NCBI GenBank assembly: GCA_021812105.1
Contig: JAKAOQ010000001.1
Span: forward strand, 1 to 55,994
From: Candidatus Micrarchaeota archaeon
GTDB lineage: Archaea > Micrarchaeota > Micrarchaeia > Micrarchaeales > Micrarchaeaceae
Direction of reading: 5' to 3'
DNA: 55,994 nt
Shown here: positions 1-55,994 of the stretch, one piece after another
How positions within the stretch are numbered: the stretch's first letter is position 1
How the letters are laid out: every line of letters starts with the position of its first letter
Notes under the pieces: model-generated
The model's database searches: none
What the model was told of the DNA's origin: nothing
The model's input: only the letters and a program-made list of their open reading frames with translations
Made by a program: the position numbers and the translations under genes

Positions 1-535
1 CGTTTGGCACAGATTCCTGCTGCTCTTTTACTTCAATCACTATTGATGCATACCATCTGTCTGTTTTATACAATTCGATGTATTTCACAATTCCGTCATA
101 TCGCATATTGGGAATTTTGAGATCAAGCTGCGACAACCCCTTCTCTTCTCTATACTTCATGGACATTGGAACTGTCAAAATGTTCCCATCAATTTTTATC
201 TGCTGCGATTTGAATGGTATTACCCATGCTGTGTCCTTCTTGTGGTATTTTGGATATGCTGCGTTTGCATTGTTTCTGCGAAGTTTCAGAAATGACTTTA
301 TTGCACCTTCCACTTTCTGCAGTACCGCCTGAGCGGTTTGGGAAGGCAGTAGGGTATAGAGAGTGTTGTCCTTTTGTATATTGCAGAGATCGTAGTAGAA
401 GTAGAACTTTTGCTCTCGCTTGTATCTTTGGCTGCTTTCATACAATGCAGAATTATACAGGCCGTTGGTTATCTTTGCAAGGTTGTTAAGTATTTCATAA
501 TTGCCCTCTACCTTTACAACCTGCGTTAGTTTCAT
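1..535 (-). mobile_element. tnpB: IS200/IS605-family (IS1341-type) tnpB/OrfB gene, N-terminal ~178 codons; the rest runs off the left window edge
   Basis: Hand translation of the minus strand from ATG 535-533 stays open to position 1, so it is absent from the ORF track. It reads MKLTQVVKVEGNYEILNNLAKITNGLYNSALYESSQRYKREQKFYFYYDLCNIQKDNTLYTLLPSQTAQAVLQKVEGAIKSFLKLRRNNANAAYPKYHKKDTAWVIPFKSQQIKIDGNILTVP... The LPSQxAQxVLxKVxxAxKSF...P+YHKK...F..QQIKI pattern is typical of the OrfB_IS605 N-terminal region. Confidence 0.7.
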
Positions 536-597
536 TTACTCAACTACCGTACAATATACTTAGATATAATTAATAAATCTGTGCATTTCGCATTCAT

Positions 598-618
598 CCC
601 ACGACTGAAGTGCGTGGG
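598..618. repeat. GC-rich stem-loop between the tnpB start and tRNA-Met; candidate IS left-end subterminal hairpin
   Basis: CCCACG (598-603) pairs with CGTGGG (613-618). Two more pairs (604-605 with 610-611) close a TGAA loop, with one bulged G. It lies 63-83 nt upstream of the tnpB ATG. Confidence 0.3.
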
Positions 619-653
619 CTTTCTGCTATGAATTCTGTAAATGCCTTTCTGTT

Positions 654-769
654 TGGCGGGAGTGGGGTTTGAACCCACGGCCTCTAGATGTCTCGTCATA
701 GCCCTGCGGCTCATCACTCATTTTTCTTTGATATGAGTCTAGCGCTCTACCAGGCTGAGCTACCCCGCC
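654..769 (-). tRNA. tRNA-Met (elongator) or tRNA-Ile2, anticodon CAT, with a 42-nt intron at 37/38
   Basis: Reverse complement folds as a cloverleaf: GGCGGGG TA GCTC AGCCTGGTA GAGC G CTAGA CTCATA[intron]A TCTAG AGGCC GTGGG TTCAAAC CCCAC TCCCGCC A. G1:C72 and an AU-containing anticodon stem argue against an initiator. No CCA is encoded. Confidence 0.9.
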
Positions 770-792
770 AAAAGCACTATCAATTTGAAGAT

Positions 793-805
793 AAACTATA
801 TATTA
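793..805 (-). promoter_or_regulatory. TATA-like box for tRNA-Met
   Basis: The minus strand reads TAATATATAGTTT about 25-35 nt upstream of the tRNA 5' end. Confidence 0.4.
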
Positions 806-874
806 GTTTATCAACTATCGCAGTGCAGAAGGGCAAATCTTTAAAATCGTTGCATAACAATCTTTAGCGTTCAA

Positions 875-3214
875 GTGGTATTGATGGAGGCAGAGTCAAA
901 AACACCCGCTGAAGCGCACGCGGGCTCGGCTGGTCAGAAAACACACGGTGTCTCAAGACACAGTTACAACAGATACATGCCGTACGTTTACGTCTCTATA
1001 CTCTATCTTATACTCGCGCTCGTAATGTTCGCCCCCATATCTGCGCACATGTCCAGCGTCGCTAACGGCATCGGTGGCGACGTCTACCAGAACCTGTGGA
1101 ACATATGGTGGATAAAGTACTCGCTATCGCACCTTCATGGAATATTCTACACCACGCTGCTCTACTGGCCGGTCGGCGCCAACCTCGTATACCAGACCAT
1201 GGCACCAATCGCGTCGCTTATATCGATTCCGTTTCAGGCCGTGAGCACGACGTTCGCGTTCAACGTACTGTTCTTCCTCGGCTACATGCTCTCTGGACTT
1301 ACGATGTTCATACTCGCTGACTACGTGGTCAAGAACAAGTACGCGGCCTTCGTGGCTGGCCTGATATTCACTTTCAGCGCGACGCACGTTGCGCACTCCT
1401 ACGGATCAATAGTAATGTCAAATATAGAATGGATACCGCTCGCACTATACTTCTTCCTAAAGCTTCTTGACAGCGATAAGTCTAGGGCTATGCTCTACAG
1501 CGCTGTCGGCCTTGGACTGTCTATGATGCTCGTCTCGTTCATGAGCACGATAGAGATGACTGTTGTGACTTTCGACCTTCTTGCCCTCGTATTCCTTGTC
1601 TATCTAATATCCCCATCCACAAGGAAGCGCGTGCTCAACCTTCGCTTCTGGGAAGGGGTCGCTGTTGCAATTGTATTGATGCTTATAACTGGGATATGGG
1701 GTTTCGTCCCGGCGATACACACGCTTCTTAGCGGCGGTGCTTCGAGTACGGCCAACTATCTTAACGGAATTCAGAACAACGAGGTGTGGAGCGTGGACCT
1801 GCTCTCCTTCTTCCTGCCGAACCCCTACAACGGGGTATTCAGCACAATGACAGCTTCGTACTTTGGCATATTCTCACCAGACATCGCCGAAAGGAGCGCC
1901 TACATAGGATATACTGTACTCGCTCTCGCTGCGTACGCCGTATTCAAGGAGCGCAGGAAGACGATACTATGGGTTTCAATAGCTGTGATATTCGCGTGGC
2001 TCTCTCTCGGCCCGTACCTACAGGTAGGCGGAGTGATTACGGGACTGCCTGAGCTGTTCCTCGCCTATCATTCGATTCCGCTCCTGAACATAGTGCGCGA
2101 GCCTGGAAGGTTTGATATAATAGCGATGATCGCCATGGCGATGCTCGCTGCAATAGGAACAGGAGAGGTTCTCAAGAGGTTTGGAAGTAAGGGAGGGGAT
2201 AGGACGAACGCGATGTTCGTTCTCGGCATAATCATAATACTGCTGCTCGTCGAAACCAACGGCTTCCAGATAGGGTCCGCGCTCGTGAACAGCACAACTA
2301 CCCACGTAGCGGTTCCAAACCTGTTCTACGAGATAAAGAACCTCAGCGGTAACTTTTCGATACTCATGCTGCCCGCGCTGCCGATCCAGAACTCTTACAC
2401 TCCGGCTCTCTACCCAGGCATGGAGAGCTATTACGCATCTATAACTGGCAAGCCGCTCGTGGGCGGTTACGTGACCAGGGCCAACACAACGATGGACCTG
2501 TCGGTCTACAACATACCTCTGGCCGTGCAGTCCACGAGGGTAGCCGAGGCCGGCAACATAACGTATCCGTCCCCGGTAATGCAGAGCCCGGTCAACCAGA
2601 CACTGCTAACGCTCTTCAACTACGATACAGGATTCGTAGTTTTGATGAGGCAGGCGTACAACTCTTCCAGGCTAAACTTAATGGCGGCCTACTTGGGCCA
2701 GATATTCGGAAACCCGGTGTACGTTGACAACTCCACCATAGCGTACCAGACCTCAAACGCCATAAAGAACAACGTATTCAAGAGCTACGTAGCTTTCCCG
2801 TCGCTCACTTCGTGGAGCCCCCAGTACGTTCCGCTTAATGGCACAGATAGGCTCTTCTGGGTGCCGATAACGGGAAGCGCAGAGCAGGGAACGATAGCGG
2901 TCTACGCGCCCTATCAGGCGAACTCTTCGCTGCAGATGGCGCTTTCGGGCGCTTTGGGCAGCGTGAACACCACCATCAGCTTCATAGCTTTCAGCAACTC
3001 TGGTAGCGCAAAGGCCTACGTGGCAGGCGAGAGCGCATCCGGTTTTACGCCCACGTCCATACTTAACGTGACGAGCACACCCAGGCTATACACGGTAGAT
3101 ACGCAGCTTACCTCTGGAGAGCGCGGCGATACGCTGCTGTTCGGGGTAGAGCAGAACTACACCACGAGCGGAAGCGTAGTCTACTTCGGAAACATAACGT
3201 TCTCGAAATCGTAG
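875..3214 (+). CDS. Large polytopic membrane protein, GT-C-fold glycosyltransferase-like (YfhO/PMT-like), with a sequon-rich extracellular C-terminal domain
   Basis: 779-aa ORF with many hydrophobic helices in the first ~470 aa. First loop reads GGDVYQNLWNIWW..YWPVGANL. The last ~300 aa carry 14 N-x-S/T sequons. No WWDxG motif, so it is not AglB. TTTAAAAT lies ~30 nt upstream of the GTG at 875; an alternative ATG is at 884. Confidence 0.6.
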   Translation: MVLMEAESKTPAEAHAGSAGQKTHGVSRHSYNRYMPYVYVSILYLILALVMFAPISAHMSSVANGIGGDVYQNLWNIWWIKYSLSHLHGIFYTTLLYWPVGANLVYQTMAPIASLISIPFQAVSTTFAFNVLFFLGYMLSGLTMFILADYVVKNKYAAFVAGLIFTFSATHVAHSYGSIVMSNIEWIPLALYFFLKLLDSDKSRAMLYSAVGLGLSMMLVSFMSTIEMTVVTFDLLALVFLVYLISPSTRKRVLNLRFWEGVAVAIVLMLITGIWGFVPAIHTLLSGGASSTANYLNGIQNNEVWSVDLLSFFLPNPYNGVFSTMTASYFGIFSPDIAERSAYIGYTVLALAAYAVFKERRKTILWVSIAVIFAWLSLGPYLQVGGVITGLPELFLAYHSIPLLNIVREPGRFDIIAMIAMAMLAAIGTGEVLKRFGSKGGDRTNAMFVLGIIIILLLVETNGFQIGSALVNSTTTHVAVPNLFYEIKNLSGNFSILMLPALPIQNSYTPALYPGMESYYASITGKPLVGGYVTRANTTMDLSVYNIPLAVQSTRVAEAGNITYPSPVMQSPVNQTLLTLFNYDTGFVVLMRQAYNSSRLNLMAAYLGQIFGNPVYVDNSTIAYQTSNAIKNNVFKSYVAFPSLTSWSPQYVPLNGTDRLFWVPITGSAEQGTIAVYAPYQANSSLQMALSGALGSVNTTISFIAFSNSGSAKAYVAGESASGFTPTSILNVTSTPRLYTVDTQLTSGERGDTLLFGVEQNYTTSGSVVYFGNITFSKS

Positions 3215-3438
3215 TTATTGATGTACGGGTGTACGTGAGGTATGTACGGCAGTTGGCGTGCTTACGCACGTAAACGGCGCGGATAATAAGGTATTTAAAA
3301 CCTGCTACTCAATGTTTCGTGTACAGGATAGGAGTATAAGGTGAAAAAGATGACTGATCCGAACGACGGACACCCGTAGTTATATGCGTTACTTTGGCGT
3401 ATTTTGGTTTACGCCGAGCTAGTTTTTAAGCTGTTTGA

Positions 3439-4824
3439 TTATATAGGCAGACCATAGTCTGTTCTCTTTCTTTCTTCTATATTTTTCTTTGAAAGTAGCG
3501 TGCTGTATTGGGCGCTGTACAGGTTGTCGAACCTTCTGTACCCTATGCTTCCGAGTATGACCTTGGTTATTATCAGTGTTTTCGACTCTACACCTTTTAT
3601 AGAGCCGAGCAGCCGCTTTTCTGTCTCTATAAGGTCATCTTCCTCGAATACCGGCACTAGGTACACGTTGCTGTCAGGAATAGAAACTCCGCAGGCGTAC
3701 GCGAACCTGTTCACCAGATCTACCTTCTCGTCAACTAGATCTTTGTAGCTGGAATAGACGGTTTTAAGATAAAGGTCGTAATTTTTGATCTCCAGGAGCA
3801 CCATCCCGTTGTACCTTATCGGCACTCTCTGCATGAACATCGTGGGCCTTATGATGATCGTTTGGCCTTTGATCAGCTTTTCAAAGGCGTTCTTGGCGCT
3901 GCCGACAGACAGGCCGTAGATTCTTTCTATCTCGGAGAAGCTTATAGTGCTGTTTTTATTCAGCTCCCTGAGCACCGCGTATTCCCTCAGCATCAGCTCC
4001 GATCCCGACGGCCTTCGCCTCTCCTTCGTCCTGTGCCACACCTTCTCCTTTAGCACGTCGAAGAAGGCGTCCCTTATCGGAATGAATCCGTAGCTCTCGG
4101 CGACTATCGCGGTGTACCAGCTCGCTGGGGTCTCACTGAGGGATTTCACCTTCCTTATCTCGTTTATGATTGCCTGCGCTATGCTTATCTTCTCGGCTAT
4201 GCAGTAGATAACTATATCGTACGGTCCCTTGGTCAGCATAGCCATCTGAACCCTCGGATTTCCCTCCAGCACCTGCTTAAGATCTTCGTAGTCTATCTCC
4301 GCATGCTCGGTCTCGAACTTTACAAATATAAAGAACTTGTAGAAGTCAAGGTTTTGCAGATTTAGATGTAGAGTATACCTGATGTCGAATTCCCCCTCCA
4401 GCCTTCTGATCCTGTACGGCAGGCTGCTCTCGGACAGATCGGCAAGCTTGCTCATGGTGCTGTAAGGCATCCTGGGGTTCATGCTCAAGGCGGTCAGAAT
4501 CGATTTGTCGTGCTCGTCCAGCCCGTAACCCGACCCCTGCTTCTCCTGCTGGCTACTCGCGTTTCCGGTATCATACTGAGGCACGGGCCTTGACAGCGGC
4601 GCCCTGTTTTGCGGCCTGGTCTTGGCCGGTATGAGCAGCCCGTCATCCCTCATCCAGCCCAGATAGTGCGTGACCTTTCTCGACCTGCCGATGTCCGGAT
4701 CGTACCTGCTCGTGGCCTCGAAGACGCAGAACCTCTTGTTGAGGTACTTCAGCTCTATGTAGCCACTGTACGCTGACTTCAGCTCGTTGAACGCGCTTCT
4801 TATCCTTTTGGGGACCTCCCGCAT
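3439..4824 (-). CDS. Tandem Lrp/AsnC-like regulator (two HTH plus RAM-like units) with a ~100-aa N-terminal extension
   Basis: 461 aa. First HTH unit: DKSILTALSMNPRMPYSTMSKLADLSESSLPYRIRRLEGE, followed by a beta-alpha-beta segment. Second unit: EYAVLRELNKNSTISFSEIERIYGLSVGSAKNAFEKL. The N-terminal YIELKYLNKRFCVFEATSRYDPDIGRSRKVTHYLG recalls the N termini of IS1634-type transposases. CTTAAATATAT lies ~25-35 nt upstream. Confidence 0.65.
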   Translation of the reverse strand: MREVPKRIRSAFNELKSAYSGYIELKYLNKRFCVFEATSRYDPDIGRSRKVTHYLGWMRDDGLLIPAKTRPQNRAPLSRPVPQYDTGNASSQQEKQGSGYGLDEHDKSILTALSMNPRMPYSTMSKLADLSESSLPYRIRRLEGEFDIRYTLHLNLQNLDFYKFFIFVKFETEHAEIDYEDLKQVLEGNPRVQMAMLTKGPYDIVIYCIAEKISIAQAIINEIRKVKSLSETPASWYTAIVAESYGFIPIRDAFFDVLKEKVWHRTKERRRPSGSELMLREYAVLRELNKNSTISFSEIERIYGLSVGSAKNAFEKLIKGQTIIIRPTMFMQRVPIRYNGMVLLEIKNYDLYLKTVYSSYKDLVDEKVDLVNRFAYACGVSIPDSNVYLVPVFEEDDLIETEKRLLGSIKGVESKTLIITKVILGSIGYRRFDNLYSAQYSTLLSKKNIEERKRTDYGLPI

Positions 4825-5059
4825 GCTCCCATTTTATAGTAGACAGCCCATATATTTAAGCCTATCTATTTTTAATTTATGATGTTGCCCATTATATGCA
4901 GAGTATTCTGTCACGTAATAGATGGGTATATATTTTGTATTTTTCATTATTTTATATTAAATATGATAGTAATTGTGCTCGATTGTTCTCAGAATTGGCT
5001 GGTTTTTCCTCTCTACTTATATATAAAAGGTAGGCGCAAATACTATCAAGACAAAAGCG

Positions 5060-5398
5060 ATGCGTACTGCGGGCTTGCTCTGTTGTGGGGCAGAAAGGTG
5101 TGTTGAAATGACCGGGGTTGCTAAGAAGCATAATAATTATAAAGGCTATAACTGGGACGGCAGGCTTCACAATTTCTACTTTATAAAGCCAATACCAAAC
5201 GTTGATGCTGATTCTCTTTCTGAAAAACTGCTCGGAATAAAGGGCGTAAAGGAGGTGCACGTTACAGAAGGTGACAGCGGTTTCCTTGTAAGGGCGAAGT
5301 ATTCTGATGGCGCCAAGGATGTTGGTGAGCAGATAGCGAAAAGCATGAACAGCAGGTACAATCTCTCACTAAGCTATTATAGTCTCAACAAAGAGTGA
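5060..5398 (+). CDS. Small stand-alone RAM/ACT-like (ferredoxin-fold) protein, paralog of 39469-39780
   Basis: FYFIKPIPNVDADSLSEKLLGIKGVKEVHVTEGDSGFLVRAKYSDG..IAKSM..YNLSLSYYSL fits the beta-alpha-beta-beta-alpha-beta Lrp/AsnC ligand-binding pattern (..V.ev..vtG.yD..v.v). About 57% identical to the paralog over ~74 aa. Alternative start at ATG 5108. A TATATATAAAAGG box lies ~30 nt upstream of 5060. Confidence 0.7.
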   Translation: MRTAGLLCCGAERCVEMTGVAKKHNNYKGYNWDGRLHNFYFIKPIPNVDADSLSEKLLGIKGVKEVHVTEGDSGFLVRAKYSDGAKDVGEQIAKSMNSRYNLSLSYYSLNKE

Positions 5399-5408
5399 TG
5401 GTGTTTAT

Positions 5409-5549
5409 ATGATTCTGGACGATGATGTGGTTGTTGTTGCGAAGGTCCCCGGAATGGTCTGGGAGATAAAGTACAGGAACGGGGAGAGCGCACAGGTTCA
5501 GGCAGGTAAGAGATCGCTTATTTCCAGAATTTTGGATCTGGTAAGGTAG
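5409..5549 (+). CDS. Conserved microprotein (46 aa), paralog of 39308-39472; not in the ORF track
   Basis: Hand translation: MILDDDVVVVAKVPGMVWEIKYRNGESAQVQAGKRSLISRILDLVR, TAG at 5547-5549. It starts 10 nt after the RAM gene stop. The paralog shares LDDDVVVV..PG.VW with only synonymous codon differences. Confidence 0.65.
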   Translation: MILDDDVVVVAKVPGMVWEIKYRNGESAQVQAGKRSLISRILDLVR

Positions 5550-5583
5550 CCACTCACCGCCTTACCAATTTCACCCCATAAAT

Positions 5584-5605
5584 CCCCACGGGTTTTCTCG
5601 TGGGG
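5584..5605 (+). terminator. Stable hairpin downstream of the microprotein gene (terminator-like or regulatory)
   Basis: CCCCACG(G) and (C)CGTGGGG form 7-9 bp around a TTTT loop, 35 nt after the stop at 5549. Confidence 0.3.
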
Positions 5606-5627
5606 TATGATGTTAAAAGTTGATTAA

Positions 5628-5843
5628 ATGAATTCAACAGAGAAGGACCAGGGCAAGTATCTTAGAAGGGAACCTACAGAGGATATTCACGTAAACGAGG
5701 GCCAGCTGGACAACTACGGAGAGGCGGCGGGAAGTAGCATGGGCCATTCCGTTTATGGTAAGCCGGGTTGGTATATTTCAGAACGTCTAAGAGAACATAT
5801 AGAAGAATCAAAAAAGACAGCTGACGAATCTACCGAGGCTTGA
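5628..5843 (+). CDS. Hypothetical small acidic protein (71 aa)
   Basis: ORF only, with no recognisable motif. It is followed by an 11-bp inverted repeat and a T-tract. Confidence 0.35.
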   Translation: MNSTEKDQGKYLRREPTEDIHVNEGQLDNYGEAAGSSMGHSVYGKPGWYISERLREHIEESKKTADESTEA

Positions 5844-5854
5844 TTTCATGCTTA

Positions 5855-5928
5855 AACTACGTTCCGGAAGTGCTAAGAAGAACCCCACAAACCTCTCACC
5901 ACGGAGGAACGTAGTTCTTTTCCTTTTC
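5855..5928 (+). terminator. Perfect 11-bp inverted repeat followed by a T-rich tract
   Basis: AACTACGTTCC (5855-5865) pairs with GGAACGTAGTT (5906-5916) around a 40-nt spacer. CTTTTCCTTTTC follows on the + strand. Confidence 0.35.
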
Positions 5929-5936
5929 ATATTCCT

Positions 5937-8900
5937 TTACTGACTCTTATCGTCGGTCCTGTTTCTGCCCTCTACTTTGCTTACCGCTATTTTGATTGTG
6001 CTGCCCAGAATCTCCAGCTCTTTCTGGTTGGGCTCGTTCAATTCTCCCACAAAAGTAATTTTACGCGCCCGGGTTACGCCCTTTATGCTGGCGAGGCTCT
6101 TTTCGACCGACGCCTTGACCTGTTGATCGGCCGCCATCCTGACGTCTATCCTGTCCAGCTTCGTGAGTCCGTTCTCCTTCCTTATCGCCTGGATCGTCCT
6201 CGTTAGCTCTCTTGCCAACAGCTCTTCCTTTATCTCTTTGGTTAGTTCTGCGTTTATCGATACGCTGCCGTGCCTGAACCGTGCCGTATCCTCATCGGAA
6301 TGCTTCCTCAATACCGTAAAGTGCTCCGGCCTTATCTCAAACATTCCGTCGCTTGTCTCGAGAGTATAGACGCCGTTCTTCTCTATGCTCTCCATCAACT
6401 CTCTCGCGTCGGACTTTGCGAGCTCCTCGGCCACGACTCCGGCGTGCGACTTGAATTCGGGTCCTATCTTAGCGAAGAGCGGCTTTATCTCGTCTGCCCC
6501 GCCCTTGGACTCCACAACGGTGATGCGCTTTACGTTCGCGTAATCCTCGATCAGTCCAGAAAGCCTCTCAATCGTCTCGAGCCTGGAAGCTCCCTCAACC
6601 TCTATCCTTGCCTCGAGCAGGGGCTGCTTGAGCTTCACGTTCTCCCTCTCGCGAAGGCTGAGTATCGCCGCCGATACGTCCTTCAGCATCTCGAACTCCT
6701 CTTCAAGGCCCTTGTTCACATACTTCTTCTCTGCTCTGGGCCAGTCGGATTCGAATATGCTTTCACCGTTAGAGAACGTGTCCATGTAGATGTACTCGCT
6801 CGCGAACGGTATGAATACAGAGAATAAAACCAGCAGCCTCTTCAGTACGTAGGCTGTTATGCTGGCGATTCTCCTGACGCTGCTCCTTTTCGCCATCGAA
6901 GCTCTCTGCTTCGCAAACTTGAGGTAGAATCTGCTGAAGTCCTCGAGGAGGAAGCTCTTCAACGCGTTGGCTGCAACGTCGAGCGAATAACCCTCCATTG
7001 CTTCAGTAACCTCTCCTATAACAGTGTTTAGCCTTGAGAGTATCCACGCGTCCTCGTGCTCCAGCGAGGCCTTGGACGGCTTGGTGGCGTTCTTGATGTC
7101 GCTTTCGGATAGGGTCGCAAACTCCCTTACCAGGTTGCCCACGTTGTATAGCGTTATAATATTCCTGTCCGCCTCTCCGAGCTCGCTCTTCTTGAGCCTC
7201 AGGTCCTGCCATCTGGGGTGAGTTGACACCCACAGCCTGAACCCGTCAGCTGTAGAAACGTTGAGAAGGTCGAGCGCCGATACCATGTTGCCCAAGTGCC
7301 TGTGCATCTCGTCACCGAACTCGTCAACGAGCATGCCTCCTATCACTACCTCCCTGAACGGTGCCTTGTTGTAGAGCGCCACGGATGTCTTTAGGAGCGT
7401 GGAGAACCATCCGCGCAGCTGGTCCTTGCTCTCGGTTATTACATCAGCGGGAAACAGCTTCGTCAGTTCATCAGAGCTGAGGCTCGCCGTATGCGCGATT
7501 CCGGAGTCGTACCATACGTCAAATATGTCCTCTACCCTCTTCATAGTTCCGCCGCACTTGTTGCACTTGAACGTTATACTGTCTACGTGCTGCCTGTGCA
7601 GGTCGCGCGGCTCTGGCCCCAGGCCGGATCTCTTGGCCAGCTCTGTTCCGGATCCGAACACCTCGACATTGCCGCAGCTGTCGCACTGCCATATTGGAAT
7701 CGGTATGCCCCAGTACCTCTGCCTTGATATGCACCAGTCTGGAGAACTGCGCAGCGTATCGGCCATCCACTCCTTGGCTTCGGCTGGATGCCACGCCACT
7801 CTATCGTTCGCCTTTATCAGCCTGCTCTTCATCTTCTGTACGTTAACGAACCACTGCCACGACGTCCGGTATATCAGCTTGCTGCCGCACCTCCAGCAGT
7901 GCGGATAGCTGTGCCTTATTGAAGCCAGGAACAGAATAGACTTTCTTTCCTTCAGGTAGTCCAGGACAGCTTTGTTCGCCTCGTCCGGGACCCTCATCCC
8001 AACAAACCTGCCGGCGTCGGCCGTATACCTCGCCAGGGCGTCGACCGGGGAAAACGCGGGTATCCTGTTTCTCCTTCCTAGCTCGTAGTCCTCTGGGCCG
8101 TGCCCCGGAGCTACGTGAACCAGCCCGGTTCCCTCGGCCATGGAAACATTTTTCTCATCCATCAGGACGGTGTGGTATTTCCTGAATTTCGATTGCAACG
8201 GTACGGCCTCCTCGAGCGGGCTCGCGTAGCGTACTCCCTCGAGCTCGGATCCGTAGAACTCCTTTATTACAACGGCGTTCTTGCCGGTCTCGCCAACGAC
8301 AACGTCGAGCCGCTCCTTTGCTAGTATGTAGTCCGCCCCGTCAATCTGAGCGAGGATGTAGAGCGACCGGGGGTTTACCGCTACCGCCATGTTAGCCGGA
8401 AGCGTCCATGGTGTCGTGGTCCATACCAGCAGCATTGTACCGTCAGGGATATCGATTTTGTAACCGTACTTGGCGTCGTTGAGCACCTCGAAGCCGATGT
8501 ATATTGAGGGATCGCTCTCGTCCCTGTATTCTATCTCGGCCCCCTGGGCTGATATCGCGGTCTCGCAGTGCGGGCAGTAGAGAAGCGGTTTCTCTGCCTT
8601 GTAGACGAGGTCCTTGCCGTACATCTCCTTGAATACGCTCCAGGCCTTGTTCATGTAGCCGCTTTCAGAGGGTATGTAGGCGTGATCGAAGTCCAGTGAG
8701 ATGCCGAATCTCTTCGCTATGCTCGCGGCGTTCTTTACGTTGGTCACGGCGTACTCGTTGCACTCGCCTATGAACTTCTCCACACCAACTTTGTTCTCTA
8801 TGTCGAGCTTGGACGTGAGCTTCAGCTTCTCCTCCACCTTGTGCTCTATTGGAAGCCCGTGCACATCGAATCCGGCGCGGTCGTGGAGGTTGAAACCCCT

Positions 8901-9101
8901 GTAGCGCCTGTAACGCAGCATCGCATCCTTTATCGCGTACACCCATATGTGGTGCGCCGCGAGTGCGCCGCTTGCGTACGGCGGGCCCTCGAGAAAGTAG
9001 AACTTCTTGCCTTCCAAATTCTTGGTCCTGACCTTGTCGTATACCTTGTTCCCGTTCCAGTACTGGAATATTTCCTCTTCGTTCTTCAATGGTTCAAACA
9101 T
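5937..9101 (-). CDS. ileS: Isoleucyl-tRNA synthetase
   Basis: Class I aaRS of ~1055 aa. Motifs: PPYASGALAAHH (HIGH region), TTPWTLPAN, CWRC and CDSCG zinc motifs, an editing domain. The track ORF extends to 9140; MFEPLKNEEEIFQYW at 9101 is the more typical N terminus. Confidence 0.93.
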   Translation of the reverse strand: MFEPLKNEEEIFQYWNGNKVYDKVRTKNLEGKKFYFLEGPPYASGALAAHHIWVYAIKDAMLRYRRYRGFNLHDRAGFDVHGLPIEHKVEEKLKLTSKLDIENKVGVEKFIGECNEYAVTNVKNAASIAKRFGISLDFDHAYIPSESGYMNKAWSVFKEMYGKDLVYKAEKPLLYCPHCETAISAQGAEIEYRDESDPSIYIGFEVLNDAKYGYKIDIPDGTMLLVWTTTPWTLPANMAVAVNPRSLYILAQIDGADYILAKERLDVVVGETGKNAVVIKEFYGSELEGVRYASPLEEAVPLQSKFRKYHTVLMDEKNVSMAEGTGLVHVAPGHGPEDYELGRRNRIPAFSPVDALARYTADAGRFVGMRVPDEANKAVLDYLKERKSILFLASIRHSYPHCWRCGSKLIYRTSWQWFVNVQKMKSRLIKANDRVAWHPAEAKEWMADTLRSSPDWCISRQRYWGIPIPIWQCDSCGNVEVFGSGTELAKRSGLGPEPRDLHRQHVDSITFKCNKCGGTMKRVEDIFDVWYDSGIAHTASLSSDELTKLFPADVITESKDQLRGWFSTLLKTSVALYNKAPFREVVIGGMLVDEFGDEMHRHLGNMVSALDLLNVSTADGFRLWVSTHPRWQDLRLKKSELGEADRNIITLYNVGNLVREFATLSESDIKNATKPSKASLEHEDAWILSRLNTVIGEVTEAMEGYSLDVAANALKSFLLEDFSRFYLKFAKQRASMAKRSSVRRIASITAYVLKRLLVLFSVFIPFASEYIYMDTFSNGESIFESDWPRAEKKYVNKGLEEEFEMLKDVSAAILSLRERENVKLKQPLLEARIEVEGASRLETIERLSGLIEDYANVKRITVVESKGGADEIKPLFAKIGPEFKSHAGVVAEELAKSDARELMESIEKNGVYTLETSDGMFEIRPEHFTVLRKHSDEDTARFRHGSVSINAELTKEIKEELLARELTRTIQAIRKENGLTKLDRIDVRMAADQQVKASVEKSLASIKGVTRARKITFVGELNEPNQKELEILGSTIKIAVSKVEGRNRTDDKSQ

Positions 9102-9237
9102 GAAAGCACCGCGCTGTAGGTCTAGGCTCCACACGGCCACGCCTAGTTGGCATTACACAATTCACAATAATCGCAATAAAGTTATAGATTCGCTGCTATA
9201 ACTTTTATTTGTTTCGTTCAGGGGATAGGATGGTGGC

Positions 9238-9795
9238 GTGAGAAGGTACGAGGGGGTTGACACCTACAAGTTTATAGACCCGCTGCTGAACGACGGGGGA
9301 CGCACGCTCTCTTTAATAACGCCGTTCATAAGCACGTACTACAGCAGAAAGCTGCTCGCGGTTGCGGGAAGGAAGAGAGTGAGGCTTATAACTTCAGGCT
9401 CGGACATTAACAAGAAGGCGCTGGGGATGATCCACGCGGGCAGAAGGGGAGTATACCTCAGGGTTTTGCTATACCTGTTTGCACTGAGCGCGTTGCTGTT
9501 CTATTTCAATCTGATACTTTTTGCCGTAGGCGTGTCCGCGGCGTTCGCGGCCGTACTTGCTCTGATGATCCTGACTTTGACGGGACGGAAAGCAGTAGAG
9601 GTCAGGGTGGTAAGGCACCTATTCATACACGAGAAGGCGTACATATCAGAAACCATGGCGATTACAGGAAGCGCGAACCTTACGTACAGCGGGACGCACA
9701 AAAACCTGGAGCATATAGACGTGATAGACGATGCACAAGAGATAAAGAGGCTTTCGGAGCACTTCGAAAAGCTCTGGAGCATGGAAGGGGCGTAG
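9238..9795 (+). CDS. Single-HKD phospholipase-D/Nuc-like protein with an internal two-helix transmembrane insertion
   Basis: 185 aa. HEKAYISETMAITGSANLTYSGTHKNLEH matches the HxK(x4)[D/E](x6)GSxN PLD motif, with H131 at nt 9628-9630. Residues ~72-116 (VYLRVLLYLFALSALLFYFNLILFAVGVSAAFAAVLALMILTL) are strongly hydrophobic. GTG start, with CTTTTATTTG ~26 nt upstream. Confidence 0.6.
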   Translation: MRRYEGVDTYKFIDPLLNDGGRTLSLITPFISTYYSRKLLAVAGRKRVRLITSGSDINKKALGMIHAGRRGVYLRVLLYLFALSALLFYFNLILFAVGVSAAFAAVLALMILTLTGRKAVEVRVVRHLFIHEKAYISETMAITGSANLTYSGTHKNLEHIDVIDDAQEIKRLSEHFEKLWSMEGA

Positions 9796-9858
9796 CGTGG
9801 CGTCGCACGAAAGCACGAAAACGCTACCTTTAAATACCGACTATCGATTTTTTCCAAA

Positions 9859-10254
9859 ATGGTGTTAGAAAGTTCCACAAAAGCTTTAAATATACAGAGA
9901 TGCAAGAAATCTAGTGAAACAAAAAGATGTGGAGGGATAGAGAGAGGGTTTGATAGAGTGGGGAGGATGACCAAGACTATTGTGGGTGAGAGGATGGAAT
10001 CTAAGAGGAGTAGAGGGGAAATGAGCCGAGAGGCTATAAAGGGAAAAGTGATAGAGCTCCTCAAGGACAATGACTTCACTGAGATCTTCGAGTCTGAAGA
10101 CTTGGAGGTGGATGGCTCAGCCGGAGCGGCCTTGAAGGCGGTAATTAGCGAGAAGGCCGCGGAATACGCAGATAGAGCGATGAGAATAGCGAAGAAGCGA
10201 GGGATAAAATTCGGAGCGGCTGCGGTTGTAATAGCCACCAGGAGGGAGAAGTAG
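9859..10254 (+). CDS. Hypothetical protein; true start probably internal (MTKTIVGE.. or MSREAIKG..)
   Basis: Purine-rich ORF with balanced amino-acid composition: ..AIKGKVIELLKDNDFTEIFESEDLEVDGSAGAALKAVISEKAAEYADRAMRIAKKRGIKFGAAAVVIATRREK. The long antisense ORF 9501-10457 looks like its shadow. Confidence 0.45.
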   Translation: MVLESSTKALNIQRCKKSSETKRCGGIERGFDRVGRMTKTIVGERMESKRSRGEMSREAIKGKVIELLKDNDFTEIFESEDLEVDGSAGAALKAVISEKAAEYADRAMRIAKKRGIKFGAAAVVIATRREK

Positions 10255-10377
10255 TAATTACAGTCCATGAGGTAAGCGGAGGGCCGAACACGGCATATTT
10301 CGTTTTTTGGCCGCTTACCCCTTACTAATTTTATCTGCTTTTGTGCAAAAGCGCGTACTGCGCTTGACATTGATAAG

Positions 10378-10386
10378 TTTTTATTT
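10378..10386 (+). promoter_or_regulatory. TATA-like box for tRNA-Gly
   Basis: TTTTTATTT lies ~32-40 nt upstream of the tRNA 5' end. Confidence 0.4.
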
Positions 10387-10417
10387 GTTCTTGAGCAAAT
10401 CCTATTGCATACTCGAT

Positions 10418-10491
10418 GCGACCGTAGTCTAACCTGGTTAGGACTTCGCCCTTCCAAGGCGAAAACCCGGGTTCAAATCCCGGCAGTCGCA
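10418..10491 (+). tRNA. tRNA-Gly, anticodon TCC, no intron
   Basis: Folds as GCGACCG TA GTCT AACCTGGTTA GGAC T TCGCC CTTCCAA GGCGA AAAC CCGGG TTCAAAT CCCGG CAGTCGC A, with one C:A mismatch at 6:67. Confidence 0.85.
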
Positions 10492-10570
10492 CTTACGCTT
10501 AGAACTTCATTATCCTTTCCATTTTATAGGATTAGGTTGATCCGCCTTGTAGTCGTATTATCATTCAATT

Positions 10571-11347
10571 TTACACGTGTCTAAGCAGGAGTCCCACGTC
10601 TTTCTCGTCGCTTTGAGTATGAGATATGCCATGATCGGTTATTATGTATTGGAACTGTGAAGCGTGAGAACCATCCATATGCCTCACGGTTGCGTGCCTT
10701 ATTCCGGTTTTATCCGGTAGGCCAAGCTCTATAAGACCCGAGACGCTTACATATTCCAGCTTCCCTGCCTCTGCTGTAGCAAATATTATTCTTTTCGGAT
10801 CCTTGACCCCCCTGTCTCCTATGCTGTTGAGCAGCATCGTCCCTGATTCGTAGTCGTCGCGTACGAAGAAAGCGGTTGCCCTGTCTATCACCAGTACGCT
10901 CACGTTTGAGTTGATAAGTATGTCGTTTATCTCGCTGGACAGCTTCTTAACGTAGGCTAGCACGTTATGAGGATCCGACTCCGCTGCACTCTTCAGCGCG
11001 TACAACCGTTCTGAAGCCTGAATGACCTCTATCATACCCTTTTTGTAATACTCCTCGAATATGCTCTTTGATGCTTTTCTATACTCCTCAAACCCAAAAT
11101 CGAGCTTCCCGACGTTGGAAAGGTACTCGTCCTTGCTCTCGCTAGTAAGTATTATCGCCCCCTTGTCGCCGTGTCTTGCCGCGTTGACGAGAAGTTGTGT
11201 GCACATGATAGTAGCACCGGCACCGGTCTCGCCCGAAAATCCATAAACCCTACCGTACCTGAAACCCCCGACTGCATCATCTATTTCTCTTATGCCGGTT
11301 CCCCACATCGTGCGTTTTGGTACCGGTACAGACACCGTAGAGCCCAT
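10571..11347 (-). CDS. KaiC/RadB-like RecA-superfamily ATPase-fold protein with a degenerate Walker A (Lys to Ala)
   Basis: GIREIDDAVGGFRYGRVYGFSGETGAGATIM matches the KaiC-family N terminus (GI..LD..lGGG...G....i.G..G.GKT) but reads G-A-G-A-T. The Ala45 codon is at 11213-11215. The Walker B-like VLVID is present. Confidence 0.65.
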   Translation of the reverse strand: MGSTVSVPVPKRTMWGTGIREIDDAVGGFRYGRVYGFSGETGAGATIMCTQLLVNAARHGDKGAIILTSESKDEYLSNVGKLDFGFEEYRKASKSIFEEYYKKGMIEVIQASERLYALKSAAESDPHNVLAYVKKLSSEINDILINSNVSVLVIDRATAFFVRDDYESGTMLLNSIGDRGVKDPKRIIFATAEAGKLEYVSVSGLIELGLPDKTGIRHATVRHMDGSHASQFQYIITDHGISHTQSDEKDVGLLLRHV

Positions 11348-11465
11348 AAATTCATCTCGAAGAATTTGCTATTGTAGCACTGTAGTTAATAATGTAGATA
11401 ATGCTGTTAGGAGATATTTATACTTATCGTGTTCATCTCCGTCGAAAGGCAGCCGTTAAAAGAAG

Positions 11466-11681
11466 TTATTTCTTGTTTGGAGCTACGAGGGGTTTCTGCT
11501 TTCTCTTGTACCTCTTCCTCTTGTTCATGTCGCCCCAGCAGTCCTTGCAGATTATCAGGCGCACGGTCTTGGTAACGGTCTGCGAGCTCTTCACGCAACT
11601 GTTGCATATCTTCCTCCCGCAGTAGTCGCAGACGTCGAACCTGTAGATCTCTCTTTTGCATCTTTCGCATGTGTATGTCAA
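11466..11681 (-). CDS. Small zinc-ribbon protein (four CxxC pairs) with a basic C-terminal tail
   Basis: 71 aa with CERC..CDYC..CNSC..CKDC and a KRKRYKRKQK tail. Preferred over the same-strand 11407-11775 frame, which has no motifs and would overlap the gatD start. Confidence 0.6.
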   Translation of the reverse strand: MTYTCERCKREIYRFDVCDYCGRKICNSCVKSSQTVTKTVRLIICKDCWGDMNKRKRYKRKQKPLVAPNKK

Positions 11682-11789
11682 GGCAACACCTAAAAGCCCG
11701 TTGGGTAAGTCGCTTCAAAAAGATTAAATTACTTACTTGAAGCATATTTATATAAGTTGTGTTTCCCCTTATCACTCTTTGCCGGTGCG

Positions 11790-13121
11790 ATGATGTATTC
11801 GAAAAGGATAAACGATTTTCTAAAGTCTGCAGGGATAGGAATAGGCGACATCGTGCGGATCGTCTCCAAGGAACACACCTATGAAGGAGAGCTTATGCCG
11901 CGCAGCGAGGCAGGAGACGACAACGTGGTAGTAATAAAGCTGCCCAACGGATACAACGTAGGGATCTCTTTCGAAGGAGCGAGGATGGAAAAGATAGGGA
12001 GTGGGGAGCGCGTACATTCTTTTCCAAAGCTAGAGCTCAAACGCGGCGGATCGCTACCAAGAGTATCGCTCCTGTACACCGGGGGGACCATAGGCAGCAA
12101 GCTCGACTACAAAACCGGTGGGGTGTACATGCTGCTTAAACCGGAAGAACTGTTCTACGAGGTGCCAGAGATATCGAGCATAGCCGACGTGGAGCCGATC
12201 AACCTGATGAGCATAGCGAGCGAGGACATGTCGCCCGCAGAGTGGCGCGTCATCGCGAATGCGGCAGAAAAGGCTTTCGAAGATGGAGCAAGAGGTGTTG
12301 TGATAACCCACGGCACAGACACCATGCACTATACATCAGCAGCCCTCAGCTTCATGCTAAAAGACTTCAGGGCTCCGGTAGTGCTCACAGGTGCGCAGAG
12401 AAGCAGCGACAGGGGATCCAGCGATGCGTTCACGAACCTGATAGCGTCTACCATGATGGCAGCGAAGTCTGACATCGGAGAGGTCGGAATCTGCATGCAC
12501 AACTCCCCGTCAGATGATCTTTTCTCTTTCATCCGTGGTACCAGAGCCAGGAAGATGCACACCTCGAGGCGTGATGCGTTCAGGTCAATAAACAACAGCG
12601 CTATAGCCTACGCGAAGCTTGACGGCAGAATAGAGTATAAATCTGAACACAAAAGAGCCGGAAGATCGGACGGCGCTAAGGCCATAACTGGATTCGAGAC
12701 CAAGGTAGCAATCGTGAAGGCGTATCCGGGCTCTGCACCAGACATAATAGAGTACTACAAGGACAAGAAGTACAAGGGCCTGATAATAGAAGGAACTGGT
12801 CTGGGACACACCCCCGTATCGACAACCCATCGCGGCATGTCGTGGCTGCCAAACATAAAGGACGCTGTTGAATCCGGAATCGTGGTGGGCATGACCTCGC
12901 AATGCCTGTATGGACGCGTCAACCCTAACGTCTACAGGAACCTCAGAATGCTAAGCGGGGCAGGAGTGATATACTGCGAGGATATGCTTCCTGAGACCGC
13001 ATACGTTAAGCTGGGCTGGCTCCTTGGAAACTACAAAAGAGAGGAAGCGTCGACACTGCTCAACAGGAACCTCGTGGGCGAGATAAAGGAGAGGAGTATG
13101 GTGGACGAATTCCTGGTGTGA
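11790..13121 (+). CDS. gatD: Glu-tRNA(Gln) amidotransferase subunit D
   Basis: Asparaginase-like motifs LYTGGTIGS and HGTDTM. It directly precedes and overlaps gatE. The track ORF starts at 11757; ATG 11790 (MMYSKRINDFL) lies ~35-45 nt downstream of ATATTTATATAAG. Confidence 0.9.
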   Translation: MMYSKRINDFLKSAGIGIGDIVRIVSKEHTYEGELMPRSEAGDDNVVVIKLPNGYNVGISFEGARMEKIGSGERVHSFPKLELKRGGSLPRVSLLYTGGTIGSKLDYKTGGVYMLLKPEELFYEVPEISSIADVEPINLMSIASEDMSPAEWRVIANAAEKAFEDGARGVVITHGTDTMHYTSAALSFMLKDFRAPVVLTGAQRSSDRGSSDAFTNLIASTMMAAKSDIGEVGICMHNSPSDDLFSFIRGTRARKMHTSRRDAFRSINNSAIAYAKLDGRIEYKSEHKRAGRSDGAKAITGFETKVAIVKAYPGSAPDIIEYYKDKKYKGLIIEGTGLGHTPVSTTHRGMSWLPNIKDAVESGIVVGMTSQCLYGRVNPNVYRNLRMLSGAGVIYCEDMLPETAYVKLGWLLGNYKREEASTLLNRNLVGEIKERSMVDEFLV

Positions 13122-14980
13122 TTATGGTACCAAGACAAAAGATTGACTACAAGAGCCTCGGATTCGCTTGCGGCCTTGAGGTGCATCAGAGGCTTGCGAC
13201 CAGCAAGAAACTTTTCTGCGGCTGCGATGCCGGGCTATCGGCCTCTCCTGTCGTTTCAGGTAGCATAATCAGGAGCCAGAGGGCCGTAGCTGGGGAGCTT
13301 GGGAAGGTAGACTTCGCAGCAAAATTTGAAGAGGAAAAAAAGAGGATCTTCAGGTACAATATATTCGACTACAATACGTGCTTGGTTGAGCTAGACGAGG
13401 AGCCGCCCCACGACCTTAACAGGGAGGCTTTGCAGGTGGCGCTCTCCATATCGCAGGCCCTGAACCTCAATATAGTCGATGAAATACAGCCGATGAGAAA
13501 GGAGGTTGTGGACGGAAGCAATCCGAGCGCTTTCCAAAGGACGATAATGCTTGGCAGCAACGGCTCCGTGAAGCTTGATGGAAGGAGCGTACCAATAACC
13601 ATGATATCGCTCGAGGAGGAGTCCGCGGGCATAGAGGAGCGGAAAGCCGGCGAGACGACATACGACACAGACAGGATAGGCATACCGCTGGTCGAGATAG
13701 ACACAGATCCTAGCATAGCTTCTCCTGAAGAGGCGAGGGACGTGGCGCTGAGGATAGGCACGCTGCTTAGGCTTACCGGGAGGGTGCAGAGGGGGATAGG
13801 CACAATAAGGCAGGACGTGAACGTTTCGATAAAGAGCGGCGCAAGAGTCGAGATAAAGGGAGTACAGGAGCTGGATGTGATAGACAGGCTTGTTGAAAAC
13901 GAGGTGCTGAGGCAGGTTGCGCTTATAGAGATTAGGGACAGGCTGCTCGCCAGGAAAGCCGAGGTTGGTAGAACGATCAATGTTACATCGCATTTCAAGG
14001 ACACGGGTGTCAGGATACTCAGGAATCATCTTGACAATGGCAGCGTCGTGCTCGCGTTTGCGCTCAAGGGTTTTAAGGGGCTGGTCGGAACGGAGATCGG
14101 TCCGAACAGGAGGCTGGGCAGCGAAATCAGCGACTACGCGAAGGGAGCCGGAGTCAACGGCATAATACACAGCGATGAGAACCTTTCAGTTTACGGATTT
14201 ACGGAACGTGAGATAGAAGAGCTCAAAAAGATTCTTGGTGTGGCGGAGAATGATGCGTTTGTAATGATAGCCGGCGGGCTGGACAACGCCTGGAAAGCTT
14301 CCGAACTCGCCACCGACAGGGCGAAGTACGCGATGGTTGGGGTTCCGGCAGAGACGAGGGCGGTCCTAAACGCCAACGATGGCACTACTAGGTTTATGAG
14401 GCCGCTGCCGGGCGGATCAAGAATGTATCCCGAGACAGACCTGAAGCCGGTCAGGATAACCAGTGAGATGATCTCTCTGGCGAAAAGGAACGCGCCAGAT
14501 ATAGACAGGGAACGTTCGATACTGGAAAAGCAGGCTGGACAGAGGAACGCAGAGGAGCTCATTCTATCGCCAAGATTGTCGCTCTACAGATTCCTGGTAA
14601 ACACTCTTGAAGGCAACGGCGAGCTAGTGGCGAACATACTTCTGCAGAAGTTCACCGAGCTCAAACGATCAGGATTCGAAGTGGATTCCATACCGGAAAG
14701 CAAACTGCTTGAGATGTTTAAGAAGTACTCATCCGGAGAGATAACGAAGCAAGCAATCGAGGAGGTGCTCAAGGCGCTTACAGCAGGACTGGGAGTCGAA
14801 GAAGCGATAAGGAAGAACAAGCTCGAAAGGATAAAGGGTGAGAATCTCAGTAAGCTCGTCGATTCGGAAAGGAAGTCGTACAAATCAAAGGACGAGCTGA
14901 TAAGAGCAATAATGTCAAAGTACAGGCTAAATATAGACGGTGGAGAGCTAAATTCTATGCTCGCCACGAAGCACGGTTAG
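13118..14980 (+). CDS. gatE: Glu-tRNA(Gln) amidotransferase subunit E
   Basis: 620 aa and GatB/E-like: GLEVHQRL, CGC, NPSAFQRT, IRQDVNVS, ETR, RPLPG..RMYPETD. Overlaps the gatD stop; alternative ATG at 13124. Confidence 0.92.
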   Translation: MIMVPRQKIDYKSLGFACGLEVHQRLATSKKLFCGCDAGLSASPVVSGSIIRSQRAVAGELGKVDFAAKFEEEKKRIFRYNIFDYNTCLVELDEEPPHDLNREALQVALSISQALNLNIVDEIQPMRKEVVDGSNPSAFQRTIMLGSNGSVKLDGRSVPITMISLEEESAGIEERKAGETTYDTDRIGIPLVEIDTDPSIASPEEARDVALRIGTLLRLTGRVQRGIGTIRQDVNVSIKSGARVEIKGVQELDVIDRLVENEVLRQVALIEIRDRLLARKAEVGRTINVTSHFKDTGVRILRNHLDNGSVVLAFALKGFKGLVGTEIGPNRRLGSEISDYAKGAGVNGIIHSDENLSVYGFTEREIEELKKILGVAENDAFVMIAGGLDNAWKASELATDRAKYAMVGVPAETRAVLNANDGTTRFMRPLPGGSRMYPETDLKPVRITSEMISLAKRNAPDIDRERSILEKQAGQRNAEELILSPRLSLYRFLVNTLEGNGELVANILLQKFTELKRSGFEVDSIPESKLLEMFKKYSSGEITKQAIEEVLKALTAGLGVEEAIRKNKLERIKGENLSKLVDSERKSYKSKDELIRAIMSKYRLNIDGGELNSMLATKHG

Positions 14981-16068
14981 AAGAAAGTTCCGTTTTTCCT
15001 GCCGATCAAAACGTCATCTTCTATTCTTACTCCTCCGAAACCGGGCACGTATACTCCGGGTTCGTCGCTGAACACCATGCCGGTCTTTAGGACCACTTTT
15101 GATGCGTTGCCCATCCTGAGCCCGTCGTGGACATCGATGCCTATTGAATGGCCAAGCGAATGTATGAAGCGGCCCTTGTATCTGCCATTGGCGAATTTGT
15201 TGATGTAGTCCTCTGCGAAAGCGTGTATCTCTGCGGCCTTCGCACCGTCTGCCATAAGTTTCACACTTTCGTCGTGCGCTGTCCTCACTACTTCTACCAT
15301 TTCCTCCATCCTCCTGTACTTTCCGCCTCTCGTATCGGGCCTGAATACCACAGTCCTCGTCATATCAGCGCAGTAGTTCATGTATTTCGCCCCGGCGTCT
15401 ATCAGCACGAATTCGTTCGCCTTAAGTCTTGTGCCGTCAGGTGAATGGTGCGGCAGCGCAGCATTCTTACCGAAAGCCACTATAGTTTTGAATGCGAGGT
15501 CGCTCGCGCCGCGCTCGCTCATTAGCATATTGAATTTTCCCGCTATGTAGGTTTCCGTAACTCCCGCTTCCAGATACGCACCTATGCCCTCGAACGCTTT
15601 CTTAGTCATCCCCACGGCTTTTTTCATAAGGCGTATCTCTTCATTGTCCTTTATTGACCGTGCGTTTAGAAGGGCATTGCTTGCGTCCTTTATTTTCTTC
15701 GCTTTCATGGCCTTCTTGAGATTAAGATAATTGGCGTATGGAAGGAATGATGCGTTTATCCCCACGGTCTTTCCGCGAAGCAGCTTCTCTAGGATTGTTG
15801 GGATACGTTCTCCGTAATACTGCGAAGTCGCCTGTGTTACCTCCATTATGCTCTCCTTCTCGCGCATCGCATCACCATACTCGAGCGGTGAAGTTAGAAG
15901 GCGCACCTTGTCCGGAAACGCAACCAGTATCGAATCTTCGAACATGCCACTCGTGAGATTTGAGATGTAGCGGAAGTTGCTGTCGGCTTCTCCCGTGTTC
16001 ATTAGGAGCAGTGCTTCAAAGTCGGCATTTTTGAATATTTTGTCCAGCCTTTTTTTTATTGTGCCCAT
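14977..16068 (-). CDS. Xaa-Pro aminopeptidase/dipeptidase, M24B family
   Basis: Metal ligands and motifs: LIDAGAKY..YCADMTRT, HSLGHSIGIDVHD, VFSDEPGVY, VRIEDDV. ATG 16068 is preferred over the GTG at 16086, which abuts a TTTAACTTTTT box. Confidence 0.85.
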   Translation of the reverse strand: MGTIKKRLDKIFKNADFEALLLMNTGEADSNFRYISNLTSGMFEDSILVAFPDKVRLLTSPLEYGDAMREKESIMEVTQATSQYYGERIPTILEKLLRGKTVGINASFLPYANYLNLKKAMKAKKIKDASNALLNARSIKDNEEIRLMKKAVGMTKKAFEGIGAYLEAGVTETYIAGKFNMLMSERGASDLAFKTIVAFGKNAALPHHSPDGTRLKANEFVLIDAGAKYMNYCADMTRTVVFRPDTRGGKYRRMEEMVEVVRTAHDESVKLMADGAKAAEIHAFAEDYINKFANGRYKGRFIHSLGHSIGIDVHDGLRMGNASKVVLKTGMVFSDEPGVYVPGFGGVRIEDDVLIGRKNGTFF

Positions 16069-16148
16069 GGTAGTAGTTCTACGCACAAAAAGTTAAATGT
16101 ATCTGCGTCTTGGCGTCTTCTCAGTCGCCTACACGCACAAAACATTAA

Positions 16149-16161
16149 CCTATAAAAATAG
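16149..16161 (+). promoter_or_regulatory. TATA box for the NreA-like gene
   Basis: CCTATAAAAATAG lies ~25 nt upstream of ATG 16184, consistent with a leaderless or short-leader mRNA. Confidence 0.4.
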
Positions 16162-16183
16162 AAGCGAACAAATTACTGTGGAG

Positions 16184-17434
16184 ATGATGGACAAGGTAGC
16201 AAGAGTAGTATACGACGCCGGAAAGAGCAACGATGCAGAGATAAAAGTGAAAAGGAGCGAAATAGTATACAAGCACATGCGTGATCCCGCGCTACTGAAG
16301 TACTACTACAGGATGAAGACGATTTCAAACATAGAGAGGGACGAGATGGTGGGCTCTTCACCTACCGACCTTTTTGTGGGCAGATTCGGATATCCGAAGG
16401 TGTTCATAGGACCGCTATTGCCCCCAGAGTTCGGAGACACTTCGCTGCTCAGCACGCCCGAAAGGTGGAAGTACCTGAGCATAAACCAGATAATAGAGAT
16501 GAGATCTAAGCTTGTCAGGGGGATGCACACAACAAACATTCATGATGTAGAGAAGGGAAGGCTCGAGGAGCAGGTACGCGACCTCGCACTCGCGGAGAAC
16601 CCCGCTGAGGCTGAGGTGAAATTCGAGAAGAAACCGTTTGTAAAACTGTCGCTCGATGACCACGCCGAGCCTTTTGGTCCTAGCGCTGTGATGAAAAGCA
16701 TGGACGTGTACAACGTAAAGGCGGAGAGGAAGATAGAGAAACTGTACTTTGATGATGATGCTAAGGCGTCAACCGCGCTGATAGAGCTATACGACAGAAA
16801 TATACCAGTATCTAAACTGCAGAGGGCCCTTTCAGCAGGTCTTTTCGGGTTAAAGAACAGCAGGAGATTCGTACCCACAAGGTGGAGCATAACCGCTGTG
16901 GACGACACACTCTCCAAGAACAATCTTGTAAATGTAAAGGAATACGAACCGCTTGACGCAATAAGGGTGTACTACAACAACGCCCTGGACAATCGCTGGC
17001 TTATATTCTTTATTCCGGGCAATTGGCAGTACGAGTCTATAGAGGTATGGTACCCTCATACTATATGGAACGATGGAAACGAGGTAACGATCTACTCTTC
17101 GCACGAGGGTTACGGAGGTAGGAAGACCTACGCCGAGATAGGCGGCTGCTACTATGCGGCCAGGCTCGCCGTTTCCGAGAAACTGAAGGAGATGCAGAAG
17201 CAGGCCGTTGTTCTCATACTTAGAGAGACGCACGCGGGTTACACCCTGCCTGTAGGGGTTTGGAACGTCAGGGAACACGTGAGGCAGACACTCCAGACAG
17301 AACCCGATATACTCTACAATAGAAGCCAGGTATTTGACTATATATCGAAAAGGCTGGCGATTCCGCCCAAGGAATGGATAAATAACAGTTATATACTAAG
17401 AGATATGCTCATGCAGAGAAGGCTCTTCGCTTGA
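16184..17434 (+). CDS. nreA: Archaeal Nre family (NreA-like DNA repair) protein
   Basis: The segment SSPTDLFVGRFGYPKVFIGPLLPP and the ~415-aa size match my recollection of the Nre_N (DUF650)/Nre_C family. The C terminus LMQRRLFA is only partially PIP-like. Confidence 0.55.
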   Translation: MMDKVARVVYDAGKSNDAEIKVKRSEIVYKHMRDPALLKYYYRMKTISNIERDEMVGSSPTDLFVGRFGYPKVFIGPLLPPEFGDTSLLSTPERWKYLSINQIIEMRSKLVRGMHTTNIHDVEKGRLEEQVRDLALAENPAEAEVKFEKKPFVKLSLDDHAEPFGPSAVMKSMDVYNVKAERKIEKLYFDDDAKASTALIELYDRNIPVSKLQRALSAGLFGLKNSRRFVPTRWSITAVDDTLSKNNLVNVKEYEPLDAIRVYYNNALDNRWLIFFIPGNWQYESIEVWYPHTIWNDGNEVTIYSSHEGYGGRKTYAEIGGCYYAARLAVSEKLKEMQKQAVVLILRETHAGYTLPVGVWNVREHVRQTLQTEPDILYNRSQVFDYISKRLAIPPKEWINNSYILRDMLMQRRLFA

Positions 17435-17516
17435 CGTGCCAAGACGTGCCCGTGATAAGTATATATTGTTTACCACTCTATATAGGATAGTTTTCCGGGC
17501 CAGCAAGGCGTGTGGT

Positions 17517-18422
17517 ATGGTAGAATTGAGTGTAATAGTTGCGACCAAAAATGAGGACAACGGTCCGCACATAATAAGGGAACTCCAGAAGGCTTTCGGG
17601 GGCGATCTAGAGATAATAGTAGTGGACAAGAGTTCTCCAAAATACAGAAAGGTGCTTGAGGATACAGGAGTAAAAGTAGTGGAACAGCGTTCGGACGGCT
17701 ACGAGAACGCGGTCATGGAAGGCTTTGCGCTGGCTAGCGGGAGCATACTCGCGAACATAGACGCGGACGGCACACATTCTGTCAAAGACTTCAAGCGTGT
17801 TGTTGATGAACTTAAGCGCGTAAGAAGCCAGGGGTACGGCTTGGTTACGGGCAACAGGTACGGCAACATGTCAAAGGACGCGATGCCGGGCCACATAAGG
17901 TTTGGCAACGCTTTCCTGACCAAGCTTTTCAACCTGCTGTACAGGCAGAAGATGCACGACGTTATGAGCGGAGACGTGGTCATGACAAGAGAAGCATACG
18001 AAGAGATAAAGTATGTGCCACCGTATCGCGCCGGTTGCCTCTTCTTTGAGATAGAGCTGCTGAGGCGCGGTTTCAGGATAAGGGACATACCAATAAGCTA
18101 CAGAGCCAGGCAGGGCACGGAGTCAAAGATATCCAGAGTGAAGCCGATATATGGCCTCACCATAGCTTACAACGCGATAAGATATACCAGGGACTACAAC
18201 CCGCTGCTGCTGTTCGGTACAATCGGAATAGTACTCATAATAGGTGGGCTTGTGATAACTGGAATACTACTATCGTACCTGCTGCAGACTGGTAATCTTC
18301 TAGGTGTCGGAAGGGCTTTGATAGCTTTCATGCTATTCACGTTTGGATTCCTCTCAATAATCGCGGGGCTCATTCTCGACCTGCTTTTGGAGATAGAAAA
18401 GAAGCTGTACAGGAGGAAATAG
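17517..18422 (+). CDS. Family 2 glycosyltransferase (dolichyl-phosphate sugar synthase-like) with C-terminal TM helices
   Basis: LSVIVATKNE, IIVVDKSS, a DADGTH (DxD) motif, and two C-terminal hydrophobic helices. The track ORF starts at 17436. Confidence 0.8.
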   Translation: MVELSVIVATKNEDNGPHIIRELQKAFGGDLEIIVVDKSSPKYRKVLEDTGVKVVEQRSDGYENAVMEGFALASGSILANIDADGTHSVKDFKRVVDELKRVRSQGYGLVTGNRYGNMSKDAMPGHIRFGNAFLTKLFNLLYRQKMHDVMSGDVVMTREAYEEIKYVPPYRAGCLFFEIELLRRGFRIRDIPISYRARQGTESKISRVKPIYGLTIAYNAIRYTRDYNPLLLFGTIGIVLIIGGLVITGILLSYLLQTGNLLGVGRALIAFMLFTFGFLSIIAGLILDLLLEIEKKLYRRK

Positions 18423-18435
18423 GCGCTGAGCTTCG

Positions 18436-19125
18436 CTAAGACAGGCTTACAACGAGTGGACCGGAGAAGTTTGATTCTGGTGCCTTTATGTATATGGAGA
18501 GCACGAAGCTGCCGGCATCGTTTATTACAAAAGGGAGCTTTGGGTTCGATCCTTCAAACTCGAAGGGTTGGTCAACGTTTATTTTTACTACCTTGGATCC
18601 GTAGTTCAGTATCTTCATAAGCTGCAGATTCTGCTGGAATATATGGTTCTTCGGAACGTTCAGCATGTTGAGCGCGGATTCAGCCTCTACGCTCCTTCCG
18701 TAGCTGTTTACTATCACCTTTGTTATTTCTACATGAACGAACTCCCTGTTCTCCTCCTGGAACTCTAGAGTCAGCGGTCCGGAATAATTGTAGTCAGGGC
18801 CCTCTACGCTTATCTTGAACTCGACTCTCTCCTCGCTAGTTATCCTTCTTGGAATCGAGGGCTCTATCGCAAGGACCCTGAAGGGCTGCGAGGCCTGGAT
18901 TCCGTTGATTACTATCGGCTCGAAGTCGCTCGGTTTTATTATCTCTGCTTCGGTGAGCGAGTTTGCGTATGGCCTGTTCGTGAATGGGACGACCATGCTG
19001 AATATCTTGCCCTCTGCGCTAACCCCCTCTACGGTGTGAATCTCTCCCCTGAACTTGAGGTTGACCGCTGGTATGCTTATCATCTTCTTCTTTTTGAAAA
19101 GTCCTAATTTCATGAACTCACGCAT
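18436..19125 (-). CDS. Hypothetical protein with an internally duplicated beta-rich domain
   Basis: Two segments align: QPFRVLAIEPSIPRRITSEERVEFKISVEGPDYNYSGPLTLEF and QPFEFEGSNPKLPFVINDAGSFVLSIYIKAPESNFSGPLVVSL. It is the last gene of a tightly spaced minus-strand cluster. Confidence 0.5.
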   Translation of the reverse strand: MREFMKLGLFKKKKMISIPAVNLKFRGEIHTVEGVSAEGKIFSMVVPFTNRPYANSLTEAEIIKPSDFEPIVINGIQASQPFRVLAIEPSIPRRITSEERVEFKISVEGPDYNYSGPLTLEFQEENREFVHVEITKVIVNSYGRSVEAESALNMLNVPKNHIFQQNLQLMKILNYGSKVVKINVDQPFEFEGSNPKLPFVINDAGSFVLSIYIKAPESNFSGPLVVSLS

Positions 19126-19158
19126 TTTTGCTATGCCACAATTTAAATTGTGTTCACA

Positions 19159-20118
19159 TCAGAACCGCCTAAGCCGTACACCTAAGCTCTTCGAAAGGTT
19201 CTCCAGGTCCTGCGCTACGTAGAAGAAACCCATCCACGCCCAATTCCCCCATCTCTTGAGTCCTTCCCTCTTGACTTTCTCTATCATCGCCCTCGCATTC
19301 TTGGGCTCCTTTCCAAAGAAGAGAAGGCCGAAAACGTCTACCGACCACGCGTCTATCGGAAAACCTCCGTGGGGGTTGATTATGTCGGCCGCGTAGTCTC
19401 CAACCCCGGGCAGTTCCATCAGAGCGCTCTTTGCTTCCTGTAGCGACATAGAGAGTATCTGCTCGGAAGTTGGAAAACCCTTGACTATCATCTGCGCCGA
19501 TCGTATGAGATATTTCGCCCTGTATCCCAGATTGCACTCCTTTGCGAACGCCCCCGCTTTCAGACCTGCGATCCTCTCCGCCGACGGCTCTACCCTTATC
19601 ATTTTTCCGTCGAACGCGACCGGATCCCCATAGTGTTCGTTTATACTCTCGATCATCTTGTTGCTCCTGTCCAATCGTGCCATCTGCAGGCATATGCTGA
19701 GCACAACGGAATTGTAGAGGTAGCTCGTCTGTGTGTCGTGCATTCCATACAGGTCCTTTACCGTAATCTTCAATATGTCGTCCTTCTTCGCCATCGCATA
19801 AAAGCTCTCGAGGTCTTGGTCGGCTCCTATCATCGTCTTGAGATGTTTCACCATCCATTTCCTATCGGCAGCCGCGACTTTTGATTTTGTGAAAACGGAA
19901 ACGCGAACGCGCGGGTCGTCTATGGTACCAAGGGATTCCATCCTTATCCCTGCCATGATGCCCTTCAGCCTCGTGGCCGTCCAAAAGGTCTTTCCTTCGA
20001 GTATCTCTCCTGCGTTGAACAGGTTCCAACCAACTGGCTTCTTTACCGTTAGCTCGAAGTCGAACGGCGGGACCGGCTGCAGATAGAATTGGAAACTCTG
20101 GCCTAGGCTTATGGTCAT
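19159..20118 (-). CDS. HhH-GPD superfamily DNA glycosylase (AlkA/Ogg-like)
   Basis: Helix-hairpin-helix LMELPGVGDYAADII followed by the Asp motif FPIDAWSVDVF. AlkA-like N-terminal domain (PVPPFDFELTV). ATG 20118 lies 4 nt after the upstream sulfatase stop; the track ORF extends to 20154. Confidence 0.75.
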   Translation of the reverse strand: MTISLGQSFQFYLQPVPPFDFELTVKKPVGWNLFNAGEILEGKTFWTATRLKGIMAGIRMESLGTIDDPRVRVSVFTKSKVAAADRKWMVKHLKTMIGADQDLESFYAMAKKDDILKITVKDLYGMHDTQTSYLYNSVVLSICLQMARLDRSNKMIESINEHYGDPVAFDGKMIRVEPSAERIAGLKAGAFAKECNLGYRAKYLIRSAQMIVKGFPTSEQILSMSLQEAKSALMELPGVGDYAADIINPHGGFPIDAWSVDVFGLLFFGKEPKNARAMIEKVKREGLKRWGNWAWMGFFYVAQDLENLSKSLGVRLRRF

Positions 20119-20122
20119 CTCT

Positions 20123-21346
20123 TCACTCCGTTCTGCCGAAACGCCGTATCGCATGCCTGTCGTACCTGTTGATCTTCCTCATGTCTATACCGTCTACGGC
20201 TCTTATGTTGGCGGGTATACCAAAACTTTCCGAATACACGCCATTGCTGTAAAGTAGCGAAAGGTCTGTATGGCCCTTTATTGAGGAAAGCAAAAATCTT
20301 TTAACATTGACCAGGCTGGCGTAACCGTTGTTATACTTTCTGCCGCCCTCTTCCGCTCCTATAACGGCCATAGGTATTCGCACTATTGAATCGTAGAGCA
20401 TCGTGCCATGACCTATGAATCCCTGTTCGTTGAATGCCTGTCCGTGATCGCTTGTTATGATTATGGTCTGATCTCCGTAGTTGTCGAGCAGGTGTTTCGA
20501 TATTCTGAGCGCGTAGTCGTAGGCCATCCTCGAAGCCCGGGAGTACTTCCGCTTCCATAGCTCCAATAGCTCGGGATTGATCTTCTTCCTCATAAACGAT
20601 GTAGACCACGTCAGGTCGAGGCCTTTTTTCCCTATGTAAGGATCGTGCGCTTCCATCAGGTTTATGAACATGAAGAATGGTTTTCTCATCTCGGTGCTGC
20701 GGACTCTAGACGCTATGTACCTGCCGCCTTTCTCCAGGGGCCATCCCTGCAGCTTGGCCTTTGATTTCTTTAGAAGGGACAGCGCAGAAAACACGGTTCC
20801 CGAGGCTATCAGCTCCATGAGCAGGGGCGGATCGTTGGACGCGGCCTTGAGAACGCGCAACCCGTCGCTTATCGAGTCCATGAAAGAGCGGTAGCCTACC
20901 GCGCTCCTGTCGGCTTTGTGCTCCTCTACGAACCTCTTGAGCTTCTTTGACACTTCGAGCGTGCTACCGTAGACGTCCGTGTAGTACGATTCCTCGTGGA
21001 AGTGCTTGAATTCGTTGAACCCGTATATAGGATGCACGTACGGGTTCGCCGATATGGCGTACGTATCAAAGCCCATCCGGTTGAGATCACTCACGAAGGT
21101 CTTCTTCTTCAACTTTATCTCATTTATGTCGAAAGACTTCACATACTTGGTTTCATGGGACCCGTGCTCTCCCGGATAGAGCCCTGTGAAAAGCGATGCG
21201 TGAGACGGTAGCGTCCACGCGGATGGAGCTATACAGTTTTCGATAAACTTCGCGCCAAGTTTCTCAAAGCCGTGCAGGCTGCTTTCTATAGAATTGAATT
21301 CATCAAGACGCATCGTATCCATTACTATTATTGTGAAACTCCTCAT
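20123..21346 (-). CDS. Sulfatase/alkaline-phosphatase superfamily hydrolase or transferase
   Basis: IIVMDTMRLDEF, APSAWTLPSHASLFTGLYPGEHG and ITSDHGQAF are the superfamily metal and nucleophile motifs. There is no canonical CxPxR. Confidence 0.75.
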   Translation of the reverse strand: MRSFTIIVMDTMRLDEFNSIESSLHGFEKLGAKFIENCIAPSAWTLPSHASLFTGLYPGEHGSHETKYVKSFDINEIKLKKKTFVSDLNRMGFDTYAISANPYVHPIYGFNEFKHFHEESYYTDVYGSTLEVSKKLKRFVEEHKADRSAVGYRSFMDSISDGLRVLKAASNDPPLLMELIASGTVFSALSLLKKSKAKLQGWPLEKGGRYIASRVRSTEMRKPFFMFINLMEAHDPYIGKKGLDLTWSTSFMRKKINPELLELWKRKYSRASRMAYDYALRISKHLLDNYGDQTIIITSDHGQAFNEQGFIGHGTMLYDSIVRIPMAVIGAEEGGRKYNNGYASLVNVKRFLLSSIKGHTDLSLLYSNGVYSESFGIPANIRAVDGIDMRKINRYDRHAIRRFGRTE

Positions 21347-21359
21347 ATACGCACCATAT

Positions 21360-22571
21360 TTAATCTACGATCTCCCTGAAAAGCTTTGCGTAACTGGAAA
21401 GCATATTACTCTTGCTGAACCTAAACGCTATCTTGCTCGAAGAGATAACTGTGTTCTTCATGGTGTTTTTGTCCTTGGCCAGAAGCAGTATCTTGCTCGC
21501 CAGATCGCCCGGATCATGAGTCTTGAACGTCATGGCTCCAGTAAATTTTATGTCATCTATGAGCGCATTCTCCGAGAACAGTATCGGTATGCCGTGAGCC
21601 GAGGCTTCAAGCATTGTAAGGTTGAAACTCTCCCACACCGAAGGCACTACGAACAGATTCGCCGCTTTGTAGAAGCACGGCAGCTCTTTTTCGTCAACTT
21701 CCCCCACGAACTTTATCCTGCCATCATTGCCAGCCAGGTTCTTGTAGTACTCGAGGGATTGTCCGTTCCCTACAAGGAGAAGCTTGAAGTTATTGTCATA
21801 TATCCTGTTGAATGCTTTTATCAGCACGCTTACGTTCTTCTGCCTTTCAAACATCCTTCCCAAGTATAGTACAACGAAATCGCCTTCTTTTATGTCCGCG
21901 GCGCTCCTGATTTCTTCAAGCGTCTTGTTGCTCTGGCACTTTCCTTTGTCCAGTCCATTGGGTATGTATTCTACGTTGCTGTTGTAGCGCTTTAGCATGG
22001 ATAACTGCGCCTTATTTAGCGCCACGCACGCATCAAAAAATCCGAAGAACTTCTTCTTGGCGGATTCCAGACTCATGGCGGTTAGCCCTGTGCCGAGCGT
22101 TACGGCGAGTCCCTCCTTGCTGAAATATCCAGAAACGTTGCTGTTAGATATTGAAGCATGGTCTATGTAAACGCTCTTGAACGTCATGTTACTTCTTAGG
22201 AACCTAAGGATAGGAAAGTCCCATACCGAGTTTGACACTATTATGTCGGGCTTTATTTTCCTTACGCGTTCTAGTATCTCACGCTTGTCCATACCCAAAT
22301 CTAGCATGTTCCTTCCGAGCAGAAAGAAATATCCAGCGCGCATAATCCAGTTCTCTGTCAGGCCGCTTGATTTCAATTCAGGTCTGAGCCATGGCTTGGA
22401 TCTGCTTAGCATTATCGTGTTCCTGCCCTTCTTAAGGTACGAGGTTTCATATCCTAGATAGTACATGTTAAACTGGTTCTTTAGATCCCTGAAGAGAACG
22501 CTAGCCACTCTTGGAACCCCCCCTACAGCGTGGGTCCTTGAACCGAAATCCATTATCATAACTTTGGTCAT
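21360..22571 (-). CDS. GT4-family (GT-B fold) glycosyltransferase
   Basis: VVPSVWESFNLTMLEASAHGIPIL matches the E-x7-E region typical of Glycos_transf_1. Confidence 0.8.
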   Translation of the reverse strand: MTKVMIMDFGSRTHAVGGVPRVASVLFRDLKNQFNMYYLGYETSYLKKGRNTIMLSRSKPWLRPELKSSGLTENWIMRAGYFFLLGRNMLDLGMDKREILERVRKIKPDIIVSNSVWDFPILRFLRSNMTFKSVYIDHASISNSNVSGYFSKEGLAVTLGTGLTAMSLESAKKKFFGFFDACVALNKAQLSMLKRYNSNVEYIPNGLDKGKCQSNKTLEEIRSAADIKEGDFVVLYLGRMFERQKNVSVLIKAFNRIYDNNFKLLLVGNGQSLEYYKNLAGNDGRIKFVGEVDEKELPCFYKAANLFVVPSVWESFNLTMLEASAHGIPILFSENALIDDIKFTGAMTFKTHDPGDLASKILLLAKDKNTMKNTVISSSKIAFRFSKSNMLSSYAKLFREIVD

Positions 22572-22582
22572 ACGCGGTCACA

Positions 22583-23551
22583 TCACTCTATGCGCTTGCA
22601 GTGAAGCACATTCAGGATCATGTTCTCATTTCCATACCTTATGTTTATCGGCAACTTGGGCACGCTCTTCTTCACGTCAAAACCGCAGCCCTTTAGCCTT
22701 CTGACTATATTGAGATAACCGTGGTGGGCTTCTATCGCCATTTCGGTGAATGCGTTCAGAGTTGCATCGTCAGAATCAAGTATTATGCCGTACTCGCACC
22801 CCTCGCAGTCAAGCTTCAGCGCTGCACCATCCAGACCAAAGCGTTCCACTATCTCTGACAACCGCGATACTTTTACCTTTTTGCCCTTTCTGGAAGATCT
22901 CAGTGCACTGCTTCCATGGCTTTCGTAATCCTCCGATACGCTTATATATGAAGACACGCCACCGCAACCCTCGTTGATAGGCGTTATCTTGCTCCCAAGC
23001 CCGTTAGACCTGATGTTCTTGAGAAGTAGTTTGTATGAGTACGGGAACGGCTCAAAAGCGTAAACGTGCTTTGCGCCGTTGAGCGCAAAATATATCGCCG
23101 TGTCACCTATGTTCGCCCCAACATCTATTACGACCTTGCCCCTTACGTCGAGCATCCCGTATTGCTCCTCGTAGAAATTCTCTCTGATTAACCTTAGTAT
23201 GTTGCCTCTCTGCAGCTTTGATGACGCGGTGAATCTTAGTCGCCTACCTCTAAACGTAAAAGCTACCCCTCTTGGATCGCTCCTTATGTTAAGTTTCCTG
23301 TATGCGCTGCTTGCGATGAGCGGATTCTCGTTGAAGAAATTCACAAATTCGGCTTTGCTGTTTATTATACTGTTTTTGCCGTTCCTGGGCCTGAGCACTA
23401 CATGCCTCTTCAGTCCGAACCTGAAAAGCAGAACGTCGTACCAGTTTGAGACAGTGAACAGCACCTTGTATGTGCCCAAAAAGTCCAGAGGCTTGCGTAG
23501 GTAAACTAGTATATTGTCCGCGAATGATATGTTTTTGTACACGCAATACAC
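22583..23551 (-). CDS. FkbM-family SAM-dependent methyltransferase
   Basis: VVIDVGANIGDTAIYFALNGAKHVYAFEPFPYSYKLLLKNI is the FkbM/SAM-binding motif. Confidence 0.75.
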   Translation of the reverse strand: MYCVYKNISFADNILVYLRKPLDFLGTYKVLFTVSNWYDVLLFRFGLKRHVVLRPRNGKNSIINSKAEFVNFFNENPLIASSAYRKLNIRSDPRGVAFTFRGRRLRFTASSKLQRGNILRLIRENFYEEQYGMLDVRGKVVIDVGANIGDTAIYFALNGAKHVYAFEPFPYSYKLLLKNIRSNGLGSKITPINEGCGGVSSYISVSEDYESHGSSALRSSRKGKKVKVSRLSEIVERFGLDGAALKLDCEGCEYGIILDSDDATLNAFTEMAIEAHHGYLNIVRRLKGCGFDVKKSVPKLPINIRYGNENMILNVLHCKRIE

Positions 23552-23680
23552 GATGCACTGTCTTTGTGCTCTGACTTGTCATTATGCCTTAATAATCTTT
23601 TCTGTGCCTCGACTATGCTTTTAACGTAGTCTGAGGAAACCAATAAATATTATTAAAATAAAGGTGTTTTTAGTGATGGT

Positions 23681-24196
23681 ATGACATTTCAAACCATAAC
23701 TGATGACAGTAACAAGGAGTATTCGTATAAAAGGCTAAGGGTAGAAATCGGTAGAGAGGGGGTGAGCGCTCTCCACAGAGGACTGGGACACGAGAAATAC
23801 CGCACGGTTTTTACAATAAGAAAGACTGAGGACGGTACACTATACAGCGATGTAAACGGCACCAAATTGTATCTGGATTCCGCGAAACTACCTACCAGCA
23901 TAGAATCGGTAGTACAGACCATGTCCAGCTTAAAATACAGGATCGACGATCTGATAAAGAAGGAGATAGAAGCTGATTTGAAAAGAACGAGCTATACAGA
24001 GAGGTACATAAATGCAATAAGCTCTGGTATAATAGCTTTTCCCGGCTACGCATATGATCCGGAACCGGCCGCGGTGTCGTATTATCGGGAGAGTATAAAA
24101 CTGCTTAATTCCGGAATAGAAACTCTCAGCAAGGGAGAGCTGGCACACGATCCAAGGCTAGAAGCATTCTTCCTGCGCGGTACAAGAAAACAGTAA
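23681..24196 (+). CDS. Hypothetical protein (171 aa)
   Basis: ORF with an AAGGTG SD-like element and an AT-rich TATA region upstream; no recognisable motif. Confidence 0.5.
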   Translation: MTFQTITDDSNKEYSYKRLRVEIGREGVSALHRGLGHEKYRTVFTIRKTEDGTLYSDVNGTKLYLDSAKLPTSIESVVQTMSSLKYRIDDLIKKEIEADLKRTSYTERYINAISSGIIAFPGYAYDPEPAAVSYYRESIKLLNSGIETLSKGELAHDPRLEAFFLRGTRKQ

Positions 24197-24273
24197 CAGC
24201 GTTCACACCATAACCGCGGCTTTATCGGTGCACAAACGTTAAAAGCGTTCGTAGGTAAAAATACCAGTTCTGG

Positions 24274-24936
24274 TTGTTGGCTATGGAGGTTAGCGGTATC
24301 GGTGCAATAACAGATCGGAAACTTTGGGATAGAGGAATCGCGTATCTTAGGAGGCGTGACAGGAAGCTGGCACGGATTCTGACTAAAGAGAGTTACCATG
24401 ACGTGAAGTTGGACGGCGATTATTACGGTGCACTCGTGGAATCGATAGTATATCAACAGATAGCTGGTAACGCTGCGGAGTCTATAATGAAGAAGTTTAA
24501 AGGGTTATACAAAGGCAGGATACCGAAGCCGTCTGAATTTCTCAGTACGGAAGAGCACTTAGTAAAGAGATCTGGAATCTCTCCGCAAAAATACTCGTAT
24601 ATAAAGGACCTTAGCGAGAGGTTGGAGAAGGGGTTGGTTGAACTGGAGAAGCTGAACTCGCTTCCTGACGCAAAAGTTATAGAAAAGCTGGACGCGGTTA
24701 AGGGTATAGGTCGGTGGACTGCAGAGATGTTTTTGATTTTCAGTCTCGGAAGAACAGATGTTCTACCTATGGATGATCTTGGTATAAGGAAAGCGGTGAA
24801 GAGTGCATACAACCTTAGAGAGTTGCCCGATGCCAAGAAGCTTACGCGACTCTCTAAGAACTGGCACCCGTACTGCACGATCGCGACTCTCTGCCTGTGG
24901 AGAAGCCACGACGTTGTAACGCAGGGGAAGAAATGA
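24274..24936 (+). CDS. DNA-3-methyladenine glycosylase II-like (AlkA/Mag, HhH-GPD)
   Basis: LDAVKGIGRWTAEMFLIFSLGRTDVLPMDDLGIRKAV gives the HhH plus catalytic Asp motif. Confidence 0.8.
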   Translation: MLAMEVSGIGAITDRKLWDRGIAYLRRRDRKLARILTKESYHDVKLDGDYYGALVESIVYQQIAGNAAESIMKKFKGLYKGRIPKPSEFLSTEEHLVKRSGISPQKYSYIKDLSERLEKGLVELEKLNSLPDAKVIEKLDAVKGIGRWTAEMFLIFSLGRTDVLPMDDLGIRKAVKSAYNLRELPDAKKLTRLSKNWHPYCTIATLCLWRSHDVVTQGKK

Positions 24937-24975
24937 TACCACAAAGGGCGGGCGCGGCGCTTCCGTTACGTCAAT

Positions 24976-25572
24976 TCAATAAGTGTCAAGCTTGCGCAGA
25001 TACGTGTTGTAGTCTGTTTTGGCAATCCCTGTTTTAGAGCCTGTAATTTCTCTTACAATATCTGTAATCTCCTTCGCGGCTATATTGTGCTTGTGAGCAT
25101 ATTCAGCTGCAGAGTCCACGTCACCGCTCCTTAGATAGACCTTGAATTGCTCCCTGCTCATATCGCGGCTGGGGGCAAGATTAAATATAGACATTGCAAG
25201 CTCACCCGCTCGCGTGTAGCCCTTCGCATAGAGGACGTTGATTCCTTTTGCCTCGGCCTCTTTGCGTTTCTCATCGGCTAAAGTGAGGGGTTCGGTAGGA
25301 AACGCGTTATCTAATTTCTGTGCATAGTCAATCAATCCGTATTCAATGCAGCGTTCTATGGCTTCGTTGACGCGATCGCTGTCAAAGTTCAGTCCTCTTA
25401 ACCTTTTTGCTCCATCGGCCAGGACAATCGCTTCCGAGATTATGTTGTCTATTTTCTTTGTCAGGTAGGGTTCATGCAAGTATGCTGCTAACCCTTCCAT
25501 TTTAGTTTTTATTATAAGCCGTTTTGCTTCTTCCTCGCTTAAAGTAGCCGTGCTGTCTTTAGGTACCATCAA
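24976..25572 (-). CDS. Hypothetical helical protein (198 aa)
   Basis: ORF only, with protein-like composition and no motif recognised. Confidence 0.45.
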   Translation of the reverse strand: MMVPKDSTATLSEEEAKRLIIKTKMEGLAAYLHEPYLTKKIDNIISEAIVLADGAKRLRGLNFDSDRVNEAIERCIEYGLIDYAQKLDNAFPTEPLTLADEKRKEAEAKGINVLYAKGYTRAGELAMSIFNLAPSRDMSREQFKVYLRSGDVDSAAEYAHKHNIAAKEITDIVREITGSKTGIAKTDYNTYLRKLDTY

Positions 25573-25665
25573 GTCACCTCCACAGGTATAGATGCGTTTA
25601 GATATATAAATTTTACCAACATTGAGACTGCGTAACAGTCAAAAAGAAGTTAGTTTACTGTTCAG

Positions 25666-26856
25666 TCATTCGTAGATTCTCCTCCACATTCTTTTGGCTA
25701 GCTCACCGCTATACATAAATTTATCAAGCATTTCCGGGCTCTTTTCCCTTCTCCTCCTGTGCTCCCCAAGGAATCCGTTCAATTTCTCGGCGAGTACCTT
25801 TTTCACCTCTCCGGTCAACATCTTTCCTGAAGAGTATTCGCTCCTTATCCTTTCTACCTCGCTATCATCATCATCGAATAAGTAGTATAACCACTGAAAT
25901 GGCACGTCAACATCGACGTTCGCACCAAGCCTTCTTTGTTCCTCAACGGTGCTCTGCCCTCCCGAAAAGGCGTATTTCATGATCTTGTTCTCCACGATCT
26001 CTGGCGGGTCAGTTAGGTACACCGCGGAGTCCGCGGTTGATGAGCTCATCTTACCTTCAATCCCACTTAATGGAGGAAGGAATTTGCTGTGTATCTCAGC
26101 CGCCTTGTAGTATCCCAGCGACTCCGCTAGGTCTCTTTGAAGTCTCCAGTAGGGGTCTTGGTCTATCGCAGCTGGTATAAGGCACCGTTTATTCTCAAAC
26201 ATGGTAGGAACGATCTGTATCGCCGGATAGAATATCATGCCGATGTTTGTCGAAGGATCGAAGCCAAAAGTGGATCTGACCTGGGAGAAGTTGATTTTCT
26301 TCGCTATTTTGGTAACTAGAGGGTAGATATTCTTTATGTATTCAGAGTCCTTGAATATGAACGTCTTGTCCGGGTCAAATCCGACCGCTACTATGTCGAG
26401 GATATTCTGACGAGCCGCCTCGCCTACCTGCTCAATTGTGTAATCTGAATTTCTCATGAACTTTTCGTCATCGGTAATCTCTATGTACAGGTTGACCCCG
26501 AACACGTCCTGCAGCCATTTCGTGAATACGAATGGTGCGAGGTGGCCGATGTGCATCCCGAGAGAAGGCCCCCGGCCCGTATAGAGGAAGAATCCCTTTC
26601 CGTCCCTGTAATCCTTCAATACTAGATCAAGATCTCTGTGGGAAAAAAATATATCACGCCGCAGCATAACATGAAGTTTTCCATCTGCTATTTTCTCCAT
26701 GTCTCTTTTTATAGCGCTGCTTATCCTCTGTGTACCGAAGCGCTTTATCAGTTTGTCGTAGTCGACCTTGCCGGTCACTTCCCACGGTGTAACCTTGAAA
26801 TCCGAATCCTCGGTTTTCCCTGGTTTAGCTTCCGCGTCTCCGGGCTTGGTATCCAT
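25666..26856 (-). CDS. trpS: Tryptophanyl-tRNA synthetase, archaeal/eukaryotic type
   Basis: FFLYTGRGPSLGMHIGHLAPFVFTKWLQDVFGVNLYIEITDDEKF and KMSSS. Confidence 0.92.
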   Translation of the reverse strand: MDTKPGDAEAKPGKTEDSDFKVTPWEVTGKVDYDKLIKRFGTQRISSAIKRDMEKIADGKLHVMLRRDIFFSHRDLDLVLKDYRDGKGFFLYTGRGPSLGMHIGHLAPFVFTKWLQDVFGVNLYIEITDDEKFMRNSDYTIEQVGEAARQNILDIVAVGFDPDKTFIFKDSEYIKNIYPLVTKIAKKINFSQVRSTFGFDPSTNIGMIFYPAIQIVPTMFENKRCLIPAAIDQDPYWRLQRDLAESLGYYKAAEIHSKFLPPLSGIEGKMSSSTADSAVYLTDPPEIVENKIMKYAFSGGQSTVEEQRRLGANVDVDVPFQWLYYLFDDDDSEVERIRSEYSSGKMLTGEVKKVLAEKLNGFLGEHRRRREKSPEMLDKFMYSGELAKRMWRRIYE

Positions 26857-26928
26857 AGTATCTGCTTATCAATTTGAATATGACAACACATTTAACAATT
26901 GCGCACAACGATGCCGGTTATCCCGACT

Positions 26929-29900
26929 TCACATGAATTTAGCAAGGTTTATTTGCCGCGTCTCCCCCTCTGCAGAGCCCTGACCAAATACGTTTTCTAT
27001 CTCGCTCTTCGCAAGCTGCAGTGTCTGCTTTAGATACGTATCAAGGTTGTAGCGATCGGCAAGGGATATGGCCATATTTAGGTACTTTTCTATTCCACCT
27101 TTTGATATCGTAAGCACCAGCTTTCCGCCGCACCTCTCACACTTGCCCGAAAGCGGAACTCTTCTGTATTTGGCGTTGCATGATATGCACCTGAAGCTCT
27201 GCCTCGAGAACGAATGTAGATTACCTATAAGGTCCGGTATGAAGTGGCTAACTATGAGTCTCCTGGCTGCGTCTTTTTTGTCTATACTTCTCAGTGTGTC
27301 CATCAGCTTGAACTCCGCCTTTACCTTTTCGTCCATGTTGTTAAGTGTAGTGTAAGAGCTCTTCTCTGGCGATAGGGCTAGCGAGTCTGCTGAGCTCGAG
27401 TGAGTGAACCCTAACCCGGAGTAGACCGACTGAGAGCCGAGCCTGTTGGAGACCAGCTCTAGCTTGACCTCTCCTGGGGCAGCGTAGTTGAGCGTAGAGT
27501 TATAGAAGTCAAGGCCGTAAGACTCTACGACTTCCATCGCGTGGACCTCGTCGTCCACTTCTTCAGGAGCTATGCGGACCGTCAATATCAGCGGCGCGTC
27601 CATCGTTCCGCCTATAGAAGTAGCAAGATACTTCCTGGAGAAGTTTATCAGTGCGTCGAGGAGCAGCATGGTCGTATCCTCGTCTCCATCGCAGTTCCTC
27701 CTCCTCGCCGATATCGTATACGGATGCGCAAGGCCGATGTTTGAATTGGTGAATCCGATTATCCGGCCCAGCACGCCAGAAGAGGTGTGTGGCGCCAGGG
27801 TCACGACGAGCTTGCCTATCATATCATCTATGCTGTTCGCGTTGTAAAACCTTTCCATACCGTAGAACTTTTCCAGAAGCGCATCCACGAACTTTGCGGT
27901 CCTCAGCAGGTACTCCGCGCCGCGCCTGTTCAGTATGACGTCCTGATCCATTAATTCGACGAGCTGGTCTCCACTTACGAGCTCCTCCCCTTTGTAGTCT
28001 GTAGTGTAACCGAGTGCGCGTATCCTGTCTACGCTCACACCTATCTCCCTCGGATAGAAGTGTGTTATGGGTGCATCTGTAGCGTCAAACCTCGAAGTGC
28101 CGTCCTTGAATATGTAGACGCCGTTCAGAGCGCGCAGTATTCCTTTCTCCAGCGGTTCGGTTTCCTTGTCCTTGCTGAACAGCCCCTTCACGCCCTTTAT
28201 TAGCGGGGGCAGTGACGATAGCCCCAGATTGTTCTTGGCGGATTCGAGCGCTTCTGTTATAGAGATATTTTTCAGCTCGCTGCCCAGGGGTTCGCCACCG
28301 CACGCATCGCATACCTCCCCCTCGTCCCTTATGCTTTTTCCGCACTGCCTGCACACCCTGTTGAGGAAAGCGCGTGCATGGTGCTTCCTGCAATAAGGAG
28401 TATATAGGGATTCTCCGCCTACGCTGCACCTGTACCTAGCTATCTCTAGCTCGAGCATGTTCGAGCCGAACGAACGCATGCTGTTAGCGTACGCTTTGTA
28501 CAGGTTGCGCTCCTTGCCTCCGTATTCGCCTATAGGGAATAGGACGTTGGGCGCCGGTTTCATGAGCCTCTCCTTGGCTTTCTCGGGCCTGCCTATCCTG
28601 GCGCCTATCCTCGTCGACCTCTGCATTATCCTGAACGGAGATACAGAGTTCATAAGTTCCAGCGGATCCTTGCTTTCTATATCGGTTATCCTGCTCGAAG
28701 CGCTCGCCATAAAAGTGTCCTTGGTCTTTGTATAGAACCCGAAAGAGAGCAAAAGCGAACGGGCGACGTCGCCCTTTATTGTTATGGTATCGTTTATGTC
28801 ATAGTGTGGTACGCAGAGCCTTTCCACAACGCCCCTCGCCGCCTGGATCGATTTTCCGTCGCTGATGCGGAGCTCTTCTATCTGCATTACGTCTTTCGCT
28901 TCGGTCGGTATGGTCGTGGCGGATGCAATCGAAAGCGCTAGGACCTTGAGCTCTTCCACGCTGGTATCCTGGTACTCATAGATAAAAGACGGGTGCATCG
29001 GAACGTCGTATTTGTACGACAGCTCCAGCGCCTGTTCAAATGTGGGGTTTGGCATATCTCCGCTGAAACCTTTCGCCTTCAGCTGGGCGTACCAGAACTC
29101 TTCTACGTAGCTGCTCGGCTGTAGAAGCGTGCTCGTCTTTTTGAAGTCTCCGTAAGTGATAAGAATGTCTCCCACGGACAGCACGCTCGCTATCTCATCC
29201 TTGTACCTCCGTGCTTCGCCAGCGTCGTTTATCCTGAATGCGTGACCGTTCTTCAGCTTCACGAAAGGCCCTTCTATCGAGTCTACAGGCATGGCTATGC
29301 AGCCCTTCCCAGGTTTCTCTACCTTCAGCTGCGTACCAGGCGCTATGAAACTCCCGAGTACAACCATGCTGGCCGGGCTGAAACCTTTCGATGCTATGCC
29401 CGTATACCTTGACCTGCCGTACCTGAGCCTGAAAGCTCCAGGATAACCAGGATACGCAAGTATCGGGCGTCCCGCAACTATCTCGTGCAGAAAGACGGCC
29501 TTCTCCCTCTCGTCGTCTTTTGGCGTGCTTTTATCGAACCTTATCACGGAATTGAGCCACCCCCAGTCCAGGCCGGCGGCCTTTGAATATTTGAGCACAT
29601 TCTTTGCTTTCTGCATCACGCCCTCGCAAAGGACCAACGCCACTCCACCGCGCACCCTGTTCGTTATTATCTCCGGCTTGCCGTTAGCGTCGAGCCTCTT
29701 TATGTTGCGGTGCACGCTGACCTCCGCGTCTTCGGTCGATACCCCGTCTATGCATACCGGGCAGTTTTCAAGAACCAGGGCCATATCCTCTTCTGTAGGC
29801 AGATACTGCAGATGCGCAACCGAATGGTATATCATTACTTCTTCTATGTATCGTGCTATTTCGGTCTGCGAGGCCTTGTACGGACCGATCCCGAGTATCT

Positions 29901-30378
29901 TCCTTGCGTAATCCGCTATCACAACAGACAGCGCTGCGCTCGTTCCTCCGGCGCCCCTTATGGGGCCGGCGTATATGACCGCGGCGTAATCAGAGCCCTC
30001 TTGCGTCTTGTGAAGCTTTACCCCCTGTACACCCTCGGTTGGCGCAACGAGGACCCCTTCCGTGAGTATCGAGAGCCCTACACGCACGGCGAGCGTTAGC
30101 CTCTTCTCCGCATCCATGCTAAACTTATCATTCTTGCAGATCTCCCCGGTCATCTCGAACGCGAGCTCTTGTCTTGTCTTGCCGCCAGCCTTGCTCTTTA
30201 TCAGGTCCGCAAGGCCTTCTATGCCTATTATACCTTCAACACGCGCAGCAAGGTCCGGGGCTGGCTTTATCTCTACGCTGGTGGTGGGGTCGTAACCCTT
30301 GGCCCGCGCTGCCGCGGCCATGGAATACGCCTTGTCGAACTCCTCCTGGAGAGCCTTGAAGTAAGATTCAACCTCCAT
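26929..30378 (-). CDS. dp2: DNA polymerase II (PolD) large subunit DP2
   Basis: 1149 aa with no intein. Cys clusters CRKHHARAFLNRVCRQCG..CDACG and CISCNAKYRRVPLSGKCERCGG. The C terminus QINLAKFM fits the PIP-box consensus. Lies directly downstream of DP1. Confidence 0.93.
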   Translation of the reverse strand: MEVESYFKALQEEFDKAYSMAAAARAKGYDPTTSVEIKPAPDLAARVEGIIGIEGLADLIKSKAGGKTRQELAFEMTGEICKNDKFSMDAEKRLTLAVRVGLSILTEGVLVAPTEGVQGVKLHKTQEGSDYAAVIYAGPIRGAGGTSAALSVVIADYARKILGIGPYKASQTEIARYIEEVMIYHSVAHLQYLPTEEDMALVLENCPVCIDGVSTEDAEVSVHRNIKRLDANGKPEIITNRVRGGVALVLCEGVMQKAKNVLKYSKAAGLDWGWLNSVIRFDKSTPKDDEREKAVFLHEIVAGRPILAYPGYPGAFRLRYGRSRYTGIASKGFSPASMVVLGSFIAPGTQLKVEKPGKGCIAMPVDSIEGPFVKLKNGHAFRINDAGEARRYKDEIASVLSVGDILITYGDFKKTSTLLQPSSYVEEFWYAQLKAKGFSGDMPNPTFEQALELSYKYDVPMHPSFIYEYQDTSVEELKVLALSIASATTIPTEAKDVMQIEELRISDGKSIQAARGVVERLCVPHYDINDTITIKGDVARSLLLSFGFYTKTKDTFMASASSRITDIESKDPLELMNSVSPFRIMQRSTRIGARIGRPEKAKERLMKPAPNVLFPIGEYGGKERNLYKAYANSMRSFGSNMLELEIARYRCSVGGESLYTPYCRKHHARAFLNRVCRQCGKSIRDEGEVCDACGGEPLGSELKNISITEALESAKNNLGLSSLPPLIKGVKGLFSKDKETEPLEKGILRALNGVYIFKDGTSRFDATDAPITHFYPREIGVSVDRIRALGYTTDYKGEELVSGDQLVELMDQDVILNRRGAEYLLRTAKFVDALLEKFYGMERFYNANSIDDMIGKLVVTLAPHTSSGVLGRIIGFTNSNIGLAHPYTISARRRNCDGDEDTTMLLLDALINFSRKYLATSIGGTMDAPLILTVRIAPEEVDDEVHAMEVVESYGLDFYNSTLNYAAPGEVKLELVSNRLGSQSVYSGLGFTHSSSADSLALSPEKSSYTTLNNMDEKVKAEFKLMDTLRSIDKKDAARRLIVSHFIPDLIGNLHSFSRQSFRCISCNAKYRRVPLSGKCERCGGKLVLTISKGGIEKYLNMAISLADRYNLDTYLKQTLQLAKSEIENVFGQGSAEGETRQINLAKFM

Positions 30379-30504
30379 CCCTATCAGTAAATGTCCAAAG
30401 ACTTAGCAAAGTCTCGTAGAACTAACTGTGAATGGCACTTCAGCTTATTAAAGCTTTATAGCGGCCGTGTGTTGAATCCTACACGCGCGGAATTATTTCT
30501 GGAT

Positions 30505-32019
30505 TTATGGCGTATTGAAGTCTATGAAGTTGAACACGCGGCTCTTCAGCTCCAAGACAGGCAGTATTCCGGGAGTTGGAATGTGGCCCTGCTTTATCTG
30601 GTAATCGGTTCTCGTCTGCCACGTGCCGCTGTTCACTATATCAACACCATGGTAGTTAGCGAATCCGTTCTTGTGTATGTGCCCCATGAATAGCACGTCC
30701 GGAATCCTCTCGATTACCAGGTTGTCATTTTTGCTCGGCACGATAGTGTTGCCGCCGTAGATCGGGGACAGGTGCCTTCGTTTCAGTATTTCGATCATCG
30801 CTTTCTCCGGTGCCGCGTAGCTCATACCAGGGACAGATGCTATTACTGAATCGAGGGAAGCGCCGTGGTAAGCCAGAACGTTCACCCCGTCAAAATTAAC
30901 GTAGGTTGGATTCGAAAGCAAGTGAAGATTGCTGTTAGCGAAGTCCTTTGCGAGCTCGTGCTCTATCGGAGGCTGGGGCTCGGAAAGCTGCACAGAATCG
31001 TGGTTGCCCGGTATCATGAAAATTTCTATGTAGTCTGGAACGTTCTCGAGCAGTTTGAACAGCATCCTGTACTGCGCGTAGTAGTCTGATACCGCGAGAT
31101 CGCGATCCTGGTTTGGATAAATGCCGATTCCGTCAGCGTTGTCGCCGCCTATCATCAGATACTTGACCTTACCGGCGAGGTCCTTCTTCTTCTCGAAGTC
31201 GCCGTTGAGCCATCTTATCATGTTGGTGAAGCTCTTCTCCAAGAACAGCTTGCTACCTACGTGGATATCGGAAGCGAACGCTACCGCCACATCATCCTCT
31301 GAATGCTTCTGCTCTCTTATGGGTATGTCTGGCCAGATAAGCTCGTTGGCGATCAGAAATGGTCCCGACACCTTGCCCTTTACTGCCAGAACCTCGTCGT
31401 TCATTATTGTGCCGCTTTTTGCGAACAGCGCCTTGGCACGTTCCGAGGTGCCGTTCATAAAGATCACCTTGACTGTCGACTTGTCGTCCTCTATTACAAC
31501 CATCATGTTGCCGTTCTTTGTAGTGATCCTGCTGCGTACCACGCCAACGGCGCAGAGTTCGCGGCCCGAAGGGAACTTCGACACCACTTCTAGATTCGGC
31601 ACGGGGTTGAGAGAGCTGCCGCGTTCGGCCTCTATAATCTTCTTTATCTTCCTCAATCTGTCGTTGAAATACTCCACAAAATCCGAGACGGTACCTGAGG
31701 TGCTTTCAGCCTTCTTCTCGAAAAACGAGAAGTGCGAACGCACGCCCGAAGCGGCCGGAGAGAACGAGGTAGGAGCGCTGATCTCTACCGGAGCAGGTAC
31801 CTTTTCACTCTTGAGCTCAGCGATCAATCTGCTGAACCCCTGGCCATCAATTATCTTCAACCCTTCGTTTGCCGGATAGTCCTTGTAAAGATCCGATATC
31901 CTTGAAACAAGAAGCCCCGTGTCTATATCTTCGGCCTGTGAAAAGTCAATGTCTGCAGCCAAAACTATACCAAGCTTAGAAAGCCTCTTTGGCAACTCCT
32001 TGTCTATAGACCCGTCCAT
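30505..32019 (-). CDS. dp1: DNA polymerase II (PolD) small subunit DP1
   Basis: Calcineurin-like phosphoesterase motifs: FASDIHVGS, GGDNADGIGIYPNQ, IPGNHD, GHIH. An OB-fold region lies upstream of them. Confidence 0.92.
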   Translation of the reverse strand: MDGSIDKELPKRLSKLGIVLAADIDFSQAEDIDTGLLVSRISDLYKDYPANEGLKIIDGQGFSRLIAELKSEKVPAPVEISAPTSFSPAASGVRSHFSFFEKKAESTSGTVSDFVEYFNDRLRKIKKIIEAERGSSLNPVPNLEVVSKFPSGRELCAVGVVRSRITTKNGNMMVVIEDDKSTVKVIFMNGTSERAKALFAKSGTIMNDEVLAVKGKVSGPFLIANELIWPDIPIREQKHSEDDVAVAFASDIHVGSKLFLEKSFTNMIRWLNGDFEKKKDLAGKVKYLMIGGDNADGIGIYPNQDRDLAVSDYYAQYRMLFKLLENVPDYIEIFMIPGNHDSVQLSEPQPPIEHELAKDFANSNLHLLSNPTYVNFDGVNVLAYHGASLDSVIASVPGMSYAAPEKAMIEILKRRHLSPIYGGNTIVPSKNDNLVIERIPDVLFMGHIHKNGFANYHGVDIVNSGTWQTRTDYQIKQGHIPTPGILPVLELKSRVFNFIDFNTP

Positions 32020-32041
32020 GCCCGCACTCTCACAACCCTAT

Positions 32042-32311
32042 TCACTCGTCCTTTATGGATTCGAGCATGCTCAGTATGTTCCATATAACAGTACGCGCTT
32101 GCGGCTGAAGGTTTATGTCGTTGCTGATAGAATCGATGTTGTATATTGCACCGGATATGCGCATCACGTATTCGCCCTGCGCATTGAGTTTGCTCTTCGC
32201 CTCGCTGACCGCGCTCCTTACATTCTTTGGGACAGAAAGGTCTCCGACTATAGTGTCTATCTGCCTGTTGATCTCCTCTATCAGCTTGGCCACCTCCTTT
32301 TCATCCTTCAT
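32042..32311 (-). CDS. UPF0147 family protein
   Basis: 89 aa. VPKNVRSAVSEAKSKL...ISNDINLQPQARTVIWNILSMLE matches the conserved archaeal UPF0147 pattern. Lies 22 nt upstream of DP1. Confidence 0.7.
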   Translation of the reverse strand: MKDEKEVAKLIEEINRQIDTIVGDLSVPKNVRSAVSEAKSKLNAQGEYVMRISGAIYNIDSISNDINLQPQARTVIWNILSMLESIKDE

Positions 32312-32591
32312 GAAATCACCTAATCCACAAACAGCAACCGATCTTGAATAAGAATTGCGATAGAGAATTATGCGGCAATTTATTTAAAGACTTGCACGTC
32401 CCGCTAAGCAGCAGATACTATATGGATTTTTGTTTGACTTTTTCTAAAGTTAGCATTACAGATAACTCATGAATTGCGTTCAAAAAGTCAGGGATCCTAT
32501 GTTTGCATCAACTCTGGAGTCAGATAGAATTTATGCGGCCTCCTTATAGAGTGAGGGGACTGTGAGAGACATACACAGGGTAGACGTATAT

Positions 32592-33518
32592 TCAGATCGT
32601 TATATGGAGAGCGAATCTTGCGTACAGCCCCAGTGCTATAGTAGCGGAAGCGGCACCCAGTGAAATCACAAGGGATTCGGCAACTCTGCGGGGTATGCTC
32701 TGATTGCTGAATATTGCAATCATTGAAGAGGTGAATGTGAGGACGATTGCGGTAAGTAGTATCGCGAGGGCTATGCCGTAGAAACCGCCAATCCCCAGAG
32801 CAAACGGTATGAGAGGAAATACGGCGCCACAGAAATAGAAGAGTCCAGTGTAGAAAGCAGACTTTTCGGGATGCCTGAATGCGTTTGCGGCAGAGCCTAT
32901 GCTCTTTTCATACTTTGTAGACAGGTATGCGCCGCCAGCCATGGATAGCGTACCAGAAAGCGCCACCAGGACTCCAGCTATAAATACAAGCATGGGAAGG
33001 TGCAGCGCCGCTCCGAAACCCACCGTAGCCGCGAGCACTTCGACCAGGCCGTCGTTCATACCGAATACCACATCGCGTATGTTTGAAAGCACCGGGTTCC
33101 CTGAGACCAGTATGTTTGCGAGTATGTCTTCTACCCTCTCACCCTTCTCCATTACATCTAGAAGCCTTTTCTCATCTTGGCTGAACCTGAACTTCTCGTG
33201 CGCTTTTCCGAGCTTCTCGTTGGTGAGAAGCTTGTCGTACTCCATGAACTTTATCGCGAACGTTATGCCGAATATTATGCGGAGGAATTTCAGAAAAAGG
33301 AGATGAAGGGTGTTGTGCCGGGGGCGAGCCTTGTAGTTGTTGAGCTGCAGGACTCGCTGTAGTATTGATGAATGCGAGGTTTCTATCCTGTATAGCTTGA
33401 GTAGCGTCTCCTTCGCCTTGGCGTTCTTCTCGACACCGGAGAGATACTGGTAGACCTGCGCGTGCAGCGCCTCGTCGTTGTGCAGGTCTGTAAGGTAATC
33501 GATCTTGGTCTTCGGCAT
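32592..33518 (-). CDS. VIT1/CCC1-family iron/manganese transporter with an N-terminal ferritin-like domain
   Basis: VFGMNDGLVEVLAATVGFGAA plus C-terminal TM helices. The N terminus is rubrerythrin/ferritin-like and helical. Confidence 0.75.
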   Translation of the reverse strand: MPKTKIDYLTDLHNDEALHAQVYQYLSGVEKNAKAKETLLKLYRIETSHSSILQRVLQLNNYKARPRHNTLHLLFLKFLRIIFGITFAIKFMEYDKLLTNEKLGKAHEKFRFSQDEKRLLDVMEKGERVEDILANILVSGNPVLSNIRDVVFGMNDGLVEVLAATVGFGAALHLPMLVFIAGVLVALSGTLSMAGGAYLSTKYEKSIGSAANAFRHPEKSAFYTGLFYFCGAVFPLIPFALGIGGFYGIALAILLTAIVLTFTSSMIAIFSNQSIPRRVAESLVISLGAASATIALGLYARFALHITI

Positions 33519-33848
33519 CGTGTCACTGCTCCGACTCTTACCCTATCAGTAATGGAGGGATAGGCTTTATAAACGTTTGAGTGCCGGAGGGCGCAAAACT
33601 ATGCTGAGAGATAAGACGCAACGTATGGATAGGGACGGGTTGCATAATATTAGAATAACACCATTATACAATATACAATACGGCCAATCTGCGGCTCATA
33701 CACACACCCTTACGCCTTGTAGCGTTTGGAGTCAGGTCTTCAATTTTGTACGACACTCCTAAACCAACCAAAAGGAGAAATGAAAACAAGCAAACAACAT
33801 AAATAGCTTGGCAAACAACACCATACCTGGTTCTTAAGAGGTGGTGGT

Positions 33849-34709
33849 ATGGGGGCGGCCTATCACAGCACAAAGTTCACGTTATATATAGAGCCGCAGG
33901 TGTTCCTCAACAGGGTGCAGTACGACACCTTTCTGAGGAGGCAAGCGGAAAATGCGACTGCGTTCATCGGTGCTAAGGATGTATCTGTATTGTTCGAGGA
34001 GAACGGTGGCCTAAGGCCGTCACTAGAGGTAATAGAGGAAAGCACGCTAGTCGGCCTGCTTCGCAGCGCCAGGAACCCGAAGGGACTGGAGATATACTCA
34101 AACGCAAACATAACGCAGGGAGTATTGGAGCCAATCGGTATGGTAGGGTATCAGACTTTCGTGGAGCTGAGCAACATAGCGAATCTGCACTCACTGAGCA
34201 ATTTCTTCAGGGGATCGGGCTTCCGGGGCATATCCAACGCCCCTCCGTGCATACTTAGCTACTCTATCGGAGGCGAGAACTACAAGGCGATCTATCTGCC
34301 TCCGATAGTAGAGATCATGCCAAAGGAGCGCTTCTCGAAAGCGCTCTCCACCGCACAAGCGAGGCTGGATAACAATGAGGAGCTGGAGATACAGAGCGTG
34401 GATGAAGCTGCGGTAAAGACCACGCTGAAGGAGTTCGTGCAGAACGCGAGGTCGATGATCGAAAATTCGGTTAATGGAGGTATACAGGAGATAGTAGACG
34501 GCACTCACCGCGCAACTAGCGCATCCATATCCGGCGCACTCATCAATTATGTCCGCATAGAGGGAAGCACGAAGGTAGCTCCGGGCATTCCAATAAACCT
34601 CAGGGATGTGATATTTGCAAAGGAGAAGCCGTTGAAAAGGCAGGACAGGTTCCTGGGCCTCGACGAGGAGGGCTGGACCTCGCTGAAGGAGATAGGGGTG
34701 GATGGATGA
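33849..34709 (+). CDS. Hypothetical protein with a C-terminal ParB/Srx-like DGxHR motif
   Basis: 286 aa. IVEIMPKERFS ... IQEIVDGTHRATSASISGALINYVRIEG resembles the ParB/sulfiredoxin-fold nucleotide-binding motif; the DGTHR codons are at 34497-34511. A GAGGTGGTGGT SD precedes the ATG. Overlaps the next gene by 4 nt. Confidence 0.5.
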   Translation: MGAAYHSTKFTLYIEPQVFLNRVQYDTFLRRQAENATAFIGAKDVSVLFEENGGLRPSLEVIEESTLVGLLRSARNPKGLEIYSNANITQGVLEPIGMVGYQTFVELSNIANLHSLSNFFRGSGFRGISNAPPCILSYSIGGENYKAIYLPPIVEIMPKERFSKALSTAQARLDNNEELEIQSVDEAAVKTTLKEFVQNARSMIENSVNGGIQEIVDGTHRATSASISGALINYVRIEGSTKVAPGIPINLRDVIFAKEKPLKRQDRFLGLDEEGWTSLKEIGVDG

Positions 34710-35254
34710 ATGGAAAGAAGAGCGTCGCGATAGTTGATTTCGACGATACGCTCTTCTTCGTGCGTAGGTGCATAGGGGCCGCGTCTATAGAAGTCATAGG
34801 CCACAGGCTTTCGAGGGCGCAGGTAAGAAAGCTCATGCCCAAGGAGCTGAGGGGAAGGGTTTATGACGTTGCATTCTCGAAATACTCAGACCTCTCTGTG
34901 CCAAACAGGGAGCTCATAGGCATGCTATCGAAATGGAAGGATTCGGGGATTAGTATATTAATACTGACAGCGAGACCGGAGAAAACTAAGAGGGAGACGA
35001 TGATGCTGCTGAGGAAGTACAGGGTGCCTTTCCACAGAATAATATTCCGCGATAACGAGCTGGCCTACGGCAGAGACGAGGAGTGGAAGTTGGGCAAGCT
35101 GAATGGTATCGCAGATAAATACGATAGCGTGACAATCTATGAGGACAAGCACGATAACATAGCGTACTTCAGGCACGGAGTAGCAAACCCGGAGAAATTT
35201 CGGTTTGTAGAGGTTAAGGAGAAGCGCGGGATACAACTAGGTCATTTCGCATAA
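34706..35254 (+). CDS. HAD-superfamily phosphatase (nucleotide/polynucleotide-phosphatase-like)
   Basis: Motif I VAIVDFDDTL, motif II ILILTARPE, Lys region EEWKLGK, motif IV IYEDKHDN. Confidence 0.7.
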   Translation: MNGKKSVAIVDFDDTLFFVRRCIGAASIEVIGHRLSRAQVRKLMPKELRGRVYDVAFSKYSDLSVPNRELIGMLSKWKDSGISILILTARPEKTKRETMMLLRKYRVPFHRIIFRDNELAYGRDEEWKLGKLNGIADKYDSVTIYEDKHDNIAYFRHGVANPEKFRFVEVKEKRGIQLGHFA

Positions 35255-35375
35255 TTATACGACCGGGATTTTGAACGGGCTTTGAAGTTTCGTACACGAA
35301 CAACGGAGAAAGGAACCGCACTTATCCGCGAATTCTGATATGCCGATTACTTATCGTTAGCATTCAAAGAGGTCT

Positions 35376-36035
35376 TCAATTGCGCGATTTCGTGGTTTTG
35401 CGCTTGAGGTACTTCGAGTAGGCGTTTATCAAATCGGTTCTTTCAGTGGCGTTTTTTAACAGAAAATCTGTGAAATCCATATGATATATGTCCCCACGTG
35501 AGGTGTTCTTTGCTACAATCTGCATGCCACGATTAATATCTCTTCTCTTTCCATCCGCGGTGAAGGCATTCGCCAAGACTTCCGTAAAATAGATTCCAGA
35601 GCGAGCAAAATCATAAATCCTATCAAAAAACGAATTGTCAAGCATCATTATCGCGTTGGTATCCCTATACTTTGGCAACAACATGGTTTCTATGATATAT
35701 ACTGTATAAAGACCTTTTTTGTTGAGTGCATAGATTGAACTTGCTTTTATCTCGCTGTCCAAAAGTAAACCCAGTTTTGCCTTCTTAAAGTAAGGTTCTT
35801 TCAAAGACACAAAATGCCAATACCCTAAAATATCCAAACGCGCGTTGACCAGGTATCCATATGTATACGGGCTCTTTTTGAATACTTGCACCCAATTTCT
35901 CTGCGCGCCTTCTGTAACTTTTGTTAATCCACGCATATATGCATAATCCAAATAGATCAAACGCTTAAGCAACTTATCAGGACTATACCTTGTTTGTATG
36001 AGATTATAAGGTACAACTGCGAGTGGCTTTAACAT
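35376..36035 (-). CDS. Hypothetical protein, possibly a divergent GNAT-like acyltransferase fold
   Basis: 219 aa in a visibly AT-richer stretch. YIIETMLLPKYRDTNAIMMLDNSFFDRIYDFARSGIYFTEVLANAFTADGKRRDINRGMQIV loosely follows the GNAT beta4-alpha3-beta5 layout. Confidence 0.4.
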   Translation of the reverse strand: MLKPLAVVPYNLIQTRYSPDKLLKRLIYLDYAYMRGLTKVTEGAQRNWVQVFKKSPYTYGYLVNARLDILGYWHFVSLKEPYFKKAKLGLLLDSEIKASSIYALNKKGLYTVYIIETMLLPKYRDTNAIMMLDNSFFDRIYDFARSGIYFTEVLANAFTADGKRRDINRGMQIVAKNTSRGDIYHMDFTDFLLKNATERTDLINAYSKYLKRKTTKSRN

Positions 36036-36345
36036 AATATCGTCATATTAAAAAATTTATCAATATGCATGTTTCGCGGCCTTCTGCATTGTATTATTAT
36101 CAAACAAAGCATAAAAACATTTTTAAGTGAATCCCCCACATCACAAACGATGCGGCATTTCAGGATCATCCCGAATGATCTTTTGGTGCAAGTTATAGCG
36201 AACGAATACGCGGCTTGCAGGAAAACTCTTTATCGGAACACTACTCCGGACGCAATTCATTGAGGATATTAGAAGATGAAAAGTATATGATACTTAGAGC
36301 ACATTTACACAGCTTGCGGTGTGGAATTCATGCATTAAAAATATA

Positions 36346-36458
36346 AGCCCCGAGAGGGAATTGAACCCTCGACCTTCTGTTTTCTTGTCTTCTTGATTAA
36401 ACTTCTTTCCAAGAAGTTTACTTACAAGACAGACGCTCTACCACTGAGCTACCGGGGC
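36346..36458 (-). tRNA. tRNA-Thr, anticodon TGT, with a 41-nt intron at 37/38
   Basis: Reverse complement folds as GCCCCGG TA GCTC AGTGGTA GAGC G TCTGT CTTGTA[intron]A ACAGA AGGTC GAGGG TTCAATT CCCTC TCGGGGC T. The intron holds a perfect hairpin, AAACTTCTT-GGA-AAGAAGTTT. Confidence 0.9.
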
Positions 36459-36482
36459 ACGCATATACTTTGAATCGGGCAA

Positions 36483-36496
36483 TTTTATATATTTTT
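36483..36496 (-). promoter_or_regulatory. TATA box for tRNA-Thr
   Basis: The minus strand reads AAAATATATAAAAT 25-38 nt upstream of the tRNA 5' end. Confidence 0.45.
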
Positions 36497-36512
36497 ACAC
36501 GCTTCGGCGTGG

Positions 36513-38084
36513 CTACTTTTTGATACCCTTGTTCAGGAATTCCATGTACGACAGATATGGAGACACGAGCCTGCCTGCTCCTCTCATGCTCGCCGCCGCA
36601 TCCCTTATGAACTCGAGCTGCTTTGCGCTTATCGCCCTAAACGCTGACAGCAATGCAGGATATATCGCGAGCAGAAGCAGCGCGTTGACTGCTATCGCGT
36701 ACTTGCTGTCGTGCATGGCGAACGTCACCCCGAGCAGGAGCAGCGCTAGGACTATGGAGGCCGCGCCTATCTTCGCGGGGCCGGAAAGCGAGAGCTTCAC
36801 TCCGAACTCCTTGCCGAGCAGCCGCACGTACAATGAGGACGCGGCTATAGGGGCTATTATGAATACCGCGAAGATCGCGCCGTAGGCCTTGTACAAAGGA
36901 GTAAGTATCAGGAGCGCTGCAAGCTCTATCGCGACTATGGTGAGCTGGTACTGCATGAAGCGCCTCGAGTTGCCGTGGCCGAGAACGAGCGCGCTCCCTA
37001 TGCTCCATACTATCTCGGCAGAAAGCCCCGCGAGCGCTATCGAAACGTATACAGGGGCCAGAGTATACGCGTGCGAGAACAGCAGGTATACCAGGGGATA
37101 CGCGCTGCCTATCATGTAAGCTATCAACGGGAGGAATATCAGCGAGGCGTAGTATACGCTGCTGTTGAATGCGCTGCCTATCTTGTTCTTTATCGCTTCC
37201 TTAGAGAGCAGCGCGGAGAACGACGCGAGCAGGACAAACGTGGACGACTGTATCATCATGTCCACGAACCTCGATCCTTTCAGGGCTACACCGTAGTTTC
37301 CGACTATCGCCGCCCCCGCGAAAACTCCGAGAAGCATGGGGGCGAAGTTGAGGAGCCCCGTAGTGGCAACGTTCGATACGACTATCGGTATCGAGAAACT
37401 GGTCAGCTCCCTCATTACCTTGCGCTCTATTCCCGCAATCTTGGGCCCTATCTCCCTCGCAATGTAACCGAACGCAACCAGTGAGCCTATAGCGAGAGAC
37501 GCGGCGTAAGCCGCCATCGCGCCAAGCACCCCATAACCCGCTGTAATTAGAAGCACGACCAGCACCAGCTGAACCGAGTTGTAGGAGATGTTGGCTGTCG
37601 TTGCTTCCCTTGTCCTGTGCATTCCGACCAGCGCGGCCTGACCTGCGTTTAACAGCACGGCGAGCAGAGTAGCCAGCGCTGCGATCCTAAGCGGGAGCGT
37701 TATAGATGCGTTGTGGTACACGAACGATGCTATATATGGGCTGGCTATTACTCCGGCCAGTGCTATTATGGCAGCAACCCCGAGCGACACTACGGCGCCG
37801 TTTGATATTATGCTCCTGATCCTCTCCTTCTCTCTTGCGGTCTCTGGTATCATCTTCCTGAATGCGGTGCCTATGCCGAAGTTACCGCCCATCCCTATCA
37901 CGAGCGAGTACGCCATTACTATAGTATATATGCCGTAGAACTCGGGCTTCAGCGTCCTGGCGAGGTATATCACTATGAGCAGAGAGATCAGGGCGTTTAC
38001 AGCCTGCCCCGTCAGGTATATCGTGCTACCCTTGGCGGTCTTGACTCCAAGGGTCCTGAAGTCCTCTCCCTCTTCATCCATCAA
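36513..38084 (-). CDS. MOP-superfamily oligosaccharide/polysaccharide flippase (Wzx-like)
   Basis: 523 aa with ~14 hydrophobic helices. The N-terminal ..GSTIYLTGQAVNALISLLIVIYLARTLKPEFYGIY.. is typical of Polysacc_synt proteins. Confidence 0.7.
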   Translation of the reverse strand: MMDEEGEDFRTLGVKTAKGSTIYLTGQAVNALISLLIVIYLARTLKPEFYGIYTIVMAYSLVIGMGGNFGIGTAFRKMIPETAREKERIRSIISNGAVVSLGVAAIIALAGVIASPYIASFVYHNASITLPLRIAALATLLAVLLNAGQAALVGMHRTREATTANISYNSVQLVLVVLLITAGYGVLGAMAAYAASLAIGSLVAFGYIAREIGPKIAGIERKVMRELTSFSIPIVVSNVATTGLLNFAPMLLGVFAGAAIVGNYGVALKGSRFVDMMIQSSTFVLLASFSALLSKEAIKNKIGSAFNSSVYYASLIFLPLIAYMIGSAYPLVYLLFSHAYTLAPVYVSIALAGLSAEIVWSIGSALVLGHGNSRRFMQYQLTIVAIELAALLILTPLYKAYGAIFAVFIIAPIAASSLYVRLLGKEFGVKLSLSGPAKIGAASIVLALLLLGVTFAMHDSKYAIAVNALLLLAIYPALLSAFRAISAKQLEFIRDAAASMRGAGRLVSPYLSYMEFLNKGIKK

Positions 38085-38180
38085 AGCACTCTGCGTAGAT
38101 ATGCAACGGAAGTTGCTTAAATGTTTACGGGTCAGTCGAAAACCGTGGTTGATGGAATTGTGCGTTTTGCCTTAATAGGA

Positions 38181-38208
38181 ATATTTAAATATCTTTATCC
38201 CTTTATCC
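38181..38208 (+). promoter_or_regulatory. mntA-hepT promoter: TATA box plus a tandem 8-bp direct repeat (candidate RHH operator)
   Basis: ATATTTAAATAT (38181-38192) is followed immediately by CTTTATCC CTTTATCC (38193-38208), ending 5 nt before ATG 38214. Confidence 0.45.
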
Positions 38209-38213
38209 CTATT

Positions 38214-38726
38214 ATGGAAACAAAGATATACGTTTCCGACGATGTCGGCGCGAGATGGAAGGAGCTCGCGATGAAAAGATTCGGCTATGGAAGAGGGTCC
38301 ATAAGCAGGGCCGCCGAAGAGGCGCTCGCGCTTTGGATAGGCGCTGAAGAGAGGATAGAACGCATTCTCGGCGAATTCGTTTCGGCCGCGAAAAACGACG
38401 CACGTGTCTCCGCGCTGCTCCTCTTTGGAAGCTACGCGAGGAAAGAGAGGTACAACGACATAGACGTAGCGGTCGTGGTCGGAGACGGAGTAGGCAGCAG
38501 GGAACGCCTTGCCGTAGTCACCGAGTTCGAGAAGAGGGTGCCTGAAGGAGTAAGGGTAGACATAAGCGTATTCAATTCGCTAGGTGTGGATGTAAAGTCT
38601 AGTATACTGTCAGAGGGAATTGTGTTGTACTCCAAGGACAGGAGCGTTGTTTATGACCTCTCTTCTGAAGTGATAAAACAGAATTCTGACTTCGGTGTTG
38701 GATTGCGCTCTGTTTTGGGTGTGTAG
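38214..38726 (+). CDS. mntA: Minimal nucleotidyltransferase (MNT) antitoxin with an N-terminal ribbon-helix-helix domain
   Basis: LLLFGSYARKERYNDIDVAVVV is the GS...DxD Pol-beta nucleotidyltransferase motif. The N-terminal METKIYVSDDVGARWKELAMKRF...ISRAAEEALALWI is CopG/RHH-like. The stop abuts the hepT ATG. Confidence 0.8.
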   Translation: METKIYVSDDVGARWKELAMKRFGYGRGSISRAAEEALALWIGAEERIERILGEFVSAAKNDARVSALLLFGSYARKERYNDIDVAVVVGDGVGSRERLAVVTEFEKRVPEGVRVDISVFNSLGVDVKSSILSEGIVLYSKDRSVVYDLSSEVIKQNSDFGVGLRSVLGV

Positions 38727-39152
38727 ATGCTTGACAGGGGGAGGATAGCAAAAAGGCTGCTGGATCTGGAGAGGTACTCGTCCAGGCTGGAGAAGATAGC
38801 CCCAGCCAGCTTTGAGAAGTATATGGAAGCGGGCCATGAGCTGAAGGCCGCGGTGGAAAGATATCTCCAGCTGATAAGTGATATAGAACTGGATATATCA
38901 CTGCTGGTCTACAAGGGCATGGAGCTCTCGCTCGCCGGAGACGAGACGAGTCTGCTTGAAAGGCTGCAGGGAGTGCTCGGCAAGAAAGTAATAGAGGAGG
39001 TGAGACCCAGAAGGACGCTGAGGAACAAACTGGTCCATGCATATTCGGACGAATCCTACGATGAAGACGCCTTCGCACAGGCGCATGATTTGAGGGATAT
39101 AGTGGAATTTGAGAAGGCAGTTAAAAGGCAGCTCGGAAAGAAGAGGGCGTGA
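38727..39152 (+). CDS. hepT: HEPN-domain (DUF86) toxin
   Basis: 141 aa with RNKLVHAY, the R-x4-H HEPN motif, at nt 39021-39038. Confidence 0.8.
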   Translation: MLDRGRIAKRLLDLERYSSRLEKIAPASFEKYMEAGHELKAAVERYLQLISDIELDISLLVYKGMELSLAGDETSLLERLQGVLGKKVIEEVRPRRTLRNKLVHAYSDESYDEDAFAQAHDLRDIVEFEKAVKRQLGKKRA

Positions 39153-39266
39153 CGACTTCACAAAAGTGCCCCTAAACCATTGACACCTTGACCAAGTCGC
39201 AGTAATGATGGACAGGCACGCTCGATTGGGTAAAAGAATGTTGATTTTGTATGCCAGATGGGGAGA

Positions 39267-39284
39267 CCTGCGTGAAAGCGCAGG
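39267..39284 (-). terminator. Hairpin downstream of the second microprotein gene
   Basis: CCTGCG-TGAAAG-CGCAGG, ~25 nt after the stop at 39308. It occupies the same position as the hairpin at 5584-5605 in the first copy. Confidence 0.3.
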
Positions 39285-39307
39285 CCCGGATTAGAATGTT
39301 GGGATAA

Positions 39308-39472
39308 TTAGCGTATTATGGGAGATGTAGACCTGAACCTGCCGACAATCTTGGAGAACAAACCTGTTTTCCTTGTCGTTTCTTGCGGTATATCCTCGTC
39401 CTTTAACCTTAGATCCCAGACGAAACCCGGAATCCTTTCTACCACAACAACGTCGTCGTCGAGTTTCGTCAT
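39308..39472 (-). CDS. Conserved microprotein (54 aa), paralog of 5409-5549; not in the ORF track
   Basis: Hand translation: MTKLDDDVVVVERIPGFVWDLRLKDEDIPQETTRKTGLFSKIVGRFRSTSPIIR. Its ATG (39472-39470) overlaps the TGA of the RAM gene (39471-39469) in an ATGA arrangement. Confidence 0.65.
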   Translation of the reverse strand: MTKLDDDVVVVERIPGFVWDLRLKDEDIPQETTRKTGLFSKIVGRFRSTSPIIR

Positions 39473-39780
39473 GCCCTCACCTTCCTAAGATTGTAATAAC
39501 TCAGTGCAACGCCGTACTTGCCCTTCATGTTCTTCGCGATATACTCGCCTATCGAGTCGTCCTCGCCGGTGTACTTAGCCTTGACTACATAACCGTATTC
39601 GCCCTCGGTTATGTCGACTTCCCCTATGGCCTTTATGCCGAGCAGCCTCTCGGAAAGAGATTTGGCGTCCGTATTCGGTATAGGCTTTATGAAAAAGAAC
39701 TTATGCGGCTTCGCGCACATAACGCCTCTTTTGATTTTTGATACCTGCGTTGTTCCACCCACCAACCCACCATTATACAT
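39469..39780 (-). CDS. Small stand-alone RAM/ACT-like protein, paralog of 5060-5398
   Basis: FFFIKPIPNTDAKSLSERLLGIKAIGEVDITEGEYGYVVKAKYTGEDDSIGEYIAKNMKGKYGVALSYYNL. Alternative start at M21 (39720). A TATATAAA box lies just upstream of 39780. Confidence 0.7.
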   Translation of the reverse strand: MYNGGLVGGTTQVSKIKRGVMCAKPHKFFFIKPIPNTDAKSLSERLLGIKAIGEVDITEGEYGYVVKAKYTGEDDSIGEYIAKNMKGKYGVALSYYNLRKVRA

Positions 39781-39902
39781 TGTATCGCATTTGATTTATA
39801 TACCTTTTACTTTTTCTAAAATTTGATATGATTTTTTCGGATTATGGAAAGTATACTGGAAGGGAGTATAGGTCTTAAATTACTTTGTAATGAATAAATT
39901 AT

Positions 39903-40904
39903 ATGCAATTCAATAAGCTCCACAGGACCCTATTACAGGGACTCTGTTTGAACTCTAGAACGAGGACCCCCGAGCTCTCCAGGAAAATAGGTATTTCAAG
40001 GTACAAGATTACGAATTTGATAAAAGAAGTAGAAAAAGAGTTGGGGCTTAGCTACACCCTAGAGTTAGATTATAAAAAATTGGGTTTTGGGGCTTTACAT
40101 TTAACTTATCTGAATTTTGAGAAAAAACCAAGTTTGAAATCAATATCCGATGTACTAAATAAAATTCCATCAATACAGTTGGCATTGGCCACAAATGGAG
40201 ATTTTGAACTTCTCTGTTTCACAGTAACCAAGACTGCCATTGAATATTCCCAGGTAGAGGTCGCTATGCAGATTTTATTTGAAAGATACGGCACAATGGT
40301 ACACTCCAGCGAGATAACACTGATGCGACACGGGTTCGTGCCTCTCAGCAATGCGCTTATAGGCCAGTCCGCGATAGAAGGGAGCTATAAGAGCCTGCTG
40401 CCCGTTCTTAACACAAACTCAAGAATGAAAATCAGGGAGATAAGTAAAAGGATAAATATGAGTGAGGATCTTGTCCGATACTATATGATAAAGATGAAAA
40501 AAGAGCGTATAATAAGGAGGTACACCACCATAGTGACAAAACCGAACACAAAATTTACGATTGCATACTTTTCAAGCTACTCTGTGAGAGAGAATATTCG
40601 ATCGAGAATAGATAAAGAGAGGAACGAAATTATTTTCCGCAACGATGAGGTGAGTTATGTGAACAATTTCCAAATGATGTTTTCCATAACTGGTAGTGGG
40701 CAGGCATTCAATCTCGCGGCTTTTCCTAACAGGAAGTATGGATTAGAGCACAGCATAAATGCGCACAACGCAATATATGCACCCGAAAAGCCCGAGGTAA
40801 AGAAGGCCGTCATAATAAAGGTGGTAAAAGGTATACTGCCTCTTAGGAATATCGATGTGAAGGCAAATTATGACTACACGAACTGGCCAACAGAATTCTC
40901 CTGA
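39903..40904 (+). CDS. Tandem Lrp/AsnC-like regulator (two HTH plus RAM-like units)
   Basis: 333 aa. HTH units: LLQGLCLNSRTRTPELSRKIGISRYKITNLIKEVEKE and LLPVLNTNSRMKIREISKRINMSEDLVRYYMIKMKKE. CTTAAATTAC lies ~25-30 nt upstream. Same architecture as 3439-4824 without the N-terminal extension. Confidence 0.65.
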   Translation: MQFNKLHRTLLQGLCLNSRTRTPELSRKIGISRYKITNLIKEVEKELGLSYTLELDYKKLGFGALHLTYLNFEKKPSLKSISDVLNKIPSIQLALATNGDFELLCFTVTKTAIEYSQVEVAMQILFERYGTMVHSSEITLMRHGFVPLSNALIGQSAIEGSYKSLLPVLNTNSRMKIREISKRINMSEDLVRYYMIKMKKERIIRRYTTIVTKPNTKFTIAYFSSYSVRENIRSRIDKERNEIIFRNDEVSYVNNFQMMFSITGSGQAFNLAAFPNRKYGLEHSINAHNAIYAPEKPEVKKAVIIKVVKGILPLRNIDVKANYDYTNWPTEFS

Positions 40905-42136
40905 TCAGATAATTTATTACTAATCTCAGTGAATTTTTGCTCTATTTCTAATGGTTTGCCTATTCCTATGACAATGGTTTCGTCATCTTTTGGGTGTATG
41001 ATGTCCTTTATGAAATTCAGCTCCTCTTCTCTTATCTCTTTATCCGGATTTTCTTCGGTAAAGAGCAAGGGTGTTTCAGGAACATGCAGGCCGGCACCCG
41101 TCGCCTCTTTCAACTTAATCCTGTTAACAACGAATGCAAGTGCCCTGTTCTCCCATTTTATTGCGTCTGATATGATTTCGCTTTTGCTATTTACAAATGC
41201 GCTAGTAACATCATAAATCAGAATGTCGTTTGTAACAGGTATATAATTTGACCGCCTCGGCTGTAAGCTTTGAACAAGCACGCCAAAAGCCACGCCAAAA
41301 GCGATCAGTAGGTAGTAGGGCTCTATGCGTGTGCCAAGGAATACCCAACTAAACAGCATAGTAAAAAAAGGACTTGCAATGAAAACGTTCCCTGCGATCG
41401 AGGTCTTTACGCTTCTGAATGCCGCAACAAACAGAAAAGTAAGAAGCACGTTTTGTACAATGCCCAGTATAAGCACCCCGATAACGGTCGCGCCGCTGAC
41501 ACCTGAGAGGTTAAGCGAACCGGTAAAGATTGAAAGGAGGGAGAATACTATCAAAGCGACCAGATTGTATGCAAAGATGGAACTTGTCAGTTCGTAGTTA
41601 TACCTCTTGGATATTCCGGAAACGAACGCGTCCAATACGGCGGCGACAAGCAGCAGCAGAACAAAAGGGAGATAACGTATAGGTATGCTTATAGCTGTTC
41701 CGCCAAGAAGAGTTGCGGCGAGGGCGGAAAAACCAATTACTACGCCGGCGATGTCATACTTGGTGACATGTTCCCGCAGGAGTTTTGGAGCCATGAGTAT
41801 GAGTATCAAGGGCCAAGATCTGTAGACAACAGCAAGCAAATCTGCGCTGACGAAATGCGTTACATAGCTAAATATAAGGGATATACCAGCGTATGCCAAG
41901 AGCCCAAATGAGAGAAGGGTCAATATGCCTTTGCCCGTAGTAAAATATGTTTTGACGTGCTTCAGTGTTCTTCTAGAATACGCTACCATAAACGAAACGG
42001 ACGTACCGACTAGGGAAACCAAAAGCATGAGGGTGATAGGATTTATACCGTTGCCTAGTACGTATGCTATAGGTACCACTGCAGTAAACAGCAGCGCAAA
42101 CGAAAGGAGGACATAACCGTAAAGCTTTACATTCAT
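40874..42136 (-). CDS. DMT/EamA-family permease with a ~125-aa soluble C-terminal extension
   Basis: Ten hydrophobic helices are followed by a hydrophilic tail (..IKWENRALAFVVNRIKLKEATGAGLHV..DETIVIGIGKPLEIEQKF..). The 3' end overlaps the convergent regulator gene by 31 nt. Confidence 0.65.
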   Translation of the reverse strand: MNVKLYGYVLLSFALLFTAVVPIAYVLGNGINPITLMLLVSLVGTSVSFMVAYSRRTLKHVKTYFTTGKGILTLLSFGLLAYAGISLIFSYVTHFVSADLLAVVYRSWPLILILMAPKLLREHVTKYDIAGVVIGFSALAATLLGGTAISIPIRYLPFVLLLLVAAVLDAFVSGISKRYNYELTSSIFAYNLVALIVFSLLSIFTGSLNLSGVSGATVIGVLILGIVQNVLLTFLFVAAFRSVKTSIAGNVFIASPFFTMLFSWVFLGTRIEPYYLLIAFGVAFGVLVQSLQPRRSNYIPVTNDILIYDVTSAFVNSKSEIISDAIKWENRALAFVVNRIKLKEATGAGLHVPETPLLFTEENPDKEIREEELNFIKDIIHPKDDETIVIGIGKPLEIEQKFTEISNKLSDQENSVGQFV

Positions 42137-42416
42137 ATTTTCCGTTTGGCAATCTGTTTATTTAAATACTGACATAATTCGCAAAACGCTTCAAAAAAAT
42201 TAGGATTATGTAAATTAAAACAAAATATAGAGGGGGAAAATGATTATAAAAGCAAGGGAGGGTTACTAAAATATATCCTGATATAGTGTATGGGCACAAC
42301 CGTCCCTCATTTTGGGAACAGAAAACCAAGACCAGCTTCACAGTAATCTTTAATAATCTTAACTATAAATTATCAACGCTCGTCTTTGTTTTATGAGAGA
42401 CTAGCGGTGCTTATAC

Positions 42417-42569
42417 ATGGGAAGGTCTCCTTTAGCCGACGCTGAACTGTCGAAGATATGGATCTGCAAGAAGTGCAAGGCCAGAAACAGAGCGGGGAGC
42501 ACCAAGTGCAGGAGGTGCGGCTATCCCGCGCTGAGACCCAAGAGGAAGGACGTAAAGGCGAAGAAGTAG
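42417..42569 (+). CDS. rpl40e: Ribosomal protein L40e (50 aa); not in the ORF track
   Basis: Hand translation: MGRSPLADAELSKIWICKKCKARNRAGSTKCRRCGYPALRPKRKDVKAKK. This is the characteristic CxxC...CxxC L40e zinc ribbon with a basic tail. Confidence 0.85.
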   Translation: MGRSPLADAELSKIWICKKCKARNRAGSTKCRRCGYPALRPKRKDVKAKK

Positions 42570-42654
42570 CGCCTCGGCAAGGATTATAAACCTATGTTGG
42601 TTGATTCTAAACGAACGCTTATATCTAATTTAATGAATTGGAATCGGTGAAAGA

Positions 42655-42876
42655 ATGGTAGACCTGGATCCAGTAGAGCAGCTAATAGTGAAGGCCATGC
42701 AGGAGATTGGCGCGACTAAGGACAGCAGCATAAAGACCGCGGATGACATAGCGAGGAAGTGCAACCGGCCCAAAGGTCTGATAACCAACAAGCTTGTAAC
42801 TCTTGCCCAGAAGGGAGTAATAAAGAGAGTAGCGAGGGAAAAGGCCGCTGGCTACTATCTCGTTCAGAGCGTGTAA
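42655..42876 (+). CDS. Small winged-helix DNA-binding protein
   Basis: 73 aa. ...TADDIARKCNRPKGLITNKLVTLAQKGVIKRV..GYYLV follows an HTH plus wing pattern. Confidence 0.55.
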   Translation: MVDLDPVEQLIVKAMQEIGATKDSSIKTADDIARKCNRPKGLITNKLVTLAQKGVIKRVAREKAAGYYLVQSV

Positions 42877-42878
42877 AT

Positions 42879-43334
42879 ATGGATGAGCCAGGAGAATACA
42901 TAGACTTCATGGCGCGCTACAGGGACTGGATAGCTATAAAGAGGATCGGAATAAGGGACAGCACCAAACCCGAAGAAATTTCCATGTACCTCGCATCTGT
43001 GAAGGGCGCGATAGAGCCGAAGCTTTACAAGTATCTTGAGATTGACACCGCTTCTCTTGATGGGTTCGCGAGCGAACTCACCAAAGACCTGAGGAAGGGG
43101 TACGATTCGCTGCTGCAGGTCTTGCCGAAGCTGAAGGAACAAGCGACGAAAGAGGCGGTGAAGAAAGCGTGTAAGAATCCTAATACTTCGCAGATAGCGG
43201 AATCGTATCTGCTAGGCAGGGTTCTCTCAAAGCTTGGGACCGAACCGTTCGCTACTCCAGAAATGCTTGTAAAGGTCTTTCCGGAACTCAAACTACCCAA
43301 GCAGAGGATGCCGAAAAAGCTCGGCAAAAACTGA
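42879..43334 (+). CDS. Hypothetical protein (151 aa), apparently co-transcribed with the wHTH gene
   Basis: The ATG lies 2 nt after the upstream stop. Helical composition and a basic C-terminal tail KLPKQRMPKKLGKN. The track ORF start at 42759 overlaps the upstream gene in another frame. Confidence 0.5.
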   Translation: MDEPGEYIDFMARYRDWIAIKRIGIRDSTKPEEISMYLASVKGAIEPKLYKYLEIDTASLDGFASELTKDLRKGYDSLLQVLPKLKEQATKEAVKKACKNPNTSQIAESYLLGRVLSKLGTEPFATPEMLVKVFPELKLPKQRMPKKLGKN

Positions 43335-43377
43335 GTGCTGATTGGATTATTTTGGAGCGCGAATTGATCACTAATTT

Positions 43378-44226
43378 TTAGTAAGCTCCCAGGATTACCC
43401 CTCCGCAAACGACTATGGCCAATCCAAGTATCTGTATCTTGCTAAGCCTATCGTGATATATGAAATGTGCGAATACTGCTACGATGGCCGGTGAGGTGTT
43501 TGAGACAACCGCAGCAGTAACCAGCTGCTTTATCGAAGTAAGTATGGTGAATATAGCGTTGCCCAACCCCGATGACACGCCGGCCGCGGTTCCTATAGCT
43601 GCCAGTTTAGAGTTCTTCGCGCTTATCGCAGCGCGATTCTTACCCTTTGCCAAAACCACAGCGAGCACTATAGTAAAGAATACCAAGAAGCTAACCAGTG
43701 TAGGTATTACGTGGTTTGGCGTGTGATTTATCGGGTATACGAGCAGTATCCAGCTCAGCGACCAGAACACGTTCGCGATCAACGCCGGCACAAGCCTGCC
43801 GTTGAACTTCATCCCCTTTTCTATTGATACGAAGAGTATGCCTACTACTATCGCTATTATGCCTATCCCCTTCGCCAGGCTTACGCTCTCGCCAAGTGCG
43901 AATATACCGTAGAGCGCTATTAGGAGGACCTGGACCTCCACCGTCGCATACGTGTTGGACGCCTGCTGCTTCTCCAGTGTCTTGTAGAACAGCATATACC
44001 CTAATACCAGAGCGATGCCGCTCAGCACAGAAAATAGAAGCGAATAGTAGCTTATGCCGATAGACCCGATCAGAAGCACGACCGCAGAAAGCACGATGAT
44101 ATTCCCTACGGCGATGAAGAATGAGGCAAACAGATAGCCGCGCTTCGAGGATACGTTCTTGATCAGTATGCCAGACGTGGCGAAGGTTAGCGCGATTACA
44201 AGGGCGAGTGTGACTGGTAGCAGCAT
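43378..44226 (-). CDS. DMT/EamA-family permease
   Basis: 282 aa with ten hydrophobic helices in two EamA-like halves. Confidence 0.7.
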   Translation of the reverse strand: MLLPVTLALVIALTFATSGILIKNVSSKRGYLFASFFIAVGNIIVLSAVVLLIGSIGISYYSLLFSVLSGIALVLGYMLFYKTLEKQQASNTYATVEVQVLLIALYGIFALGESVSLAKGIGIIAIVVGILFVSIEKGMKFNGRLVPALIANVFWSLSWILLVYPINHTPNHVIPTLVSFLVFFTIVLAVVLAKGKNRAAISAKNSKLAAIGTAAGVSSGLGNAIFTILTSIKQLVTAAVVSNTSPAIVAVFAHFIYHDRLSKIQILGLAIVVCGGVILGAY

Positions 44227-44344
44227 CGCATTACCGGCAGGGTTGTGCTATTGTTATGCTGCTATGGAATAATAATGTTTTGTCTTGATGGGCCGGGCAT
44301 CTGCGAGGCATGCATATGCCGCCTACGCCTGCCACATCTTCGTT

Positions 44345-46627
44345 TCAGCATACCTGCTTATTCCTAAGTCTTATGCTTCTCATCACCTGCTCCGTAGACT
44401 GAGACGCTGCTGGTGTTGTTTGCACGCTTTCAGAGTTCTTGATGGCGATCACATCCTTCGCCATTCTTACGAGCGACTCTTTGTTGATGTAGCCCCTGAT
44501 CGCGTTCTCTGCTATCGGCAGATCGCCGTTTACCGGGCTTATTCCGTGCCTCTGCTCCATCAGCCTTTCATAGGACTCCGCCTTTATCTCCTTCCTGCGT
44601 GAAAATTCATAATCCATATTTCCCTTCAGCACGCGCTTCATTTCTTCAATATTTCTCGCGATCATCAGTCCGAACAGAGATGTAGAAGTGCTTCCGTATC
44701 CGTTGGCGAGTATGGGCTTTTTATTGTCTGTATTTACTATGTGGCTTATAAGGGCGAGCTCTGAGGAGCCCGTGTCTATGTTACCCACCTTCTTCGCGTA
44801 CGCTATCTCCTCCTCTACGTGCATGCTTTCTACCAGCTTTTTGAAGTCGCTTGACCTTTTCCTCACCAGGGCGTTATATTCGGTGTCGTGTTTTTCAAAC
44901 TCCTCTATATGCTTCCTCAGCGGAGTGAGCACATTGTTTATTGTATCCAGGTTCAAACCGCTGTCGCTTGCAGCGACGGTCAGTCCGCTTGAGGTATCAT
45001 TGATTAGCTTCAAGAGCTCTCCAGACACGCGATAATCGTCTGCAATCTTTTTGAGCTCATCTGCAGACGCGCTTGCTGCCTGTCGCAACGCCTCCGGGTT
45101 TTCAATCTTTTTGGTCAGAAGCTTTGCCAAGGAGATACCCTTGGCCGATGCCTCGAACGATGATAGGATCTGCTCTGTCGCGTGGTCGTGCGTTGCCGAT
45201 TCAAGTTTGTATCTCTCTATCTCAGACGAAACAGCGCTCTTCACGATCTGATCCAGGTCCGAGGCCTTTAACCTGTCGATCGCCCCGTCACGCGCCATTA
45301 TTTTGTCAAAGTATATGTACACCTCGCCCACTTTATGCAGGAACTCAAACTCTGTCTCCAGGTCTTTGAAACCGGGAAGCAATGTCTCAATCATACCCGT
45401 CTGCTCGAACAGCCTATCGTGCAATACGGGGTCCGTCCTTGCGAGATGCCTGAGGAAGTATGCGACCGAATCCGTAGCCATCACTGGATAGGGGTTGTGC
45501 GTTATAATATCGTACGCCATCACATATTCGATTTTGTTAAGCTGTATGCCTGTTGCCTTCATGGCGGAAACCAGGGCCCTGTAGTCAAGGTCCAGCTTTG
45601 TATAGTTCGAATGATTGCCGAACAATATAGGATGCACGTTCATTATAGACAGCCCCGCGCCGAGATATAGCAGCTCGTTCTTTACGAACTCGGTACTGTC
45701 TGTATTGGCCGCGCCCAGAAACTTCGAAGATACAAAGATACCTTTGGTGGTATTTGACGAGCTCTCCAGCACAAACGCGATCGCGCCCGCGCCTCCCGAT
45801 TCTGTAGGGGGCGTTCCCTCAACATATCCGGCTTCGTCGCTGGTTATGACTAGCTTTTTCGTCTCCGTGCTCAATCCGTCCTTCGCGGAAGCGAATATCT
45901 CCTGCATGCCGGACGCGCATGCATTTTGGTACTGGTTGGTGTGGATATCTGACTTTATGTGGCCTACGTGTATGCCGTTCGATTCGAGTATATCGCTGGC
46001 CCTGTTGACGTAGTCGATCACCTTGATCGTCATGTTCTTCGAAAGTTCCCTCGCAGATTCCGTAGCGAGGTTCACCTCTGTTATCGTATTCAAATCGAAA
46101 TCGTTGAATAGCGCCATCTTTATTACCGCGAGAGCGGCGAGCACTACGGGCGTTTCGCCGTTGTCCGGGACAGAAGTAGCATCTATTCCTAGCCTTTCGT
46201 GTATGTGCTGGGCTTCTTTTCGCGCTTTCTCCTCCGGATCTGGAGGATCTTTGGGCCTTTTAATTGTGATCGTCTTGGCTCTCTCTTCAGAAGTAATTGC
46301 CAGGCTTCCGAGGGAGACCCCCATGGCCGTGATTGCTATCTTGTACTCGCTGCGGTCTATCCACCCCTCACGAATAACCTGCATGATGGGCCTGCCTATC
46401 TTCCTATCTTCTTCCTCCATGTCGTAACCAGGCGCTGTAGCCGTGTAGGTCTTTTCCATACCCGTGCCGTACTGCGACATATTGAAGTACGGTTCGTCTT
46501 CGAACCCATTCTTGCTGTCCCTTATCATATCGTTTATCTTTGTCATTGCATCACTCCAGATCGAAAGTTGAGTAGAATGGGATAGGCAAGCCTTATAAGC
46601 GACGTTGTTATATTCGCTGATTGTCAA
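44345..46627 (-). CDS. HMG-CoA synthase-like condensing enzyme with a ~200-aa helical insertion and an N-terminal extension
   Basis: HMGS motifs occur in order: NLATESARELSK (Glu), QNACASGMQ (Cys), VITSDEAGY..GGAGAIAFVL, ITHNPYPVM (His), VGNIDTGSSELALISHI (Asn), ILANGYGSTSTSLFGL. About 200 predicted-helical residues separate the His and Asn regions. The start codon is uncertain. Confidence 0.65.
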   Translation of the reverse strand: MTISEYNNVAYKACLSHSTQLSIWSDAMTKINDMIRDSKNGFEDEPYFNMSQYGTGMEKTYTATAPGYDMEEEDRKIGRPIMQVIREGWIDRSEYKIAITAMGVSLGSLAITSEERAKTITIKRPKDPPDPEEKARKEAQHIHERLGIDATSVPDNGETPVVLAALAVIKMALFNDFDLNTITEVNLATESARELSKNMTIKVIDYVNRASDILESNGIHVGHIKSDIHTNQYQNACASGMQEIFASAKDGLSTETKKLVITSDEAGYVEGTPPTESGGAGAIAFVLESSSNTTKGIFVSSKFLGAANTDSTEFVKNELLYLGAGLSIMNVHPILFGNHSNYTKLDLDYRALVSAMKATGIQLNKIEYVMAYDIITHNPYPVMATDSVAYFLRHLARTDPVLHDRLFEQTGMIETLLPGFKDLETEFEFLHKVGEVYIYFDKIMARDGAIDRLKASDLDQIVKSAVSSEIERYKLESATHDHATEQILSSFEASAKGISLAKLLTKKIENPEALRQAASASADELKKIADDYRVSGELLKLINDTSSGLTVAASDSGLNLDTINNVLTPLRKHIEEFEKHDTEYNALVRKRSSDFKKLVESMHVEEEIAYAKKVGNIDTGSSELALISHIVNTDNKKPILANGYGSTSTSLFGLMIARNIEEMKRVLKGNMDYEFSRRKEIKAESYERLMEQRHGISPVNGDLPIAENAIRGYINKESLVRMAKDVIAIKNSESVQTTPAASQSTEQVMRSIRLRNKQVC

Positions 46628-46805
46628 ATATCAGATTTCTTGATTGCGGAGAGCACGTAAAAAGGAAAAGGTAGAGCCGATGCAAAGTTTAAAGCGAAGG
46701 TATTTAGAGTTTTATAACGTAGTTTAGTAAAAGTCGCAGGAGCAACATTCACGTTTACTTTTACTGCCCGCTGGCGTGCCCCCGCGCCGCTTTTGTGTTT
46801 AAGAG

Positions 46806-48971
46806 GTGAAATGTTTGGTTAATGGCATAGAGCTAACCGTTGCAGGAGCGCTCGTGACGGATGACGGCAGGAGCATCGCCAGGATAGATTCGAAGGCGAG
46901 AAAGATGCTCAACGTTATTTCCGGAGATGTTATAGAGATAAAGGGCAAGAAGAGGTCCACGGCCGCCATAGTCTGGCAGGCGCATCCGCAGGACGAAGGC
47001 CTCGATTTCATAAGGATCGACGGATACATGAGGGACAATATAGGTATAGGCATAGGAGACAGGGTGTTCGTTACAAAGGCCGAGGTTTTGGAGGCGCAGA
47101 AGATAGTGCTTGCGCCTCCGCAGAACCAGCGCACGGCTCTGACCCCCGACTTCTCGGAATACGCGAAGAGCAGGCTTGAGGACAGGCCGCTCACCAAAGG
47201 GGACGTTGTGCCGGTGCCAATGTTCGGATATATGTTCAAGTTCGTTGTGGCGCAGGTCACGCCGCACGGCATAGTCAGAGTCACAAGAAACACCGAGGTA
47301 ACGGTGCGGGCAGAACCGGTTTCGGAGTCATTGGTCAGGATAGGCGATGTGCACTACGAAGACATAGGGGGATTGAAAAACGAGAAGGAGAGGATCAGGG
47401 AGATGGTGGAGCTGCCGATAAGGTACCCGGAACTTTTCGAGAGACTCGGAATAGACCCGCCAAAGGGAGTGCTGCTTTACGGAGCCCCAGGTACAGGAAA
47501 GACGCTTCTAGCGAAGGCGGTCGCTAACGAGAGCGACGCCCACTTCATAGACATCTCTGGCCCGCAGCTCGTCAGCAAGTTTGTAGGTGAGAGCGAGGAG
47601 AGGCTTAGGGAGATATTCAACGAGGCGAAGGAGAAGGCCCCGACCATAATCTTCATGGATGAGATAGACGCGATAGCGCCAAACAGGGAAGAGGCAACGA
47701 ACGAGGTCGAGAGGAGGATGGTGTCGCAGCTTCTAACCCTCATGGACGGCATGGGATCAAGGGGCCAGGTAATAGTAATAGGAGCAACGAACAGGCCCAA
47801 CGCAGTTGATCCGGCGCTGAGAAGGCCGGGCAGGTTCGACAGGGAAATAGAGATAGGAGTCCCGGACAGGAACTCAAGGAAGGAGATACTGCAGATTCAC
47901 ACGAGGAGCATGCCGCTGACCGAGGACGTGAGCATAGACGAACTTGCAAATATAACCCACGGCTATACCGGAGCCGATCTTGCTGCGCTCGCCAGGGAAG
48001 CCGCCATGTCATCGCTCAGGAGAATCATGCCCAAGATAGTCGACAAGAGGTCGATACCAAACGAGATCCTGGCAACGCTGAGCGTATCGAGGCAGGATTT
48101 CTTTGACGCTTTGAACGGCATACAGCCCAGCGCACTGAGGGAGGTATTCATAGAAAGGCCGAACGTCCACTGGAGCGATGTTGGCGGGCTTGAGCACATA
48201 AAGGACGAGCTCAAGGAAGCGGTGGAACTTCCGTTTAAGAATCCCGAGGTCTTCGAAAAGATAGGGATAAGGCCGATAAGAGGCCTAATACTGGTCGGAC
48301 CTCCGGGAACAGGAAAGACGCTTCTCGCCAAGGCCGTGGCAACGGAAAGGGAGGCCAACTTCATATCGATAAAGGGGCCAGAGCTTCTCAGCAAGTACGT
48401 AGGGGAATCTGAAAAGGCGGTTCGCGAGATATTCAGGAAGGCGAAGATGTCCGCGCCGTGCATCATATTCATGGATGAAATTGATTCCATAGCGTCTACG
48501 AGAGGGAACGACAACCCCGACTCGATGGTGTCGGAGAGGGTCGTGGATACGCTGCTCACCGAGCTGGACGGGATGCAGGAACTGAAGAACGTTATAGTAA
48601 TAGGCGCGACCAACCGGCCAGACATACTTGATCCGGCTCTCCTAAGGCCCGGAAGGTTTGACAAGATAATCGAGATACCGATGCCGGACGAGCAGACGAG
48701 GTACGAGATATTCAAGGTACACACGAAGAGGATGCCGCTCGCGAAGAACGTCAAGCTTGAGGAACTCGCGGCCATGACCGAAGGCTACACGGGAGCAGAG
48801 ATAGAGAACGTTGTGCGAGAAGCCGGGATGTTCGCGATAAGGGCGAGCAAAACCGAGGTAAGCAAGCAGGACTTCGACAACGCGATAAACGAAGTGAAGC
48901 CTTCTATACCGAAGGAGCTGGCAGACAGGATAAAGAGGTTCAAGGAAGAGCCGCAGAACATGTACAGATAG
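46806..48971 (+). CDS. cdc48: CDC48/VCP-like AAA+ ATPase (two AAA domains)
   Basis: Two Walker A motifs ([30 protein letters not shown]), two Walker B motifs (IIFMDEID), second region of homology, and a CDC48 N-domain. GTG start. Confidence 0.93.
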
Positions 48972-49033
48972 ACGGCAAAAGATTGCATTTTGTATAGAAG
49001 CGCAATACGCAGCGTACAGACAAGGTAGATAAA

Positions 49034-49402
49034 ATGAAACTGGTTTACTCCAATAGGAAGGACGGCACGAGCAAGCAGGTAGAGCTTGACGAGAGCGCCA
49101 AGGCGATGCTGATGAACAGGAAGGTAGGGGAGATACTCGAAGGTAGTACGATAGGCGTACCAGGAGTCAAGCTCAAGATTACGGGGGGCAGCGACAACAG
49201 CGGCTTCCCGATGGTCAAAAACCTGGAGGGATCCAGGAAGTTCAGCACCCTCAAGACTATTAAGAGCTCGGACAGGAAGGGGGAGAAGAAGAGGCAGACA
49301 GTGGTAGGCAATACTATAAGCGTTAACACTGAGCAGATCAACGCAGTGATTGTCGAGGAAGGGGAAGAGGAGAAAGAGGCCAAGGACAATGAAAAGAAAT
49401 GA
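49034..49402 (+). CDS. rps6e: Ribosomal protein S6e
   Basis: ..KLKITGGSDNSGFPMVKNLEGSRKF....KGEKKRQTVVGNTIS. Confidence 0.88.
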   Translation: MKLVYSNRKDGTSKQVELDESAKAMLMNRKVGEILEGSTIGVPGVKLKITGGSDNSGFPMVKNLEGSRKFSTLKTIKSSDRKGEKKRQTVVGNTISVNTEQINAVIVEEGEEEKEAKDNEKK

Positions 49403-49444
49403 TGCTCCTTTTCAAGGTATGGAAGAGATTGTAAGTGTGTTATA

Positions 49445-50662
49445 TTGGAAAACATGATAGAAAGTGGAGTGCTCAACATAGGCACGCTCGGCCACATAGA
49501 CCACGGCAAGACCACTCTTGTAAAAGCTATAACGCACAAGTGGACCGACGTGCACAGCGAGAGCATAAAGAGGAACATGACTATAAAGCTGGGCTACGCT
49601 GACGCGCTGATAAGGAAGTGCGACGGCTGCGAGGAGCCCGAGGCGTACACGACCTACGACAAGTGCAAGAATTGCGACGGAGAGGCGAAGCCCGTGCTGA
49701 GGATATCACTGCTCGACGCGCCCGGCCACGAGACGCTCATGGCGACGGCCATAGCCGTGGCCAACATGATACACGCGATACTATTTGTCATAGCTGCAAA
49801 CGAGCCGTGCCCTATGCAGCAGACAAAGGAGCACATGATGATAATGAACGTGCTCGGCATAAGGAACGTTATAATAGTGCAGACGAAGGTGGACCTTGTG
49901 GGCAGGGAAGGCGCGATGAAGCATTACGCGCAGATAAAGGAGTTCGTCAAGGGGACCGTAGCCGAGAAAGCGCCGGTAGTGCCCGTGGTATCGAGCCAGG
50001 AGGCGAACATCGACGTGCTGCTAGAGATGATAACGAAGCTGCAGGTGCAGAAGGCTGATCCGGGAGCAGATCCGTTCATGTACGTAGCCAGATCTTTCGA
50101 TATCAACAAGCCCGGAATAGACGCGTCAGGCATAAACGGCGGAGTCATCGGAGGCACGATAGTCAGGGGCAGACTCAGGGTAGGTGATGAGATCGAGATA
50201 AGACCGGGGGTAAACACTTCGGAGGACCAGAAAAAGGAGAAGTACGAGCCCATAATAACAGTAATAAAGGGGATGAACAACGGAAGCGAGGATATAACAG
50301 AAGCTTATCCTGGAGGACTCATAGGCATACTGACAGAGGTTGATCCCGCCTTCACCAAGGCCGACTCTATGGTCGGGAACGTGGTCGGCCACGTGGGCAA
50401 GCTTCCCTCGATGATATCTATCGTGAGCATGAAATTTACCAAGCTAAAGAGAAACGACATACCGGAGAGGGCCATAACCGAGAACGAGCCGCTTATACTC
50501 AGCATCGGCACCGCAACCGTCCTCGGATTCGTCATCAAGGCGAAGAGGGACAACGTAGAGGTAAGGCTGAAGCACCCGGTCTGCGCCGATAGCGGGACGA
50601 AGGTGGCGATAATGAGGAACTTCGCACAGAGATGGAAGCTCTCTGGATACGGCGTTATCTAA
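49445..50662 (+). CDS. eif2g: Translation initiation factor aIF2 gamma subunit
   Basis: NIGTLGHIDHGKTTL (G1), DAPGHE (G3), QTKVD (G4), and the zinc knuckle CDGCEEP..CKNCDG. TTG at 49445 or ATG at 49454. Confidence 0.93.
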   Translation: MENMIESGVLNIGTLGHIDHGKTTLVKAITHKWTDVHSESIKRNMTIKLGYADALIRKCDGCEEPEAYTTYDKCKNCDGEAKPVLRISLLDAPGHETLMATAIAVANMIHAILFVIAANEPCPMQQTKEHMMIMNVLGIRNVIIVQTKVDLVGREGAMKHYAQIKEFVKGTVAEKAPVVPVVSSQEANIDVLLEMITKLQVQKADPGADPFMYVARSFDINKPGIDASGINGGVIGGTIVRGRLRVGDEIEIRPGVNTSEDQKKEKYEPIITVIKGMNNGSEDITEAYPGGLIGILTEVDPAFTKADSMVGNVVGHVGKLPSMISIVSMKFTKLKRNDIPERAITENEPLILSIGTATVLGFVIKAKRDNVEVRLKHPVCADSGTKVAIMRNFAQRWKLSGYGVI

Positions 50663-50673
50663 AACGCGAACGC

Positions 50674-50689
50674 TATTTCTTTTCTGTTT
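50674..50689 (+). terminator. Oligo-T tract after eif2g
   Basis: TATTTCTTTTCTGTTT lies 12-27 nt after the stop, as in archaeal oligo-T terminators. Confidence 0.4.
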
Positions 50690-50951
50690 CAGAATTTTAA
50701 TCAATCGCCACAGGACGTCTCGTCTGCGTGCCGGCATCGAGATTGGATGCTATGCATGGCGTATCCTGTAATCAAAAATGAGTATATGCCGTTAAAAAGC
50801 CTGTTATTTGAGAGTGCTGTAAATATTCTGTGCGACCTGGATCCGCGGGTAGAACGACCATTTATCAACATTTTTATTAGTTTACCAACAATATGGTTCA
50901 GAAGCCGATATTAAATATCTGGATAGTTAATTAGATAGTATAGGTGTTGGG

Positions 50952-51356
50952 ATGGCGGTAAAGAGGGCGGAGGACGTGATGGAGAAAGACGTAGTCGCCG
51001 TGTCAACTACCACGTCAATACTTTCAACTATAACGCTCATCGAGAACTCGAACATCGATCTGCTCCCGGTTCTGGATGACGGAAAACTGGTCGGGATCGT
51101 TGACAGCGATACGCTGCGTGGATTTGCAATCAAGCACAACAGGGACGAGCTCTATGCTCCGATAAAGCCACTCATCAAGGCTCCAATTTTTGTAGAAGAG
51201 GGTGACGAGATTAATGATATCATAGTGAAGGTAGTAAGGCACAACGTTACCAGAATACCGGTTGTAGATTCTGCCACGGATATGAAGTGCGTAGGGATAA
51301 TAAGCGCTTCAGACCTTCTAAAATCTGCGGGCGGCAGGATAGACAAGCCCGGCTAA
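50952..51356 (+). CDS. CBS-domain pair protein
   Basis: 134 aa with two CBS repeats (..DVVAVSTTTSILSTITLIENSNIDLLPVLDDGKLVGIV.. and ..VVRHNVTRIPVVDSATDMKCVGIISASDLL). Confidence 0.8.
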   Translation: MAVKRAEDVMEKDVVAVSTTTSILSTITLIENSNIDLLPVLDDGKLVGIVDSDTLRGFAIKHNRDELYAPIKPLIKAPIFVEEGDEINDIIVKVVRHNVTRIPVVDSATDMKCVGIISASDLLKSAGGRIDKPG

Positions 51357-51362
51357 GAGGGA

Positions 51363-51390
51363 AAAATCAAAATTAAAAAAAAGAAAAGAA
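51363..51390 (-). terminator. Oligo-T tract after albA
   Basis: The minus strand reads TTCTTTTCTTTTTTTTAATTTTGATTTTT immediately after the alba stop. Confidence 0.45.
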
Positions 51391-51396
51391 CTGCTT

Positions 51397-51714
51397 TCAT
51401 TTCGCGAGCACTATATGAATGGCGCTCACTTTCGATTTCGTGCCGTCCTCGTTTGTAAGCTCCTCGGACGAAGTGTTGATGCTTTTTGTCTTTACGTTGG
51501 GCAGGAACCTGTTCACCGCAATCTCCTTTATATCAACAGCCTTTGAGATTGCCTTGCCTCGCGCTTTTATCGTCACCTCATCGGCACCACCGTTGAACTG
51601 CGTCACTACAGCCAACACGTAGTTCATAGTTGACTTCTTCCCCACGTACACTACGTTGTCCCTTTCCTCTCTGCTAGATTCTACTATTCGTTCTGTTTGT
51701 GTTGCTCCATCCAT
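51397..51714 (-). CDS. albA: Chromatin protein Alba (Sso10b family)
   Basis: [51 protein letters not shown]...[10 protein letters not shown]. Confidence 0.9.
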
Positions 51715-51865
51715 TTTATCAACCGTGTTTATTGCAAGTCAGTCAGGCCGGTAAGTACTGGTTGTAGACCTCCCTCTTCTTATTTAAATTACTGTCAAAG
51801 ATTTATATACCTTTTGAAGCCGAAGCAGAATGCAGAGTGCAAAGTCGGTGCGGTGCACTGGTGCA

Positions 51866-52723
51866 CTACCGCTTCGCGCTCTTCTCTATCCTTTTTACTT
51901 CGTATTCGACGTCTATATCGAAACCGCTCTCTTTCAGGAACTGTAGCGGATACGCCATAGAAACTTCTGTTATCAATTTTACCTCCTTGTCTATCTTCTC
52001 CTTCTTTGATACACCAGAGTAAGCAAGCACGGACAGGTAGAATCTTTTGAGCATTTCCTCTGTTATTTCCATTACGCGCTCCTTGCCTATTATCCCTTCT
52101 TTCAATATGTGCTGTATCTCATTGGACTCCCAGCTATCCTCTTCTGATCTGAACACCTTTACGAAGGACCTTAGGAATTCAGGAGAGGCGGCATAGAAAA
52201 CCTTGTAGAACACTATTCCGAATGTAGAATATGACCTTTTCAGCACTACTTCGGACGCGATGAGGCGCTCCGGCCACGACTCTATGCCCTCCAGGTAGTT
52301 GAACGTCCCTTCGACCTCTTTCTTAACGGCTGCCGGCTTTACGCCAAGCCCTTCCATCAGGTTCTTTACCGCCTTTGCGTGGCGCTTGTCGTTCTGCGAG
52401 AGCGATGAGAAGTAGTCTTTATAAGCCAGAAAGTCGCGTCCGGCTGAATGGGACAGCCATCCGCTCATTACCTCGGACACCCTGTTTTCAGAGTACATGA
52501 ATATGTTCATGACCGCGGCGATTGAACTCGTATCGAACTTGTAGCCGTTAGGGAGGAATATGTTTTTCTTTGTAACCTCCCCCTTCTTCCTCTTTACATC
52601 TATGAAGCTGACGCCGCGTTTTATGGCGTTGAGCGGATCTCCCTTTATGTATGAAAAAATGAAAGGCGAGACCCATTTTGGCACTCCATATTTATCAAGT
52701 ATAGGGTACACTATCTTGTCCAT
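51866..52723 (-). CDS. Hypothetical helical protein (285 aa)
   Basis: ORF only. A possible ferritin-like helical bundle is not supported by clear ExxH motifs. Confidence 0.45.
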   Translation of the reverse strand: MDKIVYPILDKYGVPKWVSPFIFSYIKGDPLNAIKRGVSFIDVKRKKGEVTKKNIFLPNGYKFDTSSIAAVMNIFMYSENRVSEVMSGWLSHSAGRDFLAYKDYFSSLSQNDKRHAKAVKNLMEGLGVKPAAVKKEVEGTFNYLEGIESWPERLIASEVVLKRSYSTFGIVFYKVFYAASPEFLRSFVKVFRSEEDSWESNEIQHILKEGIIGKERVMEITEEMLKRFYLSVLAYSGVSKKEKIDKEVKLITEVSMAYPLQFLKESGFDIDVEYEVKRIEKSAKR

Positions 52724-52896
52724 TGTGGCCGTTACATCACCCCATATTAAGATTGCACGACAACGTTTTAAACCTTATCTGAAGCTCCTGTTATTCGCCT
52801 ATAATCTGTGCTTGCGGGATTTTGTATGCACTTTTTATATGTTGCATGCCAATTAGTCAATGGTGCGCATCATCGCACACCAATCACGGTAGTTGC

Positions 52897-53874
52897 ATGA
52901 TAACCGTAGGTATAGAGAGCAGCGCACACACCTTCGGAGTTGGAGTCGTAGAGGACGGAAAGATACTCTCTAACGTAAAGTCGATGTACAAGATATCTGA
53001 CAAAGGTATAATACCGATGAAGGTAGCGGATTTTCATCAGAAGAACGCCGCGCGTGTCATAAGGCGCGCTCTGAAAGAGTCGGAAGCGGAGAGGATAGAT
53101 GCTATAGGTTATACAAAGGGGCCAGGCCTCGGCCCATGCCTAAGAGTGGGGCAGCTATCGGCACTCACTCTTTCCAGGATAACGGGAGCGCCGCTGTACC
53201 CTGTTAACCACGCGGCTGCCCACATAGAGGTTACAAGACACCTATTTGGCCTTCACGACCCGCTTGTTGTTTATGTAAGTGGCGGAAACTCACAGATACT
53301 CGGGCTTGAAAATGTGCCGCGTAGGCACTACCACGTCTACGGTGAGACGTTTGACATAGGCGTCGGGAACATGCTGGACTCTTTCGCAAGAGCGGCAGGA
53401 CTGAAGCCGGCGTGGGGATCAAGCGTGGCGAGACTGTCCGAAGGTGGTAGGTACATGCGTATGCCGTACACCGTAAAGGGCATGGACTTCACTTTCACCG
53501 GTCTGCTCACGAACGCCATCGGACTCCTAAAAAGCGTCGATAAGAGGGACGTGGCGTTTTCCCTCCAGGAGACCGCATTCTCGATGATATGCGAGGCTGC
53601 GGAGAGGGCGCTGCTGCTTACAAGGAAAAGGGAGGTGATAGCGTGCGGCGGGGTAGCGCAGAGCACGAGGCTGAAAAAGATGCTCGGGCTGATGGCTGGC
53701 TCGCATAGGGCAAAATTTTACGCGGCCCCAGACGAATTCAATTCCGACAACGGCGCGATGATAGCGGTTGTGGCGGAAAAGATGCATTCTAACGCGAGGC
53801 GCTCGAGCGGGACGATGGATTACGGAGTCAAGCAGAGGTACAGGATAGAGGATTTTGATATATACTGGAGATAA
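52897..53874 (+). CDS. kae1: tRNA N6-adenosine threonylcarbamoyltransferase Kae1
   Basis: ITVGIESSAHTFGVGVV, VNHAAAHIE, VSGGNSQI, GGVAQSTRL, and DNGAMIA at the C terminus. The track ORF starts at 52822. Confidence 0.9.
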   Translation: MITVGIESSAHTFGVGVVEDGKILSNVKSMYKISDKGIIPMKVADFHQKNAARVIRRALKESEAERIDAIGYTKGPGLGPCLRVGQLSALTLSRITGAPLYPVNHAAAHIEVTRHLFGLHDPLVVYVSGGNSQILGLENVPRRHYHVYGETFDIGVGNMLDSFARAAGLKPAWGSSVARLSEGGRYMRMPYTVKGMDFTFTGLLTNAIGLLKSVDKRDVAFSLQETAFSMICEAAERALLLTRKREVIACGGVAQSTRLKKMLGLMAGSHRAKFYAAPDEFNSDNGAMIAVVAEKMHSNARRSSGTMDYGVKQRYRIEDFDIYWR

Positions 53875-53875
53875 A

Positions 53876-54496
53876 ATGAGAAAAATCTCTGAGGGCGCTG
53901 AGGCTTGCATCTACAAGACCATGATGCTCGGCAGAAATGCGATAATAAAGTACAGGGTAGAAAAATCATACAGAGTGATGGAACTGGACTCCGACCTCAG
54001 GGAGCGCAGGACAAGAAATGAAGCGAGGATACAGGCTGAACTGTATGAAATAGGGGTTCGCGTCCCATCGGTGATGCTGGCGGGCAGGCACTTCATAGTA
54101 ATGAATGAGGTGGCCGGAGAGACGCTGAACAAGATTAAGATGATAGAGTCAGGGCGCGGAAGCACGGCGATCAGGATAATGAGTGAGGCGGGTAGTTTGC
54201 TGGCGAGGATTCACGATCACGGGATATCGCACGGCGATTTCACTACCGCGAACCTGATGCTCGACAGGAATGGAAGGCTGTGGGTGATAGACTTCGGATT
54301 GTCGGCGTTCACTAATTCTGCTGAGGACAAGGCGCTGGACATCATACTGATGAAGAGGTCTGTTGGCGAGAAGCTTTACTCGCACTTCATAAAAGGCTAC
54401 GTGGGGGGGACGGCGGAAGCGGGCAGCGTGCTCAAAAAACTAGAAGAGATAGAGAGGAGGGGCAGGTATCAGACCAGAACGCTCTCGGTTGGATGA
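53876..54496 (+). CDS. bud32: KEOPS kinase/ATPase Bud32
   Basis: GAEACIYK, HDHGISHGDFTTANLML, VIDFGLS. The ATG lies 1 nt after the kae1 stop, so the two genes are adjacent and not fused. Confidence 0.88.
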   Translation: MRKISEGAEACIYKTMMLGRNAIIKYRVEKSYRVMELDSDLRERRTRNEARIQAELYEIGVRVPSVMLAGRHFIVMNEVAGETLNKIKMIESGRGSTAIRIMSEAGSLLARIHDHGISHGDFTTANLMLDRNGRLWVIDFGLSAFTNSAEDKALDIILMKRSVGEKLYSHFIKGYVGGTAEAGSVLKKLEEIERRGRYQTRTLSVG

Positions 54497-54499
54497 CAT

Positions 54500-55675
54500 T
54501 CAGAACCTGCCTACTGGAACCTCCGCCTGCTGGTACGATCTTGCAGGGATTAGCGACTCCTCGGCTTCGTACGTTTCGCGCGAGAGCAGCAACAGTACAA
54601 GCGCCGCGAAAGATACCAGGCTTATCGCTATCGTATATACCGCTCCACTGCTTATGTAGCTGTAGCTGAACAGTATCGTACTGAATGCCCCCACCAGCGA
54701 CCCTACCATAAACCCCTTGTCGGAGTGCACGAATATGAGGATTCCAGCAATGATGCTGAACAGCGCTAGGAAGAATCCGAGTAACGCAGAGGTGTAGGCG
54801 TAGTTAAGCTGGGCGATAAACGAAAAGAATCCGATCTTGTTGGCGTAATTCGTTATGTACGCTACCTGGCCTATTGCCGAGAATACAAAAACTACGAAAG
54901 CGATGATGAACAGCAGCGCTGAGAGCATGCTGAGCCTGTTGTACCTTACGGTGGTTTCAACACCGGCTCCCGTTGATACCTTGTCTATGTCCTCAAGGCA
55001 GTAGTAGTTGTTCTTGTACTCTATTATGTCCTCGTAGCAGAAGGGCCTGTTGCAGTAGTTGCAGAGTGCGTAGGCGGGTCTCCACGGATGCCATACGCAG
55101 GACTTGCCCTTGGCCGCGTCCCTGCTCTGTTCCTCGGTACGCGATATGGTTGACTTCTTTACGGGGCCGCCTCCGTGCGCGAACTCACCGGATATTATTG
55201 ACTCTATTTCCTCTTCGCTGGGCTGCAGCGACGAGTATATGCTTTCCACGCTTTCGGTCGGAGGAGACTCACGAACGGGTTGGACCACTGATTCGCGGTT
55301 TATCTCCTGCTCCGCTGCAGGCTGCTTCGGTTGCGGATTTGGTTGAGGCTTTGGCTGCTGCCTTACCACCGCCTTTTCCTGCGGCTTAGGCGCCAGCATC
55401 GCCTGGGGCTGCTGGACAACCTTGGGTTTTGCAGTTTGAATCTCTTTTGGCTGCTGGGCGACTTCCGCTTTTGCGGTTGGAACCTCTTTCGGCTGCTGCA
55501 CCACTTCCGGTTTAGCGATAGGGGTCTCCTTTGGCTGTGGAGCGGGCTTTTGCACCTCGGGCGACTGCTTCTTCTGCGCCTGCACAGGCTTCTCCTTCAC
55601 GGCCTTCTTCATTTTCTTCTCTGACTTCTCTTCGCGCTCCTTGAATATCAGCAGGTCATCAGGGTTCAGAGCCAT
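54500..55675 (-). CDS. Membrane protein with an N-terminal P/Q/K-rich tandem-repeat region, a Cys/His zinc-finger-like motif and four C-terminal TM helices
   Basis: Repeats KPEVVQQPKEVPTA / KAEVAQQPKEIQTA / KPKVVQQPQAMLA, then CVWHPWRPAYALCNYCNRPFCYEDIIEYKNNYYC (B-box-like), then hydrophobic helices. Confidence 0.6.
   Translation of the reverse strand: MALNPDDLLIFKEREEKSEKKMKKAVKEKPVQAQKKQSPEVQKPAPQPKETPIAKPEVVQQPKEVPTAKAEVAQQPKEIQTAKPKVVQQPQAMLAPKPQEKAVVRQQPKPQPNPQPKQPAAEQEINRESVVQPVRESPPTESVESIYSSLQPSEEEIESIISGEFAHGGGPVKKSTISRTEEQSRDAAKGKSCVWHPWRPAYALCNYCNRPFCYEDIIEYKNNYYCLEDIDKVSTGAGVETTVRYNRLSMLSALLFIIAFVVFVFSAIGQVAYITNYANKIGFFSFIAQLNYAYTSALLGFFLALFSIIAGILIFVHSDKGFMVGSLVGAFSTILFSYSYISSGAVYTIAISLVSFAALVLLLLSRETYEAEESLIPARSYQQAEVPVGRF
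55409..55534 (-). repeat. Three tandem copies of a 42-bp (14-codon) coding repeat, with degenerate copies on both sides
   Basis: + strand units: CTGCTGGACAACCTTGGGTTTTGCAGTTTGAATCTCTTTTGG, CTGCTGGGCGACTTCCGCTTTTGCGGTTGGAACCTCTTTCGG, CTGCTGCACCACTTCCGGTTTAGCGATAGGGGTCTCCTTTGG. Confidence 0.8.
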
Positions 55676-55680
55676 TCGGT

Positions 55681-55923
55681 CTACACCGTTTCCTCTCTGC
55701 GTTTAGCCGCCAAGCGCTTCTTCTTCTCGAATATTCCTCTGTGCTTTGCGCAGCTTATGCAGTAGTAAAGCTTCTGCCTTTCAAAGAACCTTATGTCGTT
55801 CGCGTCGTGGGTATCGGTGCTCAGGCTTATCCCGCGCTCGAATACCACGGCTTTGTTTCTTGGAATCTTCCTTCCGCAAGAACTGCATACTACAAGAGTA
55901 GATCTTCCTCGCAAGTTAAACAC
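55681..55923 (-). CDS. rps26e: Ribosomal protein S26e
   Basis: VVCSSCGRKIPRNKAVVFE...KLYYCISCAKHRGIFEKKKR matches the eS26 pattern (V.C..CgR.vP+DKAi ... YC.SCA.H..iv..R). GTG start, with T-rich TATA-like boxes upstream. Confidence 0.75.
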   Translation of the reverse strand: MFNLRGRSTLVVCSSCGRKIPRNKAVVFERGISLSTDTHDANDIRFFERQKLYYCISCAKHRGIFEKKKRLAAKRREETV

Positions 55924-55994
55924 CTGATAGCTTTTACGATAAAAAAGATTAAAAAGGATTGTGAGTTATGCGAGCGTAGCCGTTTCCGCCAGTC

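Follow-up and report, generated by a model that had tools for sequence, protein, structure and literature searches.

Two loci in a Micrarchaeota genome pair an Lrp/AsnC-like regulator, built from two HTH plus RAM units, with a divergently transcribed protein of about 100 residues that belongs to a family of stand-alone RAM domains. Each locus also has an ORF of 46 or 54 residues and a hairpin. Both loci lie in the 55,994-nucleotide stretch of DNA analysed here (hereafter called the window). We hold with moderate confidence that each would be a self-contained Lrp/AsnC-type regulatory module with a RAM co-factor. DPANN archaea such as the Micrarchaeota have tiny genomes and few recognizable transcription factors, they depend on hosts, and how they sense nutrients is largely unknown. 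The regulator family (45 clusters) and the RAM family (135 representatives) together are a concrete, testable candidate for such sensing.

Results

One layout, two copies

An earlier note on this DNA had described a duplicated architecture of regulator, RAM-like protein, microprotein and hairpin. We found that architecture in both loci, with the ORFs where the note had placed them:

3439–4824, minus strand: regulator 1 gene, 461 aa, copy 1
5060–5398, plus strand: RAM-like ORF of copy 1, open from the ATG at 5060
5108–5398, plus strand: probable extent of RAM protein 1, 96 aa, with the start as called in the near-identical contigs L011–L013
5409–5549, plus strand: microprotein 1, 46 aa, copy 1
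39308–39472, minus strand: microprotein 2, 54 aa, copy 2
39469–39780, minus strand: RAM protein 2, 103 aa from the ATG at 39780, copy 2
39903–40904, plus strand: regulator 2 gene, 333 aa, copy 2

Judged by sequence, the RAM proteins (57% identity over 75 residues, E=3e-32) and the microproteins (41% over 44 residues, E=4e-12) are paralogues between the two loci, with similarity well above chance. Regulators 1 and 2 share only 20% identity by BLASTP. A profile of the regulator 1 family aligns with residues 4–322 of regulator 2 (hhalign probability 99.4%, E=7e-22), which places regulator 2 in that family as a short and divergent member. An Rfam search of the window recovered only tRNAs.

Linkage across genomes

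Of 13 distinct RAM loci that were informative, 11 have the regulator next to the RAM gene and divergent from it, even where RAM identity falls to 29–31%, so the synteny holds outside this genome. Approached from the other side, four of the seven loci picked via the regulator alone have a RAM neighbour. The earlier note had allowed that the trio might never be syntenic elsewhere; it is syntenic in other genomes. Its proposal of an obligate linkage fared less well. L017 and L031 have a RAM gene but no neighbouring regulator, and L033, L034 and L037 a regulator but no RAM gene, so that the linkage of regulator and RAM is not obligate. The flanking genes vary by locus (IleRS, gyrase, ribosomal proteins, DUF373 and others), and no gene for an enzyme or a transporter is a regular companion of the RAM gene across the contexts read. 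With the regulator as sole recurrent neighbour of the RAM gene, the module looks self-contained. Genes of about 236 residues downstream in L001 and L019 were considered as a fourth conserved member of the module and set aside, being unrelated.

These contexts bear on a rival reading, in which the regulator is an ordinary Lrp factor and the divergent operon is its target. The RAM protein and the microprotein would then act alone, perhaps by binding or buffering a small metabolite or by regulating an enzyme, and would not join the regulator. We consider this reading a serious one, if unlikely. A divergent regulator–target pair is the commonest Lrp/AsnC arrangement; RAM and microprotein stand together without an adjacent regulator in L031/L032, as does RAM alone in L017; and recombination appears to act on the RAM side independently of the regulator side, which argues against tight co-adaptation of specific partners. 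Yet the operon has no metabolic gene as a regular companion, only the regulator, and the stand-alone RAM proteins with solved structures belong to the world of Lrp assemblies.

Copy 2 shows signs of recombination:

39279–39719, minus strand: high-identity tract of 441 bp, comprising the RAM core, the microprotein and the hairpin

This segment has 95% DNA identity to another MAG (L008), with unalignable flanks, and is a putative recombination or transfer tract. Microprotein 2 and its L008 counterpart are identical at 51 of 54 positions (dS=0.028). Upstream of the tract breakpoint, homology to L008 persists in weaker form, a pattern more readily explained by gene conversion or allelic recombination than by insertion. 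Copy 2 adjoins a HepT/MNT toxin–antitoxin pair.

Could RAM and microprotein be a mobile or addiction-type (toxin–antitoxin-like) cassette, with the regulator a frequent landing neighbour? The near-identical tract between unrelated flanks, the small, translationally coupled genes and the toxin–antitoxin pair beside copy 2 would all suit such a cassette. However, PADLOC gave no match to RAM or microprotein, and neither viral contigs nor plasmids yielded a match. The RAM fold is not known as a toxin or antitoxin fold. Moreover, adjacency of regulator and RAM persists at the lowest RAM identities (29–31%), and the weaker homology beyond the breakpoint again speaks for exchange between alleles rather than insertion. 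We give the mobile-cassette reading little credence.

The operon facing the regulator

The earlier note had taken the ~100-residue proteins to be RAM-like, and had named profile searches as the way to overturn that assignment. Those searches, and the structural comparisons, place the proteins among RAM domains. The family has 135 representatives at 50% identity, nearly all of 56–137 residues, and 41 of the 82 members scanned match PF01037. The window's own two proteins fall under the Pfam cutoff for PF01037 (17.4 bits for copy 1, no match for copy 2). The best PDB matches of the family profile are the 75-residue stand-alone RAM proteins 2e1a/2cvi of Pyrococcus (E~1.5e-4). An AF2 model of RAM protein 2 has the order beta-alpha-beta-beta-alpha-beta (strand 24–31, helix 39–47, strands 52–59 and 63–70, helix 77–89, strand 95–97), and its best Foldseek matches are Lrp/FFRP structures. 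These are RAM-only proteins of about 83–103 residues, with no HTH, and they are not especially close to the RAM domains within the regulator (hhalign E=0.004). Some already bear the annotation 'Lrp/AsnC ligand binding domain-containing protein' in NCBI and JGI.

The most conserved segment of the family, EV.(I/V)TEGdYGF.VKA, can be aligned with GEYDLIVKV, a hairpin of DM1, and also with RAM1 of the regulator. The canonical G-x-Y-D hairpin reads TEGdYGF here; the Asp of DM1 gives way to an invariant Gly, so ligand binding by the RAM proteins may be altered or lost. As to their starts, an AGGTG Shine-Dalgarno-like motif lies 9 nt ahead of position 5108 for RAM protein 1. For RAM protein 2 an alternative ATG at 39720 would give 83 residues, and ATG or GTG is kept there in orthologues.

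Microprotein 1 consists of a MxLDDDVVVV..VPGMVWEIKY core and a C-terminal amphipathic segment, and a GGTG motif lies 7 nt ahead of its ATG. The start of microprotein 2 overlaps the RAM 2 stop by 4 nt (ATGA), with a GGTGA motif upstream. An HMM search found the downstream microprotein in all seven loci of the close RAM clade (E<1e-23) and in none of seven distant RAM loci. The conservation that the earlier note had claimed is therefore real in the close clade, and the obligate linkage is not, the downstream form being limited to one RAM sub-clade. Small ORFs upstream of the RAM gene in L014, L036 and L038 were examined as the same microprotein in swapped gene order; the HMM misses them, which leaves that identity unsupported, a mere hint. 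We found no homologue of the microprotein in Pfam or PDB, and no RAM–microprotein gene fusion among the 12 longer RAM family members examined.

The microprotein is nevertheless coding and under purifying selection. The contrary reading, in which the ORFs arose by chance in the RAM 3' UTR and are not genes, is very improbable. The ORFs are very short and lack known homologues in Pfam and PDB, gene callers skipped them in three of the seven P0006 loci (L001–L003), and they are missing from distant clades, as chance ORFs might be. Against this, nine residues are invariant among the seven versions, and dN/dS is below 1 wherever dS can be estimated, mostly 0.1–0.4 with dS saturated. In addition, conservation extends to the ATGA overlap or a Shine-Dalgarno-like motif, and both paralogous loci of the window have retained the ORF despite a DNA identity of only about 65% between them.

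Regulators with two Lrp units

Regulator 1 has the following parts:

Residues 1–68 (coding region 4621–4824, minus strand): N-terminal domain like a transposase N-terminus; one helix and a beta-sheet, with the motif YLGxIT.dG
Residues 69–99: disordered linker
Residues ~100–258: Lrp unit 1, wHTH and RAM
VWHRTKERRRP: linker between Lrp units 1 and 2
Residues ~272–445: Lrp unit 2

That each regulator has two HTH plus RAM units, as the earlier note had proposed, agrees with Pfam and NCBIfam, with an AlphaFold model and with Foldseek. Regulator 1 matches PF13404 (HTH_AsnC-type; 40.6 bits, cutoff 27), and its unit 1 alone gives a sub-threshold match to PF01037 (AsnC_trans_reg; 20.7 bits, cutoff 25). 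The best NCBIfam matches of this unit are LysM and AsnC (54 bits against an equivalog cutoff of 180). Regulator 2 matches PF13412 (HTH_24; 28.7 bits in two stretches, cutoff 21.9) and lies slightly under the cutoff of 27 for PF13404 (24.5 bits). NCBIfam Lrp-type models match its residues 1–105 and 156–223, and its RAM fold is covered via the profile alignment across both units. The AF2 model of regulator 1 (pLDDT 89.9, pTM 0.75) has two complete units, each a three-helix HTH with a beta-alpha-beta-beta-alpha-beta domain. Its top Foldseek match is the fused double-Lrp protein NirDL (373 aligned columns, E=3.7e-11), after which come about 40 single Lrp/AsnC regulators (TM 0.7–0.78). In sequence, units 1 and 2 align in the HTH only (hhalign E=0.006), so the duplication within the regulator is visible only in the structure model. 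The regulator 1 family comprises 45 clusters at 90% identity, of 443–492 residues, in Micrarchaeota, with both HTH motifs conserved. A metagenome scan with the regulator recovered a single full-length locus. NCBI and JGI already annotate the regulators as Lrp/AsnC family.

The two regulators are not the like-for-like pair that the earlier note had implied. Regulator 1 has the extra N-terminal domain and a conserved VWxRTKExxRP linker, and regulator 2 has neither. An HMM of residues 1–68 matches the N-termini (about residues 20–75) of eight ORFs of about 480 residues (E=6e-12 to 3e-10), and both of those that were scanned (L029 and L025) carry PF01609, DDE_Tnp_1. These matches make the domain a homologue of the N-terminal part of DDE_Tnp_1 (IS4/IS1634-like) transposases: about 45 residues align (E~1e-10), and the two share the pattern ..kyYvYe.tsrwDkekkk.rk...YLGrIteeG... 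Unlike DDE transposases, regulator 1 lacks the DDE catalytic domain and has the N-terminal domain joined to Lrp units, so this domain appears to be a domesticated module, presumably DNA-binding.

That the double-Lrp protein is no transcription factor but a siroheme decarboxylase-type enzyme (NirDL/AhbAB) is highly implausible: although NirDL is the best structural match and regulator 2 has weak NCBIfam matches to AhbA and AhbB, these reach only 18.1 bits (cutoff 140) and 14.2 bits (cutoff 125), sequence identity to NirDL is 11–13%, no heme or nir/ahb genes occur in any context read, the extra N-terminal domain derives from a DNA-transacting protein, and the two HTH motifs are both retained.

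Divergent spacers and operon ends

4825–5107: divergent spacer of copy 1, AT-rich, between regulator 1 and RAM 1
4850–4862, minus strand: stretch containing GGCTTAAATAT, TATA box of the copy 1 regulator, 26 nt from the ATG
5018–5031, plus strand: TTATATATAAAAGG, TATA-like element ahead of the copy 1 RAM gene
4964–4978 / 5034–5048: imperfect inverted repeat of copy 1, a candidate element
39781–39902: divergent spacer of copy 2
39871–39882, plus strand: GGTCTTAAATTA, TATA of the copy 2 regulator, 21 nt from the ATG
39795–39802, minus strand: TATATAAA, TATA of the copy 2 RAM gene
39779–39799 / 39894–39914: 21-nt imperfect inverted repeat of copy 2, spanning both start codons
5584–5605, plus strand: GC-rich hairpin after operon 1, 9-bp stem
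39265–39287, minus strand: GC-rich hairpin after operon 2, 9-bp stem

The TATA strings quoted in the earlier note are present, but they are ordinary archaeal promoters and carry no module-specific signal. Indeed, 10 of 16 related loci have a generic archaeal TTTAAATA box 20–27 nt ahead of the regulator ATG. A k-mer search for an operator common to 12 regulator–RAM spacers gave TATA-like words alone; the spacer repeats are AT-rich, and none is common between spacers. The hairpins downstream of both operons, also described before, do stand out: a 76-nt stretch after operon 1 folds at −21.8 kcal/mol (z=−2.8), and the hairpin after operon 2 at −15.2 kcal/mol (z=−2.7). L008 keeps the stem of the latter with a changed loop.

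Discussion

How might the module work? We propose that the regulator is a single-chain pseudo-dimer, its two wHTH plus RAM units fused so that one polypeptide would supply what an ordinary Lrp dimer does. In the ancestral form, represented by copy 1, a transposase N-terminus would have given rise to a further, third domain, presumably DNA-binding. A standard TATA box would drive a leaderless regulator mRNA, and the regulator most likely binds the AT-rich spacer and controls both divergent promoters. The operon that faces it would provide a RAM domain without a DNA-binding part and, in this clade, a translationally coupled microprotein. By analogy with pairs of a full-length Lrp protein and a stand-alone RAM protein, the free RAM protein may enter the ring of RAM domains of the regulator or compete for that ring. 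In either case the regulator would change in oligomeric state or respond differently to a small ligand, probably an amino acid, and the RAM protein would have the microprotein as an accessory subunit. What the analysis establishes is the identity of the domains, the paralogy, the conservation and order of the genes elsewhere in the Micrarchaeota, the coding nature of the microprotein, and the presence of elements resembling promoters and terminators; hetero-oligomerization of RAM protein and regulator, binding to the spacer DNA, small-molecule sensing by the module and any role of the microprotein we infer.

A broader reading, which we offer tentatively and think rather unlikely to hold in full, is that of a three-part system of the Micrarchaeota: a single-chain double-Lrp protein with a recruited transposase DNA-binding domain, a free RAM protein whose activity clade-specific microproteins would set, and a RAM–microprotein cassette that is swapped. 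The microproteins would be LDDD/VW-type downstream, and SW-I/V-Y-type or zinc-ribbon ORFs upstream. The swapping would take place between regulators and between genomes, by recombination at the divergent promoter. If this were true, partner-swapping would be a modular rewiring of a global regulator in a genome with few transcription factors.

Even the simpler reading, of a self-contained module with a RAM co-factor, might provide a compact model for the modulation of Lrp assemblies by stand-alone RAM domains and microproteins. Since every building block comes from a family already known, the conceptual advance is modest.

Several characterized systems share parts of the arrangement. The partnership of a full-length Lrp protein with a stand-alone RAM protein is a known concept, as in FL11 and DM1 of Pyrococcus, which reportedly interact. 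FL11 (PH1519; PDB 1ri7, 2cyy, 2e1c) and DM1 (2e1a, 2cvi) likewise set a wHTH plus RAM factor beside an HTH-less, RAM-only protein, and the RAM-only partner has about 75–100 residues in both that arrangement and the module. By sequence, no PDB entries match the RAM family described here better than DM1-type chains; by structure, both the RAM and the regulator models have FL11 among their best matches. There are also differences. The regulator is a two-unit fusion in a single chain, rather than an FL11-like factor, and its main form has the transposase-like N-terminal domain. The RAM gene is usually the divergent neighbour of the regulator, and a microprotein is predicted to be co-transcribed with it. 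The RAM protein differs from DM1 in its basic N-terminal tail and in the beta2–beta3 hairpin, where Gly replaces the canonical Asp. We know of no characterized Lrp system with a transposase-derived domain on a double Lrp protein, nor of one with a tightly coupled microprotein.

NirDL and AhbA–AhbB (siroheme decarboxylase; PDB 4ch7, 4czc, 4czd) likewise combine two Lrp-like units as a pseudo-dimer, but they are enzymes of heme d1 and heme biosynthesis with negligible sequence similarity to the regulator. Classical Lrp/AsnC systems with a divergent target, such as AsnC–asnA, archaeal LysM and BarR, likewise have a short AT-rich spacer; in the module, by contrast, the 'target' is a RAM domain and no metabolic gene. 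The earlier note had suggested an undescribed cassette. Its parts belong to families already known, and what stands of that suggestion is the combination: rather than a new type of system, the module is a lineage-specific variant of the arrangement of an Lrp regulator with a stand-alone RAM protein.

Results

The window carries two copies of a module in which an Lrp/AsnC-type regulator is divergent from a unit encoding a RAM-like protein (RAM being the Lrp/AsnC ligand-binding-type domain) and a microprotein. Re-deriving the ORF positions gave, for both copies, the layout claimed in the earlier note.

Genes and hairpins of the two copies
3439-4824, minus strand: regulator 1, 461 aa
Open from 5060, probable start 5108, end 5398, plus strand: ORF of the RAM-like protein, copy 1
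5409-5549, plus strand: microprotein, copy 1, 46 aa
5584-5605: GC-rich 9-bp hairpin after operon 1 (z about -2.8)
39265-39287: GC-rich 9-bp hairpin after operon 2 (z about -2.8)
39308-39472, minus strand: microprotein, copy 2, 54 aa
39469-39780, minus strand: RAM-like protein, copy 2, 103 aa
39903-40904, plus strand: regulator 2, 333 aa

The start at 5108 is the one annotated in near-identical contigs, with an AGGTG motif 9 nt 5' of it. In copy 2, the RAM stop and the microprotein start overlap in a shared ATGA. Besides the start at 39780, orthologues keep an ATG/GTG at the position of 39720, six codons ahead of a His that is invariant in the RAM core, suggesting that in this clade the actual RAM protein may be ~83 aa (the usual stand-alone RAM size) and not 103 aa.

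Judged by sequence, the two RAM-like proteins (57% identity over 75 aa, E=3e-32) and the two microproteins (41% identity, E=4e-12) are clearly homologous. The regulators share just 20% identity by BLASTP; the regulator-1 family profile aligns with residues 4-322 of regulator 2 (probability 99.4%, E=7e-22). The recent local duplication that the earlier note had considered does not fit loci only about 65% identical in DNA, which point to an old duplication of the module.

Both ~100-aa proteins, RAM/ACT-like in the earlier note, belong to the stand-alone RAM domains. Singly, they lie at or below Pfam thresholds (copy 1, 17.4 bits; copy 2, no Pfam match). An exhaustive profile search (E<=1e-3) gathered a family of 135 representatives, nearly all 56-137 aa. 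PF01037 (Lrp/AsnC ligand-binding domain) matches 41 of its 82 aligned members, and no other Pfam family recurs among these. The top PDB matches of the family profile are 2e1a and 2cvi, 75-aa Pyrococcus stand-alone RAM proteins of the DM1 type (E~1.5e-4), with full-length Lrp proteins ranking after them. The AlphaFold model has a beta-alpha-beta-beta-alpha-beta fold (pLDDT 67, core 70-82), and its top Foldseek matches are FFRP/Lrp structures. Conservation is strongest in the segment EV.(I/V)TEGdYGF.VKA. In alignment this segment corresponds to the DM1 hairpin GEYDLIVKV, although the family has an invariant Gly for DM1's Asp. The N-terminal tail is variable and basic in all members.

Clustered at 90% identity, the regulator-1 family forms at least 45 clusters. 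Its full-length members have 443-492 aa, and those annotated are named Lrp/AsnC family or winged-helix regulators. A confident AlphaFold model of regulator 1 (41-sequence alignment; pLDDT 89.9, pTM 0.75) agrees with the two HTH plus RAM-like units proposed earlier.

Domains in the regulator 1 model
Residues 1-68: N-terminal domain, helix and beta-sheet
Residues 69-99: disordered linker
Residues about 100-258: complete wHTH+RAM unit 1
Residues 272-445: complete wHTH+RAM unit 2

The best structural match spanning both units is NirDL (E=3.7e-11, 373 columns), a fused double-Lrp enzyme of similar architecture, followed by dozens of single Lrp/AsnC regulators (TM 0.7-0.78). That the double-Lrp protein is itself an enzyme is nevertheless unlikely, because its AhbA and AhbB scores reach about 10% of the cutoffs and heme-pathway genes are absent near the loci.

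For the N-terminal domain, an HMM of residues 1-68 (encoded at 4621-4824) finds eight ~480-aa ORFs, matching them at residues about 20-75 (E=6e-12 to 3e-10), and both of the two ORFs scanned contain PF01609 (DDE_Tnp_1). These matches indicate homology to the N-terminal part of DDE transposases of the IS4/IS1634 type; it seems that a transposase DNA-binding module was domesticated and fused to a double Lrp. Neither this domain nor the conserved VWxRTKExxRP linker between the units is present in regulator 2, and a 327-aa double Lrp on an unrelated metagenome contig (L021) likewise lacks the domain.

Related loci come from Candidatus Micrarchaeota, plus one Nanoarchaeota, and almost all named homologues from Micrarchaeia or Micrarchaeota. 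These relationships place the window in a Micrarchaeota (DPANN) archaeon. Public MAGs hold contigs 99.3% identical to the window across 9.7 kb (L011-L013). We read synteny from both RAM and regulator anchors, scoring all six-frame ORFs with HMMs of regulator, RAM and microprotein.

Gene content of the loci (L handles, related loci on other contigs or MAGs found by RAM or regulator searches)
Regulator divergent from RAM and downstream microprotein: window copy 1 (= L011-L013), window copy 2, L005 group, L008, L009
RAM and microprotein without regulator: L031/L032 (L010 is too short to tell)
Regulator divergent from RAM without downstream microprotein: L014, L015/L016, L019, L035, L036, L038
RAM by itself: L017
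Regulator without RAM: L033, L034, L037 (two regulators in tandem)

The earlier note spoke of an obligately linked, conserved microprotein. The regulator-RAM pair is conserved, adjacent at 11 of 13 informative RAM loci even at 29-31% RAM identity. The linkage is not obligate: RAM or regulator sometimes stands alone, and the downstream microprotein, present at all seven loci in the close clade of RAM proteins (HKFFFIKPIPN type), occurs at none of seven distant loci. A rival explanation of the pairing is that RAM is a mere target of the regulator. The TATA strings quoted earlier are present, but as a generic archaeal TTTAAATA box, and our search of the spacers found no module-specific operator. 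In 10 of 16 loci the box precedes the start codon of the regulator by 20-27 nt, a spacing that implies leaderless regulator mRNAs.

Partners also appear to have been exchanged. Window positions 39279-39719 (441 bp: RAM core, microprotein and terminator hairpin) are 95% identical to 2165-2605 of L008, from a different MAG, and the microprotein dS between them is 0.028; the start of the tract coincides with the conserved ATG/GTG at 39720. The regulator side and downstream flank are unalignable, the RAM N-terminal tail aligns weakly (about 65%), and the full-length L008 regulator (450 aa) is 22% identical to regulator 2. The near-identical tract between unalignable flanks points to a cassette of RAM and microprotein that recently recombined or was transferred without its regulator. 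A second rival would make this unit a mobile or TA-like cassette. Independently, the MAG contigs L015 and L016 share 99.96% identity over the 5.5 kb that start at the regulator-RAM spacer, with a breakpoint near position 4756 in each, yet their regulators share only 35% identity and their upstream genes differ (ribosomal operon versus DNA ligase). These cases mean either that regulators and RAM partners are reshuffled by recombination at the divergent spacer or that chimeric contigs occur among the MAGs.

The microprotein matches nothing in Pfam, PDB or PADLOC. Another rival is that the ORF is non-coding, but nine residues are invariant across seven versions (M1, L, D, D, V, P, G, V, W), dN/dS is <1 in every pair with estimable dS (mostly 0.1-0.4, with saturated dS), and translational coupling signals are conserved. 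This pattern bears out the conservation noted earlier: the microprotein ORF is a real gene. Three distant loci have a different small ORF between regulator and RAM with a common SW-(I/V)-Y motif (L014 4808-4996; L036 2537-2662; L038 2391-2600), and L015 has a zinc-ribbon ORF there (4895-5023; CPxC...CxxC). These may be alternative microprotein partners; kinship with the downstream microprotein is statistically unsupported, the HMM detecting no relationship.

Several neighbours were recorded. A 779-aa multi-pass membrane protein without Pfam match (875-3214, plus strand) adjoins regulator 1 and keeps this position in L011-L013. An EamA-family transporter (40874-42136, minus strand) is convergent with regulator 2, overlapping its 3' end by 31 nt, and an EamA fragment adjoins the L014 regulator (2125-2487); on these two loci only, the transporter could be a regulated exporter. 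Directly downstream of copy 2 (38121-39152) lies a toxin-antitoxin pair of MNT nucleotidyltransferase (Polbeta/NTP_transf_2) and HepT-like (HEPN) proteins. The tandem regulators of L037 (3001-4386 and 4547-5929) are full-length paralogues, with no RAM gene nearby. Three tRNA genes lie at 654-769 (minus), 36346-36458 (minus) and 10418-10492 (plus); the first two, 116 and 113 nt long, were found by Rfam and missed by ARAGORN, and presumably contain introns.

Discussion

A self-contained Lrp-type regulatory module is the best-supported reading. The earlier note's 'undescribed' does not extend to its large parts, which all come from known families and already carry these annotations in databases. 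What is new is a Micrarchaeota-wide family of single-chain double Lrp proteins with a transposase-derived N-terminal domain, the recurrence of a stand-alone RAM gene as their divergent neighbour, a clade-specific coupled microprotein, and apparent partner swapping of regulator and RAM.

Domain content, paralogy, gene order and the coding nature of the microprotein were observed; we further infer DNA binding, hetero-oligomerisation, ligand sensing and a role for the microprotein. The regulator would be a single-chain pseudo-dimer, probably binding the shared spacer, and the microprotein would be an accessory added in this clade. The free RAM subunit would modulate the regulator, by analogy with Pyrococcus, where free RAM (DM1) has reportedly been proposed to modulate the full-length regulator FL11.

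Follow-up and report, generated by a model that had tools for sequence, protein, structure and literature searches.

The window analysed here is a stretch of 55,994 nucleotides from a Candidatus Micrarchaeota archaeon (GCA_021812105.1, JAKAOQ010000001.1:1-55994), and it carries two short ORFs that encode related microproteins. Copy 1 lies on the plus strand (5409..5549) and encodes 46 aa (MILDDDVVVVAKVPGMVWEIKYRNGESAQVQAGKRSLISRILDLVR); copy 2, its paralogue, lies on the minus strand (39308..39472) and encodes 54 aa (MTKLDDDVVVVERIPGFVWDLRLKDEDIPQETTRKTGLFSKIVGRFRSTSPIIR). In copy 2, an acidic beta-hairpin motif (LDDDVVVVxxIPGxVW) makes up the N-terminus, and a variable linker connects it to a C-terminal segment that is both basic and hydrophobic (GLFSKIVGRFR). 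The two microproteins align without gaps and share 18 of 44 aligned residues (41%), in agreement with an earlier note on this DNA that had proposed a pair of ORFs with about 18 common positions. In tblastn searches of the whole window in six frames, each microprotein found the other copy, at E 5e-9 and 7e-9; as the next-best match in the window was at E 0.07, this likeness is far above chance. The earlier note had also compared the twelve codons for LDDDVVVV, PG and VW and counted eight nucleotide differences among them; when the sequence was re-read, all eight were synonymous and all fell at third positions.

Each microprotein ORF directly follows a gene for a stand-alone domain that resembles the RAM domain of Lrp/AsnC regulators, and these two genes are called RAM-like below. 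The RAM-like gene of copy 1 occupies 5060..5398 on the plus strand, with a possible internal start at 5108, and that of copy 2 occupies 39469..39780 on the minus strand, with a possible internal start at 39720. The junctions are as they had been described: the start of copy 2 overlaps the upstream stop in an ATGA, and copy 1 starts 10 nt past the upstream TGA, after a spacer that contains GGTG (5399..5408, plus strand). An SD-like sequence, AGGAAGGTGAGGG, whose motif was compared across 11 loci, is present 5' of the copy-2 start (39473..39486, minus strand).

The expectation that both ORFs would be missed by gene callers did not hold: public gene calls include the exact sequence of both proteins, on 28 contigs for the 54-aa protein and on 4 for the 46-aa protein. 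A protein look-up placed the copy-2 cassette on contig DAHWYJ010000027.1 of assembly GCA_027354265.1. Close relatives of the microproteins are named only 'hypothetical protein' in public collections; the microprotein genes are uncharacterised, not undetected. Another small ORF of the window (42417-42569, plus strand) encodes a 50-aa zinc-ribbon protein (…KIWICKKCKARNRAGSTKCRRCGYPALRPKRK…) for which the public gene calls gave only a weak RanBP zinc-ribbon match, and which presumably resembles archaeal ribosomal protein L40e. Among the tRNAs of the window, only tRNA-Gly(TCC) at 10418-10492 was found by both Rfam and ARAGORN. Two others were found by Rfam and not reported by ARAGORN (654-769, 116 nt, and 36346-36458, 113 nt, both on the minus strand); these are presumably intron-containing archaeal tRNAs.

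Relatives of the cassette were sought from both of its small genes. A profile of the RAM-like gene, run without bias against one genome for each species, led to three loci, L007, L008 and L009, and in all three a homologous microprotein ORF lies immediately 3' of the RAM-like gene. Microprotein queries, used in a word-index search and in an exhaustive HMMER search, gave further homologues, and the loci found in this way all have a RAM-like gene upstream. Two more homologues of the upstream gene, P0004 and P0006 (L024 and L025), have a microprotein start directly downstream; one of these microprotein copies is cut by the contig end and the other carries a TAA at codon 31. Altogether, 11 distinct loci were found, in MAGs labelled Micrarchaeota or Nanoarchaeota and in metagenome contigs, and in all 11 the homologous ORF begins between 4 nt before and 24 nt after the RAM-like stop. 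Orthologues of copy 2, with 94-30% identity, are found at the corresponding position in L007, L010, L013 and others; the orthologues of copy 1, which are P0012 and P0015 (L016) and the L008 protein, are placed likewise. The search for relatives that the earlier note had suggested therefore yielded a homologous ORF directly 3' of the RAM-like gene in every relative found.

The exhaustive HMMER search returned 11 hits at E <= 1e-3 among 1.84 billion representatives clustered at 50% identity. Nine of these hits are true and correspond to proteins of 38-123 aa, all matched from residue 1; the microprotein motif was not found inside any larger protein among these representatives. The candidates P0016 (1822 aa) and P0017 (1290 aa) were rejected as homologues: they are repeat proteins in which 16-18 short repeats (e.g. 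'IGKIVGMFKR' and 'ARIPGHMWD') were summed to reach E 1e-14 to 1e-25 against the 51-position microprotein profile. Summed scores from short profiles can thus mislead. No relatives were found in a subset of JGI metagenome contigs, either with the RAM-like profile or with the microprotein profile, and none in the IMG/VR viral contigs (one profile scan). Against Pfam, NCBIfam, PADLOC and the PDB sequences, the microprotein had no match below E 0.03, and its matches to APS-reductase_C (E 0.033) and mL45 (E 0.54) were set aside as short chance matches. As far as these searches reach, the microprotein family is very narrow and lineage-restricted, in Micrarchaeota/DPANN-type archaea.

The dN/dS of the window pair, a check that had been proposed for the two copies, was calculated by the Nei-Gojobori method; omega was about 0.22, with a pN of 0.33 and a pS that is saturated at 0.70. 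The 18 N-terminal codons of the pair differ 2, 3 and 12 times at first, second and third codon positions, with a pN/pS of 0.17, and the remainder of the microprotein is far less constrained (pN/pS 0.77 for the same pair). When all pairs of the 11 loci were compared over the N-terminal part, the mean pN was 0.24 versus a mean pS of 0.72, and the mean pN/pS was 0.33. Across the ORF, the minimum numbers of changes by codon position were 43, 43 and 79 in eight loci. The microprotein ORF is intact in 10 of the 11 distinct loci with complete sequence, and its frame is open where the other five frames are interrupted by stops across the 11 distinct loci. Indels in the linker are multiples of three, and the frame is kept. 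On one further contig (L024, 1144-1310), an in-frame TAA replaces the GAA that relatives have at codon 31, and the conserved C-terminal sequence AAQKPGIFSRILGMFK goes on past this TAA with the frame unchanged; the stop may have arisen by a recent nonsense mutation, may be a sequencing error, or may mark a truncation that is tolerated.

The microprotein might be the detached C-terminus of a longer RAM-like protein, separated from it by a frameshift, whether programmed or due to assembly, or by a recent split, and the ATGA stop-start overlap, present in five loci, would agree with such an origin. However, the distance from the RAM-like stop to the microprotein ATG is -4, +4, +10, +14 or +24 nt depending on the locus, and as the spacing varies so does the frame relative to the RAM-like gene, which may be either +1 or -1. 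The microprotein has its own ATG at every locus and an SD, of GGTGA type, at most of them: SD-like AGGTGA(T) stands at -10..-4 in 6 of the 11 distinct loci, and is partial in most others. Furthermore, the identical sequence recurs in dozens of independent assemblies, and the exhaustive search, in which all true hits start at residue 1, gave no fused homologue. We therefore regard a detached C-terminus as highly improbable. To judge by the junctions, the microprotein is translationally coupled to the RAM-like gene, by the ATGA overlap or by the SD.

The sequences that border the two-gene units were inspected for transcription signals. A TATA-box-like sequence, CTTATATATAAAAGG, was seen about 30 nt before the copy-1 RAM-like ORF (5016..5030, plus strand), and is a candidate for the archaeal promoter of a bicistronic unit; a similar sequence, GGTATATAAATC, was seen before the copy-2 RAM-like ORF (39793..39804, minus strand). 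At the other end of the copy-1 unit, a predicted hairpin (5538..5568, plus strand) is formed by a 5' arm, CTGGTAAGGTAG, which comprises the last microprotein codons and the stop, and a 3' arm, GCCTTACCAA. It is kept in L008 and L016 and retained in L013 with compensatory changes: in L013 both arms are altered, from AAGG/CCTT to AAGAG/CTCTT, and the microprotein ORF reads through to 68 aa. This hairpin probably marks the 3' end of the RAM-micro transcript or acts as its terminator. The 5' arm takes in the last three codons and the stop, and so the C-terminal 'LVR' conserved in copy-1-type microproteins may have been selected in part at the RNA level. A second, G+C-rich hairpin, CCCCACGGG-TTTT-CTCGTGGGG, lies 3' of copy 1 (5584..5605, plus strand; fold z -1.9), and a similar second hairpin is present in L016. 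Copy 2 is followed by a near-invariant 3' UTR (TAATTATCCCAACAYTCTAA) and then by a hairpin, GGCCTGCG-loop-CGCAGG (39265..39310, minus strand; five-locus alignment, fold z -2.7), and 39265-39310 is a conserved 3' UTR element. TATA-like boxes before the RAM-like ORFs and hairpins after the microprotein ORFs fit a bicistronic transcript. Regarding the copy-2 type, 22 nt past the microprotein stop (TAATTATCCCAACAYTCTAAYC) are nearly invariant in the window, L007, L010, L012 and L024, and are kept though the microprotein genes of the same loci are saturated at synonymous sites; the GGCCTGCG/CGCAGGCC hairpin comes next.

These conserved 3'-end hairpins, and in particular the copy-1-type hairpin with its compensation in L013, raise the question whether the conservation of the microprotein ORFs is itself that of a non-coding RNA or of a 3' UTR element of the RAM-like mRNA. 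The distribution of changes argues against this, as they are concentrated at third positions, both across the eight loci and, for the window pair, over its N-terminal part; the frame also survives the linker indels. In addition, the two coding regions showed no unusual RNA fold compared with shuffled sequences (z of the MFE -0.47 and -1.93), copy 1 and copy 2 had no common RNA fold, and Rfam gave no match at the microprotein ORFs. Conservation that tracks an RNA structure and breaks the frame, which the earlier note had named as the contrary outcome, was looked for, and conservation was found to follow the reading frame instead. An RNA element is accordingly a very improbable explanation of the ORFs. 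Given the open frame, the shifting frame relation, the ordinary folds and the lack of an Rfam match, both the RNA element and the frameshifted extension were rejected. The original description of the sequence as translated, constrained and not a UTR thus finds support in the third-position excess, the intact frame, the varying junctions and the ordinary RNA fold, and we consider it almost certain that the two ORFs are real, translated protein-coding genes. This also indicates that sequence alone can be enough to validate a gene of 46-54 aa, provided that a diverged paralogue is available on the same contig.

The RAM-like genes encode about 85-110 aa across loci, with a core of about 80 residues, and copy 1 and copy 2 are 55% identical over 78 aa. 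The AF2 model of the RAM-like protein has a ferredoxin-like beta-alpha-beta-beta-alpha-beta fold (E24-31, H39-47, E52-59, E63-70, H77-89 and E95-97), and this topology recurred, at pLDDT 80-89, in a model of an artificial fusion with the microprotein. No HTH was found in the RAM-like protein by the Pfam search. The copy-1 protein matched Pfam AsnC_trans_reg at E 0.0042; among ten diverse members, six matched PF01037, with a best E of 6.8e-4, and all were below the 25-bit gathering score. In the PDB, a profile of these ten members found the Pyrococcus stand-alone RAM protein DM1 (2e1a/2z4p) at E 9.4e-4 and 22.4 bits. The top 20 Foldseek matches of the RAM-like model, none of them better than E 6.6e-3, include the Lrp/AsnC structures 2znz, 2cyy, 2qz8, 1ri7 and 2cvi, and S6 permutants, RRMs and SSo6206 have equally good scores. 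Compared profile to profile with the adjacent regulators, the RAM-like family aligned to their RAM regions, with E values that are not significant (0.05 and 0.13). Taken together, the sequence profiles and the model make a divergent stand-alone RAM domain probable, and only probable, because the PF01037 scores are below threshold and because S6 and RRM folds appear alongside Lrp/AsnC.

On the other side of each RAM-like gene lies a gene for a tandem Lrp/AsnC-type regulator. That of cassette 2 (39903..40904, plus strand) encodes 333 aa with two wHTH+RAM units; it matches Pfam HTH_24 and HTH_AsnC, and both halves match NCBIfam Lrp, LrpA, AsnC and LysM. That of cassette 1 (3439..4824, minus strand) encodes 461 aa and matches HTH_AsnC (2e-10), AsnC_trans_reg (4e-4) and NCBIfam LysM (1e-14). 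The 461-aa and 333-aa regulators are paralogues (E 3e-9), and both are transcribed divergently from their RAM-like/microprotein unit, across intergenic regions of 235 nt (4825-5059) and 122 nt (39781-39902). An identity of the tandem regulator with AhbA/B (NirDL-like siroheme decarboxylase) was rejected, as its E values of 0.002-0.03 were far poorer than those of the Lrp/AsnC matches. The 461-aa regulator has an N-terminal extension of about 100 aa (…YIELKYLNKRFCVFEATSRYDP…KVTHYLGW…), which is present in the orthologues of 441-462 aa and missing from the 333-aa copy.

L008, L010, L013, L016, L019 and L021 each have a regulator orthologue of 441-462 aa at the corresponding place. In all, a divergent tandem Lrp regulator is present in nine of the ten loci with readable upstream sequence, the sole exception being L023, which has no Lrp regulator upstream. 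The outer flanks differ among loci and consist of AlaRS, proteasome, IleRS, ScpAB or ribosomal genes. In two divergent lineages, L019 (1523-1783) and L023 (3170-3511), an extra ORF precedes the RAM-like gene, with the common C-terminus (A)WDIKVFL..FPL; no counterpart of this ORF was found in the window. Pairwise distances of the RAM-like proteins and of the microproteins are correlated (Mantel r 0.47; 101 of 5000 permutations gave a value as high). Of the two proteins, the microprotein changes far more quickly: copy 2 of the window (win_c2) and L008 differ by 57% in the microprotein versus 19% in the RAM-like protein. Gene order and sequence comparison indicate that the RAM-like gene, the microprotein gene and the tandem Lrp gene form a three-gene cassette, which is duplicated and co-diverged in the genome of the window.

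Convergent with microprotein copy 2, the window also encodes an MNT-type nucleotidyltransferase (Polbeta/NTP_transf_2; 38121-38726, plus strand) followed by a HepT-like HEPN ribonuclease (38727-39152, plus strand), which form a typical MNT-HEPN toxin-antitoxin pair.

The RAM-like protein and the microprotein might themselves constitute a small mobile toxin-antitoxin or addiction module, with the microprotein as either toxin or antitoxin. Their genes are small and translationally coupled, each genome has two copies, the neighbouring genes differ from one genome to the next, and the HepT/MNT pair adjoins copy 2. Nevertheless, neither of them matches a toxin or antitoxin family of PADLOC, Pfam or NCBIfam, the microprotein has no hydrophobic stretch of transmembrane length, and there are no relatives in the viral contigs searched. 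The consistent link to a dedicated Lrp-type regulator, and components that diverge in step, like vertically inherited paralogues, are also at odds with such a module, which we consider improbable.

The anatomy of the microprotein was read from the 11-locus alignment plus P0019-P0023. The N-terminal part follows the pattern M(T)K-L-D-[DE]-D-V-x-x-V-x-x-[VI]-P-G-x-[VI]-W-[DE]-[IL]-[KR], in which the Trp is invariant, the P-G pair is almost so, and the first strand is acidic. A variable, indel-rich linker connects it to the C-terminal segment, which is basic-hydrophobic, [KR][KR]x[GS]L[FI][ST][KR][IL][LV]..., and almost every member has it at the C-terminus or close to it. In the AF2 model of the artificial RAM-micro fusion, the microprotein N-terminus forms two beta-strands at pLDDT 54-67; the whole microprotein part ranges from 28 to 67, and the C-terminal segment is below 50, with no confident helix. 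This model was built on a two-row alignment of the window sequences and carries no usable interface information. As a Foldseek query, the artificial fusion had no significant neighbour, the best being eL22 at E 0.03. The P0020 homologue is only 38 aa long, and given this protein and the stop in L024, the C-terminal segment may be dispensable. These natural truncations suggest that the N-terminal hairpin is the core of the microprotein.

The C-terminal segment nevertheless leads to a further alternative, namely that the microprotein gene is real and its product acts independently of the RAM-like protein, with which it would merely be co-expressed, the tail being a membrane-targeting or nucleic-acid-binding element that localises or sequesters something else. 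The basic-hydrophobic pattern is conserved in nearly all members, and the microprotein diverges faster than the RAM-like protein. The muH of the segment, 0.33-0.91, overlaps the values computed for the C-terminal sequences of MinD and FtsA; however, it is not distinguishable from that of shuffled sequences (z -2.2 to +2.4), and AF2 gave no confident helix. Independent action is also opposed by the N-terminal hairpin, which is under stronger constraint than the tail, and by the truncated variants that have no tail. Finally, strict adjacency in all loci, with ATGA or SD coupling, is more typical of the partners of a complex. We consider this alternative unlikely, although a good deal less so than a toxin-antitoxin module, and both are less well supported than a role of the microprotein as an accessory subunit.

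In conclusion, comparison across the 11 loci and the exhaustive search indicate that the microprotein is conserved as a protein, occurs only in free-standing form and is strictly linked to the RAM-like gene, and it is probably an uncharacterised partner subunit of an Lrp-type regulatory module. More specifically, the tight coupling, the exclusive linkage and the constrained hairpin encoded beside a sheet-oligomerising domain led us to propose that the microprotein joins the RAM-like protein as a stoichiometric accessory subunit, a reading to which we give an even chance. We read the microprotein gene as the second cistron of a two-gene operon, ordered as a candidate TATA box, the RAM-like gene, the SD-coupled microprotein gene and a 3' hairpin. 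This operon usually lies divergent from the adjoining tandem Lrp/AsnC regulator, with two diverged copies of the cassette in the genome of the window. The N-terminal beta-hairpin of the microprotein, with its acidic strand, PG turn and invariant Trp, would dock on the RAM beta-sheet, and a second contact, to the regulator, DNA or the membrane, could come from the basic-hydrophobic C-terminal segment.

The stand-alone RAM protein DM1 and the full-length Lrp protein FL11 have been reported to form hetero-octamers, and the physiological role of stand-alone RAM proteins has been described as unclear (review PMC2995911). By analogy with the DM1/FL11 hetero-octamers, the RAM-like/microprotein pair plausibly modulates the neighbouring tandem regulator, whose assembly state or ligand response it would tune. 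It is conceivable, if doubtful, that the microprotein is an obligate third part of a new Lrp-type switch, in which the hairpin would cap or bridge RAM sheets and the RAM/tandem-Lrp assembly would be tethered or sequestered through the tail, for instance at the membrane or on DNA. If this were true, genome-reduced DPANN archaea would have a three-part ligand-responsive regulator without a described counterpart, and it would offer a first physiological handle on the reason why stand-alone RAM proteins exist. A dedicated, strictly co-encoded microprotein partner would be a concrete and testable lead, and the present results add to the annotation of DPANN genomes a well-supported family of uncharacterised small proteins, together with a regulatory cassette of three genes. 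The general impact is modest, as the family is small and lineage-restricted.

Compared with known systems, the microprotein may be likened to the membrane-targeting tails of MinD and FtsA, a comparison that serves as a lead only, in having a short basic-hydrophobic segment at its extreme C-terminus. Unlike these tails, to which it is not homologous, its segment has no significant amphipathicity and no confident AF2 helix, and is missing from the truncated variants. A more general precedent is provided by archaeal mu-proteins of less than 70 aa, for example HVO_0758 and the 282 mu-proteins of Haloferax volcanii (PMC10716476). The microprotein is like them in being short, free-standing, conserved and operon-encoded, and unlike them in having no zinc finger or other known motif and in being confined to a few DPANN lineages. 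Among the literature searched, including the review PMC2995911, no microprotein partner of stand-alone RAM/Lrp systems was found. The closest comparison is with the stand-alone RAM (demi-FFRP) systems, such as DM1/FL11 of Pyrococcus and STS042 of Sulfolobus tokodaii, which share with the present cassette a domain of about 80 residues with beta-alpha-beta-beta-alpha-beta topology and no HTH; DM1 is the best PDB sequence match of the RAM-like gene, and here an Lrp/AsnC regulator adjoins that gene. In contrast with the demi-FFRP systems, the RAM-like domain described here is very divergent and does not reach the gathering score of Pfam, two Lrp units are covalently joined in tandem in the regulator, and a third gene, of 38-68 aa, is obligatorily linked to the other two. 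An Lrp regulator paired with a stand-alone RAM protein is known already; what this cassette adds is the microprotein as a third component.
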